Positions 1-64,000 of a DNA stretch of 64,000 nt are shown here, piece by piece. The position numbers were made by a program, and so were the translations under genes. This DNA is from Candidatus Aenigmatarchaeota archaeon (GTDB taxonomy: Archaea > Aenigmatarchaeota > Aenigmatarchaeia > GW2011-AR5), in assembly GCA_016180945.1 (NCBI GenBank), contig JACPAG010000001.1, positions 19,900-83,899 on the forward strand, written 5' to 3'. Every line of letters begins with the position of its first letter. The stretch's first letter is position 1. The notes under the pieces were generated by a model that saw only the letters and a program-made list of their open reading frames with translations, ran no database searches and had not been told where the DNA came from.

Positions 1-111
1 AAAAATTCGAGTGAGATTGAAGAACCACTAAAAATTTTAAAATTCCGTTTTGCAAAGGGTGAAATTTCTAAAAAAGAATACAACCAGATGAAGAAAGAAT
101 TGAATAGTTAA
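1..111 (+). CDS. C-terminal fragment of a SHOCT-like domain protein (5' end outside window)
   Basis: Open frame from the window edge to TAA at 109-111. The tail LKFRFAKGEISKKEYNQMKKELNS resembles the SHOCT short C-terminal motif. Confidence 0.4.
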   Translation, partial: KNSSEIEEPLKILKFRFAKGEISKKEYNQMKKELNS

Positions 112-131
112 TTCACTGGTAACTTTGATAG

Positions 132-575
132 CTACAATTCAAAATCTATATCTTCATAACCCTTAGAACATGCCATGACAAATTCTTTTGTTTCACAGGC
201 AATAGTATCATAACAAGCCATTATTTTAATTCTACTTCCCCCAGGCCAATGCCAATTTGCAGTTTCTTCTAGGTATTCACCCAATTCATTTGATTTATCT
301 TTTTTGATTTCACCTAAATCGATGTTGTTTATTTCGATGTCTGCGACAACAGGTTTTCCGTTATAAGTTACATGACCAGCAATTGGGTATGGGGTATTGC
401 AACTTCTTAGAGAGGATTTTATAGCTTCTGTGGCATTAGGAATGCTCTGCGTAGCAATTATACCTGTATAATATGCACCATACAGCGTTCCTCCCGCTAT
501 GATGGTGGTTAGAATAACTATTGAAATGATATGAAATTTGTCCCATATATCTTTCTGTATCTGATCTTTTGCCAT
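132..575 (-). CDS. hypothetical membrane-anchored protein
   Basis: 147-aa ORF with one N-terminal hydrophobic helix (IISIVILTTIIAGGTLYGAYY). AT-rich. No family recognised. Confidence 0.55.
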   Translation of the reverse strand: MAKDQIQKDIWDKFHIISIVILTTIIAGGTLYGAYYTGIIATQSIPNATEAIKSSLRSCNTPYPIAGHVTYNGKPVVADIEINNIDLGEIKKDKSNELGEYLEETANWHWPGGSRIKIMACYDTIACETKEFVMACSKGYEDIDFEL

Positions 576-812
576 AATTAACTTTCATCAAATAATTATT
601 AATAAAAACTTCGGCTGTCTCATGCGTCATACGCTACGGATTTCTTTCAGAAATCCTTGCCTCACATTCGTTCAGTCGCTGAACAAAGATTTTAAGGTTT
701 CAGAACTCCGTTCTTCCACCCAAATCAGCGCAGGCTGACTTCTTAAAACCTTGAACGTTCTAACAAACATTGCAGATAAAAATCCCTATCCCAATATAGT
801 TAACTGATACCA

Positions 813-3476
813 ATGCCCACAGACAAGGAGATAAAAAATGAGTTCAGAAAAACAGCTAGTGCTGATCCCGACAAGTTTTATGCGACTAGTTTTCTGAAAC
901 AGCAGGGTTTTTCAAGAAAGAAATGCGAAAAATGCGGAATTATGTTCTGGTCTGTTTCCGGCTATGTTTGCGGCAAAGGCGAATGTTCCGGCGGATTCAG
1001 GTTTATAGGTAAACCGAGAAGAAAATTAAGCTACATAGACGTATGGAAAGAATTTTCACGCATATTCAAAAAATTGGGGTATACGCCGATAAGGCGGTAT
1101 CCGGTTGTCGCCCGCTGGCGCGACGATACGGATTTCGTGCAGGCATCCATATATGATTTCCAGCCTTATGTCGTGTCCGGCGAAGTCGAGCCGCCTGCCA
1201 ATCCATTGGTTGTGCCGCAATTCTGTTTGCGTTTTAATGACATAGACAATGTCGGCATTACCGGCTCCCATTATACAGGTTTCGTGATGATAGGCCAGCA
1301 TGCATTCCTGCCTGAAAATTTATGGGACCAGGAGAAAATCTTTTCTGACATTTATGCATGGCTAAGAAAAGGGCTCGGACTCAAAAAAGAAGAGATAACA
1401 TTTCATGAAGATGCCTGGGCAGGCGGCGGCAATTTTGGTCCGTCGATGGAATTTTTTTCAGGCGGCCTTGAAATCGGAAACCAAGTCTATATGCTTTACG
1501 AAAGAACCCCGTCAGGCTACAAGGAACTGAAGCTGAAGGTCTGCGACATGGGGATGGGGCACGAAAGGAATGCATGGTTTTCCTCTGGCACGAATACGAG
1601 CTATGACGTAACATTCCCTGTAGTTATGAAAAAGCTGAAACATATATCAGGCGTTCGTGTTGATGAATCGATTATAAAAAAATTCCTGCCGTTTTCTTCA
1701 AATCTCAACATAGACGAAATCCAGGATATAGATAAAGCATGGAGTTCTATAGCAAAATCTATAGGATGCGATGTAAAAATATTAAAAGAAAATGTATTGG
1801 ATTTGGCGGCGCTGTATTCTGTTGCCGAGCATTCCAGAACCTTATTGGTCGCGCTTAGCGACGGGGCTTTGCCGGGCAACGTCGGCGGCGGCTATAATCT
1901 GCGCACAATTTACAGGCGCGCCCAGAATTTCATAGACAGGTTCGGATGGAAAATGGATATACCGGAAATATGCAGGTGGCATGCCTCGTATCTGAAGCCT
2001 TTGTTCCCGGAGCTGTCAAAAAATTTATCCGGTGTCGGAGAAATACTGAAAGCCGAAGAAGAAAAGTTCATTGCAACAAAAGAGAAATCCCGCCAGATAG
2101 TTGCCGGCATAATAAAGGCGGATATAACAGGTGAGAAATTGCTGGAGCTGTACGACAGTCAGGGAATTGCTCCCGAATTAATAAAGGTGGAGGCTGAAAA
2201 ATTGGGCAGGGTCGTAGTTGTGCCTCAGGATTTCTATGCGCGCGTTTCCGGGCTTCATGAAAAATCCGTTCATGAAGAAAAGAAAACGCTTCCTTTGGAT
2301 GGCATTCCGGAAACAAGGCTCATGTTTTACGAAGACCAGAACAGGAAAGACTTTTCCGCAAAGGTTCTGAAGATAATAGGCAACCATGTAGTCTTGGACA
2401 GCACATATTTCTATCCGCGCGGAGGCGGCCAGGAACCTGACCACGGCCAGATTGGCGGCTGCCATGTCTATAGCGTAGAAAAGTTCGGCAATATCGTAGT
2501 CCATTTTCTGGAAAAGGCCGGTTTCAGGGAAGGGCAAACAGTCAACTGTTCGATAGACTGGGACAGGCGGCAGCAGCTTACGCAACATCACACGGCGGTT
2601 CATATAGTAAACGCTGCCGCCTCAAAAATACTCGGGACGCATGCCTTCCAGGCAGGCGCGAAAAAAGACGTTGACAAGGCCCATATAGACATAACGCATT
2701 ACAAGGCATTAACCGACGAAGAGCTGGAAAAAATAGAAAATGAAGCGAACAAAACAGTAAGGAAAGAACTGAGGGTGAAGAAGACATTTAAACCGAGAGA
2801 AGAGGCGGAAAAAAATTACGGCTTTGACATCTATCAGGGCGGCGCTGTACCCGGAAAGAGGATACGGATTGTCGAAATAAGCAATACGGATGTAGAGGCA
2901 TGCGGCGGCACGCATCTTGATAATACAAAAGACGCCGGAAGAATAATTCTCACAAAATCTGACCGCATACAGGATGGCATCGTAAGGATAGAGCTCGTGG
3001 CAGGGAAAGCCGCAGAAGAGTTTTCTGTCAAAGACCACAACGTTCTTCTGGAATGCCTGTCTATATTGAATGCTACTGAAAAGACGGCGCTAAAGAAGGC
3101 GGAAGAGCTGTTCAGAAAATGGAAGGCATCAAGAAAAAAATCATACGGTGATATCATAGAAGACTTCAAAAGCCAGTTTGTAAACAATGTCCTGATAAAA
3201 AAATTAAAAGACGTTGGAATGAAAGAACTGCAGGAGATTTCCAGGGCGCTGTCGACGGACAGGACAGTAATAGTATTCTTCTCCGTCAGCGACAAGATCT
3301 ATGTCTTCTGTTCCGCCGGTGGCCAGACAAAAACAAACGCCGGAGAACTGGCAAAGAGGTTGTGCACAGAACTGGACGGCAAGGGTGGCGGCACAAAAAC
3401 CATCGGCCAGGGACTTGGGAGCGACAAGGAAAAGGTTGACGGGCTGATAAAGAAACTGCGCGGGGAGTTTATATGA
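813..3476 (+). CDS. alaS: alanyl-tRNA synthetase, archaeal type
   Basis: 887-aa ORF. Class II catalytic core (FQPYVVSGEVEPPANPLVVPQFCLRFNDIDNVG). Editing-domain HxxxH (HHTAVHIV) and CGGTH motifs. C-terminal GKGGGTK tail. Confidence 0.95.
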   Translation: MPTDKEIKNEFRKTASADPDKFYATSFLKQQGFSRKKCEKCGIMFWSVSGYVCGKGECSGGFRFIGKPRRKLSYIDVWKEFSRIFKKLGYTPIRRYPVVARWRDDTDFVQASIYDFQPYVVSGEVEPPANPLVVPQFCLRFNDIDNVGITGSHYTGFVMIGQHAFLPENLWDQEKIFSDIYAWLRKGLGLKKEEITFHEDAWAGGGNFGPSMEFFSGGLEIGNQVYMLYERTPSGYKELKLKVCDMGMGHERNAWFSSGTNTSYDVTFPVVMKKLKHISGVRVDESIIKKFLPFSSNLNIDEIQDIDKAWSSIAKSIGCDVKILKENVLDLAALYSVAEHSRTLLVALSDGALPGNVGGGYNLRTIYRRAQNFIDRFGWKMDIPEICRWHASYLKPLFPELSKNLSGVGEILKAEEEKFIATKEKSRQIVAGIIKADITGEKLLELYDSQGIAPELIKVEAEKLGRVVVVPQDFYARVSGLHEKSVHEEKKTLPLDGIPETRLMFYEDQNRKDFSAKVLKIIGNHVVLDSTYFYPRGGGQEPDHGQIGGCHVYSVEKFGNIVVHFLEKAGFREGQTVNCSIDWDRRQQLTQHHTAVHIVNAAASKILGTHAFQAGAKKDVDKAHIDITHYKALTDEELEKIENEANKTVRKELRVKKTFKPREEAEKNYGFDIYQGGAVPGKRIRIVEISNTDVEACGGTHLDNTKDAGRIILTKSDRIQDGIVRIELVAGKAAEEFSVKDHNVLLECLSILNATEKTALKKAEELFRKWKASRKKSYGDIIEDFKSQFVNNVLIKKLKDVGMKELQEISRALSTDRTVIVFFSVSDKIYVFCSAGGQTKTNAGELAKRLCTELDGKGGGTKTIGQGLGSDKEKVDGLIKKLRGEFI

Positions 3477-3589
3477 ATGAACGTATTTTACTGCGCAAGA
3501 TGGGCCGGATTGTGAGGGTTGATATAGCCGACCTACCGAAGACGCTGGCCAGATTCAAAAAGGAGATAGAAGAAGCGGAAAAGAGATGA
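3473..3589 (+). CDS. possible 38-aa small ORF coupled to the alaS stop (ATGA overlap)
   Basis: ATG at 3473 overlaps the alaS TGA. Encodes MNERILLRKMGRIVRVDIADLPKTLARFKKEIEEAEKR. It fills the gap to the next gene exactly. No homology recognised. Confidence 0.2.
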   Translation: MNERILLRKMGRIVRVDIADLPKTLARFKKEIEEAEKR

Positions 3590-3590
3590 G

Positions 3591-4031
3591 TTATCCCGTC
3601 CTGTTCAAAAGTCCGCATTCTACCGGCGTTATTGTCAGAAGTCTGCATAAAGACAAAAATATGCTGCTCCTTGTTATATTTCTCAGCTCTTCTTGGTTAT
3701 TGCGGTTATTTATAACAAGAAAAGTTTCTTTGCCGGGTATTTTCTGCACTATCAGCTGAACCTGGTTTGTGTTAGTCATTGTTAGTTCAGGCAGCTGATT
3801 AACGTAATCAATGAGATTCGTGTCATTATAGAAGAATTTTAACGACGTAAAGCCGTTCTGGACGTAAACAGATTCCGTTTTTGCGTCAAGCTCGCCGTCG
3901 ATGACAAAATTTTCCAGCGGCCTGAATTCTTCTACCGGCACTGATGAGGTGAAAAAGAACGCCAACGAAGAGAACGAGAACGTGAATATTATGAAGGCGA
4001 CCATGATTTTTTGCTGCGTCGATTTTCTCAT
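3591..4031 (-). CDS. hypothetical exported/membrane-anchored protein
   Basis: 146-aa ORF with an N-terminal signal/anchor (IMVAFIIFTFSFSSLAFFF). Confidence 0.55.
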   Translation of the reverse strand: MRKSTQQKIMVAFIIFTFSFSSLAFFFTSSVPVEEFRPLENFVIDGELDAKTESVYVQNGFTSLKFFYNDTNLIDYVNQLPELTMTNTNQVQLIVQKIPGKETFLVINNRNNQEELRNITRSSIFLSLCRLLTITPVECGLLNRTG

Positions 4032-4063
4032 TTATTCACCTGTTAAGTTTATCGATGAAATAA

Positions 4064-5521
4064 CTATAGATTCATTCCTTTTTCTCTAGACCAATAAAAT
4101 TTACCTTCACGTTTCATCAATACTCCTTTCTCCCAAGCTTCAAGTACTATTTTTCTTGCTTTTTCTGGAGAGTAATTTAGATGCGAGGCAATAATTTCTA
4201 TAAAACCGTCTTCGGTTCGATCAGTTTGCCCTAGCAAAAGGAAAATTCTTCTATCAAGCTTCTTTATAGTTTCTTCTGCTATAGTGTATGGCCGGTTCTT
4301 TGAGCGCATTAAGAAAAGTGAGTTGGCTAATTTCTCGCCAAATGTCATAGCGTTCCCTTCTACCCACTTTTTTATGAAATTTGAGAGTTGTTTTTCATCA
4401 AATCCAAATTTTGAGTAAAACGATCCTACATTATAAACGCATACTGGTATCAATTCGGGATTTATGACCGAATATACTAAATCTTTAGGGTCTTTGCCTA
4501 GCCAGTTATTGAGTTCTTTCTCGGCTGTTTTTAGCAACAATTTATGAATTTCACTATTAATGTTAACTGTACCGCAACGGATTGAGTATTCTGCAAGAGA
4601 AATACGGAAATCTATATTCCTTGCTACATCACGTGCTGTATAGCCTGAGAGAAAAGGCGCATCATATTTGAAATCAGCCCTATAATTAATGTCACTTTTA
4701 CTTAATTCAGTAGGCAAATTCCATGATATGTTACGACAATTACTTAACACGTATTTTCTTTTTTGGAGTAATGTTTCTACATCCCCGTTTATATATGAAA
4801 TATTACCAAAATGTGAAGGCGGTATTCCAATAGACTCTATAGCCCTATGTAATTTTATTAGGTCTTTCTTTATCTCAGTATCAACAGGGTACAAAGCCCC
4901 TATCCCTCCTGCAATACCGTTTACAGGTTGAGTTCCAATAAAGGTAGCAAGTAAGGTGTCTTTGATATATGAATCTGCCCCAAACCCAGAAAAAGACGGC
5001 ATAAATTCGCTAAGACCTTTTCTCATATATCGAAGAGAAAGCGGTCTCTCGGAAATTTGTGTAGCACTAAGAAACGTTTCTTCTATAGATTCGATGTAAA
5101 ATATCTGAAGGTAGTTCGTCTCGATTATTTTTCTTAATTTAATTTTAAAAGGTAAATCTAAAAATGATTTGTGAAGAGAATCGGATATTGCAATGTAAAC
5201 TGATTCCAATGGTAGATTTGCCGGATCCGAATATAAGGTATACGCGTGTGAATTTTTAATATCAACGCCGCTCTTTTCAAGCTTGTCTTTTAAAATTCTA
5301 GGCAATGATTCTGTCCGCATTTTAAGGTAAGCTATTATTTCGCAAGAACTATTTTCTGCTGTAGAATTTAGAGTACTCACCATTTGTTTGCATAGTTTAA
5401 CATGAAACGGTATCGTCTGGAAGCTATTGCCAATTTTATTTGGATATATAGGTATATCATGTACAGGTATTCTACGATTTAATTTCTGAAGAATTTCTTC
5501 GATAGAATTTCCATTTAACAT
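4064..5521 (-). CDS. 485-aa orphan protein in an AT-rich island, possible C-terminal winged-helix
   Basis: Long uninterrupted ORF. A sampled line is about 32% GC versus about 50% in flanking alaS/carA. No catalytic motif recognised. The C-terminal GFIEIIASHLNYSPEKARKIVLEAWEKGVLMKREGKFYW looks wHTH-like. Confidence 0.6.
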   Translation of the reverse strand: MLNGNSIEEILQKLNRRIPVHDIPIYPNKIGNSFQTIPFHVKLCKQMVSTLNSTAENSSCEIIAYLKMRTESLPRILKDKLEKSGVDIKNSHAYTLYSDPANLPLESVYIAISDSLHKSFLDLPFKIKLRKIIETNYLQIFYIESIEETFLSATQISERPLSLRYMRKGLSEFMPSFSGFGADSYIKDTLLATFIGTQPVNGIAGGIGALYPVDTEIKKDLIKLHRAIESIGIPPSHFGNISYINGDVETLLQKRKYVLSNCRNISWNLPTELSKSDINYRADFKYDAPFLSGYTARDVARNIDFRISLAEYSIRCGTVNINSEIHKLLLKTAEKELNNWLGKDPKDLVYSVINPELIPVCVYNVGSFYSKFGFDEKQLSNFIKKWVEGNAMTFGEKLANSLFLMRSKNRPYTIAEETIKKLDRRIFLLLGQTDRTEDGFIEIIASHLNYSPEKARKIVLEAWEKGVLMKREGKFYWSREKGMNL

Positions 5522-5655
5522 TGAAAATATTGTGCAAGTAAATGTATTTAACTATAGTCCAAACTATACCCCCCCTACTTCCGATGTTTCCAATGGAAGT
5601 GTATAAGTCTTTTTATATGTTTCCATGTAATTGATAGAGGGTTTCATTGGCTGCC

Positions 5656-6702
5656 ATGTTAGTTCTTGAGGACGGCACTGTTTTTTACGGAAAGCCTTTT
5701 GGCGCTTCAAAGGCGGTTTCTGGAGAGGTAGTTTTCAATACAGGCATGGTTGGCTATACGGAAGCCATAACAGACCCCTCTTATAAGGGCCAGATTTTAT
5801 GCCAGACATACCCGTTGATAGGCAATTACGGCGTTTCCGAAGACGATTTCGAGTCTGATTCTCCAAAAATAGAAGGGTATATAGTAAGCGAAATCTGCAA
5901 AAAACCGAACCACAGGACGGCGCAAAAATCTCTGGACAGTTTTCTGGCAGAGCACGGTGTTCCCGGCATAGCCGGCATAGACACGCGCGCGCTTACAAAA
6001 AAGCTGCGCATGAAAGGCGTTATGCTTGGCGTTCTTTCAACTGAAGACGGGACTGCGCCAGAAACAAAAATACCTGACCCGAACGAGACTGACCTTGTTG
6101 AAAAAGTCACTATAAGCAAACCTATATTCTATGAAAATGCAGGCAAAACCGTCGTCGTGATGGACTGCGGCGTTAAAATGAATATAATACGCTCTTTGCT
6201 GGAAAGAAAACTGAATGTGATAAGAGTCCCGGCGTCGTATGCAGCAGACAGGATAATGGAACTGAAGCCGGATGGCATACTGATTTCCAACGGTCCTGGC
6301 GACCCGAAAAAAGTGGATTACGTCATTGAAGCAACAAGGCAACTCATAGAATACAAGATGCCCGTCTTTGGAATATGCCTCGGCATCCAGATTCTTGCTC
6401 TAGCAATGGGCGGAAATACGTACAAGCTCAAGTTCGGTCATCGTGGACAAAACCATACGTGCATGGATTTGAAAACAAAGAGGTGCTACATAACATCGCA
6501 AAATCATGGGTATGCTGTTGATGCGGCTTCGCTCAACGACTGTGAAATCACTTTTCTCAACGTTAACGACAAGACAGTCGAAGGAATAGAACACAAATCA
6601 CTTCCTGTCTTCGGTGTTCAATTTCATCCAGAAGCCGCGCCAGGCCCTACGGACACGAAATTTCTTTTTGATAAATTTGTGAAGATGATGAACAATGAAT
6701 AA
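5656..6702 (+). CDS. carA: carbamoyl-phosphate synthase small (glutaminase) subunit
   Basis: MLVLEDGTVFYGKPFG N-terminus. Class I GATase triad context (PVFGICLGIQILA, FGVQFHPEA). ATG at 5656 preferred over the TTG at 5647. Confidence 0.93.
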   Translation: MLVLEDGTVFYGKPFGASKAVSGEVVFNTGMVGYTEAITDPSYKGQILCQTYPLIGNYGVSEDDFESDSPKIEGYIVSEICKKPNHRTAQKSLDSFLAEHGVPGIAGIDTRALTKKLRMKGVMLGVLSTEDGTAPETKIPDPNETDLVEKVTISKPIFYENAGKTVVVMDCGVKMNIIRSLLERKLNVIRVPASYAADRIMELKPDGILISNGPGDPKKVDYVIEATRQLIEYKMPVFGICLGIQILALAMGGNTYKLKFGHRGQNHTCMDLKTKRCYITSQNHGYAVDAASLNDCEITFLNVNDKTVEGIEHKSLPVFGVQFHPEAAPGPTDTKFLFDKFVKMMNNE

Positions 6703-6703
6703 T

Positions 6704-6736
6704 ATGGCGATCGACTTGCGAAGCAAGGGGATAATG
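6704..6736 (+). promoter_or_regulatory. leader module B (ATGGCGATCGAC + hairpin CTTGC-GAA-GCAAG + GGGATA + ATG) filling the carA-carB gap
   Basis: Starts 1 nt after the carA TAA and ends on the carB ATG (6734). Member of the recurrent family described in findings. Confidence 0.7.
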
Positions 6737-9700
6737 AATGAAATCAAGAAAGTCCTGATACTGGGCAGCGGTGCAATCACTATTGGCCAGGCGGGAGAAT
6801 TTGATTATAGTGGCGCTCAAGCCATAAAGGCGTTCAGGGAAGACGGGATAAAAACCGTTTTAGTCAACCCTAACATAGCTACTATACAGACAGACGAAAA
6901 ATTTGTAGACAAGGTTTATTTTCTGCCTGTCAAGGGCGAGTTTGTTGAGCAGATAATCGCCAAAGAAAGGCCGCAGGGAATCTTATTGGGATTCGGCGGC
7001 CAGACAGCGCTGAACTGCGGCCTGGAGTTGCACGAGAAGGGTGTGCTGGAAAAATATGATGTAAGGGTTCTGGGAACGAACATAGAAAGCATAATAAAAG
7101 CCGGCAACAGGCAGGAGTTCAAAAAACTCATGGAATCTAACGGCATCCAAATACCAAAGAGCGCTTCTGCTTTTTCCATAGACGAGGCGGCAGAAATAGC
7201 AAACACTATTGGTTATCCCGTCATGGTGAGGGTTGCTTACACCCTTGGCGGTCAGGGAACGGGCGTCGCGTACAACGATTCACAACTGAAAGAGATTGCG
7301 TCCCGTGGGTTGACGCACAGCAGGATTCATCAGATACTTGTGGAAGAGTACCTGCATAAGTGGAAGGAGGTCGAGTACGAGGTTATGCGGGACCGCGAGG
7401 ACAATTGCATAATTATTTGCAACATGGAGAACTTCGACCCCATGGGAATCCATACCGGTGAGAGCATCGTCGTTGCGCCGTCACAAACTCTGACGAACAA
7501 GGAATACCATAAGCTTCGGGAAATGTCTTTCAGGGTTATTCGCTCCTTAGGAATAGTAGGCGAATGCAATATCCAGTATGCGATCAACCCGAAAAACGGC
7601 GACATACGCGTCATCGAAGTCAACTCGCGTCTGTCAAGAAGCTCTGCGCTGGCCAGTAAAGCGACAGGTTATCCGATTGCGTACATAGCTGCAAAATTAT
7701 CTATGGGCTATGCGTTGCCGGAGCTGGCGAACAAAGTCACGAAAGTAACAACAGCCTGTTTCGAACCGGCGCTGGATTATGTTGTTGTGAAAATTCCAAG
7801 GTGGGATTTCCAGAAATTCCGCCGCGCTAACAGGAATCTCGGCACGCAGATGAAATCCATAGGAGAGGTCATGTCCATAGGCCGCAATTTCGAAGAGGCG
7901 CTGCAGAAAGCTGTCAGGATGCTGGACATAGGCCGTGAACTCACGGATGATATAGAAGGCGGCGTCCAAAGAACAAAGGACGAACTTGTGCATCCGACGG
8001 ACAAAAGAATATTTTATATTGCCGGGGCGCTGAAGAATTTTTCTGTCGCCGAGGTCGGCGAATTAACGGGCATAGACGAGTGGTTCATTCACAAGATAAA
8101 GAACATCGTGGATATAGAAGAGAAAATAAAATCGTCTTTTACAACTGATGTCCTTAAGGAAGCAAAAAAACACGGATTTTCTGACAGAAAGATAGGAGAA
8201 CTGGCAGGAAGGGGCGAAGAATCTATAAGGGCGCTCCGGAAAAAGCATGGCATAATTCCTGTTGCCAAACATATAGACACGATGGCCGCGGAATGGCCCG
8301 CAAAAACAAATTACTTGTATCTTACCTATGGAGACGAGGACGACATAGAGTTTGAAAAAAAGAAAAAAGTCATTGTCCTCGGCTCAGGATGCTATCGTAT
8401 CGGCTCCAGTGTCGAGTTTGACTGGTGCTGTGTAAACCTGGCTATGGCATTAAAGAAAGATGCTGATGAGGTGGTAATGATAAATTACAACCCGGAAACC
8501 GTATCAACGGACTACGATATCCTGGACAAGCTTTATTTCGAGGAACTTTCTCTTGAGCGCATAAGGGATATAATAGAAAAAGAGAACCCTCTGGGCGTCG
8601 TCGTTTCAGTGGGCGGCCAGATACCAAATAACCTTGCGCTAAAGCTTTCTGAATTCGCGCACATACTGGGGACGTCAGCAGAAACTATAGACGCCGCTGA
8701 AGACCGCTCTAAATTTTCTTCCCTGCTCGACAATCTGGGAATAAGCCAGCCGTGGTGGAACAAATTTACGGACTTTCAGGAGGCAAAAAAATTTGCAGGC
8801 AGAATAGGATATCCTGTGCTGATACGCCCTTCATACGTCTTGTCGGGGGCCGCCATGAAAGTCGTATTTAATGAAAACGACCTGGAACACTTTCTAAAGT
8901 CGGCGGCAGAAATTTCCAGCAGCGGCGTTGTTATATCAAAATTCTTTTCAGACTCGCGCGAGATAGAAGTAGACGCGGTCAGCGACGGAAAGAATGTTTT
9001 CATAGGCGCAATTATAGAGCATGTGGAGAATGCAGGCATCCATTCCGGCGATGCCACGCTGGTCATACCTGCTTTTAGCATAACAGAAGATGAGAAGAAA
9101 AAAATAATAGAAGCGACGAAAAAGCTTTCTCATAGCCTTCACATCATTGGACCTTTCAATGTCCAGTACCTGGTTAAGAACGGCGGGATTTTTGTGATAG
9201 AATGCAACATACGCGCGTCAAGAAGCATGCCGTTCGTTTCAAAGGCCATAGGAATAAATCTGATGGAACTGGCGGCCGCGGCTATTATGGGAAAACGCAT
9301 AGATAAAAAAGAGGTTTCCCCGGATATTTTTGCTGTGAAGGTCCCGCAGTTTTCTTTCATGCGCCTTGAGGGCGCGGACCCTGTGACAGGCGTTGAAATG
9401 GTTTCTACAGGCGAAGTCGCCTGCTTTGGCAAAACCCTTGAAGAGGCTTTCGTAAAAGCCCTTATATCGTCCGGCCTTGAAATACCGAAACCCGGTGATG
9501 ACATACTGATAACAGTAAGCAAAAAAGAAAAAATAATCGACAATGCAAAAATCCTTTCAAAAAGGTTCAAAATAAACGCGACAGAACATACGGCAGAGGA
9601 GCTTGTAAAAAACGGCGTCGACTGCAGGATGCTTTACAAGGTAACTGAAAACAGGCAGCCGAACATACTTGATTACCTGGTGGAAAAAAAACTGAAGCTG

Positions 9701-9895
9701 GTGATAAATATAATAAACAGCCATGCTGAAGAACAGATTCTTGAAGACGAATACCTGATACGAAGAAAAGCAGTTGAATACGGCATTCCCGTCATCACAA
9801 ATTTCGAGCTTTTCGAAATGCTGACCAATGCCATAACGCGCGACATAAAAATCGAGGACATGATTGAGTTTTCTGGGGAGAAATGGCTGAGGTAA
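6734..9895 (+). CDS. carB: carbamoyl-phosphate synthase large subunit
   Basis: Duplicated ATP-grasp halves (GSGAITIGQAGEFDYSG and GSGCYRIGSSVEFDW) plus a C-terminal MGS-like domain. The start MNEIKKVLILGSG is typical. Confidence 0.95.
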   Translation: MNEIKKVLILGSGAITIGQAGEFDYSGAQAIKAFREDGIKTVLVNPNIATIQTDEKFVDKVYFLPVKGEFVEQIIAKERPQGILLGFGGQTALNCGLELHEKGVLEKYDVRVLGTNIESIIKAGNRQEFKKLMESNGIQIPKSASAFSIDEAAEIANTIGYPVMVRVAYTLGGQGTGVAYNDSQLKEIASRGLTHSRIHQILVEEYLHKWKEVEYEVMRDREDNCIIICNMENFDPMGIHTGESIVVAPSQTLTNKEYHKLREMSFRVIRSLGIVGECNIQYAINPKNGDIRVIEVNSRLSRSSALASKATGYPIAYIAAKLSMGYALPELANKVTKVTTACFEPALDYVVVKIPRWDFQKFRRANRNLGTQMKSIGEVMSIGRNFEEALQKAVRMLDIGRELTDDIEGGVQRTKDELVHPTDKRIFYIAGALKNFSVAEVGELTGIDEWFIHKIKNIVDIEEKIKSSFTTDVLKEAKKHGFSDRKIGELAGRGEESIRALRKKHGIIPVAKHIDTMAAEWPAKTNYLYLTYGDEDDIEFEKKKKVIVLGSGCYRIGSSVEFDWCCVNLAMALKKDADEVVMINYNPETVSTDYDILDKLYFEELSLERIRDIIEKENPLGVVVSVGGQIPNNLALKLSEFAHILGTSAETIDAAEDRSKFSSLLDNLGISQPWWNKFTDFQEAKKFAGRIGYPVLIRPSYVLSGAAMKVVFNENDLEHFLKSAAEISSSGVVISKFFSDSREIEVDAVSDGKNVFIGAIIEHVENAGIHSGDATLVIPAFSITEDEKKKIIEATKKLSHSLHIIGPFNVQYLVKNGGIFVIECNIRASRSMPFVSKAIGINLMELAAAAIMGKRIDKKEVSPDIFAVKVPQFSFMRLEGADPVTGVEMVSTGEVACFGKTLEEAFVKALISSGLEIPKPGDDILITVSKKEKIIDNAKILSKRFKINATEHTAEELVKNGVDCRMLYKVTENRQPNILDYLVEKKLKLVINIINSHAEEQILEDEYLIRRKAVEYGIPVITNFELFEMLTNAITRDIKIEDMIEFSGEKWLR

Positions 9896-9899
9896 TACA

Positions 9900-10292
9900 T
9901 TATCTTGTTTGTTTACTGCTTTTCCAAATGCAAAACCCTAAAGCAATAGGAAAGAAACTTATCGGTAGAGTCAAAATATCTTTTATCGCAGAAGTAAAAA
10001 GGAAAAATCCAGAAAGATATACAACTCCGATGGCGATGAGAATTATTCCTAATAGCTTGGATTTTATAAATTTGCCTCTAAATTGATAGATTTTATACGT
10101 TCCGATAGACAAGAAAACCCAGAAAATAAAGGAATATGCAAACTGCATATTTGGATTAGTTTTTATTTGTTCCCAGATAATGTTGGCAAAAATATTTCCC
10201 AGAAATCCAAAAATTCCGCCTAAAACCACACCATAGAAAAATAATGCTCTGTCTTCTAAATCTTTGTACTGCTTTCTTTTACTTTTTACCAT
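9900..10292 (-). CDS. small integral membrane protein (about 4 TM)
   Basis: Starts at MVKSKRKQYK. The longer ORF-track version would run through the tRNA gene. Hydrophobic segments throughout. Confidence 0.6.
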   Translation of the reverse strand: MVKSKRKQYKDLEDRALFFYGVVLGGIFGFLGNIFANIIWEQIKTNPNMQFAYSFIFWVFLSIGTYKIYQFRGKFIKSKLLGIILIAIGVVYLSGFFLFTSAIKDILTLPISFFPIALGFCIWKSSKQTR

Positions 10293-10293
10293 A

Positions 10294-10398
10294 TAGCCCC
10301 CACCGGATTCGAACCGATGTCTCGACCTCCAGAGGGTCGCATCCTTGACCAATGCCTAAGATTTTGATGCGTTCAAAATCTTGCTAGACGAGGGGGCT
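10294..10398 (-). tRNA. tRNA-Gln (anticodon CUG) with a ~31-nt intron in the D-loop
   Basis: Reverse complement reads AGCCCCC-TC-GTCT-AG[CAAGATTTTGAACGCATCAAAATCTTAGGCA]TTGGTCAA-GGAT-G-CGACC-CTCTGGA-GGTCG-AGAC-ATCGG-TTCGAAT-CCGGT-GGGGGCT-A. All four stems pair once the 31 nt are removed. The insert itself forms a 10-bp hairpin. No encoded CCA. Confidence 0.85.
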
Positions 10399-10452
10399 GT
10401 ATTCCTTCCTTATTTATGTTAAGTATTTAATTAAATTTTGCAAAGAAAAAGT

Positions 10453-10701
10453 TTATTCCATGTCCTGCAGCATCCTGCTGCCCTTCTTGGTTATCACAAA
10501 GCAGGTGGAGCCGACGGGGTTTATGGTGCTCACGAGATTTTTTTCCATCAGACCTTTCGTCGCCGATTCAAGAATTGCGTTTATGTCCCTGCCGGAGCCG
10601 TTGTCGTTGAGGAACTTTTTCAGCTCGTGCTTCGTGATCAGGTTCATCTCGGATATCTTCTTCAATACCTTTGCTTCTGCGGGCGTCAGCATAAATACCA
10701 C
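10453..10701 (-). CDS. small winged-helix DNA-binding protein
   Basis: 82-aa ORF. LTPAEAKVLKKISEMNLITKHELKKFL ... CFVITKKGSRML has a wHTH-like layout. Confidence 0.55.
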   Translation of the reverse strand: MVFMLTPAEAKVLKKISEMNLITKHELKKFLNDNGSGRDINAILESATKGLMEKNLVSTINPVGSTCFVITKKGSRMLQDME

Positions 10702-10754
10702 TTTAACTTTTATTTACATTTGTATTATCCGCCGCCCGTATATATATGTTGCGG

Positions 10755-11288
10755 TCACTCCAGAACTAGGTCTTCTTTCACTTTTCTTGCTGCTGCTTTG
10801 CCGGCCAGGATTTCAGCCAGCTTAAGGGCGAATTCCATGGCCGTGCCGGGCGACTTTGCCGTTACGACGTTGCCGTCAACGACAACTTTCGCGTCCCTCG
10901 GTTTCGGAATCTGGTTTTCCATCCCGGGATATATGGCAGCTATTCTTGTTTCCAGCACGCCGGCTTTCGCCAGCACTGCGGGAGCCGCGCATATGGCTGC
11001 AACGACCTTTTTCTTCTTGTCAAAATCTTTTATCAAGCCGAGAACAGCCTGGCTGTTCGCAAGGTTCTTGTATCCAGGCCCGCCAGGCAGTATCAGCGCA
11101 TCGTAATCGTCAGCATTTATTTCAGCCAGTCTCTTGTCCGCCATCGTGCGGACTTTCCTCGAGCTTTCTACGACGCTTGATGAGAGGCTTGCAAGTGTTA
11201 CCTCAACGCCTGCCCGCCGCAACACATCTATGGTCGTGAATGCCTCTATCTCTTCAAACCCTTCTGCAAGAATAATTACAGCCCTCAT
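10755..11288 (-). CDS. DJ-1/PfpI family protein
   Basis: 177 aa. Nucleophile elbow VVAAICAAPAVLAKAG. ILPGGPG motif. Confidence 0.88.
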   Translation of the reverse strand: MRAVIILAEGFEEIEAFTTIDVLRRAGVEVTLASLSSSVVESSRKVRTMADKRLAEINADDYDALILPGGPGYKNLANSQAVLGLIKDFDKKKKVVAAICAAPAVLAKAGVLETRIAAIYPGMENQIPKPRDAKVVVDGNVVTAKSPGTAMEFALKLAEILAGKAAARKVKEDLVLE

Positions 11289-11456
11289 AAATCTCCTTTT
11301 TAATAGTTTATGATTATAGAGTGTGATAAATATTTATGCTCAAACAACAAAAGAATACAGATAATTAATTTTGTCGTTTGGCATACTGTAAACCAAATTA
11401 TATCCTGTATCTCATTATTTATTTGGTTTACAATATTTCAATAAAATGGTGATTCC

Positions 11457-11867
11457 ATGCCAATAATAGGATTTAATTTGAACTCGGTACACGCTGCAAT
11501 AAACGAGAAAAACGTCACGGCAGACAAAATTGACATAAACAGCACGCCGAGAATTGAAAACATAGAACGGGCCGAGCTGAACTTTGGTGGTATAAAGGAA
11601 GTCCTTTCTGTTGATTTTAGCTTCGAGATAAAATACGAGCCGTCTGTCGGCGAGATAAAGATGGGCGGCACGGTTCTTTACCAGACAGAAAATGCAAAGG
11701 ACGTACTTGCCAAATGGAAAAAGGACAAGCAGGTGGAAGGGGCTGTTGCCATGGACGTGCTGAATGCGGTATTCCGCAAATGCCTCACGAAGGCGCTGGA
11801 CCTTTCTCTTGAATTGAGGCTTCCGCCTCCTATACAGTTTCCTGTCGTGAAGCAGAAGGAAGAGTAA
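11457..11867 (+). CDS. conserved-looking hypothetical protein
   Basis: 136-aa ORF preceded by a GGTGAT SD 3 nt before the ATG. No family recognised. Confidence 0.6.
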   Translation: MPIIGFNLNSVHAAINEKNVTADKIDINSTPRIENIERAELNFGGIKEVLSVDFSFEIKYEPSVGEIKMGGTVLYQTENAKDVLAKWKKDKQVEGAVAMDVLNAVFRKCLTKALDLSLELRLPPPIQFPVVKQKEE

Positions 11868-12111
11868 GAAAATAATCTCGGGGATTTAACCAATAGGATA
11901 CAATGGTACATTCCGGGTAACAGGCCAACATATTCAAGGAAGGTTTGTATATAATTTGCAGATTCTCCAAGGACCTTCGATTGTAGAACAATTAAGCGGC
12001 TGTCTGAAAGGGAGCTATTAAGAGAAGCGAGAAAACATCCAAATTACAGAACAGAATTCCACGGTCATACGAGGAGAATAGAAAATGATGTGAGAAGGGG
12101 GCTCTTAAGAG

Positions 12112-12399
12112 CTAATCCAGTATAGTTCCCAGAATGTCGCGCGATATCTTGTTCTGCCTTTCTGTAAGCTTGGTTATGCTTTCGTTTATTGTTTTCATGT
12201 TTTCCTTTAGTTCATTGATTTCCCTGCGAAGCACTATCATATCAAGCTTCGCGTCGTCGATTTTGGTCTTGATATCATTTATAGAAGCCTTTTGCTCCTC
12301 AAATTTCTTGTTTAGAATATCGATAAACTCCCTCAGGAATTCCTCCAGTTCCATAGTCGACCGCTCTTCGCGCGAAAGCTCCTCGGTCTTGTGGTACAT
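12112..12399 (-). CDS. small coiled-coil protein
   Basis: 95 aa with heptad-like, charged sequence (ELEEFLREFIDILNKKFEEQKASINDIKTKIDD...). Confidence 0.5.
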   Translation of the reverse strand: MYHKTEELSREERSTMELEEFLREFIDILNKKFEEQKASINDIKTKIDDAKLDMIVLRREINELKENMKTINESITKLTERQNKISRDILGTILD

Positions 12400-12755
12400 G
12401 CCAATAGATACGTGAAAAAAGCTTTAATCTGCAAGGCGTTTCAGAGCAGTATATAATATAGGCATCTGGTTAAACCCTCACAACGCCGGGTGACAGCTCT
12501 ATATTTTAGAAAATATACTTTTTAATTATTATTTATTATCATATATTTCTTAAAAGGGGCCAAGCTGCAATTTAACTTTCATGAAATATATTTCCTGATT
12601 ACATTAACACATCAGATATGATTTATCATAGATTTTCTATATGGTGTTACAATACATATAGTTCATACAATAGAGATTATGCCTGCGAAGCCGCTTCAAC
12701 CCTAACATAAAAAATACAGGAAGCGTAAGCTGATTTGACAGGGTATTCTTAACAA

Positions 12756-13298
12756 TCAGGCGTTTTCTTCTGTCTCGTCGCTTTCTTCTTCGGCTCCGCC
12801 GTTTTCATCGGCCGCTTCGCTGCTCTTTTCGTCTTTTGCGTCGCGCGCCATCCCTAACATAAGAAGGTCGTCAAAATCCTTGGCTATGCGCCTGGTTTTG
12901 CGCATGAAGCTTTTCATGGAGCTTTCGACCTTGTCCATCAGCCTGTTGACCGTATTAGACGTGAGCAGATAGCCTTTCACGTAGTCGTTTCCGGCAGGAA
13001 TTTTAACAAATTCAACAAGTCCCAATGACCTCCATTTTCTCAATTCCTCGTATGTCTGGCTCTGCGAAACCTCCAGAATCTGGGAAATTTTTTCGATGGA
13101 AACCGGTACGTTGTCTTTTTTGTACCGTAGCAGCTCTAAAAGCAGTTTTGAGTGCTTCGCCCGGCTTTCCTTTCGCCTCAGGCCGAGACGCCTTACAAGA
13201 ACAGCCGACAGATCATCCACTGTCAGGTTTATTTTTGTGTCAGGCGGCGAAATCCTCTGGAAAACCATGTCGCTGAGTTTTTTCTTCATTCTCCCCAC
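12756..13298 (-). CDS. winged-helix regulator with acidic C-terminal tail
   Basis: 180 aa. VSIEKISQILEVSQSQTYEELRKWRSLGLVEFV HTH-like core. The tail is DEKSSEAADENGGAEEESDETEENA. Confidence 0.6.
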   Translation of the reverse strand: MGRMKKKLSDMVFQRISPPDTKINLTVDDLSAVLVRRLGLRRKESRAKHSKLLLELLRYKKDNVPVSIEKISQILEVSQSQTYEELRKWRSLGLVEFVKIPAGNDYVKGYLLTSNTVNRLMDKVESSMKSFMRKTRRIAKDFDDLLMLGMARDAKDEKSSEAADENGGAEEESDETEENA

Positions 13299-13362
13299 CT
13301 TTGCTTCGCAAAGTTGTCGAGTGCCATATTATTCATATCCAATTTACTGGTTATCCCTAACA

Positions 13363-13452
13363 TCACATCTTCCTTATATACCACCGGTTAAAACCGGTGG
13401 TTTGCAAGAAGATGGGATCCAGAAGACATTGTATTTCAATGTCTTCTTAGAT
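13363..13452 (-). repeat. nested stem-loop element, family S, minimal copy (candidate structured RNA)
   Basis: On the minus strand: AAGACATTG-aaata-CAATGTCTT, GGATCCCAT, then CATCTTC ... [CCACCGGT-TTTA-ACCGGTGG] TATATAAG GAAGATG. Same architecture as 53871-53986 and 63839-64000. Lies directly 3' of the dCMP deaminase gene. Confidence 0.6.
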
Positions 13453-13457
13453 AAAAA

Positions 13458-13904
13458 TTATTTCTTCAGCCTTGCCAATTCAACTTTTGCCTCTTTCAAT
13501 AATTTAGTTCCAAGGTCGTCGGGGTAGTCCGCCTCTGAAACGACTTTTTTGATGCCTGCATTGATAATCATTTTGGCGCATTGCACGCAGGACGTAAACG
13601 TCGTATACATGGTCGCACCTGCTGTATTCATACCGTGGCGGGCGGCTTGCACGATAGCGTTTTCTTCAGCATGACAGCACGCGCATTTGTCCAGTTCTTT
13701 GCCAGACGGCACGTCCGAAGCGCAGCGGCCGCATCCCCCTTCGTTGCAGTTTTTCGTGCCCGCAGGCGTGCCGTTGTAGCCGGTAGAAATTATCTGCTTT
13801 TCCTTAACAAGTATCGCGCCTACTTTCCGCCTGCTGCATGATGCGCGTTCTTTGACAGCATGCGCCACATTCATGAAATATCGGTCCCAGTCCGGCTTAG
13901 CCAT
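13458..13904 (-). CDS. dCMP (deoxycytidylate) deaminase
   Basis: 148 aa. Zinc motifs CCHAEENAI and TSCVQCAKMI. Confidence 0.88.
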   Translation of the reverse strand: MAKPDWDRYFMNVAHAVKERASCSRRKVGAILVKEKQIISTGYNGTPAGTKNCNEGGCGRCASDVPSGKELDKCACCHAEENAIVQAARHGMNTAGATMYTTFTSCVQCAKMIINAGIKKVVSEADYPDDLGTKLLKEAKVELARLKK

Positions 13905-13996
13905 GAGAACCCCCTGTTTTTATACTATTTGTAAGACAGAAGGGTAACCCAATAGGGAAAAAAGCTTGTTGTAAACGCATGTTTTTTGCCATATTT

Positions 13997-14203
13997 TTAC
14001 AACTCCCTATAAAGCTGATGGGACAAAGCGAGGGCAATGATTCCCAACGCAAGCGAAATCCATGGATTTTCAATAACAGGTGTGATGTCAGCCAGCGCCC
14101 AGATACCGCGCCAGAAAAGTATTACGCCGACTGCACCAATAATCAACAGCAGCGTATTTTTGTTCTTCTTGTAGCGGTTGGGATGCGATTTCGGCATATT
14201 CAT
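13997..14203 (-). CDS. small two-TM membrane protein
   Basis: Start MNMPKSHPNRYKK chosen inside the 97-aa ORF. Two hydrophobic helices (TLLLIIGAVGVILFW, WISLALGIIALAL). Confidence 0.4.
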   Translation of the reverse strand: MNMPKSHPNRYKKNKNTLLLIIGAVGVILFWRGIWALADITPVIENPWISLALGIIALALSHQLYREL

Positions 14204-14395
14204 AATTTGTCCATAGTAGAATATAAAACTATACTGTTTCTGCCATGTTTGGCACATAACCTTGCCCGGCGGCAACAGCCGCCTGTCCATAGAAATCCGT
14301 TTTGCTACGGGCAGAACATGAAATTACTGTCGCTGATTGGAATAAACAGCATTTTTAGTTAATGTATTAGAAAAAGGCCCAAAAACTTTCAGAAT

Positions 14396-14701
14396 TTAAG
14401 CGGAATGACCGTTATGACCATTTCTATCCCAATGATGTATTTTCAGTCTTTCCATTATATATTCTTCTGCTGTTTTACCTTGACTACCGTCTCCGTCCTC
14501 TGTGTACCGGTCTAGGGCCTTCATCGCAACCGCCCTGACAGCATCAGCTCCATGTTTTTGAATATAACTCGTTAAGTCGTAATGGGTTTCTGGCCCTTTC
14601 AATTCCACACCAAAATCAAACAGTTCGCGTTGGAGCATCGTTGCGGATAAGTCCGCCTTTGACTGCACTAATGAACTTTTAGGGTTTTTATATGCTGCCA
14701 T
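14396..14701 (-). CDS. hypothetical protein, gene 3 of a three-gene micro-operon
   Basis: ATG start (MAAYKNPK) 15 nt after the stop of gene 2. His-rich tail (HHWDRNGHNGHSA). Confidence 0.5.
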   Translation of the reverse strand: MAAYKNPKSSLVQSKADLSATMLQRELFDFGVELKGPETHYDLTSYIQKHGADAVRAVAMKALDRYTEDGDGSQGKTAEEYIMERLKIHHWDRNGHNGHSA

Positions 14702-14715
14702 TTGTACACCCGATT

Positions 14716-14958
14716 TCAAACCTGCAAAGGCATGTTTTCAATAGCTCTCCTGAAAAAGGTCTTGGCCCCGCCTGAAATATCTCCGCCCTCAGGAAATTCA
14801 ATCACGGGCTTGATAGGATAAGAAGTAAGCACGGCTGCAGCATCTTCTCTGCCTAAGTTTCTGTGAATTCCGTCTGGCGTATGGAGTGTAAAAGTAGAAT
14901 GCACGCCACCATAAACTTCAACTTTGGGTCTTCCGTTTCCATTGTACCCGGGAGCCAT
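14716..14958 (-). CDS. hypothetical protein, gene 2 of a three-gene micro-operon
   Basis: MAPGYNGNGRPKVEVYGG... begins 2 nt after the gene 1 stop (TAAGTATG). Confidence 0.5.
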   Translation of the reverse strand: MAPGYNGNGRPKVEVYGGVHSTFTLHTPDGIHRNLGREDAAAVLTSYPIKPVIEFPEGGDISGGAKTFFRRAIENMPLQV

Positions 14959-14960
14959 AC

Positions 14961-15218
14961 TTATCTCATCCCTGCGCACTGCATGAAGAATTTTCTTGTT
15001 TCAGTGTCTACACCCTCAAAGTGCAGCTTGGAGCCGCGGTAGCCGTTGTTCAAAAGTCTGGACACAAAACTTTTGGTGGCGACTTTTATCATTTCCAGTT
15101 TTCCGCCGTTCCTGGCTTCAAACGTGTAAATATCGTCAGAATTAGAGCCTGTTGAGTAGAAGCTTATCGAAACACTCTGCCCGAAACCGAACTGCTTTCT
15201 CATAGAGAACCCCAGCAA
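14961..15218 (-). CDS. hypothetical protein, gene 1 of a three-gene micro-operon
   Basis: 85-aa ORF. A TTTTTATAT box lies about 25 nt upstream of the ATG. Confidence 0.5.
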   Translation of the reverse strand: MLGFSMRKQFGFGQSVSISFYSTGSNSDDIYTFEARNGGKLEMIKVATKSFVSRLLNNGYRGSKLHFEGVDTETRKFFMQCAGMR

Positions 15219-15291
15219 TCGATATAAAAATTATTGCAGCGAGTTTATTTAAAGTTGTGGGATGCAGGTGGGAAATTTCCTTTTTTGAAAG

Positions 15292-15311
15292 TTTCTTACG
15301 TTAGAGATAAA
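15292..15311. promoter_or_regulatory. 20-mer TTTCTTACGTTAGAGATAAA, copy 1
   Basis: Identical 20-mer recurs at 15782-15801. A 2-mismatch copy is at 19557-19576. All three lie upstream of minus-strand gene starts. Confidence 0.5.
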
Positions 15312-15419
15312 GCCAGTTGGTGCCATTATATAGTATTTTAAAAATATATTATCTATACAATTTATCATGAAATGAATAATAAAAAATATTGTTTACATAA
15401 AATATGTGGACTCTCGCAA

Positions 15420-15770
15420 TTAGTACAACTGATTAAGTACATCAGCAAATCTCTTCCCTACGACTGCCGTTTCTCCCCACACAAGCGGCAGCCATAAAGG
15501 TATTCCCAGAAAAGAAGGATTTGCATAGCTCCAGATGCCTAATTGTATTGCATTTATCTCTGCTAACGATCCTCCAAAAAATGCCAGTACGAATAATGTA
15601 TTATCGCTCCTTGTATGCCAGTATTTTATATTAATTGCCCACAACAGCGCGAGTATCGAAACCACAAGAAGATTATTCCTCCATAAGTTATATGCAAGTG
15701 TTATCCCTATCAAATATACTATAGACATCCAGAAAACTTTCCTCTCAATGATAATTTTATTCTTGACCAT
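15420..15770 (-). CDS. integral membrane protein
   Basis: 116 aa with 3-4 hydrophobic helices. Confidence 0.6.
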   Translation of the reverse strand: MVKNKIIIERKVFWMSIVYLIGITLAYNLWRNNLLVVSILALLWAINIKYWHTRSDNTLFVLAFFGGSLAEINAIQLGIWSYANPSFLGIPLWLPLVWGETAVVGKRFADVLNQLY

Positions 15771-15781
15771 AAAGAACCATA

Positions 15782-15801
15782 TTTCTTACGTTAGAGATAA
15801 A
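15782..15801. promoter_or_regulatory. 20-mer TTTCTTACGTTAGAGATAAA, copy 2
   Basis: Exact repeat of 15292-15311, 12-31 nt upstream of the ATG at 15770 (minus strand). Confidence 0.5.
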
Positions 15802-15807
15802 TAGCCT

Positions 15808-16134
15808 TTATCTGACCGGGTCAAATCCGCCCTTAGAAAACGGATTGCAGCGAAGCAGCCGATGAAGCCCCAGTCCGATTCCTTTAACGGCCCCGTGCCT
15901 CTTAATCGCTGTTTTCGTGTATTGCGAGCACGTTGGCGTATACCTGCAGATGCGTTTGACGTTCAGTTTTTTCTTCATCGCCGGGTCTATGAACTGCTGG
16001 TAATATTCTATCTGGCGCAGCAGAAAATGCGATTCGGATTTAAATTTCCTGTCCTTAGAAAAAATATCAAGCATATTGCGGGACGACAGAACACCACCGC
16101 AGCAGCCTGTTGGATCACACTGTCCTTTTCTCAT
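15808..16134 (-). CDS. yidD: YidD-family membrane protein insertion efficiency factor
   Basis: ICRYTPTCSQYTKTAIKRHGAVKGIGLGLHRLLRCNPFSKGGFDPV matches the YidD/haemolytic-domain signature (PTCS.Y ... R..RC.P ... GG.DPV). Confidence 0.8.
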   Translation of the reverse strand: MRKGQCDPTGCCGGVLSSRNMLDIFSKDRKFKSESHFLLRQIEYYQQFIDPAMKKKLNVKRICRYTPTCSQYTKTAIKRHGAVKGIGLGLHRLLRCNPFSKGGFDPVR

Positions 16135-16138
16135 AATA

Positions 16139-16432
16139 TCATTTCTTCTTCGGCTTTAATTTCGAGAATTTTCTCAGCACCGCTTCAAAATCCGTTGCCA
16201 GTTCCATTCCGTCCTGCGTTAATTTGACGTACTTTATGCGCCCCTGCTTGTCGAATTCCACCAAGCCAAGGTCCATGAACATGCCGAGAAGCTTGACCGT
16301 ATGTGAGTAGGTGCAGTCCGTTTCCTTCGCAAGCACGGAAACGTATTTTGTACCGCCAATCTTTATGCATTCCAGCAGCCTGACAGGCTTTTTCCTGAGA
16401 AACAGCTCTTCCAGCTCCATTTTCGCCGACAT
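16139..16432 (-). CDS. ArsR/MarR-like winged-helix regulator
   Basis: 97 aa. VSVLAKETDCTYSHTVKLLGMFMDLGLVEFDKQGRIKYVKLT. Confidence 0.6.
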   Translation of the reverse strand: MSAKMELEELFLRKKPVRLLECIKIGGTKYVSVLAKETDCTYSHTVKLLGMFMDLGLVEFDKQGRIKYVKLTQDGMELATDFEAVLRKFSKLKPKKK

Positions 16433-16718
16433 TTTATCTATAATTTTATCGTTTTCCCCCTTTAAATATGTTTTAAAGTAGTGTTCCTATTAAATATTTT
16501 ATGTTAGATATATTCTGACTTATATAATCACCAAAATTAATTAATTTTGAAATATATAAAATAAAAGATGCTTTTCATAAGACTATTTAGAAAAAATATT
16601 TTCAACAATATAAATAACCCCCAAATGGATGTGAGGGCTCGACACCCCGTATTTATTTACCGAAGCGCTTTAAATGTGAGGGTTAAAGTAATAACATTAA
16701 CATATAGCATGATATAAA

Positions 16719-16836
16719 ATGGCTACGAGCAGGATTACTTTGAATCCCGCTGTACAGAAGGATTATTTCAATAATCCTTCTTGTATCGACTAGCCAAATT
16801 TTATAAGATGGTATAGACTCGCGAAGCGAGGGTATG
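16719..16836 (+). promoter_or_regulatory. histone leader: nested hairpins (16719-16795) followed by leader module B (16808-16836)
   Basis: ATGGCTACGA ... TCGACTAGCC is an outer stem enclosing GGATT-ACTTTG-AATCC and an 11-12-bp hairpin AGAAGGATTATT/AATAATCCTTCT. Then ATGGTATAGAC + CTCGC-GAA-GCGAG + GGT + ATG (histone start at 16834). Confidence 0.6.
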
Positions 16837-17061
16837 GAGGCTAGGGGATTGGGAGAGATAACGATAAACCCTGTAAGGAAGCTGTTTATGACGGCTGGCG
16901 CAAAACGCGTTTCTGACAAAGCAGCCATTGAACTGGCCAGAATAATAGAAGATAAAACCAGGCTGGTTGCTGTTGAGGCCGAGAAATTGTCAGCCCACGC
17001 CGGTCGCAAGACAGTCATGAAACGGGATATAAGGCTGGCAAAAAAAATACTGGAAGGTTGA
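16834..17061 (+). CDS. archaeal histone (HMf-type histone fold)
   Basis: 75 aa. ITINPVRKLFMTAGAKRVSDKAAIELARIIEDKTRLVAVEAEKLSAHAGRKTVMKRDIRLA aligns with the HMfB pattern. Confidence 0.9.
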   Translation: MEARGLGEITINPVRKLFMTAGAKRVSDKAAIELARIIEDKTRLVAVEAEKLSAHAGRKTVMKRDIRLAKKILEG

Positions 17062-17092
17062 CTTTAAACATTTTTCCTGTATAGTAGTTTTC

Positions 17093-18031
17093 ATGATAGA
17101 CGAACTGATTAAAAAAATATCTTCTTTTTCCGGTTTGGAAGAGCGCGATATCAGGAGCAAAATTATTGATAAACAGGCGGAATTATCCGGCATGATTTCA
17201 GAAGAAGGCGCCGCCTACATAGTTGCCAAAGAGCTTGGCGTGAGCCTGACAAGAAAGCAGGAAAGGCTCAAGATAGAAAACGTTGTTCCTGGCATGCAGA
17301 ATGCCGATGTGGTTGGAAAAATCATCAGGGCGTTTCCCGTGAAAGAGTTTTCAACCGAGAAGGCAAAGGGTCGCGTCAGGAATATAATTGTCGGCGACGA
17401 AACCGGCACTGCCCGCCTGAGTTTATGGAACGATGAAATAGAAAAATTTAATTTTAATGACGGCGACGTTGTTCGTATTCGCGGCTTCGTCCGCGAAAGC
17501 CTTGGCGGCCCTGAAATACGGCTTGGCCGTTACGGGCTGGTCCAGAAAAGCGACGAAAAAATAGTCGTGGCTGCCAGACAGGTCGATCGCATCAAATTGT
17601 CGGATTTGCGCGAAGGCTATTACAAGGAAGTCCGCGCGGTGCTTGTTCAAGTATTCGAATCTAGTCCCTTCTATGAAGTTTGCGCGCAGTGCGGTTCGCG
17701 CATTAAAGACGGCAAATGCGAAGAGCATGGAGATTCCAAAGACTATGGTCTTGTTGTCACAGGCATCATAGACGATTCCACCGATTCGATGCGGGCTGTA
17801 TTTTTTAACGAACACGCAGAAAAAATACTGAACCTGAAAAAAGACGAAGCTAAACGCTTGTTCGACTCAAAGAAAGATGTTTCGGCTGTGATGCAGAACG
17901 TTTCTTTGGGAACAGAATACGTCTTGGAAGGGAAAGCCAAGAAAAACGATTTTTTCGACCGCCTCGAATTCGTGGTGAATAACATTAAAAGCGTTGACGT
18001 GAAGAAAGAGATAGAAATACTCGTGGGTTAA
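17093..18031 (+). CDS. replication protein A-like ssDNA-binding protein (OB folds + zinc ribbon)
   Basis: 312 aa. OB-fold-like repeats. CAQCGSRIKDGKCEEHG zinc motif. Sits next to radA. Confidence 0.75.
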   Translation: MIDELIKKISSFSGLEERDIRSKIIDKQAELSGMISEEGAAYIVAKELGVSLTRKQERLKIENVVPGMQNADVVGKIIRAFPVKEFSTEKAKGRVRNIIVGDETGTARLSLWNDEIEKFNFNDGDVVRIRGFVRESLGGPEIRLGRYGLVQKSDEKIVVAARQVDRIKLSDLREGYYKEVRAVLVQVFESSPFYEVCAQCGSRIKDGKCEEHGDSKDYGLVVTGIIDDSTDSMRAVFFNEHAEKILNLKKDEAKRLFDSKKDVSAVMQNVSLGTEYVLEGKAKKNDFFDRLEFVVNNIKSVDVKKEIEILVG

Positions 18032-18048
18032 AAAATAAAATAAATAAT

Positions 18049-18130
18049 ATGGCACTCGACTACGACTGGAAGGAGCAAAAATTATAAAATGGCAATCGAC
18101 TTTTTGCATCAGCAAAAAGGGGATGATATG
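18049..18130 (+). promoter_or_regulatory. tandem leader modules A (18049-18088) and B (18089-18130) in front of radA
   Basis: A: ATGGCACTCGAC-TACGACTGGAAGGAGCAAAAATTATAAA. B: ATGGCAATCGAC + CTTTTTGC-ATCA-GCAAAAAG + GGGATGAT + ATG (radA start at 18128). Confidence 0.7.
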
Positions 18131-19126
18131 GCTTATCAAAAAAAACAAAAAGACGATGAAGAATTTTCTGCCGGTGCCAAAGCCGGAGAGGGCATGACCG
18201 TCGAGGACCTGCCGGGCGTCGGCCCGAAGGGCGCGCAGAAGCTTAAGCAGGCAGGTTACGAGGACCTCATGTCCATAGCCACCGCATCGGCCGGAACGCT
18301 TGCATCGGTTTGTGAAATCGGCATACCAACAGCTGAAAAAATAATAAATGCTGCCCGCGACAAAGTCGATATCGGCGGCTACAAGACCGCCGACCTTGTC
18401 CTGGAAAAAAGAAAAGACATCGGAAAAATAACAACGGGCAGCAAATCCTTGGACGCGTTATTAAGGGGCGGCCTGGAAACGCAATCCATTACCGAAGGTT
18501 ACGGCGCTTTCTCTTCCGGGAAATCACAGCTGGGTTTCCAGTTATCAATAAATGTCCAGTTGCCGAAGGAGAAGGGCGGACTTAACGGAAAGTGCCTTTT
18601 CATTGACTGCGAAGCGACATTCCGCCCTGAAAGAATACAGCAGATGGCCGAAGCCGCGGGACTGGATGCAAAAAAAATTTTGAAAAACATTTTTGTCGGA
18701 AAGGCCTACAACAGCGACCATCAGGTTTTGCTGCTAGAAAAATCAAAAGACCTCATAAAAGAGCAGGGAATAAAGCTCATAATCATCGATTCCTTGACGG
18801 CGCATTTCCGTGCGGATTATACGGGACGGGGAGAATTAAACCCGAGACAGCAGAAGCTGAACAAATTTATCCACAAGCTCCAGAATTTTGCAGACACTTA
18901 TAATCTTGCCGTTTACGTCACAAACCAGGTGATGGCACGACCTGACATAATGTTCGGCGACCCTACAACCCACGTAGGCGGCCACGTCGTCGGCCACGGC
19001 ACGGGCGTTCGCCTGTATCTTAGAAAGAGCAAGCAAACCCTGAGAATCGCCCGCCTGATCGATAGCCCTCACCTGCCTGAGGGCGAAGCGGTTTTCAAGG
19101 TGACCGAGAAAGGAATAGAGGACTAA
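18128..19126 (+). CDS. radA: DNA repair and recombination protein RadA
   Basis: HhH (VEDLPGVGPKGAQKLKQAGY), Walker A (GAFSSGKSQL), Walker B (KLIIIDSL). The ORF-track N-terminal 13 aa belong to the leader module. Confidence 0.93.
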   Translation: MAYQKKQKDDEEFSAGAKAGEGMTVEDLPGVGPKGAQKLKQAGYEDLMSIATASAGTLASVCEIGIPTAEKIINAARDKVDIGGYKTADLVLEKRKDIGKITTGSKSLDALLRGGLETQSITEGYGAFSSGKSQLGFQLSINVQLPKEKGGLNGKCLFIDCEATFRPERIQQMAEAAGLDAKKILKNIFVGKAYNSDHQVLLLEKSKDLIKEQGIKLIIIDSLTAHFRADYTGRGELNPRQQKLNKFIHKLQNFADTYNLAVYVTNQVMARPDIMFGDPTTHVGGHVVGHGTGVRLYLRKSKQTLRIARLIDSPHLPEGEAVFKVTEKGIED

Positions 19127-19529
19127 ACGACTCTTACATTGTCGAATAAGTCAACGTTTTCTAGATAGCGCATAACTTGCGCTCTTGTGCGCGTGTCGCC
19201 GAAATAATTGTATAGATTAACCGAAGCTGCGAGTAGATTGTTCTGCAACATCCTCTTGTACGCTGTGCTCAAATCATCATCCCCCAAATCTTGCATTTTC
19301 GAAATGGTACGAGTCCCTATATCAATTGCATAACTACAATCAGGTTTGCATGGAAAAAAGAGAAAAGTAAAGAATGCCGACGAGATTTCTGTTCTAACAT
19401 GGCAAATAGTCTCGAATCTGTCTTAGAAACAGGTCTGCTAGCTGCAACTACTGGATAAATATCCCCGACGAGAACTACAGGAAGAATTCTGTGACTCCTA
19501 GCTACTTCTAACTCCTGCTGAAAAGTCAT
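19123..19529 (-). pseudogene. possible frameshifted small gene (70-aa ORF 19317-19529 + 57-aa ORF 19123-19296)
   Basis: Two same-strand ORFs in different frames, 20 nt apart. The distal ORF overlaps the radA stop by 4 nt. No family recognised. Confidence 0.25.
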
Positions 19530-19556
19530 TCGTATAAGAAAAACGGAAACTTTTAA

Positions 19557-19576
19557 TTTCTTATGTTAGTGATAAA
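19557..19576. promoter_or_regulatory. variant copy (TTTCTTATGTTAGTGATAAA) of the 20-mer at 15292/15782
   Basis: 18 of 20 identical. Lies 28 nt upstream of the ATG at 19529 (minus strand). Confidence 0.4.
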
Positions 19577-19604
19577 GCTACCAGTTTTACATCTAAAAGA
19601 AAAT

Positions 19605-19862
19605 TTAGACTATCTCCTTCTCGGAAACTATCACGAAGTCGCCGACGCTCTTCACGGAAGAAAACGGGATTAACAGGCGGTTGTTGTCGTCTTTCTCCAG
19701 ATTCAGGTCGTTGCTGTGCTTTGTCGTCTCGACAAGAACTATGTTCAGCAGTTCCCCTGATTCTGAAACAAAATTTATGTCGCCTACAACGCCGAATTTG
19801 CGGCCTGTTTCCTCGGAAACAATTACCTTCCCCAATAAGTCGCGTCCTCTGTTCTTTATCAT
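19605..19862 (-). CDS. PRC-barrel domain protein
   Basis: MIKNRGRDLLGKVIVSEETGRKFGVVGDINFVSESGELLNIVL ... LLIPFSSVKSVGDFVIV is the typical PRC-barrel pattern. Internal Met start chosen. Confidence 0.7.
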   Translation of the reverse strand: MIKNRGRDLLGKVIVSEETGRKFGVVGDINFVSESGELLNIVLVETTKHSNDLNLEKDDNNRLLIPFSSVKSVGDFVIVSEKEIV

Positions 19863-19896
19863 CTGCTCACCTTTACAGTATATACGCCTCAAGAAT

Positions 19897-20121
19897 TTAA
19901 ATAGGTTTATAGGCACCTCTTCTAAACCCACGCCTCTCAAGCTCTTTTCTAGTTAGCGTCTCGGGAAAACCAAACGTGGAATTAGCTACATTAGGACGTG
20001 AGTTCTGCACAATCCCCATGTAAATTTCTCTGACTACCCCAGGGTCAGCGCCAGAATAATCCCCTATAAGTCTGGAAATAGCCTCTTCATGACGCTGCGT
20101 TAATCCAGTTTCTGTTGCCAT
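19897..20121 (-). CDS. hypothetical protein
   Basis: 74-aa ORF. No family recognised. Confidence 0.4.
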   Translation of the reverse strand: MATETGLTQRHEEAISRLIGDYSGADPGVVREIYMGIVQNSRPNVANSTFGFPETLTRKELERRGFRRGAYKPI

Positions 20122-20230
20122 GTATTATTACCTTTCTATTCCTATCTTTTTATCTCTTATGTTTGAAAAGAGAAGCTTTCCAACACCCCAAAAACCTTTG
20201 GTTTTTTGATGTGAGGGATAATTTATGATT

Positions 20231-21355
20231 TTACGACTGGACAACTAAAGTTTTTATTCGTGGCGACAGCTGGTAAACATATGCCCTGTCCCTCTGGGCC
20301 CGTTCCAAAAGTCCTTCTTGCAGCAGTCTTTTCGTGATGTTGTTCACGCTTCTGACTGCATGCTGCCTGGACTTGTATTTCGAAAGGTCCAGCATATTTG
20401 CGACCTCGCCGGGAGAACAGGATTTTTTGGCCAGTATGTCTATAATCCCTTTCTGCATGGGCGTCAGTTTCTCCAGCATGTCCAAAGAAACCTCCTTTTT
20501 GGGCGCAGCCTCTTTCCATGTAAGGTCTTCCGTTATGGTGTCCCGTCCTTTTTCTATCGCGGCCTTTATCAGGTCGTTGCAGTATCTTATAACCTCACGT
20601 GGAAAGCCGCCTGTTGATTCGTATATTGTATCGATAGTTTTGTCATCAAACAGCCCGAGACCCGTGCCGCCGACAGCCGCTATGCGTTTCTCCATCATTT
20701 CCCGCATTTCTTCTTTTGTTAGGGATAAGACCTCTACTTTCGCGGCTATCCGCTTTCTTAATGTCTCCAATTTATCCCTTATTTGCACCTCAAAAACAGG
20801 CAGCCCTGAAAGAACCAGAATCATGTTATCCACCTGGTCGCTTATAACGCGCAGCCATTCTAAAACATTCAGGTCAGACTCGTGGCATTCGTCGAGCATC
20901 ACGACAAGCGTTTTGCCGGAAAGCCTGCCGTTAAGGAATTTCGGCAGCTGGTGCAGGTTTTTTATGTTTTGCCATGGTAGATACCAAGGCTTGGGGAATT
21001 TATCCCTGAAAATATCAACAAATTCCTCAGCCTTCGAAGGCGGTTTGCCAATAAAAATATAGTCGTGCCTGTCAGGCAGATTGTCAGCTATCCATTTTAG
21101 CATGCTTGTTTTTCCCGATCCAGTAGGCCCTACAAGAAGCACGATTTTCTGCCTTTCTTCAATGGCGCTGATAAGAGAATTTACCTGGGTTTTATAACCC
21201 ACAAAAAGCGCCGGCGAAATATGAAAGGTAAAGGGATTGTTTTTCCATCCTCTTTTAGAAAACCATGCAAAATGGTCGTTTGTTTCGAGCATTTCCGGAC
21301 TGTTTTTTATGTTAGCGTCATTACCAGTCCCGCTATCGGGTTTTCCAGCTCCCAT
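20231..21355 (-). CDS. Orc1/Cdc6-related AAA+ ATPase with C-terminal winged helix
   Basis: Walker A LLVGPTGSGKTS, Walker B LVVMLDECH, GGFPREVIRYCN (compare Cdc6 GDARRALDLLR). C-terminal wHTH (GEVANMLDLSKYKSRQHAVRSVNNITKRLLQEGLLER). Adjacent to the TTCAC array. Confidence 0.75.
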   Translation of the reverse strand: MGAGKPDSGTGNDANIKNSPEMLETNDHFAWFSKRGWKNNPFTFHISPALFVGYKTQVNSLISAIEERQKIVLLVGPTGSGKTSMLKWIADNLPDRHDYIFIGKPPSKAEEFVDIFRDKFPKPWYLPWQNIKNLHQLPKFLNGRLSGKTLVVMLDECHESDLNVLEWLRVISDQVDNMILVLSGLPVFEVQIRDKLETLRKRIAAKVEVLSLTKEEMREMMEKRIAAVGGTGLGLFDDKTIDTIYESTGGFPREVIRYCNDLIKAAIEKGRDTITEDLTWKEAAPKKEVSLDMLEKLTPMQKGIIDILAKKSCSPGEVANMLDLSKYKSRQHAVRSVNNITKRLLQEGLLERAQRDRAYVYQLSPRIKTLVVQS

Positions 21356-21398
21356 ATAGACCTATTAGTAGCTGGCTTTAAATGTTTATATATACATA

Positions 21399-21862
21399 AG
21401 TTCACAGGATATTCACAGATTTTCGTGAACATAATACTCATATTCACAGCTCTTCACGAAGATAAAACCTACCTTCACAGCTTCACAACATAAATTCACA
21501 TGAATATTCACAACATTCACGTGAATACTTCACCAGTATAAATGAAGGCTATGAAGTCTTAGTGAAGGTTTTATGAAGTGTTAATGAAGAGCAAAATGAA
21601 GATAGTGAGAGATTTTTCCATATAAAACCTGTAGTAATCAACAAGAATGTGAGTTTCGACAAAATCCAAACGAGTTTTTGTGAGGGTCTTCACGAATGTC
21701 ACAGAACTCTTCACTTTATCTTCACTGATGTTCACAGAAGTTTATTAATCTTCATATGAAGTTCACGTTGTTCACGTGATATTCACGTTAACTTCACGTA
21801 ATCTTCACAAACTCACCGTGAAGAGCACTCATATTTGTGAGTAAAAATAACAATTTTGTGAG
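21399..21862. repeat. dense phased array of TTCAC / (A/G)TGAAG pentamer iterons
   Basis: About 19 TTCAC on the top strand, in two blocks (21401-21533 and 21688-21808). A block of at least 7 inverted (A/G)TGAAG (21543-21610) lies between them. Typical spacing is 9-12 bp. The region is non-coding. Confidence 0.85.
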
Positions 21863-21971
21863 CTATTGAAAGACTATACAAAAGAAAAATCTAGGTAAAA
21901 TTTAAGACTTAAAGGAATTTTCGGCATTAATTAGCCTAATTAGGCGTATAAAAGGTATATTTAAGGAGAAA

Positions 21972-22271
21972 TTACTCAAGCTCGCTCATCGTATGGAGCA
22001 GCTTCATGATTTTTTGGATATCTTTTCCTTCAGCAAGCTTTTCCAGAACTACAGGCTTGAGTTTTATAACCCTGACAAGCGGTTTTGGCCCTCCCAAGCT
22101 TGTATCTTCGATAAGCGGCTTTAAAATAGAGTCGGCATACTTGGCAACCGTAAGATGATGCAATTTCGCCTCTCTGGCTATTCTACGCAACCATAAACCG
22201 TCCGGATGGGAAGCCAACACCCCTATAATCGTTGCTACCTTTTTCATGTCATACCCAGGTTTTCTGCCCAT
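21972..22271 (-). CDS. small winged-helix protein
   Basis: 99 aa. ASHPDGLWLRRIAREAKLHHLTVAKYADSIL. Confidence 0.55.
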   Translation of the reverse strand: MGRKPGYDMKKVATIIGVLASHPDGLWLRRIAREAKLHHLTVAKYADSILKPLIEDTSLGGPKPLVRVIKLKPVVLEKLAEGKDIQKIMKLLHTMSELE

Positions 22272-22394
22272 ATTCCATCACTAACTAGAATAAATTATCC
22301 AGTGGATATTAAAAGCTATTGCCGCAATATTGAAGCAAAACCTGCCAAACCCAGCGTGTTTTTAGACAGCCCTGCATTCTCTCACATGCTGCTG

Positions 22395-23387
22395 TTATGA
22401 GAATATATTTAAGACAAGAAAAGTCGCACCGGCAATAGCTGCCGAAGCCGGAATAGTCAAGACCCAGGCGCCTACTATGCTTCTGGCAACCGCCCACCGA
22501 ACCGATGAAACTCGCTTGGAAGCGCCTACGCCAAATATTGAACCGGCTATCACATGCGTTGTGCTCACCGGTATGCCTGTAACTGCAGTGCCTATCAAAA
22601 CAAGGCTCCCGGCACTTTCCGCGCAAAACCCGTGAACAGGTCGCAGTTTTGTTATCCTGTGCCCCATTGTCTTGACAATGCGCCAGCCGCCGAAATATGT
22701 GCCTAGTGATATGGCTGCATAGCTTGCAAAAATCACCCAAAGCGGAATATGAAAACTGCTTATAACGCCGCCGCTCAACAGCAGGATAGTTATGATGCCC
22801 ATTGTTTTCTGCGCATCATTCGCCCCATGTCCCAGGCTGTACAGGCTCGAAGACAGCAACTGCAGACGCCTGAAATGGCTGTTTACATTCAATGGCGCGG
22901 ATTTTTTGAATATGAAAAATACAAGTATAGAAAAGGCGATGGCACCCAAGAATCCAAGCAATGGCGCAATGACGATGAAAACAAGAACCTTGCTGATACC
23001 TCCAATATTTAGAATGCCAAAGCCAGAAGACGTAACAGCCGAGCCTATAAGACCGCCTATGAGGGCATGGCTGCTTGATATCGGCAGCCCAAAATACCAT
23101 GTTATAACATCCCATGCTATAGCCCCTATTAGCCCTGCAAAAATCACAGATACGGTAGAAGCAGCAGGGTCAATAATTCCGCTGCCAATAGTAGTCGCAA
23201 TAGCAACGCCGAAGAAAAACACGCCTATGAAATTCCAGAATGCCGCCAGTAAAACAGCCCTCTGTGGCGATAATACGTTTGTGGCGACTATGGTTGCAAT
23301 GGCGTTAGCCGCGTCGTGAAAGCCGTTGATAAAATCAAATATCAGGGCGATAAAGATGATAAGAACTATAAGAAACAAATCAGCCAT
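22395..23387 (-). CDS. pit: PiT-family inorganic phosphate transporter
   Basis: GFHDAANAIAT and GHGANDAQKTMG signature repeats. Polytopic membrane protein. Confidence 0.92.
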   Translation of the reverse strand: MADLFLIVLIIFIALIFDFINGFHDAANAIATIVATNVLSPQRAVLLAAFWNFIGVFFFGVAIATTIGSGIIDPAASTVSVIFAGLIGAIAWDVITWYFGLPISSSHALIGGLIGSAVTSSGFGILNIGGISKVLVFIVIAPLLGFLGAIAFSILVFFIFKKSAPLNVNSHFRRLQLLSSSLYSLGHGANDAQKTMGIITILLLSGGVISSFHIPLWVIFASYAAISLGTYFGGWRIVKTMGHRITKLRPVHGFCAESAGSLVLIGTAVTGIPVSTTHVIAGSIFGVGASKRVSSVRWAVARSIVGAWVLTIPASAAIAGATFLVLNIFS

Positions 23388-24030
23388 GCTTGACCACGAT
23401 GCCCTCTACAACGTTCCCTACGTCCTCTGCCTTGTCGGTTACTGTTTCAAGAATTTCATAGATGTTTTTGTATTTTATTATTGCCACGGCATCCAGCCTG
23501 TTTTTAAACAGCGCCGTAAGCGCGTCCTTGAATATCATGTCGGCTTCATTCTCTAACCTGTTTATCTTAATGAGATACCCCTTCATTTCGCCGTGGTTGG
23601 CGTGGTTGCTGCCAAGCTGTTTTACCAGTATGTGGACTTCGGTGACAATTTCCGTTATTATGCCCGTCATTTCCAGAATGAATTTGTCCATCTTTTCGAT
23701 TCTGAAGATATGAAGCCCGGTTGCTGCGGCATTTATAGAGTCAAGAACATCATCCAGAAGCGACGTCAGCCTGTAGATGTCTTCCCGGTCTATGGGAGTT
23801 ATAAGCGTCTTGTTTAGCGCGTCGACGATCGCGTGAATCATCACGTCTCCATTATGCTCTATATCTGCAATGGACTTAGCATACGCCTCTTTTTTAACTG
23901 CCGAAAGTTTCGAATAGTTTTTAACAAGCTTTTCGAACTCTCTGGCGCCCAGAAGAAGGTTTTCAGATTGGTTTTTCAGCATCGCGAAAAATTTTGTTTC
24001 CCGCGGGATAAACCATTCCAAGACGCTCAT
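23380..24030 (-). CDS. PhoU-related DUF47 (TIGR00153-type) phosphate-transport regulator
   Basis: 216-aa helical protein overlapping the pit start by 8 nt. This is the classic PiT partner arrangement. Confidence 0.8.
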   Translation of the reverse strand: MSVLEWFIPRETKFFAMLKNQSENLLLGAREFEKLVKNYSKLSAVKKEAYAKSIADIEHNGDVMIHAIVDALNKTLITPIDREDIYRLTSLLDDVLDSINAAATGLHIFRIEKMDKFILEMTGIITEIVTEVHILVKQLGSNHANHGEMKGYLIKINRLENEADMIFKDALTALFKNRLDAVAIIKYKNIYEILETVTDKAEDVGNVVEGIVVKHG

Positions 24031-24092
24031 GTTATTAGATGCCGCTATAATTTTTAATACCTTCCCCGTGTTTTATACCAATACAACATAAT

Positions 24093-24169
24093 ATGGCATG
24101 CGACTAACGATAAACTGACGCACAGCGGTGCGTCTGGTTGTTTCGTAGCGTTGCGGAGGGGCATGTATG
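24093..24169 (+). promoter_or_regulatory. variant leader module in front of ligT with GACGCAC hairpin
   Basis: ATAAT-ATGGCATGCGAC ... GACGCAC-AGCG-GTGCGTC ... GCGGAGGGGCATGT-ATG (ligT start at 24167). A 34-nt core (24112-24145) recurs inverted at 39651-39684. Confidence 0.55.
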
Positions 24170-24700
24170 CGCTGTTTTGTTGCTGCGGAAATAGACGAGG
24201 AATTGAGGAAAAAAATAGCAATTCTTCAGAAACAATTGTCTGGTCTTGACGTAAAGCTGGTAGAACCGCGAAACCTGCATTTCACGCTCAAATTTCTGGG
24301 CGATGCGGAGGAATCAGTGATATCTGAGGTAAGCGCCAAGCTGAAAGAAACAGCCGCAAATTTCAAGCCTTTTGATGCAGTTATAAAAACCGTTGGCGTC
24401 TTTCCGGGACTTAATTATATGCGCGTAATCTGGCTGGGCTGCGAAGAAATTTTTGGCCTGCAGCAGTCAGTCGAAGATGCATTGTCGTCTATATCCAAAA
24501 AGGAGAAGCCTTCGCCGCACCTGACCATCGCCCGTGTCCGTTCGCCGAAGGATAAGGACAAGTTGATCGCTTTCGTAGAAAAAAACAAGGCCATAGAAAT
24601 CGGCTCGTTTGTCGTTGATAAGATTAAACTGAAGAAATCGACTTTAACGCCAAAAGGACCGGTATACGAGGACATCGAAGTATTCGAGCTTCGTGGTTGA
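24167..24700 (+). CDS. thpR: RNA 2',3'-cyclic phosphodiesterase / 2'-5' RNA ligase (2H family)
   Basis: Two HxT/S motifs (LHFTLKFLG and PHLTIARV). Confidence 0.88.
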   Translation: MRCFVAAEIDEELRKKIAILQKQLSGLDVKLVEPRNLHFTLKFLGDAEESVISEVSAKLKETAANFKPFDAVIKTVGVFPGLNYMRVIWLGCEEIFGLQQSVEDALSSISKKEKPSPHLTIARVRSPKDKDKLIAFVEKNKAIEIGSFVVDKIKLKKSTLTPKGPVYEDIEVFELRG

Positions 24701-24792
24701 GACCGAAGCGGACGAATATGAACGGAGAAGTTCTGGGATCGTCGTCAAACTGAAAGGTTTAGTTTAAATAGTATTGTAATTACAATGTAATC

Positions 24793-25251
24793 ATGACAAA
24801 GAAATTCGACTTTGTAAACAAAATCGTGAAACAAGGAAATTCATTATGCGTTAGAATACCTAATGCAGTAGTGAAACAAGGGCATCTTAAAGAGGGCATG
24901 GACGCAAATGTAATGATTAGCCCCCCAGAAGAGATGTACAAATATAGTGAAAAAAATATTGAAATTTTGCTAAAAATAGCGAATAAAGTAAAAAAATTAG
25001 ATAAGCATAATGAATTGAAAAAACGATTCTTTATTATGCTAAACTTCGAATTTCTTAAAGAAACAACAACACCTGACAGAAAAGAAACAGAGAAAAGGCA
25101 AAAAGAATTCATAGCAGAAAAGAGAAAAGGGTTCGGAAATAAATCAATTGACGAATTCATAGATTTTGCCATGACTTTGAATAAAGAAGCTTACACAATG
25201 GAAGGCGATGTTGCTATCTTGAAACCAAAGTATCAGAAATATCTTGAGTAG
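24793..25251 (+). CDS. AbrB/SpoVT-fold DNA-binding protein with helical C-terminal extension
   Basis: VKQGNSLCVRIPNAVVKQGHLKEGMDANV is the looped-hinge swapped-hairpin motif. A palindrome TTGTAATTACAA lies just upstream. Confidence 0.6.
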   Translation: MTKKFDFVNKIVKQGNSLCVRIPNAVVKQGHLKEGMDANVMISPPEEMYKYSEKNIEILLKIANKVKKLDKHNELKKRFFIMLNFEFLKETTTPDRKETEKRQKEFIAEKRKGFGNKSIDEFIDFAMTLNKEAYTMEGDVAILKPKYQKYLE

Positions 25252-25322
25252 GACCCTAGAATTGGACTTAACAGCCGTTAACTGAAACCGCCGCTTTAAT
25301 AAAAACCGCTAGAATAATTATT

Positions 25323-25679
25323 ATGCTTACCGACAAAAGCCTGATGAAACTGTCTTTTATTGTTTCAGCAACAGGCATCATCGCCCTCTTTGTTTTCGTC
25401 CAGTTCATAGAGCCGAAACAAATAACCGCCGCAGAACTGGAAAATAATATCGGCAACGTCATTGTTATTTCTGGCGCCATAACGTCTTATTCTGAGAGCA
25501 AAGGCAGCGTGTTCGTCGATCTCGATAATTCAACAAAAATAGTTATGTTTTCAACTGAAGCGGAAAGAAAGCCGGACGTCTACAGGCTGAAGGCCGGCGA
25601 CAACATCTTCGTAACAGGAAAAGTCCAGCTGTATCGTGGAACCGCAGAGATAATAGCAAAGAGTATCAGAAAGGTCTAA
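25323..25679 (+). CDS. membrane-anchored OB-fold protein
   Basis: N-terminal TM (LSFIVSATGIIALFVFV), then an OB-like segment (VIVISGAITSY...GSVFVDLDNST ... FVTGKVQLYRGTAEI). Confidence 0.6.
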   Translation: MLTDKSLMKLSFIVSATGIIALFVFVQFIEPKQITAAELENNIGNVIVISGAITSYSESKGSVFVDLDNSTKIVMFSTEAERKPDVYRLKAGDNIFVTGKVQLYRGTAEIIAKSIRKV

Positions 25680-25681
25680 AC

Positions 25682-26253
25682 CTATAGTTTCACTTCACCC
25701 TTCTTGATGGCCTCTTCCAGATCTTCCAGGTCCTTGACGGTATTTATAGTAATCCAGTAGCCATTGTGCTTATAGGCCTTTAGTTTTATTTTCGGGAACG
25801 TTTCCGTTTCTATCGCCCCCTTATCGGGCAGTTTTGGTTTTACCGATTTGTTCAGTATATACAGCCCCATGCTCGCCCAGTACGGCAGAAGCGGCTTCTG
25901 CTCGAATTTGACGACGTTGTTTCCCGCTACCTCTACAATTCCAAAGTTGCTGCGAAAGCGCGAAAGCGCAATGGCGTTGCTGCCGACACTTTTGAGCTCG
26001 TTTAAATTTGCGTCATTTATGTCATCCGTGTTTATAACAAAAAATTCTTCGCCCTCAATGTTATCAAGCGCCTGCTTTATCGCCCCGCCCGTTCCAAGAG
26101 GTTCTTCCTCGACGGAATAGACAAATCTGGAGCCGTAATGCTTCTTTATCTCTTCCCATTTGTAGCCGCACGCAAGCACCATTTGTCCTTAGTCAGCGGC
26201 TGCAGCCTTTTCCCTAACCCGCCGGATAAAATGATGATTTCTATATCAAACAC
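25682..26253 (-). pseudogene. sugar-1-phosphate nucleotidyltransferase, frameshifted/internally deleted
   Basis: The GGxGxRLxPLT motif (VFDIEIIILSGGLGKRLQPLTKDK) starts at GTG 26253, in a frame that stops at about 26149. The rest (MVLACGYKWEEIKKHYG...EEPLGTGGAIKQAL...FVINTDD) is in another frame, 26182-25682. Confidence 0.6.
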
Positions 26254-27607
26254 CTCTGCTTATAGCGTCCTCGACTGTTTTAGAGAATTCTTTTTCTATC
26301 CTTTTAAATTCCTTTTCGTTCTCCGCCTCTATCGTCAGCCGGATTATAGGCGACGTGTTGGAAGCCCGTGCAAGAACCCATCCTTCCTTGAAATCCACGC
26401 GGACGCCATCCGTCGTATTGATTTTATATTTTTTGGAAAATTCCCTCTCCAAATTTTTTATAACCAGAAACTTTTTATCGTCCGCGCAGTCAAAATTCGT
26501 TCTCTTAAACGGATATTTAGGCACGGATCGTATCAGTTCGGATAATTTCCTGCCCATGTTTGATATAACGGCGGCTGCATAAAGGCTTATGCCGACAGCG
26601 TCGTCAAACGGGAACAGTTCCGGCAGCACGTAGTGCCCGGACGTTTCAATCCCAAGAACCGCCTTTCTTTTTGCAGCCTCCTTGACAATGTACGGGTGCC
26701 CTACCTGTATCCTGTGCACATTCGAAGAAAATTTTTCTGCTATCGTGTCTATTATTCTGGAGCATTCGATGTTGGCGACTATCGGCCTTTTCCCTTTTTC
26801 AAGAAGATGGCCAAGCAGAATATAAGCAATCTGTTCCGGCGTGGCCGTAGTGCCGGTATCGTCTACAAAAACCATCCTGTCGCCGTCGCCGTCAAATGCT
26901 ATGCCGAAGTCCTTGCCGGTAACGGCCTTCTTCAGCTTTGCAAGCGAGTCGTCACTCGGCTCCGAATTCCTGTTTGGAAAGGTGCCGTCCAGCTTTTCAA
27001 AAAGCACAGTGACATCAAAGCCGGCAGATTCAAAAAGCCCTTTGACGACCATGCCGGCCATGCCGTTGCCGCAATCCAGAACTATTTTCTTCTTTCTGCA
27101 TTTGATTTTCGATAACAGATAATTTTTATAGTCTGCAAGAACCTTTTCATTATCAATGCAGATTTGCCGGCCTTTGTCTTTCTTGCCCCTTGCTCTATCT
27201 CCTTTACCGCTTACTTTGGCGAAAATATCCCTTACTTCATAGTTTTCCTTATCGATAAACCCGCATCCGCTGGGATGGAAGAACTTTACTCCTGCCCACT
27301 CTTTAGGCAGGTGTGAAGCCGTCACGTAAGCCAGATATTTTCCGTTCTGCCACGCAAAGTATAAGGCCGTCCCAAGCGGCAGAAGTCCGAGAAAATAAAC
27401 ATTCCGGCCGCCTTTTCTTATCCCTTTGACCAGTGCGTCCATTATCCTTTCGCTGGAAAGCCTCATGTCCCGCGCGACGGCTATATCGCCTTTGATTTTC
27501 AAAGCCAGCGCAATTCCTATCCTTTCGGCTATGTTCTCATCTATGTCTTTTCCGTATATGCCTCGTATGTCATAGCTCCTGAAGATATGTGACATGAGTA
27601 TCAACAC
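26246..27607 (-). CDS. phosphoglucomutase/phosphomannomutase family protein
   Basis: Active-site loop VTASHLP, metal loop FDGDGDRMVFVD, sugar loop ETSGHYV. The start may be the Met at 27595. Confidence 0.9.
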   Translation of the reverse strand: MLILMSHIFRSYDIRGIYGKDIDENIAERIGIALALKIKGDIAVARDMRLSSERIMDALVKGIRKGGRNVYFLGLLPLGTALYFAWQNGKYLAYVTASHLPKEWAGVKFFHPSGCGFIDKENYEVRDIFAKVSGKGDRARGKKDKGRQICIDNEKVLADYKNYLLSKIKCRKKKIVLDCGNGMAGMVVKGLFESAGFDVTVLFEKLDGTFPNRNSEPSDDSLAKLKKAVTGKDFGIAFDGDGDRMVFVDDTGTTATPEQIAYILLGHLLEKGKRPIVANIECSRIIDTIAEKFSSNVHRIQVGHPYIVKEAAKRKAVLGIETSGHYVLPELFPFDDAVGISLYAAAVISNMGRKLSELIRSVPKYPFKRTNFDCADDKKFLVIKNLEREFSKKYKINTTDGVRVDFKEGWVLARASNTSPIIRLTIEAENEKEFKRIEKEFSKTVEDAISRGV

Positions 27608-27616
27608 AGATATTCT

Positions 27617-27731
27617 TCCGTCTTACATTCGGATAGAACGCCCAGACTTTAGAAGTCTGGGATGATATAGCGTTCTATCCGATGTCACAACCAGCCTCTA
27701 AAGAGGCTGGTTGTTGACTTTAGTAACGGAT
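27617..27731 (+). repeat. nested stem-loop element related to family S
   Basis: Outer stem ACATTCGGATAGAACGC / GCGTTCTATCCGATGT encloses CCCAGAC-TTTAGAA-GTCTGGG. It is followed by AACCAGCCTC-TAAA-GAGGCTGGTT. The loops share the CTAAAG/TTTAGA core seen in family S. Confidence 0.55.
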
Positions 27732-27834
27732 GAAAAACCTCTTATTTGTTTGGATTTTCCGGCATACCCCTCAATTTCGCTATGTTTAAAAGTGTTCAAA
27801 ACCAATTAATCTGAGTGATGACAATGTTTATAAA

Positions 27835-27921
27835 ATGGCACTCAACTTGCGTAGTAAGTAGAGGAGCGGAGCGACCAAACATTATAGTATGGCAATCGAC
27901 TTGCGGAGCAAGGGGATTATG
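27835..27921 (+). promoter_or_regulatory. degenerate + intact leader modules B in tandem in front of pepA
   Basis: 27835: ATGGCACTCAAC + CTTGC-GTA-GTAAG (decayed). 27889: ATGGCAATCGAC + CTTGC-GGA-GCAAG + GGGATT + ATG (27919). Confidence 0.7.
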
Positions 27922-29409
27922 AAGATAGACGTGGCTGTTAGTTCTTTGAAGCTGTTTAAAACCGACCTCCTTGCTGTCGGCGTTTTTGAGGATGAGCGCC
28001 TGAATGCAGACGCAAAAGCCGTTGATGCCATGCTGGCTGGCGAGTTATCAACAGTCCTCCGAAAGGAAGAGTTCAAAGCAGAATTCAAGCAGACGCGGCT
28101 TCTGTCAACTGGCAAAAACATCAGGAACGTTCTTCTCGTCGGCCTGGGAAAGAAAGACGAATATGATTTGGAAAGGCTGCGAAAAGTCTCGGCAACGGCA
28201 GCCAAAGCCGCCAGGAATAACCGGATAAAATCATTTTCGACCATTCTCCATAGAATTGAAATTAAAAATCGTTCTGTTGCGGAGAGAGCGCAGGCCATAG
28301 CTGAAGCAACCGTTCTCGGCCTGTACAAATTCAACAAATACAAGACAGAGAAAACAGATTTCGTGGTCGAGTCGCTGGCTGTCCTGGAAGAAGACAGGCG
28401 TAACGTAAAAGCCATAGAAGGCGCTGTTAGGTCAGGCCACGTGATAGCGGATGCAACAAACTATGCCCGCGATCTTGTCAACAGCCCTGCGTGTTTTGTA
28501 ACGCCGTCAGCCTTGGCGGAAGAAGCCAGACGCATAGCGCGGGAAAACAATCTTAAAGCCCAAGTCTTCGGCCGCGAGGAAATCAAAAGCATGGGCATGA
28601 ACGCGTTGTTGGGCGTCAGCAAGGGCAGCGAGCAGGAACCGAAATTTATAATTTTAGAGTATAATCCAACAGCAAAAGAAAAAATCGCCGTCGTCGGAAA
28701 GGGCATTACGTTCGATTCAGGCGGGATGGACCTGAAGCCTCCGGCATACATGGAGGACATGAAATTGGACAAGGCAGGCGCGGCAGCCGTGCTCGGCATA
28801 ATGCAACTTGCAGCAAAATTAAGGCTTCCGTTGCACGTCATCGGTGCTATGCCGGCAACAGAGAACATGCCAGGCGGCGCGGCCCAGAAGCCTGGCGATG
28901 TCGTAACTGCTTATAACAAAAAAACCATAGAAATCATCAACACAGACGCGGAAGGTAGACTAGTTCTGGCCGACGCGATAAGTTATGTTGAAAAAAACTA
29001 CAAGCCGTCTGCAATAATTGATTTGGCAACGTTGACAGGCGCATGCATCATCGCCTTGGGTTATCATGCAGCCGGCATATTCGGCAGCGAAAATCTGCTG
29101 GAAAAATTAAAAGCCGCCGGCAACGAATCTTTTGAGCGCGTCTGGCCGCTGCCCCTGTGGCAGGAGCACAAAGAAACAGTCAAAGGCGAGCTTGCAGACG
29201 TGAAAAACGCCACTAAAGCCGGCGTGGCAGACGCAGGCGCAATCAACGGCGCGGCATTTTTGTCCAACTTCGTCGAGAAAACGCCTTGGGCCCACATCGA
29301 CATAGCAGGCACTGCGTGGAGCCCGGAAGAGCGCGAATACGTTCCAAAGGCGGCAACTGGTTACGGAGTCCGCCTCATAACGCAGCTTCTGATGGACTGG
29401 AAGAAATAG
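27919..29409 (+). CDS. pepA: leucyl aminopeptidase (M17)
   Basis: VGKGITFDSGG and NTDAEGRLVLAD signatures. The first 10 ORF-track residues belong to the leader module. Confidence 0.92.
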   Translation: MKIDVAVSSLKLFKTDLLAVGVFEDERLNADAKAVDAMLAGELSTVLRKEEFKAEFKQTRLLSTGKNIRNVLLVGLGKKDEYDLERLRKVSATAAKAARNNRIKSFSTILHRIEIKNRSVAERAQAIAEATVLGLYKFNKYKTEKTDFVVESLAVLEEDRRNVKAIEGAVRSGHVIADATNYARDLVNSPACFVTPSALAEEARRIARENNLKAQVFGREEIKSMGMNALLGVSKGSEQEPKFIILEYNPTAKEKIAVVGKGITFDSGGMDLKPPAYMEDMKLDKAGAAAVLGIMQLAAKLRLPLHVIGAMPATENMPGGAAQKPGDVVTAYNKKTIEIINTDAEGRLVLADAISYVEKNYKPSAIIDLATLTGACIIALGYHAAGIFGSENLLEKLKAAGNESFERVWPLPLWQEHKETVKGELADVKNATKAGVADAGAINGAAFLSNFVEKTPWAHIDIAGTAWSPEEREYVPKAATGYGVRLITQLLMDWKK

Positions 29410-29588
29410 GTGACTACAAAATCCAAAAATGTAGTCACCCAGTAAAGTAGTTGCATCAGAACATCGGATTCTTACGCATAAAGGCTCATCATCAAATTGG
29501 CCAGAAATTCTTCTTACCATTCAATTACTTCAGAAAAACTGCGGACGTAAAAATTGTTGCATTCAGATGTCCATGCTGATCCGCATAC

Positions 29589-30083
29589 TTAGTTCAGCAT
29601 CCACACAGAATAATTAAGCATTGCCGCGAAGCTCACCCACAATATGTACGGCACCAGCAGAATAGCGGCTGTTCTTGAGATGCGGTTGAAGTAGAATATC
29701 GTCGCTGCGACAGCGACCCATAGCGCGGTTATCTCGATCACGGCAAGGTAAGGCGAACGCAGACCGAAGAACAACAAGGACCATAATACATTCAGCAACA
29801 GTTGTATGCCGTATACAGCCAGCGCGTCTTTTTTCGTAACAAATCCGCTTTTCTTTTTCCCCTTACTTTTTGCATCCCAGACAAGCGCAGCGGCAACGCC
29901 CATTAACGCGTACAGAATTGTCCATGCCGGCCCAAAAATCCAGTTCGGCGGGCTGAAGAACGGCTTGTTTAGCCCGGCATACCACGTTCCGATGGCAGAA
30001 AACGTGAATAACGAACCGATAATGCCAGCACCTTCGGCGATGAAGATTGAGACGATTGCTTTCTGCAGAAGAGAAAGTCGCAT
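29589..30083 (-). CDS. tspO: TspO/MBR tryptophan-rich sensory protein
   Basis: 164 aa, 5 TM. WYAGLNKPFFSPPNWIFGPAWTILYALMG ... LLLNVLWSLLFF. Confidence 0.85.
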   Translation of the reverse strand: MRLSLLQKAIVSIFIAEGAGIIGSLFTFSAIGTWYAGLNKPFFSPPNWIFGPAWTILYALMGVAAALVWDAKSKGKKKSGFVTKKDALAVYGIQLLLNVLWSLLFFGLRSPYLAVIEITALWVAVAATIFYFNRISRTAAILLVPYILWVSFAAMLNYSVWMLN

Positions 30084-30142
30084 ATAAATAGATGGGAAAG
30101 GCGGAATTTAAGGGTTTCGTTATTTTGCCAACCAACGTTGTG

Positions 30143-30733
30143 TTACGCCCTTACAGAAGCGTAGACTACAAAAATAAGCACTACCGCAAAGGCAGCCATG
30201 GCTAATAAAACATTATCTGCAAGAGGCGAAAGCGAATAAATAACGGACATAACTATAAACATTGCAACAGAACCAAATAACGTTCTCTTTAGACTGTTTT
30301 TAACATCTTCATTTTTAGCATCCTGCCATGACAGCCCGCATCTGATCATACTTGCTATCATGGCGGTTGCGCCAAGCGCCGCCCATGCCTGGATAGCGCC
30401 TACAAACAGCACTGCCAGAATGCCAAAAAACGATATCGCAAAATCGGATAAGAAATGCCAGAAACTCCGCGATGGCAGGAATTGAATAAATAATTCAGCG
30501 TATCTCCACCAAAATCTAAGCATCAGCAGAAAGGATGCCCCGTAAAGCAGAAATGCCTGTGTGCTGTTTAATACCCCGGAAGCGGCTGCGTAGATGAATA
30601 TTGACAGTACAACACCGAACGTTAAGCTTGCAACGCCCGTCCCCAATTGCCGCAAATACGTTTCGTTTACCATTTTCCTATCACTTTTTATTAAATATAC
30701 CACTTTATTTAAATATTCATTTTCGTTCCGCAC
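30143..30733 (-). CDS. integral membrane protein
   Basis: 196 aa, about 6 TM. No family recognised. Confidence 0.6.
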   Translation of the reverse strand: MRNENEYLNKVVYLIKSDRKMVNETYLRQLGTGVASLTFGVVLSIFIYAAASGVLNSTQAFLLYGASFLLMLRFWWRYAELFIQFLPSRSFWHFLSDFAISFFGILAVLFVGAIQAWAALGATAMIASMIRCGLSWQDAKNEDVKNSLKRTLFGSVAMFIVMSVIYSLSPLADNVLLAMAAFAVVLIFVVYASVRA

Positions 30734-30836
30734 CGCACTCAGGGCATCTCACGAACTGATAGCGGGCTTTGAAGGAGCGGGGGGGGGCAGGCGACTTCAA
30801 CAAAGCTGTAACAAATACGGACTTAAACCAGTTTAA

Positions 30837-30916
30837 ATATACTTATTAGTATTATACTATTAGGTAACTATATAAAGCGATTAATATTTATATACTTATT
30901 GGTATATTACTATTAG
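30837..30916 (+). repeat. two 27-bp direct repeats at the left edge of the R-M island
   Basis: ATATACTTATTAGTATTATACTATTAG (30837-30863) and ATATACTTATTGGTATATTACTATTAG (30890-30916). The second ends 1 nt before the ATG at 30918. Confidence 0.7.
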
Positions 30917-30917
30917 T

Positions 30918-31052
30918 ATGGCACTTATAAAGATTTTAGGGTATAGGTGTGAAAGATGCTATCATGAAGGGACACCACGAAACGAAGAATTACCAAGAGT
31001 GTGTCCTAAGTGCAAGAGCCCGTATTGGAATGTACCAAAAAAGAAAAAATAA
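30918..31052 (+). CDS. 44-aa zinc-ribbon protein
   Basis: MALIKILGYRCERCYHEGTPRNEELPRVCPKCKSPYWNVPKKKK has two CxxC pairs. An AT-rich TATA-like tract (ATATTTATATA, 30883-30893) lies about 25-35 nt upstream, consistent with a leaderless mRNA. Confidence 0.5.
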   Translation: MALIKILGYRCERCYHEGTPRNEELPRVCPKCKSPYWNVPKKKK

Positions 31053-31120
31053 AGTGTTTTTATGTGTAAATGTAGAGCATGCGGCAGATATATGTATAGC
31101 AAAAGTAAAGGGGTGATTGT

Positions 31121-32026
31121 ATGAAGAAACAGAATGGAACAGAAACAAGCTCATTTGGGACAAGCGGAAGATTCAATCACGATTCTTCTAAATTTTATTC
31201 AAGCAAGATGTACTCTGATACTTCTAAATCAAAATTAGACCACTCTCAAGAAAATCCTATTTCAGAAAAAATTATCAATAAAATATTCTGCAAATCAAGC
31301 GAAAAAATGGAAGAATTACCAGATAATAGCATTCATTTAATGATAACATCACCACCTTATAACGTAGGCAAAGAATATGATGAGAACCTTTCTATTGAAG
31401 ATTACAGAAGTTTACTAAAATCTGTAGTCAAAGAAGTACACAGAGTTCTTGTTGTCGGTGGTAGAGCATGCATTAATGTGGCGAATCTTGGAAGAAAACC
31501 ATACATTCCACTTCATAGTTTCATAATTGAAGATATGCTAAATCTAGGGTTTTTTATGCGTGGCGAAATTATTTGGAATAAGGGTTCAAGTGCTGGAACT
31601 TCCATGGCTTGGGGGAGTTGGTTATCGGCAACAAACCCTACCTTAAGAGATATACATGAATACATACTGATTTTTTCAAAAGGTAATAATGGACGTTTAA
31701 ATTTAGATAAAAAAGAAAGCACAATAACAAAAGAAGAATTTATGGAATTTACAAAAAGTGTTTGGTCTTTCCCTACTCAATCTGCACGGGCGGTAGGGCA
31801 TCCTGCACCATTCCCAATAGAATTACCATTGAGATTAATCAAGTTCTATACATTCAAAGGTGATGTGGTTTTAGACCCATTCGTGGGTAGTGGAACAACT
31901 GCGATAGCTGCCAGAAAATTAGAAAGGAAATATGTTGGATACGACATAAGCAAAGAATATTGCAAACTTGCAGAAACACGAATTAAAAAGGAATTTGCAC
32001 AGAAAACTCTCAGGGTTGCTGTCTAA
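31121..32026 (+). CDS. beta-class DNA methyltransferase (N4-cytosine or N6-adenine)
   Basis: Motif IV SPPY (LMITSPPYNVGKEYD) precedes motif I (LDPFVGSGTTAIAA). This order defines the beta class; SPPY is more typical of m4C enzymes. Confidence 0.88.
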   Translation: MKKQNGTETSSFGTSGRFNHDSSKFYSSKMYSDTSKSKLDHSQENPISEKIINKIFCKSSEKMEELPDNSIHLMITSPPYNVGKEYDENLSIEDYRSLLKSVVKEVHRVLVVGGRACINVANLGRKPYIPLHSFIIEDMLNLGFFMRGEIIWNKGSSAGTSMAWGSWLSATNPTLRDIHEYILIFSKGNNGRLNLDKKESTITKEEFMEFTKSVWSFPTQSARAVGHPAPFPIELPLRLIKFYTFKGDVVLDPFVGSGTTAIAARKLERKYVGYDISKEYCKLAETRIKKEFAQKTLRVAV

Positions 32027-32652
32027 TCATTCCACCTATCAACCCATCTTTTGTAAACATCATATTTTATGTCATCCTTGACCCAATTGATTGAGATTTT
32101 CAATGTTTCTTCATGCTCTATCATTTGTTTGATTGCTTCTTTGCTAAATTCAACACCTCTTGGATTCGTTCCTGCTTTTGGCATTTTGAGATATTTCTTA
32201 CGTCCTAACAGGTTAAATATCTCTTTCTGAACTTTAATCGGTATTAGGAAAAAACTGTCTTTATTTTTGCTCCACCATACTTGAACAAGAATAATATCAC
32301 ATTTCGGGTTGTAATTTTTGATAAATTTTCTTGAACTTTTTGCATCCACAGTCCAAACGGCTTTGACGCCACCATTTCCTGTTATCGTCTTTATCGATAC
32401 CCCTTTTCCATTAACTTTTACATCTATTTCTGGCTCTGTTGTTGGTATATCTGTGTCGACATTTTCTTCTCCAAATTTATGTATAAGTAGACCACCGATA
32501 ATCTTTTCTCTTAAAGAACCGACTTCCATACCGATTTTATTAGCCCTTGAACTCTCAATTTCGGCTATTCTGAACAATTTTGGTAATTTATTCTGAATCT
32601 TTGATTTGGTAAAGTTGTCTATGAAGAGTTTAGTCAAATTTGCTTCTGACAT
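32023..32652 (-). CDS. putative type II restriction endonuclease (PD-(D/E)xK-like)
   Basis: Convergent with the methyltransferase with a 4-nt overlap. Candidate catalytic stretch TEPEIDVKVNGKGVSIKT. Very AT-rich. Confidence 0.55.
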   Translation of the reverse strand: MSEANLTKLFIDNFTKSKIQNKLPKLFRIAEIESSRANKIGMEVGSLREKIIGGLLIHKFGEENVDTDIPTTEPEIDVKVNGKGVSIKTITGNGGVKAVWTVDAKSSRKFIKNYNPKCDIILVQVWWSKNKDSFFLIPIKVQKEIFNLLGRKKYLKMPKAGTNPRGVEFSKEAIKQMIEHEETLKISINWVKDDIKYDVYKRWVDRWND

Positions 32653-32753
32653 AAATTTTATTAATTTTTAGCGCTTAAATACCAACCAAAGAGTTTACAG
32701 AACCATTTTTAGTAAAAAGTAATGTTTAAAAATTCTGTTAACTATTAAAAATA

Positions 32754-34076
32754 ATGAAAAAGAACATCGATATTAACCAATTAATGGTAAATCCAAAAAA
32801 CTATCGTTTCGATCCGGTAGAAAATCAAAATGAAGCAATTGACTTGATGCTCGAAGAAAAGGAAGAAGAAATACTAAATTTGGCTAAACATATAGTAGAT
32901 CATGGACTAGATAAGGCAAAAGATTCTAGAGTCTTAGAAATAAAGAAAGACCTCTATCTTGTTCTTGATGGGAACAGAAGAGTAACAGCAATTAAATGCA
33001 CAACAGATCCTTCTTTAATAAAAAGTGATTCATTAAAAAGCAAATTTATCAATTTGAGAAAAGGGAAAGGAAAAATTCCAAATAAAGTTAATTGTTTCGT
33101 GTATAAAGATGAAAAAGATGCGGCAGAATGGATTAAACTTGATCATACTGGAAAGAATAGTGGAGTAGGTCAAGATCCTTGGGAAGCTGCGGGAAAGGAA
33201 AGGTTCGATTGGGATTTTGGCGGAAAACTTTCTCCTGCTATGCAGGCAATTAACCTATTTGAACATGAAACTAAACACGGGCTTAATAAGAAAAAACTTA
33301 AAATTTCTACCGTCAATCGTATAATTTCTAACCCAGAGTCTCGATCGTTTTTGGGGATAGAAATAAGTAATGGAGGAATCGTTTTAACTTCAACAAAGAG
33401 AGAGGTAATTGAGAGGTTAGACAAACTTTTCAATAAAATTATAATAGACGATGTTCCAGTTTCAGCTGTGTACCGCACTCCAGATGCAATTAAATTCATG
33501 GAAAATCTTTTTGGGTCTAAGCCTAAAATTGCCAGAACAAAAATATCTATTTCTCCAAAAGGAATTCCAAAAAAGAAAAGTAGGTCAAAGCGTACTTTTC
33601 CTAGATCTGGTAGCAGAAATTTTTTAATACCCGCAAGTTGTATTTTGCAAATTTATGAATCTAGAATTAATAACATATATCATGAATTAAGATCTTTGCC
33701 CTTAGATGTGGGAACCAATGCAGTAGCGGTTTTGTTTAGAGTTTTTTTAGAAACTGGTCTAGATCACTATGCTGAAAAATTTGGGTTTGCTTTTGGAACT
33801 AATTTTGGAACTAAAATAAAACTTGCAGGAAAAATTACAAAAATAACTGATGATTTAGAGAAAAGGGGTTATAAAAAAACTCAATTAAATAACATTAGAT
33901 CTGTAACGAGAAAAGGTAATGCAATCCTGTCAATTGATTACTTCCACGAATACGTACATTCTTTTAAAAACAACCCCACACCTATTGATCTAATATATAA
34001 ATGGGATAATCTTCAGGAATTTTTCGAAATACTTTGGGAAGAGATTTCAAAAAAAGAAAAAAGAGGCAAAAAATGA
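32754..34076 (+). CDS. ParB N-terminal (ParB/Srx-fold) domain protein with large uncharacterised C-terminal region
   Basis: IDINQLMVNPKNYRFD and LVLDGNRRVTAIK match the ParB-N boxes. The remaining ~330 aa are unassigned. The stop overlaps the next ATG (ATGA). Confidence 0.7.
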   Translation: MKKNIDINQLMVNPKNYRFDPVENQNEAIDLMLEEKEEEILNLAKHIVDHGLDKAKDSRVLEIKKDLYLVLDGNRRVTAIKCTTDPSLIKSDSLKSKFINLRKGKGKIPNKVNCFVYKDEKDAAEWIKLDHTGKNSGVGQDPWEAAGKERFDWDFGGKLSPAMQAINLFEHETKHGLNKKKLKISTVNRIISNPESRSFLGIEISNGGIVLTSTKREVIERLDKLFNKIIIDDVPVSAVYRTPDAIKFMENLFGSKPKIARTKISISPKGIPKKKSRSKRTFPRSGSRNFLIPASCILQIYESRINNIYHELRSLPLDVGTNAVAVLFRVFLETGLDHYAEKFGFAFGTNFGTKIKLAGKITKITDDLEKRGYKKTQLNNIRSVTRKGNAILSIDYFHEYVHSFKNNPTPIDLIYKWDNLQEFFEILWEEISKKEKRGKK

Positions 34077-34924
34077 AATACTATTCGCCGCTTAGATATC
34101 CAGGAGGAAAAGGAAAAATAACGTCCTATATGAAAGAAATAATTAAAAAAAATTCTTTGGTGGGGGGTATCTATGTTGAACCTTATGCGGGTGGAGCCGC
34201 AGTAGCCATTTCACTTCTACTGGATGAGTATGTAGATAAAATCATTATAAATGACATAGATTATTCGATATATGCATTTTGGTATTCTATGATAAATAAA
34301 ACTAAAGAACTTTGTCAATTAATAGAAAAAACGCCTATAACAATAACAGAATGGAAAAAACAAAAGAAAATTCAATCTATAAAGAATTGTGATTTACTCA
34401 CTTTAGGATTTTCTACATTATTTCTGAATCGAACAAATAGATCTGGAATATTAAAAAATGCAGGACCAATAGGTGGGTTTGAACAAAAAGGAAAGTGGAA
34501 ACTAAATGTTAGATATAGCAAATCTGACATTATAGAACGCATCAAACGTATTAGTCTTTATAAAAATCGTATTGAGATATATAATTACGATGCAATTGAA
34601 TTAATTAAAACTATTAACAAGTCATTACCTTCGAATACTTTGATATATTTTGATCCTCCTTATTATATGAAAGGCAAAGAATTGTACTTTAATTATTACA
34701 GACGTAAGAATCATGAAGAAATAAGTAATAAAATAAAGAAAATTAATAAACATAGATGGATTGTTACATACGATAATGTAGCATCGATAAGAAAGTTATA
34801 CAAATTGTATAGGAAGAAAAAATTCTTGCTTAATTATAGTGCAGGTAGATCTAATAGAGGTGAGGAAGTTATGATTTTTTCAAATAACATTAATGTTGTC
34901 GGCCGCCGTATATTGGATAGATAA
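34073..34924 (+). CDS. Dam-family (D12 class) N6-adenine DNA methyltransferase
   Basis: MKYYSPLRYPGGKGKI N-terminus (motif X/I region) and IYFDPPYY motif IV. Confidence 0.88.
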   Translation: MKYYSPLRYPGGKGKITSYMKEIIKKNSLVGGIYVEPYAGGAAVAISLLLDEYVDKIIINDIDYSIYAFWYSMINKTKELCQLIEKTPITITEWKKQKKIQSIKNCDLLTLGFSTLFLNRTNRSGILKNAGPIGGFEQKGKWKLNVRYSKSDIIERIKRISLYKNRIEIYNYDAIELIKTINKSLPSNTLIYFDPPYYMKGKELYFNYYRRKNHEEISNKIKKINKHRWIVTYDNVASIRKLYKLYRKKKFLLNYSAGRSNRGEEVMIFSNNINVVGRRILDR

Positions 34925-35096
34925 AAGAAGTTTAGAAATTTCCCGGCAGACTCACGAATTAGGACATCCATCTACAAGACCATCTTCCTGAATTTGCGCT
35001 TTTTTTCCAGCTTTTTATACTGCCTGTCAAGGAATTCCTCGAATGTCATGCCACACCATCTTCCCCAAATCCTTGTAGTATTATATATTATTTTTA

Positions 35097-35675
35097 TTAT
35101 ACTAATTTTAGTAAATCAGCCTTCGTCACAACGCCGTTTATCTTTCCCTTGCTTGTGACGAGAACGGCTGCGTTGTATTCCAGCAGCGTTGAAACAACGC
35201 TTATGCTCGAGTTTTCGTCTATCTGCGGAAACGCCTCGTCCATCAGATCCTTTATAGGAACCAGCGCAAGATTGTCAAAGTTCAGGCCCTGCGCGACCTT
35301 GTCTATCAGCGTCTTCTCGCTTACAGATCCGACAACTACGCCGTCGTCGACAACCGGCAGCTGCGAGATTTTTTTGTTTTTCATCAATTTAGCAGCATCC
35401 TTTACAGAAAGGTTTGAGCGTATAGTCGCGACGTGCTTCGACATTATATCTTTTGCTTTCGGTATGCGCCCGCTTCCTACGTTCTCAAGCGCAAGAAATA
35501 TTTTCTTTACCTTCTGATAACTCGGATCAACCCTTCCCGCCTCTAGCCGTGCTATCAGCGATTGCGATACGCCAGCCGCTTTAGCCAGTTCTGTCTGGTT
35601 TATGCCCATCTGCTTCCTCATATTTTTTATCGTCTTCAGTTCAGGTAATCTCATAAAACCACATAGGTAAGACAT
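35097..35675 (-). CDS. XRE-type HTH + tandem CBS-domain regulator
   Basis: MGINQTELAKAAGVSQSLIARLEAGRVDP HTH, followed by two CBS repeats. The start may be the Met at 35654. Confidence 0.8.
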   Translation of the reverse strand: MSYLCGFMRLPELKTIKNMRKQMGINQTELAKAAGVSQSLIARLEAGRVDPSYQKVKKIFLALENVGSGRIPKAKDIMSKHVATIRSNLSVKDAAKLMKNKKISQLPVVDDGVVVGSVSEKTLIDKVAQGLNFDNLALVPIKDLMDEAFPQIDENSSISVVSTLLEYNAAVLVTSKGKINGVVTKADLLKLV

Positions 35676-35939
35676 AGCATTAGATGTTGATTCACATCTT
35701 TGTTTTGCGCCACGGCACCAATTAATGTGTTGTGGTTTGCAGCGAAGCCCAATTTCAGTTACATCTATAGCATTACTTACGAAATCCCGACCAAAATTAT
35801 CTCCCTATGCTGCACTTACTCCTCCTAATCCACATTCCTTTCGTCTTGCCTATCAGAAATTATAGTAATAATCCTTATAAAGATTATGCACATGCGAATA
35901 GACATATATCTCGCTTGAAATTCGGCATATTAGTCGACA

Positions 35940-36018
35940 GTTTCTTCGCCTGTAGTTGAATGTTTCTTTGCCAAAGTTAGCTGTTTCTTTGCCAGCTTTC
36001 TTTCCCAAAGAAAGCTGG
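35940..36018 (+). repeat. GTTTCTTYGCC direct repeats (x3, plus a degenerate fourth) ending in a palindrome
   Basis: Repeats at 35940, 35962 and 35983 (spacing 22 and 21 bp) and GCTTTCTTTCCC at 35995. Palindrome CCAGCTTTCTTT-CCC-AAAGAAAGCTGG at 35992-36018. Lies inside a ~575-bp region without a credible ORF. Confidence 0.65.
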
Positions 36019-36293
36019 TGGGAGGTTTGTCCCATGAAATGCTTATATATGTAATTACACATGTAATGTATAGTGATACGATGAACCGAACGCATTTGCA
36101 TACATTACAGAATTGTTTGGTTAGAGTATCCTATATGTTTTTCCAGCTAGCGTTTATCACATCAAAGCGCTAGTATGGGATGATTCTTTTCTTCTCAGAA
36201 GATGACCATAAAACACTTCTCTTTGTTGTAAAAAATTAAGGATATTAGATTTTGCTTTGCGTGTTTATCGAATGTAAAAAAGAGGTGAATGAA

Positions 36294-36437
36294 ATGAAAT
36301 TACCGTTGTGTTGTGGAACCGAAATGAAGTCCAGCATGGAGCTTGGGCGATTCACAGAGGTCCAGTGCGGCAAATGCGGCGACGTTGTATACGTCAAAAG
36401 GTACAGCCAGCAGAAACCAGTGATGCTAGATGACTGA
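36294..36437 (+). CDS. 47-aa zinc-ribbon protein
   Basis: A GAGGTGA SD 6 nt upstream. MKLPLCCGTEMKSSMELGRFTEVQCGKCGDVVYVKRY. Confidence 0.5.
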   Translation: MKLPLCCGTEMKSSMELGRFTEVQCGKCGDVVYVKRYSQQKPVMLDD

Positions 36438-36592
36438 ACTTTCATATGTCTGTTTTAGTCGTATTGATAGATGAAGCTCGGTTCACCTAACCTCGAACTG
36501 CTTGAAGCATTTCGGGCAGAACAAAATGCCATGGTAATTACTCATGGCCGGCGTTAGCGCCCCGCCGCATTTGTCACAGGTTTTCATATCTA

Positions 36593-37582
36593 TCAAAATT
36601 CTGTTAAGTTTTTTAGTCCGTCTTCCGTCATCAAAAAGTCGTTTTCTATCCGGATGCCGTTAGCCTTATAGACACCCGGTTCGATAGTGAACGTCATTCC
36701 TTCTTTCAGGACATCGCTGCTGTTTTTTGATATCCACGGCCTTTCGTGGACGGCAATGCCTATGCCGTGGCCAAGCGACGTTATGAACAGCTTTTTATGT
36801 ACGCCTAATGATTTGCGGACAAACGAGTCCAGTTCTTTTGCCTCTATATTCACTTTTACTCTGGGGTAAAGCTCCTTCAGTATTTTTTCTATCTTGTTTT
36901 CCCATCTGCTGCCTTTTGTCCTCGTCACGTCAGAAACATAATTCTTGTAGCGCACGCCGAAATCTACCAGCAATGGCAGTTTTATTTTCTGTTTCGTCGG
37001 TTTGTGGTGCGGCACTGCTATGTTCCTGCCTGCGGCAACTATCGTAGGAAAGCTCGGCTGCACGCCGTGCTTGTGCATCTCGTATTCTACCAGCCCCTTG
37101 AATTCCATTTCGCTCATGCCGTGCCAGCCGTTTTCAACCTTGCTAAAAATCCTGCCGGAAATCTTGCACGCTTCCTTTATGCAGATTATTTCATATGCTG
37201 TTTTCTGCGCCCGCGCGTTTTCTAGATGTTTGCCGATATCAATAAGCTTCGCCTTTGCCGCAATCAGTTTTTTGTAGATATCAACATGCATAGTCGATTC
37301 GTCTATTCCTATCTTCTTTCCTTTTACCAGTTTTTCCAGCGTGTCTTTTCCGGCAACTTCTGCATCCTTGATCCACGATTTTTTTGCTACCGGATAGTCT
37401 CTCGCATTCGTGAAAATTCTTGGTTTTGAAAAGTCGTGAAACAGGAAACCGGCTATGTCTTCGCTGTCGGTGAAATATATAAAATTGGGGCTGGACTGCA
37501 TGTCCTTGTTGAACAAAACAAAGGCATCTATCCTGTCAGAGAGTCCATTCATTTTGTCCAGTCTTATTTTCAGCTCATTCAT
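36593..37582 (-). CDS. M24-family Xaa-Pro aminopeptidase
   Basis: Pita-bread motifs: VSDVTRT, GHGIGIAVHE, FTIEPGVY, IENDFL. Confidence 0.88.
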   Translation of the reverse strand: MNELKIRLDKMNGLSDRIDAFVLFNKDMQSSPNFIYFTDSEDIAGFLFHDFSKPRIFTNARDYPVAKKSWIKDAEVAGKDTLEKLVKGKKIGIDESTMHVDIYKKLIAAKAKLIDIGKHLENARAQKTAYEIICIKEACKISGRIFSKVENGWHGMSEMEFKGLVEYEMHKHGVQPSFPTIVAAGRNIAVPHHKPTKQKIKLPLLVDFGVRYKNYVSDVTRTKGSRWENKIEKILKELYPRVKVNIEAKELDSFVRKSLGVHKKLFITSLGHGIGIAVHERPWISKNSSDVLKEGMTFTIEPGVYKANGIRIENDFLMTEDGLKNLTEF

Positions 37583-37774
37583 AATTACACTATTGAAAAT
37601 ATGGTTAATGTAGATATATAGTTAAGTTGGTCAGCTATAAAAGATAAGTATCTGGTAAGCCAAAAAGTATAAGTATATTGTTCGCCAAGACTGGGCTTCG
37701 ACCGCCATTTTTGCTTAGCAAACTTAAAACCAAAAGATAAAATTCTAGTATGCCGGATTTTCCTATTCAGCTAC

Positions 37775-38947
37775 TTACTCTGTCCTTACTTCCAGAGAGC
37801 GGAAATCATTCAGCACAAGTATCGCCAGCGATCCCGCGTTTACGTGCTCCTTGTAGTCCATGCCCACCAAACAGCGGACTTTTCTCTGCAGCGCCAGGTC
37901 AACAATGCTCTGGTTTATTTTGCCGTCAAAGACTATTGCAAAAATATCGGCGTAATCGCTTGCAACGTCGCCTATTTCGCTGAGAGGGACCTTGCTCAGA
38001 ATTTTGTTGCCGTTGCCTACAACATACGCGGCCCTGGTCCCTATGAGGTCTTCCAGAAGCGAACCGAGAAATCTCTTTGCCTCGTCGTCTACGCCTTCCT
38101 TGGTTTCTTCTTCCGCCTCCTCAACAACCTTCTTTTCCCCGCCGCCCACCGGCTCCCTGTCGCGCAGCGACTTGAATATCTGTTTTTTGGTAAGCTCTTC
38201 TACCTCTTTTCCCTCTTCTGCCCTGGCTACAAAATCTATATCCGCCACGGCGTGCAGCTTTTTCAGGATTAAATCCCCCCCTCTGTCGCCGTCCAGGAAT
38301 GCAGTAACCGTTTTCTCTTTCGCCAGTTGCACTATGGGGTCTGGTATCTTCGTCCCTTCTATTGCAACGACATTCTTTATGCCGTTCTTGAGCAGATTTA
38401 TAACGTCCGCCCTGCCTTCAACAACGATTATCTCTTCGGCATTCTGTATTTCAGGCCCGCAGCTCAGGCCGTTATAGTTCGAAACCTCCCATGCCCTCAC
38501 CGCCTCCCTTATTGTCTCCGAGAGTTTTTGTGAATCCGTCTCCCCTTCGTCCATCATGGCGCGCAGAATCTCTTTGGCCCGTTCTATGACATATTTTCTC
38601 TTCTGGCTCCGGACGTCTTCTACCTTGCTTATCTCTATCTCTGCATCACATGGACCTACCTTGTCTATAGTTTCAAGAGAAGCAGCCAATAAACTTGTTT
38701 CAGAAGAATCAAGGCTTGATGGAATTATAATGTCAGCGTACGACTTCCCTTTCGACGTGTTGACTTCTACTTCTATTCTTCCTAGCCTGCCCGTTCTTTG
38801 GAGCTCCCGTAAATCCAGGTCAACCCCCAGCAGCCCTTCTGTCTGCCCGAAGACTGCGCCTATGACGTCGGGCCTTTCTATAACCCCCTTGGCATGCAGC
38901 CTTGCGTGAATCAGGTATTTCGCGAAATTCTGGGCCAATTTGGCCAT
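37775..38947 (-). CDS. dnaG: archaeal DnaG primase-like Toprim protein
   Basis: MAKLAQNFAKYLIHARLHAKGVIERPDVIGAVFGQTEGLLG is the archaeal DnaG hallmark N-terminus. Toprim motifs VVEGRADV and DGDRGGD. Confidence 0.92.
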   Translation of the reverse strand: MAKLAQNFAKYLIHARLHAKGVIERPDVIGAVFGQTEGLLGVDLDLRELQRTGRLGRIEVEVNTSKGKSYADIIIPSSLDSSETSLLAASLETIDKVGPCDAEIEISKVEDVRSQKRKYVIERAKEILRAMMDEGETDSQKLSETIREAVRAWEVSNYNGLSCGPEIQNAEEIIVVEGRADVINLLKNGIKNVVAIEGTKIPDPIVQLAKEKTVTAFLDGDRGGDLILKKLHAVADIDFVARAEEGKEVEELTKKQIFKSLRDREPVGGGEKKVVEEAEEETKEGVDDEAKRFLGSLLEDLIGTRAAYVVGNGNKILSKVPLSEIGDVASDYADIFAIVFDGKINQSIVDLALQRKVRCLVGMDYKEHVNAGSLAILVLNDFRSLEVRTE

Positions 38948-39151
38948 AACTACCACCCCAAATTTGTTTAACAAAGGCAGAACTAGATTTGACTAAACGC
39001 TTCCGGCAAAAAACCCGTGGAAAACCATAATGATCATCAATGAAGTCTGCCTTCTATAAGAATTATGTCGTGGAAATGCTTTTATAGTCATGCAAAGAAC
39101 CAATTATGCATTATTTTTTAGTATGGAACAAATTGACAGACAAGCAAAAGT

Positions 39152-39565
39152 TTATTTGATGTTTGTCAGATCCCCATTAATAATAGTCGGTTTGACAGCC
39201 ACTATTTCCGATTTGTAGTAGTCGATTTCCGGAATCGGGTTCATCAGGAATATTTTCTTCTCCAGAACATGCGCAAAACCTATCTCCATAAGTGTGTTGC
39301 CGCCGATGTAGTTCTTAATCCCCTTCCTGTCATAGTTAAGCACAAGAATGGCATCGCTTTTCTTGATCTTCCCCCAGAATTCTCTTATGGCATCTCTTGT
39401 GTTTTTATGGAACAGCTTAAGCTCTTCTATCTCCTTTTCCGCCTTGCCCGTATATGAGTCGACAAAACCTGATACAAGTACCTCATGCCCTAATTTCTCC
39501 AGTTGTTCCTTGGTTTCGAGCATTTTCTCGGTGAACACCATGCTTGCGCAGATAGCAATTTTCAT
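39152..39565 (-). CDS. nucleoside 2-deoxyribosyltransferase-like protein (tentative)
   Basis: 137 aa. MKIAICASMVF ... SDAILVLN ... YIGGNTLMEIGFA resembles the Rossmann-like NDT-type fold. Assignment made from memory only. Confidence 0.4.
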   Translation of the reverse strand: MKIAICASMVFTEKMLETKEQLEKLGHEVLVSGFVDSYTGKAEKEIEELKLFHKNTRDAIREFWGKIKKSDAILVLNYDRKGIKNYIGGNTLMEIGFAHVLEKKIFLMNPIPEIDYYKSEIVAVKPTIINGDLTNIK

Positions 39566-39650
39566 AGCACAAGTATGTGAAAAGTTCTTTTAAAGTTTTT
39601 AGAGTAGGTGGGAATTCTTAGAATTCTATAGCTTTCTTTTCCGGGGTTTT

Positions 39651-39684
39651 CGAAACAACTAGACGCACAGTAGTGCGTCAGTTT
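39651..39684 (-). repeat. inverted copy of the GACGCAC-hairpin block seen at 24112-24145
   Basis: Minus strand: AAACTGACGCAC-TACT-GTGCGTCTAGTTGTTTCG versus AAACTGACGCAC-AGCG-GTGCGTCTGGTTGTTTCG at 24112. 29 of 34 identical, and four of the five differences are in the loop. Confidence 0.7.
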
Positions 39685-39693
39685 GCCACAAGC

Positions 39694-40134
39694 CTATGCA
39701 TAACTGTACTTGTATCGTAACTTCACCTGGTATTCCATCTGCTTCCAGACGTTTCTTATCTCTTCCATGGCCATTCTTTTCAGCACAGGCGCTATGGCAG
39801 CTGCATAAAAATCATAGAATGACTTGGAAAAAAAGCCCGCTTCCTGGTCGGTTTTTATTTCGAATGATGCGGAAATCGTTAGTGTGATGATGTTCATCAT
39901 GCTGTCCGCTTTTATGTCAAACATTATTCTTGCCCGAGAATGCCTGTCCATCAGCTTTGTCAGAACGTATACAAGGCTCGCCCTTTTTCGCGGCCCGTCA
40001 GTTTCGTAAATATTTTCCCTTTGCCTGGCGCCCAGGCCGTCTATTATGTTGCCCAGCTCTGCCGAAGACAAAAAAATATCGTCCGTTTCGATGAAAATCT
40101 TTCTCGACAGCATCTCGTCGATTATTTTCTCCAT
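39694..40134 (-). CDS. hypothetical protein
   Basis: 146-aa ORF. No family recognised. Confidence 0.55.
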   Translation of the reverse strand: MEKIIDEMLSRKIFIETDDIFLSSAELGNIIDGLGARQRENIYETDGPRKRASLVYVLTKLMDRHSRARIMFDIKADSMMNIITLTISASFEIKTDQEAGFFSKSFYDFYAAAIAPVLKRMAMEEIRNVWKQMEYQVKLRYKYSYA

Positions 40135-40266
40135 GCAATTAACCTTATTTTCCCTGAATAAAAAGGTAACCTTAGGTATCCAGAAAAGACGGGTGAATAT
40201 GTTGGCATGTATATAGAAGTTATGCAGGGAATGGAATTTAAATTTATTAAATAGTAATGAGTTGCT

Positions 40267-40653
40267 ATGAGAACGTACACAACTTTCTTACGTGCGCTAG
40301 AGCATGTGATAAATAACGCTGGAAGACTTAGCTCAGAGCCAGAAGGACCGTATTACTGTCGACTTCCCCAGTTGTATAGACTGGCTTTAAGAGAGCTTGG
40401 TTTATTGTTAGGGGATGGTATGTCAGTTCCTAGACCAGAATTTAATCATGGTGACATGTCTAATCGCAATACTCATTTTGATGTATACGTTCATCCTGTA
40501 GATTACAAAGGTGCCGAAAGGGCATTGCAGCGCCTGGAAGAATTTGTTGCGCAACGTACAAGCCGTGGCACTTTTTTTCTCGGCATTAAAATTGATCCGG
40601 CAGAATTGCTAGATGAAAGAACTAGAAGAATACAAGAGATAGGTGAACCATAG
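40267..40653 (+). CDS. hypothetical protein
   Basis: 128-aa ORF. No family recognised. Confidence 0.45.
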   Translation: MRTYTTFLRALEHVINNAGRLSSEPEGPYYCRLPQLYRLALRELGLLLGDGMSVPRPEFNHGDMSNRNTHFDVYVHPVDYKGAERALQRLEEFVAQRTSRGTFFLGIKIDPAELLDERTRRIQEIGEP

Positions 40654-40726
40654 TTATTGCCTTCTGCACATGCAATTTTTCCTATCCAAACAAGTGTATT
40701 TATAATTCGCCTCACAAATTCCTTCT

Positions 40727-41098
40727 ATGTCTAATTATGCAAAAGGCTATAAGGGAGAGCTGGAACTGGTCCATATGTTAAGCAGGATGGGTTACATGGT
40801 TATCCGCGCACCGAGGAGCGGGCGGATAAATCTCGCCTCGCCTGACGTCGTCGCCGCAAAAAACGGAAAACTTATAGTCGTCGAGTGCAAGTCCCGGAGG
40901 GATGCATTTAAAATACCTGCCGACCAGCTCAGCCAGCTCTGCGAATGGGAGGTGAAAGGAGGCGCTAAAGCGTACGTAGGCTGGAAGATTGCCAGGAAAG
41001 GATGGAAATTCTTTAGCCTGGAAACAGTCCGGAAAAACAATGGCAACATAGGCAAGAAATTTGCAAAAGAAAACGGCATAGGCATAGATGAATTATAA
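40727..41098 (+). CDS. hjc: Holliday junction resolvase Hjc
   Basis: KGYKGELELVHMLSRMGYMVIRAPRSG ... SPDVVAAKNGKLIVVECKS matches the Hjc PD-(D/E)xK pattern. Confidence 0.88.
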   Translation: MSNYAKGYKGELELVHMLSRMGYMVIRAPRSGRINLASPDVVAAKNGKLIVVECKSRRDAFKIPADQLSQLCEWEVKGGAKAYVGWKIARKGWKFFSLETVRKNNGNIGKKFAKENGIGIDEL

Positions 41099-41293
41099 TG
41101 CGGTCCATTTCGGCAATTCATCTGGTAGCTAAAATTCTTGCCTTGCTTCTTATTTCTTCTTCTTTTTGTGGGCGGCGCACATGTTGCACATGAGTATCAC
41201 CTTATGATAAATCAACCAAAATATTTTTAAAGCTGACCATCCTCAGCACCTTTACCATATACCTATAAATCCATTAAACTTCAAAGCATAGGC

Positions 41294-42586
41294 ATGAAAA
41301 CTTCGGCTCTTTCCGGCTTCCATGACCTGCGGCCGGAAAAGCGCCTTGAGATTGTAAAGAAATTCGCCGGCTTGACGCAAAAGGAGGCGCTGACCCTGAG
41401 GAATCTTGGCCTTGGTATGAAGCTTGCGGACATGATGATAGAGAATGTTATCGGCACGACGCAGCTGCCCATGGGCATAGCGACAAATTTTCTCGTCAAC
41501 GGCCGTGACTATTTAATACCCATGGCATTGGAAGAGCCGTCTGTCGTTGCAGCCGCGTCCAACGCCGCCAAACTGGCCCGCCCGGAAGGCGGCTTTACAA
41601 CGCTGAGCGATCCGCCTGTCATGATAGGCCAGATTCAGATAGTTCGTCTGCCAAACGCGAAAAAGGCAAAAAAACTTGTTCTCCGCCATAAGGAAAAAAT
41701 TATGAAGATTGCAAATGCACAGGATTCGATGCTTGTCCGTCTCGGCGGCGGCGCCAAGGACGTGGAAGCCCGCATCATCAGAACGCCGCGCGGCAGGATG
41801 TTAATAATCCATCTGATAGTTGATGTTCGCGACGCCATGGGCGCCAATGCCGTTAATACAATGACGGAAGCCGTTTCTTCATATATAGAAAAACTTACGG
41901 GCGGCGAAGCCCGGTTGCGGATAATCTCAAACCTTTCAGTCCACCGCATCGCATGGGCAAAAGCCGTCTGGAGCAGGAATCTTCTTGGTGAAGACGTTAT
42001 TGAGGGCGTCTTGGACGCTTACGCCTTTGCTGCCGCAGACCGTTTCCGCTGCGCCACGCACAATAAAGGTATAATGAACGGCATCGACGCCGTAGCCATA
42101 GCCACGGGCAATGATTTCCGCTCATTGGAAGCAGCAGCCCATTGTTACGCGGCCATGAAAAGCTACAAGCCGTTGACGCACTACGAAAAAGACGCAGAGG
42201 GCAATTTAGTCGGCACAATAGAAATCCCGATAACCGTCGGTCTTGTTGGCGGCGCCACGAAAACCCATCCGGTGGCGAGGACTGCCGTAAAGATATTGGG
42301 TATCAAAACCGCCCAGGAACTTGCAGAGGTCATGGCGTGCGTCGGTCTTGCAAATAATTTCGCCGCCCTGCGCGCCATGGTCAGGGAAGGCATCCAGAGC
42401 GGCCACATGAAACTGCACGCCAAAAACATAGCCGTCATGGCTGGCGCCAAAGGCACGTTGATAGAAAAGATTGCAAGAAGAATCGTCCGTGAAAAGAAAA
42501 TAAACGTCTCGAGCGCAAAAGAGCTTTTGGACTCCCTGCACGCCAAAAAGAAAAGGTTCAAAGAAAGACTTAAGAAAAGGAGATGA
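41294..42586 (+). CDS. hmgA: HMG-CoA reductase, class II type
   Basis: ENVIGTTQLPMGIATNFLVNGRDYLIPMALEEPSVVAAASNAAK, DAMGANAVN and VGLVGGATKTHP resemble the class II (P. mevalonii-type) enzymes. Confidence 0.88.
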   Translation: MKTSALSGFHDLRPEKRLEIVKKFAGLTQKEALTLRNLGLGMKLADMMIENVIGTTQLPMGIATNFLVNGRDYLIPMALEEPSVVAAASNAAKLARPEGGFTTLSDPPVMIGQIQIVRLPNAKKAKKLVLRHKEKIMKIANAQDSMLVRLGGGAKDVEARIIRTPRGRMLIIHLIVDVRDAMGANAVNTMTEAVSSYIEKLTGGEARLRIISNLSVHRIAWAKAVWSRNLLGEDVIEGVLDAYAFAAADRFRCATHNKGIMNGIDAVAIATGNDFRSLEAAAHCYAAMKSYKPLTHYEKDAEGNLVGTIEIPITVGLVGGATKTHPVARTAVKILGIKTAQELAEVMACVGLANNFAALRAMVREGIQSGHMKLHAKNIAVMAGAKGTLIEKIARRIVREKKINVSSAKELLDSLHAKKKRFKERLKKRR

Positions 42587-42632
42587 GCCGAAAACATCTG
42601 CCGCCGAATCTTATTCTTGTCTTACTTCCTGA

Positions 42633-43418
42633 TTAAAACGCCGCCTCCAGCCACGCGCCGATCGCGATAAGAAACTCTGCCGAGAACAGCAGTATCGCCG
42701 AATCCTTGAATATTTTTTTGAATTCCTTGCTCATAAATCGCTCTCTTATTATGCCCACGGACAGGATTCCGCCGGCCAGCCCTGCAACAAAATACGCCAG
42801 AATTTCAGGTATCCCGTGCAGTGCTATGCTGCTGAGGCTCAGCGGAACGCCGTACAGCAGAGCTCCTTTATCCAGGCCTGCCTGCATGAAATTGCCGGCG
42901 TAAACGCCGATGACGCTTGCATTCCACGCCAGAATAAATATCGCGCCTGCGCCGAACATCGTCGACAGTATGAACATCAATAACATCACCTGCGAATTGT
43001 TCACGAAAAACGTCGAGAACGCGCCGGACCCGGAAGCAAGGCCGGAAAATCCTCTCAGCGTCTCTGCCTGCAGCGAAAACGTTTCCTTCGGCATGAAAAT
43101 AAATGAGAACGCGACCGCGACAGTTACGCCCAGAAAAAAAGAACTGAAAACAAAGATGATTTTTTTGTGCCTTGAAAACAGGTTCCCTTTCACGCCTCTG
43201 GCCGCCTCGTCCTCTGCCTCTTCCTCTATCTCGAACAGCTTCTGGAAGAACGGCACGAAAACAATCGTTATCAGCGCTATAGAAAGCAGGGACGCCTGCT
43301 TAGGAAACAGCTGGTTGGCAAAATACATCGATATGACAGAATAAATAAGCGCTATGAAGAAAACGTGGGCTGGTTTGTCTTCGGCGTTCTTCGGATTCAT
43401 TATGGATTCGAGCACCAT
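42633..43418 (-). CDS. SpoIIM/DUF95-family membrane protein
   Basis: 261 aa, polytopic. ALHGIPEILAYFVAGLAGG motif. Confidence 0.7.
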   Translation of the reverse strand: MVLESIMNPKNAEDKPAHVFFIALIYSVISMYFANQLFPKQASLLSIALITIVFVPFFQKLFEIEEEAEDEAARGVKGNLFSRHKKIIFVFSSFFLGVTVAVAFSFIFMPKETFSLQAETLRGFSGLASGSGAFSTFFVNNSQVMLLMFILSTMFGAGAIFILAWNASVIGVYAGNFMQAGLDKGALLYGVPLSLSSIALHGIPEILAYFVAGLAGGILSVGIIRERFMSKEFKKIFKDSAILLFSAEFLIAIGAWLEAAF

Positions 43419-43576
43419 AATTATTCTTGTTGCTGCCGGAATAAAAGGCTTTTATTTCTTCGGCTTTGCATCCAAAGTCCATTCTGCAACTAAATTCGGA
43501 AAGTTGCAATTAAGGTCGGAAAGTGTTACATAAGATTCCGTTTTTAAGGTTTCCTTCTATAATTCTTTTGTTCATT

Positions 43577-44686
43577 ATGGAAACAGAAACGCCTTTTTCT
43601 GAGCTTCCAGAAGCATTAGTAGAAGAGATGCTGAATAAGTCAGATGAATTGGGCAGAGACTTATCAAACACATTCAAAGATATAAATGATAAAAAGTCAG
43701 AGGTCAGAAAAAAGCTCTATGAACTTGAATATCTGAAGAAGGATAGCGATATAATAACGACACCATCGTACCCTACAACTTGTGGTGTTGATGGCTCTTA
43801 TGGCGGTGAAAATCTTTTATCAACCGACATAACTGCTATGGCAAGTGTAGCGGTTGAAGGACTTATACCGCCAAAGGAAGTTAAATATTGGGAAAACCCC
43901 CACTATATTTGTAAAATTCTTACATTACAACACAGCGATGCCACAAGCTTGGTTGCAAGAGCTATTATGATGACTATGGAATTGGAGTTAGCAACAAAAT
44001 CACCTCATGACGTTGTGTTTATGGATGGTTCTTTAACCACACCATTTATTTATTTCAATCAAGCACTAAGCAGAATAAAAGACGTTTCACCAGAACTTTC
44101 AAGTTATTTTATAGAAAGATTAGGATTAACATTGGATTCTTATATTGAGGTATTAGCTGCTGTAAGAAGTGATAAAATATATTCAAGCATACCAAAGTAT
44201 ACAAGCAGGAAGGAAATAGCGAAACTTGTTGGTCTAAATAATTACGAAGATAGGGGTCTTCTCTCTTTCATACTTGAACCTTCAGAGTTTGTTGGGCCAA
44301 TGCCGTTAGAACAACCGAATCAAGAATGGCACATAAATAACCCATTACAATTCAGCATATTATTTGATAAAATTATAAGTTCTCTGAAAGAAATCTATGT
44401 CATATACTATAGGCCTTTTAGTCACATCCCAGCTTTGCGCATAGAGATGTCTAAAAATATAGCTCTGAATAATAATAGATTATCAATACTGCTTGAATCG
44501 GTAAAATTACAATGTGTAGGTGGTGGCATTATGGAACCATATCCTTTGTATTTGGCTGATAGAATGGTAAAGCACTTGGGGACAGCTATTCCAGCTATAC
44601 GTAAGACAATGACTCAAGAAATGGCTGGAGAATGGGGAGATGACGTAACAAGCTTATATTTAGCAATGCACGGGTACAGAACGTGA
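43577..44686 (+). CDS. NurA-like nuclease
   Basis: Motif series CGVDGSYGGE ... MMTMELELA ... VVFMDGSL matches the NurA D/E/D catalytic layout. Met at 43577 chosen. AT-rich. Confidence 0.7.
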   Translation: METETPFSELPEALVEEMLNKSDELGRDLSNTFKDINDKKSEVRKKLYELEYLKKDSDIITTPSYPTTCGVDGSYGGENLLSTDITAMASVAVEGLIPPKEVKYWENPHYICKILTLQHSDATSLVARAIMMTMELELATKSPHDVVFMDGSLTTPFIYFNQALSRIKDVSPELSSYFIERLGLTLDSYIEVLAAVRSDKIYSSIPKYTSRKEIAKLVGLNNYEDRGLLSFILEPSEFVGPMPLEQPNQEWHINNPLQFSILFDKIISSLKEIYVIYYRPFSHIPALRIEMSKNIALNNNRLSILLESVKLQCVGGGIMEPYPLYLADRMVKHLGTAIPAIRKTMTQEMAGEWGDDVTSLYLAMHGYRT

Positions 44687-44690
44687 TTAT

Positions 44691-46454
44691 ATGGAAAATG
44701 AAGAAATAGACGTAAACAAAGCTTTTGATAAAGCGGAGAAGATAGGTGTTATTGGTTCTCCATCCTCAACTAATCGATTAACTATTGATATTCTTGGAAC
44801 TGCAATGAATAAGAAACTTGTTGGCACTCTATGTGTATTCAAACATATGCAGGACGGAAGAGAGCATTTTTCATTAGGCCAAATTACAGAAATTCAATTA
44901 AAGAATGTTTGGAGTGAAGACCCCACAATGAGAGGTCTAATAAGACAAAAGGGTAGGGTAGACCCTATAACAGAAAAACAAGATACACACACTGCGAGTA
45001 TGATAGTAAGCTCGGTATTTAGTAAAGCCGATTCTGTAATGGGTCAGAGCATCTTAGGAACAGTACCTTCAACGGGGAGTCCTATAAAATTAATCAATAA
45101 TGATATTATGAAAGGACTTTTAGTTAATCATCAAAATGAATTATCTTATCTTGGGCGAGCTTATGGTTCTGATATTTTAATGCCTATGTGGTTCAAGCAT
45201 TTTGGCAAAGAAACTGGTGGGGTTGGAGAAGCTTACCATATAGGGATATTTGGTAAAACAGGTTCTGGAAAATCTGTATTCGCAAAAATGGCAATGCTTG
45301 GTTATGCAAGACATCCATCTATGTCTATGTTCATTATTGACCCGCAAGGCGAATTTGCGAAAGAAATTAAAAGAGATACAAAATTAAAGGGAATATTGGA
45401 AAAGAAATTGCACAGAGAAGTTAAAATATACGATTTACATAATCTTGTGATGACTGGATGGGAACTTTTTAAAAAGACCTTAGTTAATTCAGAGTTCTTT
45501 GATAAACTAACAATTTGGGAAGAAATAAAACCCAGAGCTGCAGAAGTCGTAGTCAATATTTTGAGAGCAAAAATGGGTGGGCAAGCACAACTTGGACAAC
45601 ATACAGAAATACCACCATATAAAGCGTTTGAACAAGCAGCTTTTGATCGCGTATGGAATGCCTTATCACGGGATGATATATGGACTAAGATTTACTACGC
45701 CAAAGATTCAAGAGAAAGAGTACAGTTACAATATGCTGATGCAAATAAAGATGAATTCTTCGAGATATGGAAACAAGTAGCAAATCTATTCAAATATGAA
45801 GGCCGTTCAGGTGTTAAGAAAATAATTGATTTAGTCAATGAAGTTGTAAGCAAAGAAAATGAGGAGAATAGGCCTATTACTATTATAGATTTATCCGAAT
45901 CAGAAATACCAGACGATATATTATGGAACGAAAATATAAGTTTCGTTGTCATAAAAGAACTTTTGGATAAATTAAAGTCTGAGGCCGAAAAAGAGTTTAA
46001 GAAAGAAAGAAATTTAAACTGCTTGGTTGTAATAGATGAAGCTCATAGATTAGCACCAAGAGAAAGAAAAGAGAACGAAAATTTAGAAGTACTTAAGGCA
46101 ACATTTATTGATGCTGTAAGGACTACGAGAAAGTTTGGTCTTGGTTGGATGTTTATTAGTCAAACACTATCAAGCTTAGATAGAGGTATAGTGGAACAAT
46201 TACGAGCTTATGTCTTTGGTTTTGGTTTAGGATGGGGTATAGAACTACAAGCTCTGAAAGAATTGATTGGTGGTAATCGTGATGCTATAAGCTTGTACCA
46301 ATTATTTAATGATCCTCAAAGCTCATTTGGAGAAAAACAATACCCATTTATGATGGTCGGGCCTCTGTCGCCATTATCATTTTCAAGTATACCTTTATTC
46401 GTTACGGCTTTGAATTTTCCTGACGAATTTTTATCTATTAATTTTTCTGAATAG
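44691..46454 (+). CDS. HerA-like (DUF87) hexameric ATPase/translocase
   Basis: Starts 4 nt after the nurA-like stop. N-terminal barrel-like region (IGVIGSPSSTNRLTIDILG ... GTLCVF). Walker A IFGKTGSGKS. Walker B CLVVIDEAHRLAP. Confidence 0.8.
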   Translation: MENEEIDVNKAFDKAEKIGVIGSPSSTNRLTIDILGTAMNKKLVGTLCVFKHMQDGREHFSLGQITEIQLKNVWSEDPTMRGLIRQKGRVDPITEKQDTHTASMIVSSVFSKADSVMGQSILGTVPSTGSPIKLINNDIMKGLLVNHQNELSYLGRAYGSDILMPMWFKHFGKETGGVGEAYHIGIFGKTGSGKSVFAKMAMLGYARHPSMSMFIIDPQGEFAKEIKRDTKLKGILEKKLHREVKIYDLHNLVMTGWELFKKTLVNSEFFDKLTIWEEIKPRAAEVVVNILRAKMGGQAQLGQHTEIPPYKAFEQAAFDRVWNALSRDDIWTKIYYAKDSRERVQLQYADANKDEFFEIWKQVANLFKYEGRSGVKKIIDLVNEVVSKENEENRPITIIDLSESEIPDDILWNENISFVVIKELLDKLKSEAEKEFKKERNLNCLVVIDEAHRLAPRERKENENLEVLKATFIDAVRTTRKFGLGWMFISQTLSSLDRGIVEQLRAYVFGFGLGWGIELQALKELIGGNRDAISLYQLFNDPQSSFGEKQYPFMMVGPLSPLSFSSIPLFVTALNFPDEFLSINFSE

Positions 46455-47591
46455 TGAATATGAAGAATTATCAAAAGACTTGTAAGTTTCGTCTCTCTCA
46501 GATCGTGGAATTACCCATCTATTCAACATAAAAGAAGCATTATATCTTACATCATTTCTTAGAGTCTTTGCATTCTTGTTCTCCTCTAACAAAAGTTGTT
46601 TCCAATTTTTGACTAAAGGAGCTAAAAATAACTCTCTTTTTATACCATGATATAACAAATCATTTGGTAATCCCAATTTTTTAAGCGCCTCTCTAATAAC
46701 TACTCTCTTATTTCGTGGCCCTGTTCCCCATTTGCTGTTTTTACCACTACATCCAGATTTTTTAGCTAACATAGATAAATTCTTGTATTCTCCATTGGAA
46801 AAATGAAATTCCCCAGAGCCTTTTGTCCAACCAACATGAAAAAATTCTGGCCCATCAGGAATTTTGATCCTATCGTACATAGAACTCTTACCAAAAGCAG
46901 AAGAAGTTGTCACAGCCAATAATTTCCCATAAAATTTCTTACCACTTATTAAGGATTTTTTCCCATGATATTTTTTACGAAAATCTTTGGCAACTTTATC
47001 AGATGTTATAAGAGAACTGACTAATTTTCCACTTAGTATTAAATTATATGGCGGAACTGCTCCTATTACAAACCCGTCCATTATATGTTTTAAATTATTT
47101 GCTTTAGTTTTACTGTTCCAGCCGATAAAACTATCTCTATCTTTTAAGGCATATACAGGATCGGCTAATCCTATTATTCCTATTAGTTTATTATTGTATT
47201 CATCAATAACTAAATATCTCAACCTTCTTCCATAACCAGCAGATATAGGAATAGACCAATGCAATTTAACCCAATTGAATAAATTAGATTCTTCTTTATT
47301 TTTAGAATCAAAGCAAACTAACTTGGGCGATATTTCTTCAGGTCTAATTTCATTTCCATTAGCGATATATTTCAAGATAAAATGTTTATCATATTTTTGT
47401 ATAAATTCCTTATTCTTGAGTAATAAATGATTCACAGAAAAATTATTCAATCTTCTCAACGACGGCTTTGTATAGTTTTTAGGCTTTAATACACCTTTCT
47501 TGTAAACAAATCCTTGGTCTCTAAGTAATGAGATTAATTTATGTTTTGTGCGAGTTCTTCTCTGTTTAACAGAAATATATTGAAATGACAT
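46431..47591 (-). CDS. DUF4338 (Druantia DruA-like) domain protein
   Basis: HWSIPISAGYGRRLRYLVIDEYNNKLIGIIGLADPVYALKDRDSFIGW matches my recollection of the DUF4338 core. The 3' end overlaps the herA-like gene by 24 nt (convergent). Confidence 0.6.
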   Translation of the reverse strand: MSFQYISVKQRRTRTKHKLISLLRDQGFVYKKGVLKPKNYTKPSLRRLNNFSVNHLLLKNKEFIQKYDKHFILKYIANGNEIRPEEISPKLVCFDSKNKEESNLFNWVKLHWSIPISAGYGRRLRYLVIDEYNNKLIGIIGLADPVYALKDRDSFIGWNSKTKANNLKHIMDGFVIGAVPPYNLILSGKLVSSLITSDKVAKDFRKKYHGKKSLISGKKFYGKLLAVTTSSAFGKSSMYDRIKIPDGPEFFHVGWTKGSGEFHFSNGEYKNLSMLAKKSGCSGKNSKWGTGPRNKRVVIREALKKLGLPNDLLYHGIKRELFLAPLVKNWKQLLLEENKNAKTLRNDVRYNASFMLNRWVIPRSERDETYKSFDNSSYSLFRKINR

Positions 47592-47903
47592 TATAATCTA
47601 TTAGTACAAAACTATAAGGCCTTGTGTTTTTACCCTTAAGGCCTTTTTTCAAAATAAGCTAAATTTGCCTTACTTTTTCCCTTTCACATAGTTCCTAATA
47701 AACTCTTCCAGAACAGAAGTAGCAGGTCTTTTTCTCCTGCAAAGTCTTCACCCTGAATTTCTGCAATCAAAGTTAGCAGGATGCAACTAAAGTGGTGGTG
47801 AGAGGTCACTTTAGATGCAAAGCTTATTTCTTCCTAAGGTTCGACATTTTCTATGGCTGTCAGTTACTTTAAAAGTTTTCCATTCTTATTCGTAGTGTTG
47901 AAT

Positions 47904-48956
47904 ATGAACGAAATAGGAATTACCGGTTACGGTTGTTACATACCGCGCTTCCGCATAAAAGTCGAGGAGATAGCGAAGGTCTGGGGTCAGGAAGCGGAAA
48001 ACATAAAGCGCGGCCTTTTAGTCGAGGAAAAAAGCGTGCCTGACGTGGACGAGGATACGATAACAATAAGCGTCGAAGCCGCCAGAAACGCGCTGGCGCG
48101 CGCAAACATAGGCGCTGAAAAAATCGGCGCGCTATTTATAGGCAGTGAATCGCACCCGTATGCTGTCAAGCCGTCCGGAACTGTGGTGGCAGAAGCGATC
48201 GGCGCATCGCCGCGAATTCTGGTCGCTGATTTTGAGTTTGCCTGTAAAGCCGGCACAGCAGCCATCCAGTGCTGCTACGGCCTGGTCAAGTCCAATGAAA
48301 TAGAATACGGTTTGGCAATTGGTTCTGATACGTCGCAGGGCAGGCCTGGCGATGCCCTGGAATATACTGCATCAGCCGGCGGCGGCGCGTTTATAATCGG
48401 CAAAAATCCAGTCGCGTCCATAGAAGGCATGTTCTCTTACACGACGGATACGCCTGATTTTTGGCGCCGCGAGGGCGAAGACTTCCCGCGCCACGGCGCG
48501 CGCTTTACAGGCGAGCCTGCCTATTTCAGGCATGTCGTTGAAGCCACAAAAGGGTTGATGACAAAATTATCTTTAAGGTCTGGCGATTTTGACTATGCCG
48601 TATTCCATACCCCGAACGGAAAATTCCCGCTGCGCGCCGCCCAGTTGCTGGGGTTTGAAAAAGAAAAGGTCCTGCCGGGCCTTATTGTAACAAAAATCGG
48701 GAATGCGTATTCAGGCGCGAGCCTGCTCGCCCTTTGCAATATTTTAGACGCTGTTGCGAAACCCGGTCAGCGTATTCTTCTTACCTCATACGGTTCGGGC
48801 GCCGGCAGCGATTCGTTCTCGCTGCTTGTAACCGACCGGCTGTTAGAAGCCCGCGATGCAGCGCCGAAAACAGATTTTTATGTTAACCGGAAATCTTACG
48901 TGACATACGGCGAATACGTGAAGATGAGGAAAAAACTGAAGGGTGTAACGGAATGA
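47904..48956 (+). CDS. archaeal HMG-CoA synthase
   Basis: [29 protein letters not shown]-terminus. Catalytic Cys context [13 protein letters not shown]. Confidence 0.9.
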
Positions 48957-48970
48957 AAATGAAAAATAAG

Positions 48971-49008
48971 ATGGCAATCGACTTTTGCCGGAGCAAAAGG
49001 GGATAATG
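48971..49008 (+). promoter_or_regulatory. leader module B between HMG-CoA synthase and the 99-aa ORF
   Basis: ATAAG-ATGGCAATCGAC + CTTTTGC-CGGA-GCAAAAG + GGGATA + ATG (49006). Here the upstream ATG is out of frame and its reading frame stops at TAA. Confidence 0.7.
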
Positions 49009-49305
49009 AGCTTGCTGACAGACCCTGCGAAATCTGTGAGTATGCGTGAAATAGTATCTAGGTTGCGCGGCCAGGGTGTTAGCCCGGGCCTGGGCTCGGA
49101 CGGCTTACAAATATCATACCGGGGTCATATACCACAGACAGGCGACAGCCCGGAAAGGGCGTCTTATGATATCCGCTCTGGAGATAGATACTTCGGTATT
49201 GCAACCGTCGTAGATACGTCAAAAGGCAGCAGAAGAAAAATGCATATACAGATTTATTCAGAAGACCTGTCAGGCGGAGACCTGTGTTTTGACGCAGATT
49301 TTTAG
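49006..49305 (+). CDS. 99-aa hypothetical protein inserted in the HMGCS-thiolase-DUF35 cluster
   Basis: MSLLTDPAKSVSMREIVSRLRGQG... No family recognised. Has its own leader module. Confidence 0.5.
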   Translation: MSLLTDPAKSVSMREIVSRLRGQGVSPGLGSDGLQISYRGHIPQTGDSPERASYDIRSGDRYFGIATVVDTSKGSRRKMHIQIYSEDLSGGDLCFDADF

Positions 49306-49327
49306 GTGTTGAATAATGAAAAATGAT

Positions 49328-49404
49328 ATGGCAACAGTCTTGCGACTGGAAGGAGCTAAAATTATAAAATGGCGCTCGACTTTGCCGGAGCAAAGGGGAG
49401 TATG
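49328..49404 (+). promoter_or_regulatory. tandem leader modules A (49328-49368) and B (49369-49404) in front of the thiolase gene
   Basis: A: ATGGCAACAGTCTTGCGACTGGAAGGAGCTAAAATTATAAA. B: ATGGCGCTCGAC + CTTTGC-CGGA-GCAAAG + GGGAGT + ATG (49402). Confidence 0.7.
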
Positions 49405-50565
49405 AGGAACGTTTGTGTTGTTGGCGCAGCCCAGACAAAATTCGGCGAGCTCTGGGACAGGTCGCTACGCGACTTGATAGTGGAAGCCGGCATTGGCGCC
49501 GTAAAAGACGCCGGAATTGAAAAGAGCGCCATCCAGAGCTTGTACGTAGGCAATATGTCTGCCGGCCGTTTTGCCGGCCAGGAGCATCTGGGCGCACTGG
49601 CTGCGGATTTTCTCAGCCTTAGAGTACCTGCCACGAGATGCGAAGCCGCCTGCGCATCCGGCAGCGTTGCTTTCCGCGACGCGTATTATGCCGTTGCCTC
49701 CGGCGACATAGACGCCGCCCTTGTTATAGGCGCAGAAAAAATGACTGATGTTCACGGCTCTGGTGCGCTGACAACGCTTGCCGCTGCCGGCGACCAGGAG
49801 TGGGAAGCGTCTATCGGGTTGACGTTCGCCGGTCTGTACGCGCTGATTGCAAGAAAGCATATGGTCGATTTCGGCACCACAAGAGAACAGATGGCGGCCG
49901 TTTCCGTAACAAACCACAAGAACGGGTTGAAAAACAAACTCGCCCAGTTCCAGATGAAAATAACCATAGAAGACGTGCTGAACTCTGCTATGATAGCCGA
50001 TCCCTTGAGGCTTTTTGATTGTTCTCCGATAACAGACGGCGCGGCCGCTGTTGTAGTAGCCAGCGAGTCCGCCGCCAAAAAACTCTCTACCCAGCCCATT
50101 TATGTCCTTGGTACGGGCCAGGGATCCGATTCGATAGCTCTGCACGACCGTGCGTCGTTTACAGAGCTTCTGGCTACCAAGGCCGCCGCCAAAAAGGCAT
50201 TCGAGCAGGCAGGCATCGGCAGAAACAAGATCGATACCACAGAAGTACATGATTGCTTTACAATAAATGAGATTATTTCCCTGGAAGATCTGGGTTTCGT
50301 TGAGAAGGGTAAAGGCGGCAAGTTCGCCGAAGAAGGAAAAATAGATTTGAATGGAGAACTGCCAACCAATACGTGCGGCGGCCTTAAGGTATGCGGCCAT
50401 CCAGTAGGCGCTACGGGTGTCCGCCAAATAGTCGAGTTGGCCCGCCAGCTGCGCGGCCAATGTTTCAACCCAATCAACGGCGCAGAAATAGGGTTGAACT
50501 TGAACATAGGCGGCTCTGGCGCAACTGCCGTGGTAAATATATTCGGCAAAGAGCCGAGGTATTGA
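49402..50565 (+). CDS. acetyl-CoA acetyltransferase (archaeal thiolase)
   Basis: Catalytic Cys CEAACASGS. C-terminal GGLKVCGHPVGATG. Confidence 0.9.
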   Translation: MRNVCVVGAAQTKFGELWDRSLRDLIVEAGIGAVKDAGIEKSAIQSLYVGNMSAGRFAGQEHLGALAADFLSLRVPATRCEAACASGSVAFRDAYYAVASGDIDAALVIGAEKMTDVHGSGALTTLAAAGDQEWEASIGLTFAGLYALIARKHMVDFGTTREQMAAVSVTNHKNGLKNKLAQFQMKITIEDVLNSAMIADPLRLFDCSPITDGAAAVVVASESAAKKLSTQPIYVLGTGQGSDSIALHDRASFTELLATKAAAKKAFEQAGIGRNKIDTTEVHDCFTINEIISLEDLGFVEKGKGGKFAEEGKIDLNGELPTNTCGGLKVCGHPVGATGVRQIVELARQLRGQCFNPINGAEIGLNLNIGGSGATAVVNIFGKEPRY

Positions 50566-50567
50566 TT

Positions 50568-50960
50568 ATGCCACACCGTTCTTCTGTTCCGATGTCATGG
50601 CGGCTTTCAAAACACCGTTATGGCCTTGTCGGTAGCAGGTGCCCTGGCTGTTCAGCGCTGTTTTTCCCGCCGCGGGCCATTTGTAAATCATGCGGCGCAG
50701 AGAAAACAGAAAGCTTCAGGTTCTCGGGTAACGGCGTTATAGTTTCGTATACAACCATCTACGCGGCCCCCGAAGGTTTTGAAAAGAGCACACCGTACAA
50801 CATTGGATTAGTGAAGTTGGACGAAGGACCGGTTATAACCACCCAGGTGGTAGATAAGAACGTTTCTGTTGGCAGCCGCGTCCGTGTGGTATTCAGAAAA
50901 ATCTCAGAAGGCGGCAAATCCGGCCTGATTAACTATGGGTTTAAGTTCGAGTTGGTCTAA
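50568..50960 (+). CDS. DUF35 OB-fold/zinc-ribbon protein (thiolase/HMGCS scaffold)
   Basis: CPGCSALFFPPRAICKSCG zinc ribbon followed by an OB fold. Starts 2 nt after the thiolase stop. Confidence 0.85.
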   Translation: MPHRSSVPMSWRLSKHRYGLVGSRCPGCSALFFPPRAICKSCGAEKTESFRFSGNGVIVSYTTIYAAPEGFEKSTPYNIGLVKLDEGPVITTQVVDKNVSVGSRVRVVFRKISEGGKSGLINYGFKFELV

Positions 50961-51006
50961 GACCCGGTTGTTTCTTGTAGACCTACCTTATAGTACTTGA
51001 GCAGAC

Positions 51007-51228
51007 TCAAAATCTTTCTCTTGTGACCAGCCATAAGCCGCTTTCAGGATCAGGTTTAGGGGTAGGCTTATTCTCAAGCCACCTGTACACCGTGCTTACT
51101 GAAGTCTCATATCTTGATGCAATCTCTCTTCTCGCCTGGTATCTTCCCATTCCTTGCTCTTGTAACTCCCTATCTAACAGTCTCCATTCAGGCAATAATG
51201 AGGGATCGTCTCGTGGTGTTGGGGTCAT
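51007..51228 (-). CDS. small HTH protein
   Basis: 73 aa. EIASRYETSVSTVYRWLEN is a resolvase/transposase-type HTH. Lies beside the origin region. Confidence 0.5.
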   Translation of the reverse strand: MTPTPRDDPSLLPEWRLLDRELQEQGMGRYQARREIASRYETSVSTVYRWLENKPTPKPDPESGLWLVTRERF

Positions 51229-51234
51229 ATAGAA

Positions 51235-51552
51235 TCATCCCCACACAAACCTTAAATCCCTTCCTACCACACCCCCCTGTTTCCTATACCCCCCACATTT
51301 TCTCAAAATAACCCCCTTTCTTTTAAAACATACCTTCGTTTCCGTTGGAGGTAACACCACACCACCATTTCATATAACACAATTATACATATAACAAGGG
51401 AAAATCTCCACAGGAAATGTTGGGGTGTTGCCTCCACAAAACTATATTTCAACAACCCCACTTTCCACTAGAGATATATTTATATATTCTCCAAAAGAAG
51501 TAATGGTAGATTTTTGTTTTTCTTGGTTGGTGTGGGGTGTGGAAAGTGGAAG
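51235..51552. other. candidate chromosomal replication origin (ORB-type boxes + AT-rich unwinding element)
   Basis: ORB-like TCCACAGGAAATGTTGGGGTG (51407-51427). Inverted pair CCCCACTTTCCACTAG (51457-51472, = CTAGTGGAAAGTGGGG on the minus strand) and GTGTGGAAAGTGGAA (51537-51551), flanking the AT-rich GAGATATATTTATATATTCTCC. C-runs (G-strings on the other strand) at 51268-51320. Directly upstream of cdc6. Confidence 0.7.
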
Positions 51553-52769
51553 CAGTTTCTAAAGTAGACAATATCTTCTCCCAGTACGTCCAAAAACAGT
51601 CCGTCTTTAAAGACAAAACAGTCCTGACATCGAATTTTATACCGGAAAAAATCCCGCACAGGAGCGAGGAAATAACGCAGCTCAGCTTGGCGTTGGCTCC
51701 GATGCTCAAGGGATTTCATGCCAGCAACGTCTTCGTTTACGGCACCTGCGGCACCGGGAAAACCATATGTAGCCGTTTCGTTGTCAACCAGTTGGAAGAA
51801 GCCGCCAAAGACGGCCAAATAAAAACAATCTACATCAACTGCAAGATGAAAAAGGTGGCCGATACTGAATACCGGCTGCTGGCCCAGCTGCTGAAAGAAC
51901 TTGGTGAGTGCGTCCCGGATACGGGCCTGCCGACTGATGTCCTTTACAGGAGATTTTTTGAAAACGCCGACTCAAAAAGGCAGACGCTGGTTTTGGTGCT
52001 GGACGAAATAGACGCCCTCTTCAAAAAAATAGGGGACGAGTTCCTTTACAACCTGACAAGAATAAATCAGGAACTAAAACAGGCAAAATTGAACATCGTC
52101 GGTATAACGAACGACCTCTCTTTCCGGGACGGGCTGGATATGCGCGTCCGCTCGTCATTAGGCGAAGAAGAGATTTTATTCCGGCCATATAACGCGCTCC
52201 AGCTGAAACACATACTGGAAGAGCGCGCCAAAACCGGATTTGAAACGGGGTTAGACGAGGCCATCTTAAACAAATGCGCAGCCATAGCCGCGCAGGAACA
52301 CGGCGACGCCCGCCGCGCGTTAGACCTGCTGCGGGTTGCCGGCGAACTGGCCGAAAGGCAGGGCGACGCGAAAATAACAGAGGCGCATATCGATATGGCC
52401 GAGCAGAAAATAGACCTGGATAGGGTGATAGAGACAATAAAATCCCAGCCCAGCCAGTCGCAAATCGTTCTGCACGCCATCATAAAATTGGCAGAAAGCA
52501 GGAAAAAAACGACAAAATGGGCTGATGCGCGGCTTCTTACCGGCGACGTTTTCGCCACCTATGAGAGCGTGTGCAAAGAGAACGGCATCAAATCACTCAC
52601 CCAGCGGAGGGTCAGCGACCTGATAGCCGAGCTGGACATGCTGGGCATTATAACAGCCAAAGTGATATCCAAGGGCCGGTACGGCAGAACAAAAGAAATA
52701 TCAATGGCAATCAGCAACAGCCACCTGGACCGCGTCAAGGCGTTTCTAGCAGGCAGGTTCAGCCCATGA
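51537..52769 (+). CDS. cdc6: Orc1/Cdc6 replication initiator
   Basis: Walker A YGTCGTGKT, Walker B LVLVLDEID, GDARRALDLLR, C-terminal wHTH. No early ATG, so a GTG start is assumed. Confidence 0.92.
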   Translation: MWKVEAVSKVDNIFSQYVQKQSVFKDKTVLTSNFIPEKIPHRSEEITQLSLALAPMLKGFHASNVFVYGTCGTGKTICSRFVVNQLEEAAKDGQIKTIYINCKMKKVADTEYRLLAQLLKELGECVPDTGLPTDVLYRRFFENADSKRQTLVLVLDEIDALFKKIGDEFLYNLTRINQELKQAKLNIVGITNDLSFRDGLDMRVRSSLGEEEILFRPYNALQLKHILEERAKTGFETGLDEAILNKCAAIAAQEHGDARRALDLLRVAGELAERQGDAKITEAHIDMAEQKIDLDRVIETIKSQPSQSQIVLHAIIKLAESRKKTTKWADARLLTGDVFATYESVCKENGIKSLTQRRVSDLIAELDMLGIITAKVISKGRYGRTKEISMAISNSHLDRVKAFLAGRFSP

Positions 52770-53854
52770 ACAAGCAAGAGATAGTCAGGATTTTTTTTAA
52801 CAGGGGCAAATTACTCACAGCAGATGCGCTCGATTTTTTGGAAAATGCCGGCCAGATTCCGGAAAAGGAATACACCGGCCTGGTTTTAACAGAAAAAGAT
52901 TTTCAGGAAAAAGAAAAAGACACGGTCCGGGTATTAAAACACCTGGAGAAAAAACCGGCAGAGACCACGACAGAAGATTTCGTGAAATTTTATACGGCAA
53001 AGTACGAAAAGATGAAATCCGTCATTTTAAGCCGCATCCAGAAGGATTTCGTTTCTTTGAACAAGCTGGACAGCACGCGCAGCGAGGTTTACGTTCTCGG
53101 CATAGTGAAGGACATTAAGGACGGCGAAAAAAAGATCGTGGAATTGGAAGACCTTACAGGCTCGGCGCCGGTTATCTTCGACGACATAGAAGGTCTTGAG
53201 TTAGATGACGTTGTTGCGATAAGGGCCGTTAGCGCCGGGAAGGTGCTCTACGGGAAGGAAGTCATCTATCCGGACATACCATTGCGCAAACCGGCAACAG
53301 GCTTCGGCAAAGCCTGTTTTATTTCCGACCTGCATCTGGACGAGTCGCCGAAACAGGACGCGGAAAAATTCTTCGGCTGGTTCGAAAATCAGGACATAAA
53401 ATACCTTTTCATAGCCGGTGACATCTGCAATAAAAAAGCCCTGGAAGACCTCATAAATCGCTACTGTTTCGGCAAAAAAGTTTTTGTCACGCCCGGCGAA
53501 AAAGACAGCGACAGCGAATACCCGAATCTGGCGGAAACGATGCAGAATAAAAACACTATCCCCCTTTCCAACCCCGCGATGGTCGAAGTGAACGGCGTCA
53601 AAATCCTGATGATTCACAGGTTCGGCATGGACATGCTGAAAAAACGCTACCTCGGGAAGTCAAAACTAATCACCCCGGATGATTACCTTGTATTGGAAGA
53701 AGTCCCTGACATCGTTCATTGCGGCCACACACACGAACCGCACGTGATGAACTACAAATCTGTGACAATAGTCAACAGCGGCTCGCCGCTGAAAGAATTC
53801 CGCCCGGTAGTCGTGGATTTCGCGACACGGGAAGTAGTACAGGTAAAGCTGTAA
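52766..53854 (+). CDS. DNA polymerase D small subunit (DP1, calcineurin-like phosphoesterase)
   Basis: The ATG overlaps the cdc6 stop (ATGA). Motifs FISDLHLD, FIAGDI, CGHTHEP. Confidence 0.85.
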   Translation: MNKQEIVRIFFNRGKLLTADALDFLENAGQIPEKEYTGLVLTEKDFQEKEKDTVRVLKHLEKKPAETTTEDFVKFYTAKYEKMKSVILSRIQKDFVSLNKLDSTRSEVYVLGIVKDIKDGEKKIVELEDLTGSAPVIFDDIEGLELDDVVAIRAVSAGKVLYGKEVIYPDIPLRKPATGFGKACFISDLHLDESPKQDAEKFFGWFENQDIKYLFIAGDICNKKALEDLINRYCFGKKVFVTPGEKDSDSEYPNLAETMQNKNTIPLSNPAMVEVNGVKILMIHRFGMDMLKKRYLGKSKLITPDDYLVLEEVPDIVHCGHTHEPHVMNYKSVTIVNSGSPLKEFRPVVVDFATREVVQVKL

Positions 53855-53870
53855 TTAGACGAAATATTTT

Positions 53871-53986
53871 TATCCTCAAAGACATTGAAAACTGCCGTCT
53901 TTAGACAGCAGATGAAATACAATGTCTTTGGGATGCCATGCTCAAAGAAACCCCTGACTAAAGTCAGGGGTTATATCAGAGCATAT
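53871..53986 (+). repeat. nested stem-loop element, family S, one internal hairpin (candidate structured RNA)
   Basis: TATCCTCAAAGACATTGAAAAC [CTGCCGTC-TTTA-GACAGCAG] ATGAAATA CAATGTCTTTG GGATGCCATGCTC AAAGAAA [CCCCTGAC-TAAA-GTCAGGGG] TTATATCA GAGCAT. Directly 3' of the polD small-subunit gene. Confidence 0.65.
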
Positions 53987-54048
53987 CATACCCGTTTATA
54001 ATTACACGGTCACCGGGTGCTAGGAATTACAGCAAAAACCTATCGTGT

Positions 54049-54642
54049 TTATACATGTACTGGTTGTCTTTCAAGCTGAGCAAAAGCTGAACGTAACTCT
54101 TCTTCTGGAATATCTTCCCGAAATCTGTGCACAATATCAACTAAATGTGGCGGTAATGTCTTTCTCCAAGAAGAATGAATAATACGTAATAATGGTGGAC
54201 GAGGAGTATAAACAAAACTCGATTGTGGTTTAGTATGATCTAGACCAGAGAATAAATACAATTTTTCAAGACCTGCTCCAAATTCTTCTCCTGCTCCCCA
54301 AATCCTTCCAAAATCTCTTTTTATGTCAGGAGTAGGATCGCTATCTAATGGGTATGTTTTCCATGGTCCGGAACCATGTGCTCTCAGTACAGGATTATTT
54401 CCACGTCGTCTTTCTATTTCAGCTATATATCTAAGATTCTCTAACGCATCTGGAACTCTATTTCTTAAGCTAGTAAAAACCTCTATCACAACACAAGGTG
54501 GGTAGTTTTCTGCAAAAGGATTCATGGGATAGATATGAAATTGAATACCTCTACCTCGAATTTCAAACGATTCATCAGGACGCCGATATGGTTTAGGTCT
54601 TTCCAATGTTCTTACTAAATAACCCTGTTCAGTCATATACAA
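54049..54642 (-). CDS. 197-aa orphan protein between polD-small and polB
   Basis: Uninterrupted ORF, more AT-rich than its flanks. No family recognised. Confidence 0.55.
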   Translation of the reverse strand: MYMTEQGYLVRTLERPKPYRRPDESFEIRGRGIQFHIYPMNPFAENYPPCVVIEVFTSLRNRVPDALENLRYIAEIERRRGNNPVLRAHGSGPWKTYPLDSDPTPDIKRDFGRIWGAGEEFGAGLEKLYLFSGLDHTKPQSSFVYTPRPPLLRIIHSSWRKTLPPHLVDIVHRFREDIPEEELRSAFAQLERQPVHV

Positions 54643-54767
54643 ACTATTTATATAGCAAACTATTTATCGCTTAATCGCTGCCCACCTCCCTATATTTTCA
54701 TATCGACTCGTTAAAAATACTCTGACTTTGTCAGCACTTCGTGCATCTAACAGAAATTATAAATTAT

Positions 54768-54799
54768 ATGGCGCTCGACTCTGCGAAAGCAGAGGGGAG
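54768..54799 (+). promoter_or_regulatory. leader module B upstream of polB
   Basis: ATAAATTAT-ATGGCGCTCGAC + CTCTGC-GAAA-GCAGAG + GGGAG. The polB ATG follows 36 nt later (54835). Confidence 0.65.
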
Positions 54800-54834
54800 A
54801 AAGCATAAAAGCATTTTTTGTCATAGAAAGTCGT

Positions 54835-57519
54835 ATGCTGATGCAGCTGCTGGACGCGGATTATTTTCTGAACGCAAACAAGCCCGTCGTCCGCCTGTAC
54901 GGAAAAACAGAGAACGGCAATTCCGTGTGCGCGTTCTACGACAAATTTCTCCCTTATTTTTATGTCAGGCCAAACAGCAAGACAGCCGAGGCGGTAAAAA
55001 ATATCCGGGAAATCGTATCGTCAGAAGAGATAGAGAAATTCACGCCGTCCGGTTACCAGGCGGAGCCGGCAAAACTGCTTAAACTCACTATTACAAACCC
55101 GCAGGACGTCCCCCGAATCTCGGCCATGCTATTAGACCAAAAAGCGGTCGACGACATATTCGAAAACGATATTTTGTTCAAGTACCGTTTCATGGTCGAC
55201 CACTCTCTGCGCGGCATGGAGTGGGTAGACGTAAAAGGCCAGAAAACGTTCACGAAAACCGTCACGTGCCCGGCTTACGGCGCATCATCCATCAGTGCAG
55301 TGAACAAAAAAGAAAACGCCGGGCTTCGTTACATGGCGTTCGACATAGAATGCATACCGTCCGATATTACAAAGCCGCTGAATTCAAAAAAGGACCCGAT
55401 CGTCATCATTGCAATGTCGTTCACGCCGCGATACAAAAATCACGATACGCTCGTCTTGGTTGCCAAGCCCGCCTCCGGCCAGGGCACCCAGGGCTTCCAG
55501 AACGAAAAGGCCATGCTGGAAGAATTTCTGAAAATTATTTCTGCTTATGACCCGGACATCATAACAGGCTACAACATAAACTCGTTCGACCTGCCGTATC
55601 TTCTCGAGCGGCTTGGGCAAAACAAGCTTCCAAAATTTTTCGGGCGGTGTAACGACAAGCCCGTCTTCACAAAAACCTTTGGAATAAGCCAGGAAACCGT
55701 CATTCACGGCCGCGTTGTCGTCGACCCGTACCAGATAATAAAGCGCGACCCGTGGGTCAAGTTCTACAGGTACAATCTGAATACCATAGCCAAAGCCCTG
55801 CTGGGCGAAGAGAAACTGGACGTTGAGTACAGCGAAATGCCGGATCTCTGGAAAGGTTCCAGGGAAGACCTGAACAGGTTCGTAGAATATGCGAGGAAAG
55901 ACGCGGCCATTTCGCTGCGGCTTGTAATAGAAAGGCGGATGCTTGATAAGTTCTTTGAAATCTCAAAAATATCCGGCCTGCTGATGCAGGACGTTTTCGG
56001 CGGCCAGACGATGCGCATAGAAGTCATGCTGCTCCACGAGTTTCGGAAACGCCGTTTTGTTATGCCGTCAAAAACATCCAGAACAACCGTCTCGAGGCGC
56101 GAAAAGGAAAAGGACAAGCTCGGCCTGAAAGGCGCAACGGTGCTGGAACCAAAAAAAGGCCTCCACACGGAAGGCTGCACCCTGGTTCTGGATTTTAAGA
56201 GCCTCTATCCAAACCTGATGAGGGCGTATAACATATCGCCTGATTCGCTGCTGACCGGCGGTAGCTTTAAATGTAACATCGCTCCAAACGGGGCTAAGTT
56301 TATAGACAAAGAAATTCATGAAGGCATTTTCCCTTTGGTTTTAACGCAATTGCTGGAATCAAGGGAATCGATTAAAAAATTAATGAAGACGGCGAGGGGC
56401 GAAGAGAAAAGGATTTTGAACGCCAGGCAGCTTGCGCTGAAAGATATTTCCAATTCTATATACGGTTACACCGGTTATGTCCGTGCGAGGCTCTACATGA
56501 TAGATGTGGCGGGTGCGATAACCGCATACGGCCGTGAAAATCTGGAGAAAACAAAAAAAACCATCGAAGAAAAATTTCCTGTTGAGGTAGTCTACGGAGA
56601 CACAGATTCCCTGCTCTTGAAAACAAGTCTAACAAACCTCGATGAAGCAAAAGAACTGGGAGAGAAAATTTCCAAGGCCGTGAGTAGCGAACTCGGAAAC
56701 CTCCAGCTGGAATTCCAGAAAATCTACCGGACATTTCTGATACTGACAAAAAAGCGTTATGCCGGCTGGAAATTCACCTTTGACGGGGAATGGAAAGACG
56801 AAATAGAGATGAAAGGCATTGAAACAATCCGCCGTGACTGGTGCCCCCTGGTTTCGCAAACGATGAAAGAAATACTAGACATCATCCTGAAAGAAGGCGA
56901 CATGCAAAAGGCAATTGCAACCATGAGAAACGTGCTGGAAAAGCTTAAGCGGAACGAAATCCCGCTGGAAATGTTGACCGTGATAAAAGGCATAACAAAA
57001 AGCCCTGAAAATTACGAGGGGATGCTGCCGCACATCGAGCTGGCAAAGAAGCTGGCAGAGCGTAATCCTCACGACAAGCCGCGCATAGGCGACCGGCTGG
57101 GGTTTGTTATCATAAAAGGCAACCAGATATTGTCAAAGCGCGCGGAAGACCCGGGATATGTAAAAAAGCACAACCTGCAGATAGATTCGGACTATTACAT
57201 TCACAGCCAGCTGTTTCCGCCGATAGAGCGCATACTGGTTTCCATAGGCGTCACCAAAGGAGAGCTTCTCGGCTCCGGCCACCAGTCAAGCATCATGGAC
57301 ATAATGAACGGAACCAAGAGAAGAACGAAGCACGAAATAAATATAGATTTTTCCAAGGAAGATGATAAAAAAGCCCTTGACGACTGGGAAAATTTTGTCT
57401 GCCAGAAATGCAGCAAGTCGTACAGGCGGATGCCGTTGCAGGGCAGCTGCGCCTGCGGCGGAGAACTTTTAATCGCATACCAGGGCTCGGTAAGCAACAG
57501 GATGGTGAGGAAAGGGTGA
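54835..57519 (+). CDS. polB: family B DNA polymerase
   Basis: Exo I FDIECIP, Exo II NINSFDLPYL, Exo III YARKDA. Pol motifs DFKSLYPNLM, KDISNSIYGY, YGDTDS. C-terminal Cys cluster. Confidence 0.95.
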   Translation: MLMQLLDADYFLNANKPVVRLYGKTENGNSVCAFYDKFLPYFYVRPNSKTAEAVKNIREIVSSEEIEKFTPSGYQAEPAKLLKLTITNPQDVPRISAMLLDQKAVDDIFENDILFKYRFMVDHSLRGMEWVDVKGQKTFTKTVTCPAYGASSISAVNKKENAGLRYMAFDIECIPSDITKPLNSKKDPIVIIAMSFTPRYKNHDTLVLVAKPASGQGTQGFQNEKAMLEEFLKIISAYDPDIITGYNINSFDLPYLLERLGQNKLPKFFGRCNDKPVFTKTFGISQETVIHGRVVVDPYQIIKRDPWVKFYRYNLNTIAKALLGEEKLDVEYSEMPDLWKGSREDLNRFVEYARKDAAISLRLVIERRMLDKFFEISKISGLLMQDVFGGQTMRIEVMLLHEFRKRRFVMPSKTSRTTVSRREKEKDKLGLKGATVLEPKKGLHTEGCTLVLDFKSLYPNLMRAYNISPDSLLTGGSFKCNIAPNGAKFIDKEIHEGIFPLVLTQLLESRESIKKLMKTARGEEKRILNARQLALKDISNSIYGYTGYVRARLYMIDVAGAITAYGRENLEKTKKTIEEKFPVEVVYGDTDSLLLKTSLTNLDEAKELGEKISKAVSSELGNLQLEFQKIYRTFLILTKKRYAGWKFTFDGEWKDEIEMKGIETIRRDWCPLVSQTMKEILDIILKEGDMQKAIATMRNVLEKLKRNEIPLEMLTVIKGITKSPENYEGMLPHIELAKKLAERNPHDKPRIGDRLGFVIIKGNQILSKRAEDPGYVKKHNLQIDSDYYIHSQLFPPIERILVSIGVTKGELLGSGHQSSIMDIMNGTKRRTKHEINIDFSKEDDKKALDDWENFVCQKCSKSYRRMPLQGSCACGGELLIAYQGSVSNRMVRKG

Positions 57520-57600
57520 ACGAAGGAAAACTGGCTGCTTAACGTATGTGGTTTAACAAGGCTTGGAAGATTATTAAACCGTCTTAATTATACGTTTATT

Positions 57601-58605
57601 ATGAAGCCTGTCTTTACAATTACTTTGCTAATTTTAATTATTCTTATTAGTGGCTGTGTTGAAAACCGAATTGAACCGGAGAAAGAACCGCCATCAAACG
57701 AATCTAAGTCAGCGGCTCAAAGCCCCCCAGAAGACAATAAAGAAATAGCCACGGCAAATGCGTCCGGGCAAAACGCCGGCAGACTTATAAAATGGGCTAA
57801 AGAAAACGGAATAAGAATTAAGGGTGTTAGTTCTTCCACTATAATTAAAAGCAACGAGTATTTGATGTATTATACAGGAAATGGTATAGAGATGGCGCAA
57901 TCTTCTGACGGCTTAAACTTCGTCCATTTAGGAACAATAATTGATATAAAAGACGTTAATGGGGTAGATATGGTTACTAACCCAGCCGTTTTCGAGACAA
58001 ATTATGGGAAATACAGGATGATATTTGAAGGTAGCAAGATGTTTCGCGACAAAAACGATAGAAAACTCTACAGTGCGATATCTTTAGATGGTTTAATTTG
58101 GATAGTCGAAGAAGGGGTGAGGTTTCAAGATGCCGGTGATGGGAAACCAGGAGAACTGTTCACGTCAGTACCAGACATAATGAGATTGGATGACGGAAGG
58201 TTGAGGCTGTATTACACGAGAGGTGGAACTTCTGCCACTGCTTTATCAAATGATGATGGTTTGACTTGGATCAAAGAAACTAACCTAAAACTCAGAAAAG
58301 TTGCGATAGATCCAGATATTGTGTTGTTAGACGATGGTACCTATAAGCTTTTTTTCACGTCCTTTGCTGATGAATTCGGGGTAGGTGAACAATGGATAAT
58401 GAGTGCTAATTCTGCAGATGGAGTTAATTTCACAATAGATGAAAGAAAATTAATCGGGCCAAGTGCCCCTGGCGGATTAGTTACTGATCCAGATGTGATA
58501 AAAACTGATAACGGTTACAGAATGTACTATGGTGAGTTTAAAAAAGGCGAACATGAAATATACGAAAACGAACCAAATATAATGAGTGCTTTTAGTTCTG
58601 GATGA
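57601..58605 (+). CDS. exported lipoprotein-like beta-propeller protein (glycosidase-like, tentative)
   Basis: Lipobox-like LISGC. Five repeats ending in aromatic-rich strands (YLMYYTG, YRMIFEG, LRLYYTR, YKLFFTS, YRMYYGE). Confidence 0.5.
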   Translation: MKPVFTITLLILIILISGCVENRIEPEKEPPSNESKSAAQSPPEDNKEIATANASGQNAGRLIKWAKENGIRIKGVSSSTIIKSNEYLMYYTGNGIEMAQSSDGLNFVHLGTIIDIKDVNGVDMVTNPAVFETNYGKYRMIFEGSKMFRDKNDRKLYSAISLDGLIWIVEEGVRFQDAGDGKPGELFTSVPDIMRLDDGRLRLYYTRGGTSATALSNDDGLTWIKETNLKLRKVAIDPDIVLLDDGTYKLFFTSFADEFGVGEQWIMSANSADGVNFTIDERKLIGPSAPGGLVTDPDVIKTDNGYRMYYGEFKKGEHEIYENEPNIMSAFSSG

Positions 58606-58665
58606 TAAATACTAAAATTTCTGGCGCGACTCATTTATTTCACCTAACAACTATTAAACGCACTT

Positions 58666-59724
58666 CTAAACGTGTACCTTGTCCGTCGGCGGCGGGTCCT
58701 TGAATTTTACTTTGAACAGCTTGACCTCGCCGCCGTAATTGCCAACGAGCTCGAAATTATTCAGTCCCAGCCCGTTGAACAGGTACATTCTCGTAAACAG
58801 CGAGTTTTCAAGCTGCGGCGGCGCGAAAATCATGGCGTTTTTGTCGGGTGTCAGCCATATCAGGCCGCTTATATCCGCCTCCTCCCGCGTTCTTAAATTC
58901 CCCTGCCCGGCCCGGTCAAAATAAAATATCTTGCCTACGGTGGCGAGCGTCGAGCCCTGCTGCAGGAATGCTTGGTAAGTGTTGTTCGTTTCGTAAATCA
59001 CAAACGCCTGCTGCGGCCCAAGGGGGTAAATATGCGCTATGGCGTTCTGGTCCAGGACCGGCCGGCTCTGGGAACGCTGCACGATTGCATAAGAGTACTT
59101 GTCGCCTTTTTCTCCCGTTCTCGTCGCATCCCAGGTCGAAAAATAGCTCCACCAGACGCTTTTGCCGAGCAAATCCTGCGAAGCGATATAGTACATCTCG
59201 TTGCAGTTCGGGTTCCGGTATTTTCTAAGTATGTCCAGTGCCTTGTCCTCATCTGACGTCAGTAACGTAGTGGCAATGTCTTGTATCCTTGATGCCACTA
59301 CCTCTGTTCCGTTTATCATAAACGTCCTTGTAGCGCCTTGCGATGCGCCGTCAAAAACAACCGGCCTTCTCGCTATGCCTGTGATGAAATGACCGGGGTC
59401 CCAATACGTTGCTATGACCGTACAGTTAGCCGTGTTGTCGTGCAGCCAGTTCAGCGCGCTAAACCAGTTGTCATCAAGGATAGTTCCCTGGCCGCGGGCA
59501 ACAGCTTCGGCCGGCCTGTAGTAAAAAGAAAACGAAAATGAAACGAGGAAAAAAAGAATCAATGCAATGGCGAGTTCGCGCTTCATTATTTTTTTCCCGT
59601 GCAAAAGACCGCCAGCAACAGCCGCAGTAAAAATCAAAACGCCAAACCACTCTGCCGAAAATATATTAATCCCTAAGAATATCAGCATCGCCACACCCGC
59701 GATAACAGGTATCAGGAAAATCAT
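58666..59724 (-). CDS. aglB: AglB/STT3 oligosaccharyltransferase, C-terminal part (last TMs + catalytic-site WWDYG-type domain)
   Basis: IATYWDPGHFITG is a WWDYG-motif variant. The Met at 59724 overlaps the stop of the upstream ORF (ATGA). Confidence 0.7.
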   Translation of the reverse strand: MIFLIPVIAGVAMLIFLGINIFSAEWFGVLIFTAAVAGGLLHGKKIMKRELAIALILFFLVSFSFSFYYRPAEAVARGQGTILDDNWFSALNWLHDNTANCTVIATYWDPGHFITGIARRPVVFDGASQGATRTFMINGTEVVASRIQDIATTLLTSDEDKALDILRKYRNPNCNEMYYIASQDLLGKSVWWSYFSTWDATRTGEKGDKYSYAIVQRSQSRPVLDQNAIAHIYPLGPQQAFVIYETNNTYQAFLQQGSTLATVGKIFYFDRAGQGNLRTREEADISGLIWLTPDKNAMIFAPPQLENSLFTRMYLFNGLGLNNFELVGNYGGEVKLFKVKFKDPPPTDKVHV

Positions 59725-60992
59725 TCGTCCAGCCTCTCGCCAAAAGTCATTCTCGATATTTTTGAAAAGAATATGCCGAGCCCTATAGCTATCGGTTGTG
59801 AAAATAGTATTGAAAATCTTACAGCAACTACCGTAGCCAAAATCGGCCCGACGAACCATATGAAAAGCACCAGAAAGGCGTCGAAATGCTTTTTTGTCTT
59901 CACAAAAGAATAGCCGAGGTAAATCATCGTATAAATCATGATTACAAAAGGAGAGAACAGCAGCGCTATCGGATTTTGCGAAAAGTCTATGGCACTCGCC
60001 CTCTGGATTATTTCCCGCAGCCCTCCGGAGCCCTGCAGTTCTGCCACAGACACGCCGACATTTGGGAATTGCCTGCCGCCCTCGCCCTTTATATCCTGGA
60101 ATTCTATAGGGCCTGTAAACGTATAGATTACCCTGCCCATGCCGAAAACAGGCAGTATAAACAGGAAAAGAAATACAGAAAGGAAAATTGCGTAGCTTAG
60201 GATAAGGTGCGCATTCTCTTTAAAAGCGGGCTTTCTTTTTATGGCAGTTTCAATAACAATCTTCAGAATAAGTGCCCCGAGCATTATCCACACAATATAC
60301 CAGTATCCGATCCACGTATTAGCCCATACGCCAAGCGAGATGCCGGTGAGGATAGAATAGAAAATGGCGCGTTTATCAAGAACCTTTTTCGTGTCTATGT
60401 ATTTGTACGTGTAAAGGAAGACTCCCATCACAATCAGCGGCACCAGCAATTGCAGCGCGTCCGAATCAGGGTCGCCTCCAAGCGTTCTCGAAACGATAGA
60501 AATGTCAAAAACAGTGAAGAATGCCGCCAGCACGCCAGCCCTTTTATCATAGAGCAGCCGGCCTACCAAATACGCCGGTATCGCCATCAGCGCCGCAAGA
60601 AAGGCGGGCAGATAAATTAGATACTGCCATAACTGAAGATTTGGGAAGAACGCCCTGAAAAACATGAAAGAATACGCGCCCAAATGCTGGTATGGGTATA
60701 TCTGCGGCACCGCTCCTGGGGCAGTTCTTTCCTCGCCCTCCGGCGCCCGGACATATATGTCGTATGCGGGGTAGACGCCGTTATTTTGTACTATCTCGTC
60801 CATCTCCCGCAGGAACATGTACGAATCTATATTCCTCAGGTAGGGCCATCTGTAGTCCAGCAGTCTTATATGCATGCTCAGGACAATTATAAGGAGAACG
60901 GCGATAAGCGCCCAGTGGTTTTTGATTATATTCTTCCCTGCGGTCCTGAAGTCAGCCATCTTATTTATGTTTGATAAAAAGTATATAAGCAT
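59721..60992 (-). CDS. aglB: AglB/STT3 oligosaccharyltransferase, N-terminal polytopic membrane part
   Basis: 423 aa, about 11 TM. Acidic loop motifs (NIDSYMFLREMDE, GGDPDSD) as in the STT3 external loops. Confidence 0.65.
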   Translation of the reverse strand: MLIYFLSNINKMADFRTAGKNIIKNHWALIAVLLIIVLSMHIRLLDYRWPYLRNIDSYMFLREMDEIVQNNGVYPAYDIYVRAPEGEERTAPGAVPQIYPYQHLGAYSFMFFRAFFPNLQLWQYLIYLPAFLAALMAIPAYLVGRLLYDKRAGVLAAFFTVFDISIVSRTLGGDPDSDALQLLVPLIVMGVFLYTYKYIDTKKVLDKRAIFYSILTGISLGVWANTWIGYWYIVWIMLGALILKIVIETAIKRKPAFKENAHLILSYAIFLSVFLFLFILPVFGMGRVIYTFTGPIEFQDIKGEGGRQFPNVGVSVAELQGSGGLREIIQRASAIDFSQNPIALLFSPFVIMIYTMIYLGYSFVKTKKHFDAFLVLFIWFVGPILATVVAVRFSILFSQPIAIGLGIFFSKISRMTFGERLDE

Positions 60993-61006
60993 TGAATAAT
61001 TTATAA

Positions 61007-61132
61007 CGACTGGAAGGAGTAAAAATTACATTCGAAGGACTAAAAGTCCTTCGATGCATCGAAGAACGTTCACAGTTCTTCGAGTGTAAGTGTAATATGG
61101 CACTCGACTTTGCCGGAGCAAAGGGGAGTATG
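61007..61132 (+). promoter_or_regulatory. leader: module A fragment, two inserted hairpins, module B in front of the radical SAM gene
   Basis: CGACTGGAAGGAGTAAAAATTA (61007-61028). TCGAAGGAC-TAAAA-GTCCTTCGA (61032-61054). TCGAAGAAC-GTTCACA-GTTCTTCGA (61059-61083). ATGGCACTCGAC + CTTTGC-CGGA-GCAAAG + GGGAGT + ATG (61130). Confidence 0.7.
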
Positions 61133-62614
61133 AAAGTAATGCTAATAAGGCCGCCGCATACGGATTTTGAGGGCACCGAACCGCCGCGTATAGGCATCCC
61201 TTTAGGCGCGCTCAGTATAGCCGCGGCAATGGAACAGCGCGGGCACGAAGTAAAAGTTTTCGATGCATTGACATACATGGACAAGACCGGCGACAAAAAC
61301 CATTTCGGCGCCTCGTGGGAAAGAATCCTGGGAGAAATAAAGAAATTCAATCCCGGCGTCATCGGCATAGCAAATCTTTTTTCTACGCAGATAGGCAAAG
61401 CCCTCATTCTGCCAAAACTGATCAGGGGGGCGAATCCAGAAATAAAACTGATAGTCGGCGGTCCTCATGCAACCGTTCGCCCCCAGGATTTCCTCAATGG
61501 AGAATTTGATTTTGTCATCCTGGCCGAAGGCGAAGAAACAGGCCCCGATATAGTTGATTATTACGCAGGGCGGAAAAAACTAGAAGAAATAAAAGGAATA
61601 GCGTATATGGATAACGGGCTGAAAATCCACCCGCCGGAATACATAAAGGATTTGGACAAGCTGCCGTTCCCGGCGTATCATCTCGTAGACATGGAAATGT
61701 ATTTCACGCTCGTCTTCAACGGTTTTTCGTCCAGACCGCAAGATCCGTTCTACAGGCCGCGCAGGGAAATGACAATGATAACAAGCCGCGGCTGCCCTTA
61801 TATCTGCACCTTCTGCTCTATACATCCGACAATGGGCTACAAGTTCCGGATGCAATCAGCAGAGTATGTTTTGAATCATATCGAGCACGTCGCCAGGACA
61901 TACAACGTCGAGCTGATACATTTCGAGGATGACAATCTCACGCTGAACCCGAAGAGGTTCGAGGAGATATTGGACGGTCTCGAAGCAAGAAACATTCATG
62001 TGGAGTGGGATACGCCCAACGGCGTCCGCGCCGACACGCTAACCCGCCCGCTGCTCGAAAAGATGAAAAAAGCGCATGTCAGCGAACTCCGCATCGCTAT
62101 CGAGTCCGGCGTCCAGGAAGTCCTGGACAAGGTTGTGAAAAAAAGTCTCGATATAAATAAAGCCATACAGGCGGCAAAAGATTGCTGCGAGCTCGGCATC
62201 AAGCTTAGCGCCTTTTACGTCATTGGCATGCCGGGCGAAACGAAAAAAGACATAGAAACCACTCTGGAACTGGCTTATACGCTGATGCACGGGTACAATG
62301 TCACGCCGCACGTCAACATAGCGCATCCCCTCGTCGGAACAGAGCTTTACGAAACAGCCAAGGAAAAAGGCTATTTAATCGATGAAGATTATACAAAGGG
62401 TTTCATCTTCGGGACGGGGCGCATCAAAACAGAAGAGTTCTCCCCCGAAGATCTCAGGCGGATGTCGACAGACTTTTATAAAAAAGTCAGAAAGCTCTAC
62501 CTTATGAAAATGATAAGAAGCCCGAGGATAATTGCGAACAACGTCAAAACATTTATCCGCTATCCAAAAAGCACGCTGCGCCTGATAAAGATTGCAGGCA
62601 GGTACACGTCATGA
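61130..62614 (+). CDS. B12-binding-domain radical SAM protein
   Basis: N-terminal cobalamin-binding-like domain. CxxxCxxC cluster motif RGCPYICTFCS. Confidence 0.85.
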   Translation: MKVMLIRPPHTDFEGTEPPRIGIPLGALSIAAAMEQRGHEVKVFDALTYMDKTGDKNHFGASWERILGEIKKFNPGVIGIANLFSTQIGKALILPKLIRGANPEIKLIVGGPHATVRPQDFLNGEFDFVILAEGEETGPDIVDYYAGRKKLEEIKGIAYMDNGLKIHPPEYIKDLDKLPFPAYHLVDMEMYFTLVFNGFSSRPQDPFYRPRREMTMITSRGCPYICTFCSIHPTMGYKFRMQSAEYVLNHIEHVARTYNVELIHFEDDNLTLNPKRFEEILDGLEARNIHVEWDTPNGVRADTLTRPLLEKMKKAHVSELRIAIESGVQEVLDKVVKKSLDINKAIQAAKDCCELGIKLSAFYVIGMPGETKKDIETTLELAYTLMHGYNVTPHVNIAHPLVGTELYETAKEKGYLIDEDYTKGFIFGTGRIKTEEFSPEDLRRMSTDFYKKVRKLYLMKMIRSPRIIANNVKTFIRYPKSTLRLIKIAGRYTS

Positions 62615-62615
62615 T

Positions 62616-63314
62616 TTATTTCCTTTTTAATTTCTTCTTTAGCTTGAACGCCATCAAGCTGAATACCTGGCCAAGATAGTTCTTGTACTCTTTCACGGAT
62701 ATCTTGCTTTTTCCGGCTCTTCTGTTGACGAACGTATACGGTACTTCAACCAGCTTTTTGTAGTCGCCGCGGGCAATAATTTCTAATGACACCTTCCAGC
62801 TTTTCGTTTCGCCGCTTTTTATTTTTATTTTGTCAAAGATTTTTTTTCTTACAAAAAAGAACCCCGTCACGGGGTCTTTGGCAGTTGTTAATGGCCGGGC
62901 GAGCAGTACGGCAAAACGCGACGCAATCTTTCTCCTAAGAGGCCAATTCTCGATGCGGCCGCCCTTTGTATAGCGGCTGCCGAGCACTATATCCGCCCCA
63001 TTTTCGAATTCCTCGGACATTTTTTTAATAAGCGCCGGCGGGTGGCTGAAATCCGCGTCCATGACTCCTATGACGTTGCCGCTTGACATCTTGAACCCCT
63101 CAATAATAGCAGAGCCCAGCCCTTTTTTTTCGGTCCTGTGAAGAACACGGATATTTTTGTACCTTTTAGCCAGCCTGTCAGCCAGCTCTCCTGTCCCATC
63201 AGGAGAATCGTCGTCTACGATTATAATTTCTGCTTCCATGCGCCTCCGTATATCTTTTACGAGCTTTTCGATGTTGTCCTTCTCGTTATACGTCGGAATT
63301 ACAATAGACATCAT
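62616..63314 (-). CDS. GT2 glycosyltransferase (dolichyl-phosphate mannose/glucose synthase-like)
   Basis: MSIVIPTYNEKDNIEKL ... IIVDDDSPDGT ... DADFSHPP. Confidence 0.88.
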   Translation of the reverse strand: MMSIVIPTYNEKDNIEKLVKDIRRRMEAEIIIVDDDSPDGTGELADRLAKRYKNIRVLHRTEKKGLGSAIIEGFKMSSGNVIGVMDADFSHPPALIKKMSEEFENGADIVLGSRYTKGGRIENWPLRRKIASRFAVLLARPLTTAKDPVTGFFFVRKKIFDKIKIKSGETKSWKVSLEIIARGDYKKLVEVPYTFVNRRAGKSKISVKEYKNYLGQVFSLMAFKLKKKLKRK

Positions 63315-63320
63315 GTTTGA

Positions 63321-63812
63321 TCAGCCGAATAGCGTTTCTACAGACCCTGTGACGAATCTGGCCGTTAAAACGATTAGCAGAAAAGCAGAAACCACGAGCA
63401 CCGTATAAAAATGGGATTTTTCTTTCAGAACTTTGGCGGCTATCATGAACGAGGGGAAGCAGATAAGAATAAAGCGGGAAAATCCCTCCAGTGTAGACGA
63501 CAGCAACGGGAGAATCATCATCAGGAACATGTAAACGCCGTAGCTCTTACGCATGTGCACGAATGCGTAGTACAGCGTTGATATGAAAAACGCCAATACG
63601 GACAAGTTCCAAAGGCTGTATGCAGCCAGCACAGGGCCCCGGAACAAAATCAATTCCATTGCGTTCATCAGAGCCACATGCGGCGAGCTCACCGTTCTCG
63701 ACCACAGGTTCTGCTGGTTGGCATAGCCGAACAGCGTTCCCGTAGTGAAGTAGGAGTATACGAAGAACAGCACAACACCTATTATTGTTGAAGATAAAGC
63801 TAATTCCCTCAT
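63321..63812 (-). CDS. integral membrane protein (glycosylation cluster)
   Basis: Start at MRELALSS chosen; the ORF-track extension runs into the stem-loop element. About 5 TM. Confidence 0.55.
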   Translation of the reverse strand: MRELALSSTIIGVVLFFVYSYFTTGTLFGYANQQNLWSRTVSSPHVALMNAMELILFRGPVLAAYSLWNLSVLAFFISTLYYAFVHMRKSYGVYMFLMMILPLLSSTLEGFSRFILICFPSFMIAAKVLKEKSHFYTVLVVSAFLLIVLTARFVTGSVETLFG

Positions 63813-63838
63813 GGTTAATCGTGTTAATTTAATTTTGT

Positions 63839-64000
63839 TATCCTCAAAGACATTGAAAACACACGACTTCAGTCGTGTGATGCAAGCAGAAGCTTCGCTT
63901 CTGCTGCACAGAAAGACTCCTAGAGTCTTTCTTGTGAAATACCAATGTCTTTTGGATCCTATCGTTGACAAACTCACAGCTTTAGCTGTGGGTTTATTAC
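63839..64000 (+). repeat. nested stem-loop element, family S, three internal hairpins (runs to window edge)
   Basis: Same 22-mer TATCCTCAAAGACATTGAAAAC. Then ACACACGAC-TTCA-GTCGTGTG, GCAGAAGC-TTC-GCTTCTGC and AGAAAGACTC-CTA-GAGTCTTTCT. Closing CAATGTCTTTTG, GGATCCTATCG, and CTCACAGC-TTTA-GCTGTGGG. Confidence 0.65.

Follow-up and report, generated by a model that had tools for sequence, protein, structure and literature searches.

Family S, Hairpin-Built Intergenic Repeats of Groundwater Aenigmarchaeota That Are Probably a Miniature Mobile Element

The Locus and Its Three Copies

The DNA analyzed here, a stretch of 64,000 nt (hereafter the window), belongs to the MAG of a groundwater Candidatus Aenigmarchaeota (DPANN) and carries genes for Orc1/Cdc6, the PolD small subunit, PolB, RadA, RPA, and mevalonate-pathway enzymes, together with restriction-modification/defense genes. 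Homologs of the PolD small subunit and of the product of gene 12756-13289 come almost all from Candidatus Aenigmarchaeota MAGs, and two window proteins are 100% identical to the NCBI entries HYT72_00180 and HYT72_00435 of a 216,689-nt contig. The latter is a 195-aa ORFan (54049-54636, minus strand) with a TATA box ~20 nt before its ATG, and it separates PolD-small from PolB, genes that are adjacent in two to three relatives. This ORF was considered as a transposase and rejected, as it has no family match and no homolog except its own entry; more generally, searches of the window against Pfam, NCBIfam, and PHROGs revealed no transposase, integrase, or other partner gene.

Intergenic regions of this window harbor three copies of a hairpin-rich element, family S, whose parts are as follows:

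53872-53989, plus strand: complete copy c1, 118 nt (75.4 bits, E 2e-15); stem 1 with one inner hairpin, then stem 2 and hairpin B
53872-53887, plus strand: c1, 5' arm of stem 1; outer ATCC at 53872-53875, bulged T at 53876, inner CAAAGACATTG at 53877-53887
53892-53911, plus strand: c1, inner hairpin 1; CTGCCGTC-TTTA-GACAGCAG, with one C.A mismatch
53920-53934, plus strand: c1, 3' arm of stem 1; CAATGTCTTTG followed by GGAT
53938-53984, plus strand: c1, domain B; ATGCTC (53938-53943) pairs with GAGCAT (53979-53984)
53949-53972, plus strand: c1, hairpin B inside stem 2; AACCCCTGAC-TAAA-GTCAGGGGTT
13362-13452, minus strand: complete copy c13, 91 nt, without inner hairpin (109.6 bits)
63840-64000, plus strand: copy c3, cut by the window end (true end beyond 64000); stem 1 with three hairpins
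63860-63879, 63886-63904, and 63910-63932, plus strand: c3, the hairpins within stem 1
63972-63993, plus strand: c3, hairpin B, preceded by the 5' arm of stem 2

The first of these copies starts 17 nt past the PolD-small stop codon; the genes on its two sides converge, and the 3' end of ORF 54049-54636 is 59 nt away. The 13.4-kb copy is bordered by the dCMP deaminase stop codon and a T5 run on one side and by GTTAGGGATAA on the other, and c3 lies upstream of gene 63321-63812 (minus strand), at a distance of 27 nt from its ATG. The limits of the elements (53872-53989, 13452-13362, and 63840 to beyond 64000) were set by comparison with relatives and with a copy in another assembly, L131. The flanks of c13 and of the L131 copy part exactly outside AT...AT, which fixes the ends of the element; their domain-A arms, stem 2, and 3' tail are near-identical, and they are set apart by hairpin B and by whether they have inner hairpin 1. 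The 3' limit of c1 was set by analogy, from the tail GA(A/G)(G/C)AT(G/A)T(G/C)AT common to c13 and the L131 copy. Overall, the elements measure from ~90 to >160 bp, and the complete copies (91-118 nt) contain no ORF and are too short for a transposase.

Further Members of the Family

A covariance model was built on the three window copies with their inner hairpins removed, and it recovered all three. Run on the window and on fetched Aenigmarchaeota loci, a kind of search that a first-pass annotation of this DNA had proposed for the genome, it found further members, and it gave zero matches in ~170 kb of unrelated loci. Of 13 matches in a scan of GTDB genomes, one (L131) is a true family member; the ten matches from a public metagenome scan were all chance matches. 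A viral or plasmid origin was discarded, the IMG/VR scans having given chance matches or none. Family S is put at eight members in four assemblies (the window MAG, with three, L131, L158, and L161). The copies in the three other Aenigmarchaeota assemblies, and a divergent candidate within the window, are these:

L158 444-560, plus strand: copy La; ACTCAGAGACATTAAT...ATTAATGTCTCTGG, then a 10-bp stem 2
L158 10662-10562, minus strand: copy Lb, cut by the contig end; stem 2 ATGCTC/GAGCAT enclosing two hairpins
L161 (GCA_016193585.1) 12412-12315, minus strand: copy Lc, beside tRNA-Pro
JACQIE010000002.1 2261-2139, minus strand: L131 copy (85 bits, E 3e-17), the match from the GTDB-genome scan
Window, about 27620/27622-27723, plus strand: divergent candidate (26 bits, E about 9e-4 by a rough calibration; fold z-score -10.9)

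Among members, the second helix of domain B encloses one or two hairpins, or merely an AT-rich loop. The 27.6-kb candidate has a different stem 1, CGGATAGAACG/CGTTCTATCCG, around one hairpin and ATGATATAG, followed by a 12-bp hairpin with a TAAA loop; its layout is that of family S, of which it is a possible relative of insecure homology. A weaker match to the model (11331-11436, 18.9 bits, E about 0.04) lies in a divergent spacer of the window. It starts with ATGCTCAAAC, like the stem 2 arm of c1, contains two long AT-rich hairpins, and may be a decayed domain B.

The tRNA-Pro gene next to Lc also occurs in the window, where a probable tRNA-Pro (anticodon UGG; 10293-10400, minus strand) is interrupted in its D-arm region by a hairpin-forming insert. 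ARAGORN missed it, and the Rfam tRNA model scores it at 21.9 bits, below the gathering score of 29. The same gene lies at ~12440-12535 (plus strand) in L161, 27 nt away from the family S copy.

Conservation of Structure and Sequence

Two hairpin domains stand side by side in each copy. Domain A is stem 1, made of 15 pairs and one bulged base: the 5' ATCC (ATCT in c13) pairs with GGAT, the bulge follows, and 11 further pairs complete the helix. The loop of stem 1, with 0 to 3 extra hairpins across copies, is 5 nt long in c13, whereas c1 has one hairpin there and c3 has three. Domain B, which is unrelated to domain A in sequence, consists of a 6-9 bp stem 2 that encloses a conserved AAAC, a perfect 9-10 bp hairpin with a TAAA/TTTA loop, and a TATA-like run (TTATATCA in c1). 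Across the family, the number of peripheral hairpins varies inside both stem 1 and stem 2. The three window copies fold with z-scores of -7.7, -8.0, and -9.3, a stability that 0 of 200 shuffles attain. Folding is just as good on the opposite strand, neither strand is consistently preferred in fold energy, and domain B scores 32-36 bits in reverse under the covariance model, almost as good as forward, which indicates that it is close to a DNA palindrome. The T.G wobbles read from the fold and pair-count outputs are four on the written strand and one on the other.

This picture refines that of the first-pass annotation, whose three copies with one architecture, three different hairpins inside the second stem, and series of zero, one, and three hairpins inside the first (borne out by the folds) are all present. 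The 22-mer that it had found repeated in c1 and c3 (TATCCTCAAAGACATTGAAAAC) is indeed identical in both, although it is really a 23-mer, TTATCCTCAAAGACATTGAAAAC, starting one T earlier. The arms AAGACATTG/CAATGTCTT exist as described, except that the base before them is A in c1 and c3 (CAAAGACATTG) rather than C or G. Similarly, the GGAT(G/C)C box is present but is not a separate module, its GGAT being the 3' partner of the 5' ATCC/ATCT in stem 1, and the second stem (ATGCTC/GAGCAT versus CATCTTC/GAAGATG) covaries as claimed, at 2 of 6 pairs, while being partly conserved (AT-SY-TC/GA-RS-AT). The 5' motif AAGACATTGAAA has exactly three occurrences and no other convincing near-match, and the 3' motif ACAATGTCTTYKGGATSC has three at ≤1 mismatch, against 0.33 expected at up to 3 mismatches.

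The covariation noted in the first pass is real and extends to every helix. Pairs were counted on alignments with the inner hairpins removed, MAFFT on unedited copies having misplaced the 5' arm of c13. In stem 1 (six members, three genomes), 97.6% of cells are paired and 5 of 15 pairs have changed on both sides; in the whole core (four full copies), these figures are 98.2% and 10 of 30, versus 32-43% paired and zero double changes in slid controls. Inner hairpin 1, which is homologous between c1, c3, and L131, has 95.8% of cells paired and compensatory changes at four of its eight pairs, and its flanks are identical among copies. Within stem 1, seven consecutive pairs of the core, AGACATT/AATGTCT, are invariant, and so are two A-T pairs in the outer helix. 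Sequence conservation is confined to AGACATT/AATGTCT and the junction boxes; elsewhere, helices have altered in sequence yet remain paired. Judged from these alignments, the core helix and junction boxes are under sequence constraint, and the peripheral helices retain pairing alone. A copying of the variable arms from nearby sequence was rejected, since a search of the window with the 8-12 nt hairpin arms gave no informative match elsewhere.

Insertion Sites and Presence/Absence Patterns

Copies of family S occupy T-rich intergenic sites, and the 5' flank ends in T right before the AT of the element in all six visible flanks (TT in five of them, AT in La). Four of seven copies start 0-17 nt past a co-oriented stop codon and two lie between convergent genes; c3 and the 27.6-kb copy adjoin gene 5' ends, and Lc adjoins a tRNA. 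The possibility raised in the first pass that copies mark gene 3' ends is thus borne out in part, for those four of seven, within 17 nt of the stop; a preference for T-rich targets behind stop codons fits this placement as well as a 3'-UTR function does. The termini share no clear inverted repeat across copies, and any target duplication amounts at most to the 2-bp AT. Terminal similarity is limited to ATCT/AGAT in c13 and L131 and to 6-8 imperfect nucleotides in c1, La, and Lc, yielding weak terminal inverted repeats such as ATCCTC/GAGCAT in c1 and ATACTC/CAGTAT in La. Palindromes, for their part, lie near both termini: stem 1 begins at the first base, and stem 2 ends 5 nt before the last.

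Every member sits at a different locus, those outside the window never at a site occupied in it, and the L131 locus has nothing but the element in common with the window. Presence or absence of the element differs at all six comparable loci of seven (c1, c13, La, Lb, Lc, and L131), the sites of La, Lb, and Lc being empty in the window. Of only eight known members, a single one, c13, has a clean empty site, found in two relatives whose neighboring gene is 90% and 92% identical at the amino-acid level:

Window, filled site: TAATTTTT-AT-C...GTG-AT-GTTAGGGATAA
L158 (GCA_053537215.1), empty site: TGATTTAT joined to GTTAGGGATAA (GTTAGGG start)
L160 (Hainich groundwater), empty site: TAATTTTTAT joined to GTTAGATATAAG (GTTAGA start)

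The comparison reveals a precise presence/absence of ~89-91 nt. Because AT stands on both sides of c13, the junction is ambiguous by two bases, and the AT at both filled junctions, with one AT in the empty sites of L158 and L160, fits a 2-bp duplication, no duplication, or microhomology. L160 has no element here but does have the T5 run behind the dCMP deaminase stop, so the run was not supplied by the element. At the c1 site, two relatives (PolD-small 84% and 74% identical) join PolD-small directly to PolB, with neither the element nor ORF 54049-54636, and in a third (95% identical) the element is absent from the 36 nt available past the stop, where the window copy begins after 17 nt. As a side observation on the c13 region, L158, the 90%-identity relative, has a block corresponding to window 12.1-15.2 kb, with the dCMP deaminase and TrmB/Lrs14-like genes, in inverted orientation.

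Every Logan contig that carries a flanking gene ends inside the element, in three and four independent samples and at the same base within each group, and the NCBI contig of L158 also ends inside Lb. Since independent contigs break inside it, this pattern suggests that family S is a multi-copy repeat in the genome.

Other Features of the Window

A second repeat family was observed just upstream of many start codons, with the form AATAATATGGC(A/G)NTCGAC, short hairpin, GGGGA(G/T), 1-3 nt, ATG:

6694-6738, 18039-18127, 27830-27923, 48961-49005, 49359-49405, 54758-54804, and 61088-61133, plus strand: start-codon repeat
13338-13290, minus strand; L158 9960-10003; L160 895-997: further copies of the start-codon repeat

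Sometimes doubled and often preceded by ACGACTGGAAGGAG(C/T)AAAAATTA, this repeat looks like a shared promoter-proximal or 5'-leader module. Its hairpin covaries between orthologs (CTTTGC-GAAG-GCAAAG in the window versus CTCGCC-GGAG-GCGAG in L158), and a Logan contig breaks inside it. At 61030-61085, the leader module between AAAAATTA and TAATATGGC contains two perfect hairpins joined by TGCA, TCGAAGGAC...GTCCTTCGA and TCGAAGAAC...GTTCTTCGA; the modules at 18 kb and 49 kb have nothing in their place, so hairpin gain is not confined to family S. Another recurring hairpin, GACGCACAG(C/T)(G/A)GTGCGTC, occurs in a 5' leader (24117-24135) and in a spacer between tandem genes (39662-39680); it is nested in a longer leader stem at ~948-966 of L160, and the motif GACGCACAG also occurs at window position 7312.

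Directly upstream of orc1/cdc6, inverted ORB-like boxes (CTCCAACGGAAAC on the minus strand, CTCCACAGGAAATGTTGGGGTG on the plus strand, TAGTGGAAAGTGGGG, and GTGTGGAAAGTGGAAG) surround an AT-rich stretch at 51349-51560, a likely replication origin as judged from these boxes. One more ORB-like box, solitary and of very good quality, is found on the minus strand at ~5597 (CTTCCATTGGAAAC...GGGGGGG). The 616-nt spacer (21356-21971) upstream of gene 20231-21355, which encodes an AAA ATPase (minus strand; AAA_22/ATPase_2), contains TTCAC 19 times, against ~0.6 expected, an iteron-like array. Finally, low-GC islands at ~30-36 kb and 44-48 kb (32-38% vs about 45%) carry two DNA methyltransferases (N6_N4_Mtase and D12 class), a DruA (Druantia) homolog, and a HerA-like ATPase, and look like acquired defense islands.

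Competing Explanations and a Possible Mechanism

The presence or absence of family S insertions differs between related groundwater Aenigmarchaeota genomes, which makes a mobile element the most likely reading. The MITE-like reading of the first pass is supported to this extent, by non-orthologous sites in four related genomes, by a precise empty site in two relatives, and by assemblies that break inside the copies. We consider it probable that family S is a miniature, gene-less family of mobile DNA elements of a groundwater Aenigmarchaeota clade. A new miniature transposable element family is what the sequences most likely represent, its mobilization as a single strand being inferred.

Strongly conserved structure and a place behind stop codons are likewise what a functional RNA or a terminator cassette might show. 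In one such reading, the copies would be a paralogous family of structured small non-coding RNA genes, with core and variable peripheral helices both needed and the scatter of copies produced by gene duplication and loss. In its favor, all helices have compensatory changes next to a core and junctions that are strictly conserved, a pattern seen in many functional RNAs; the very stable folds, the wobble pairs lying mostly on the written strand, and the TATA-like box within domain B speak for it too. However, Rfam offers no match above or near threshold and no family consistent across copies, and there is no conserved upstream promoter: what adjoins the 5' edge is a stop codon with a T-run in the case of four copies, and the start of a divergent gene in the case of one more. 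Moreover, domain B is nearly a DNA palindrome that scores almost as well reversed, its loop orientation is mixed (TAAA in some copies, TTTA in others), and the 13.4-kb copy is precisely absent from two relatives with otherwise collinear flanks; we regard such a gene family as very unlikely. Quite unlikely, too, is that the copies act in cis as 3'-end or insulator cassettes (terminators or RNA-stabilizing hairpins) that separate transcription units, with mobility incidental or absent. Here the four of seven starts within 0-17 nt of a co-oriented stop and the two convergent placements are joined by the folding of the S-bearing spacers, which at -0.31 and -0.34 kcal/mol per nt rank with the window's most structured intergenic regions. 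Yet the T5 run after the dCMP deaminase stop exists in a relative devoid of the element, which implies that the element adds nothing to the oligo-T signal used in archaeal termination; c3 and the 27.6-kb copy stand beside gene 5' ends and Lc beside a tRNA, most gene 3' ends in the window lack such a structure, and the orthologous genes of relatives manage without it.

A third reading accepts mobility and alters the mechanism: family S would be a classical MITE whose short imperfect terminal inverted repeats are read by a DDE transposase encoded elsewhere, with duplication of a 2-bp AT target. AT is found at both ends of c13, c1, La, Lc, and L131, the empty sites have a single AT, and the weak terminal similarity (ATCCTC/GAGCAT in c1, ATACTCAG/CTGAATAT-like in La, and TATACTCAAAG/CTTCGGTATA in Lc) would be compatible with a DDE-type mechanism. 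Nevertheless, these inverted repeats are imperfect and 4-7 nt long, c13 and L131 have none beyond ATCT/AGAT, and 2-3 extra bases intervene between the repeats and the flanking AT. Furthermore, the 5' AT pairs inside stem 1 in all copies (pairs 7-51 and 8-50 are invariant), so that it looks like part of the element and not like a duplicated target. IS630/Tc1 elements duplicate TA, and no common prokaryotic family is known to yield an AT duplication. With terminal similarity weak and inconsistent, at most 2 bp of AT, and no related transposon in the window or fetched loci, a classical MITE appears unlikely.

Returning to an element moved as a folded strand, an enzyme acting in trans would recognize the folded single strand, the best candidate being an HUH/Y1-type "peel-and-paste" transposase as in IS200/IS605. 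The recognition site would be the conserved domain-A helix with the junction boxes, and the wholesale turnover of helices beside identical flanks would suit an element whose core plays this role. The peripheral hairpins would then need folding alone and could drift freely while complementarity stays. Either of two processes might keep this complementarity: selection acting while the element is single-stranded, or the correction of quasi-palindromes by template switching, an established mechanism known as Ripley's model. Copies in a 3' UTR may, by their very stable hairpins, incidentally influence where RNAs end. In IS200/IS605-derived elements, the active strand is expected on the lagging-strand template. 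With an origin at the ORB-like boxes of 51.35-51.55 kb, if that is what they mark, this template corresponds to the written strand in c13, c1, and c3, three cases of three in a very small sample, and the divergent 27.6-kb copy does not fit this bias. The terminal palindromes, fixed 5' flank, strand placement, and wobble skew are weakly consistent with a single-strand mechanism. Against an IS200/IS605-type origin specifically, the hairpin domains at the two ends do not resemble one another, and with a 5' helix that starts right at the boundary, the customary spacer and guide have no place.

A bolder proposition, to which we give little credence, is that family S is the first described structure-defined, hairpin-accreting mobile element of DPANN archaea. 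It would have neither terminal repeats nor a protein of its own, its folded strand (DNA or RNA) would be read by an enzyme, and its peripheral helices would be replaceable and multipliable; alternatively, it would be an RNA module (terminator, insulator, or small RNA) that is mobile, spreading in the form of DNA while being kept for its transcript.

The genomes of DPANN archaea are tiny and streamlined, and what mobile DNA they carry is poorly described. Our full-text literature searches returned no such element described in Aenigmarchaeota or other DPANN archaea; a census based on terminal inverted repeats reports MITEs in some DPANN genomes (PMC11602168). As published MITE censuses depend on such repeats (PMC11602168), an element like family S could be missed. 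A structure-defined family would explain why assemblies break at particular intergenic sites, its copies could serve as markers of strain-level variation in groundwater populations, and it would point to a hairpin-recognizing enzyme in this lineage. A conserved helix accompanied by freely replaceable and multipliable hairpins also makes an unusually clean natural case of structure maintained without sequence.

Comparison with Known Systems

The first-pass annotation could assign the element to no known class, and at the family level this holds. The Rfam search that it had suggested returned no family match for the copies: at the gathering threshold there were 0 matches over the whole window, and the matches in E-value mode were generic hairpin ones that fell far short of threshold, the three copies having no family in common. 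Several known features were considered and rejected. ARAGORN found no tRNA or tmRNA, and hammerhead cores, C/D or H/ACA boxes, K-turns, and bulge-helix-bulge motifs, sought by eye, gave partial matches (CAGAUGA, UUGA) that are not conserved across copies; in c13, moreover, the loop is merely 5 nt. Resemblance to the archaeal ORB (TCCAnnGGAAA core and G-string) is loose (ACATTGAAAAC), proper ORB-like boxes being found at 51349-51539.

Integron attC sites, which have been reported in archaeal MAGs, are defined by structure, with conserved outer boxes, a variable branching center, and a location at the gene 3' end, and in these respects family S is alike. We nonetheless rejected this identity: the ends of family S have no R''/R' core sites (RYYYAAC/GTTRRRY), its insertion point is not at G|TT, and there is no cassette array and no tyrosine recombinase in the window, where the copies lie 10-40 kb apart, in both orientations, among housekeeping genes.

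Among bacterial modular hairpin repeats, REP/BIME/REPIN sequences (with their RAYT transposases) and the pneumococcal BOX element (boxA, variable boxB, boxC) are intergenic, often at gene 3' ends, and combine conserved pairing ends with internal modules that vary in number; REPINs are believed to move single-stranded through an HUH enzyme. Family S shares the intergenic hairpin build, the conserved pairing ends, and the variable internal modules. However, the internal modules of REP/BOX-type repeats are copies of one sequence, whereas the hairpins of family S are unrelated in sequence, and family S has no GTAG-type signature and no RAYT known here.

IS608 and ISDra2 move single-stranded via an HUH/Y1 transposase that recognizes subterminal hairpins, and insert on the 3' side of a short target of fixed sequence. 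The window and the fetched loci contain no IS605-type element with matching ends. IS200/IS605 is the most widespread IS family in archaea (PMC13343696), and its gene-less derivatives in Haloquadratum walsbyi, the PATEs (palindrome-associated transposable elements), were delineated by palindromes near the termini and a fixed 5' flank (PMC3119063). Like family S, PATEs are archaeal, too short for a protein, and endowed with palindromes close to both termini; they lack terminal inverted repeats, where family S lacks clear ones, and show no target duplication (at most 2 bp of AT in family S) and a short fixed 5'-flank sequence of 4-6 nt (T, mostly TT, before the AT in family S) (PMC3119063). In both, copies are heterogeneous in sequence, insertions are strain-specific, and palindromes can receive small insertions (PMC3119063). 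Family S departs from PATEs in that its terminal hairpin domains differ from each other, its 5' helix stands at the boundary instead of after a spacer, its hairpin number varies, and its helices undergo wholesale compensatory turnover.

The SMR-A repeats of Haloquadratum (~110 bp), whose mobilizing enzyme is not known, resemble family S in size, in the absence of coding capacity, and, a possible 2-bp AT in family S aside, in inserting without target duplication (PMC3119063). By contrast, they possess prominent terminal inverted repeats, their copies are >95% identical, and they target other mobile elements (PMC3119063), whereas in family S terminal repeats are weak at best and the targets are T-rich intergenic DNA. 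Although not a demonstrated member of either group, family S, as a miniature non-autonomous mobile element, comes closest to these PATE/SMR-type repeats.
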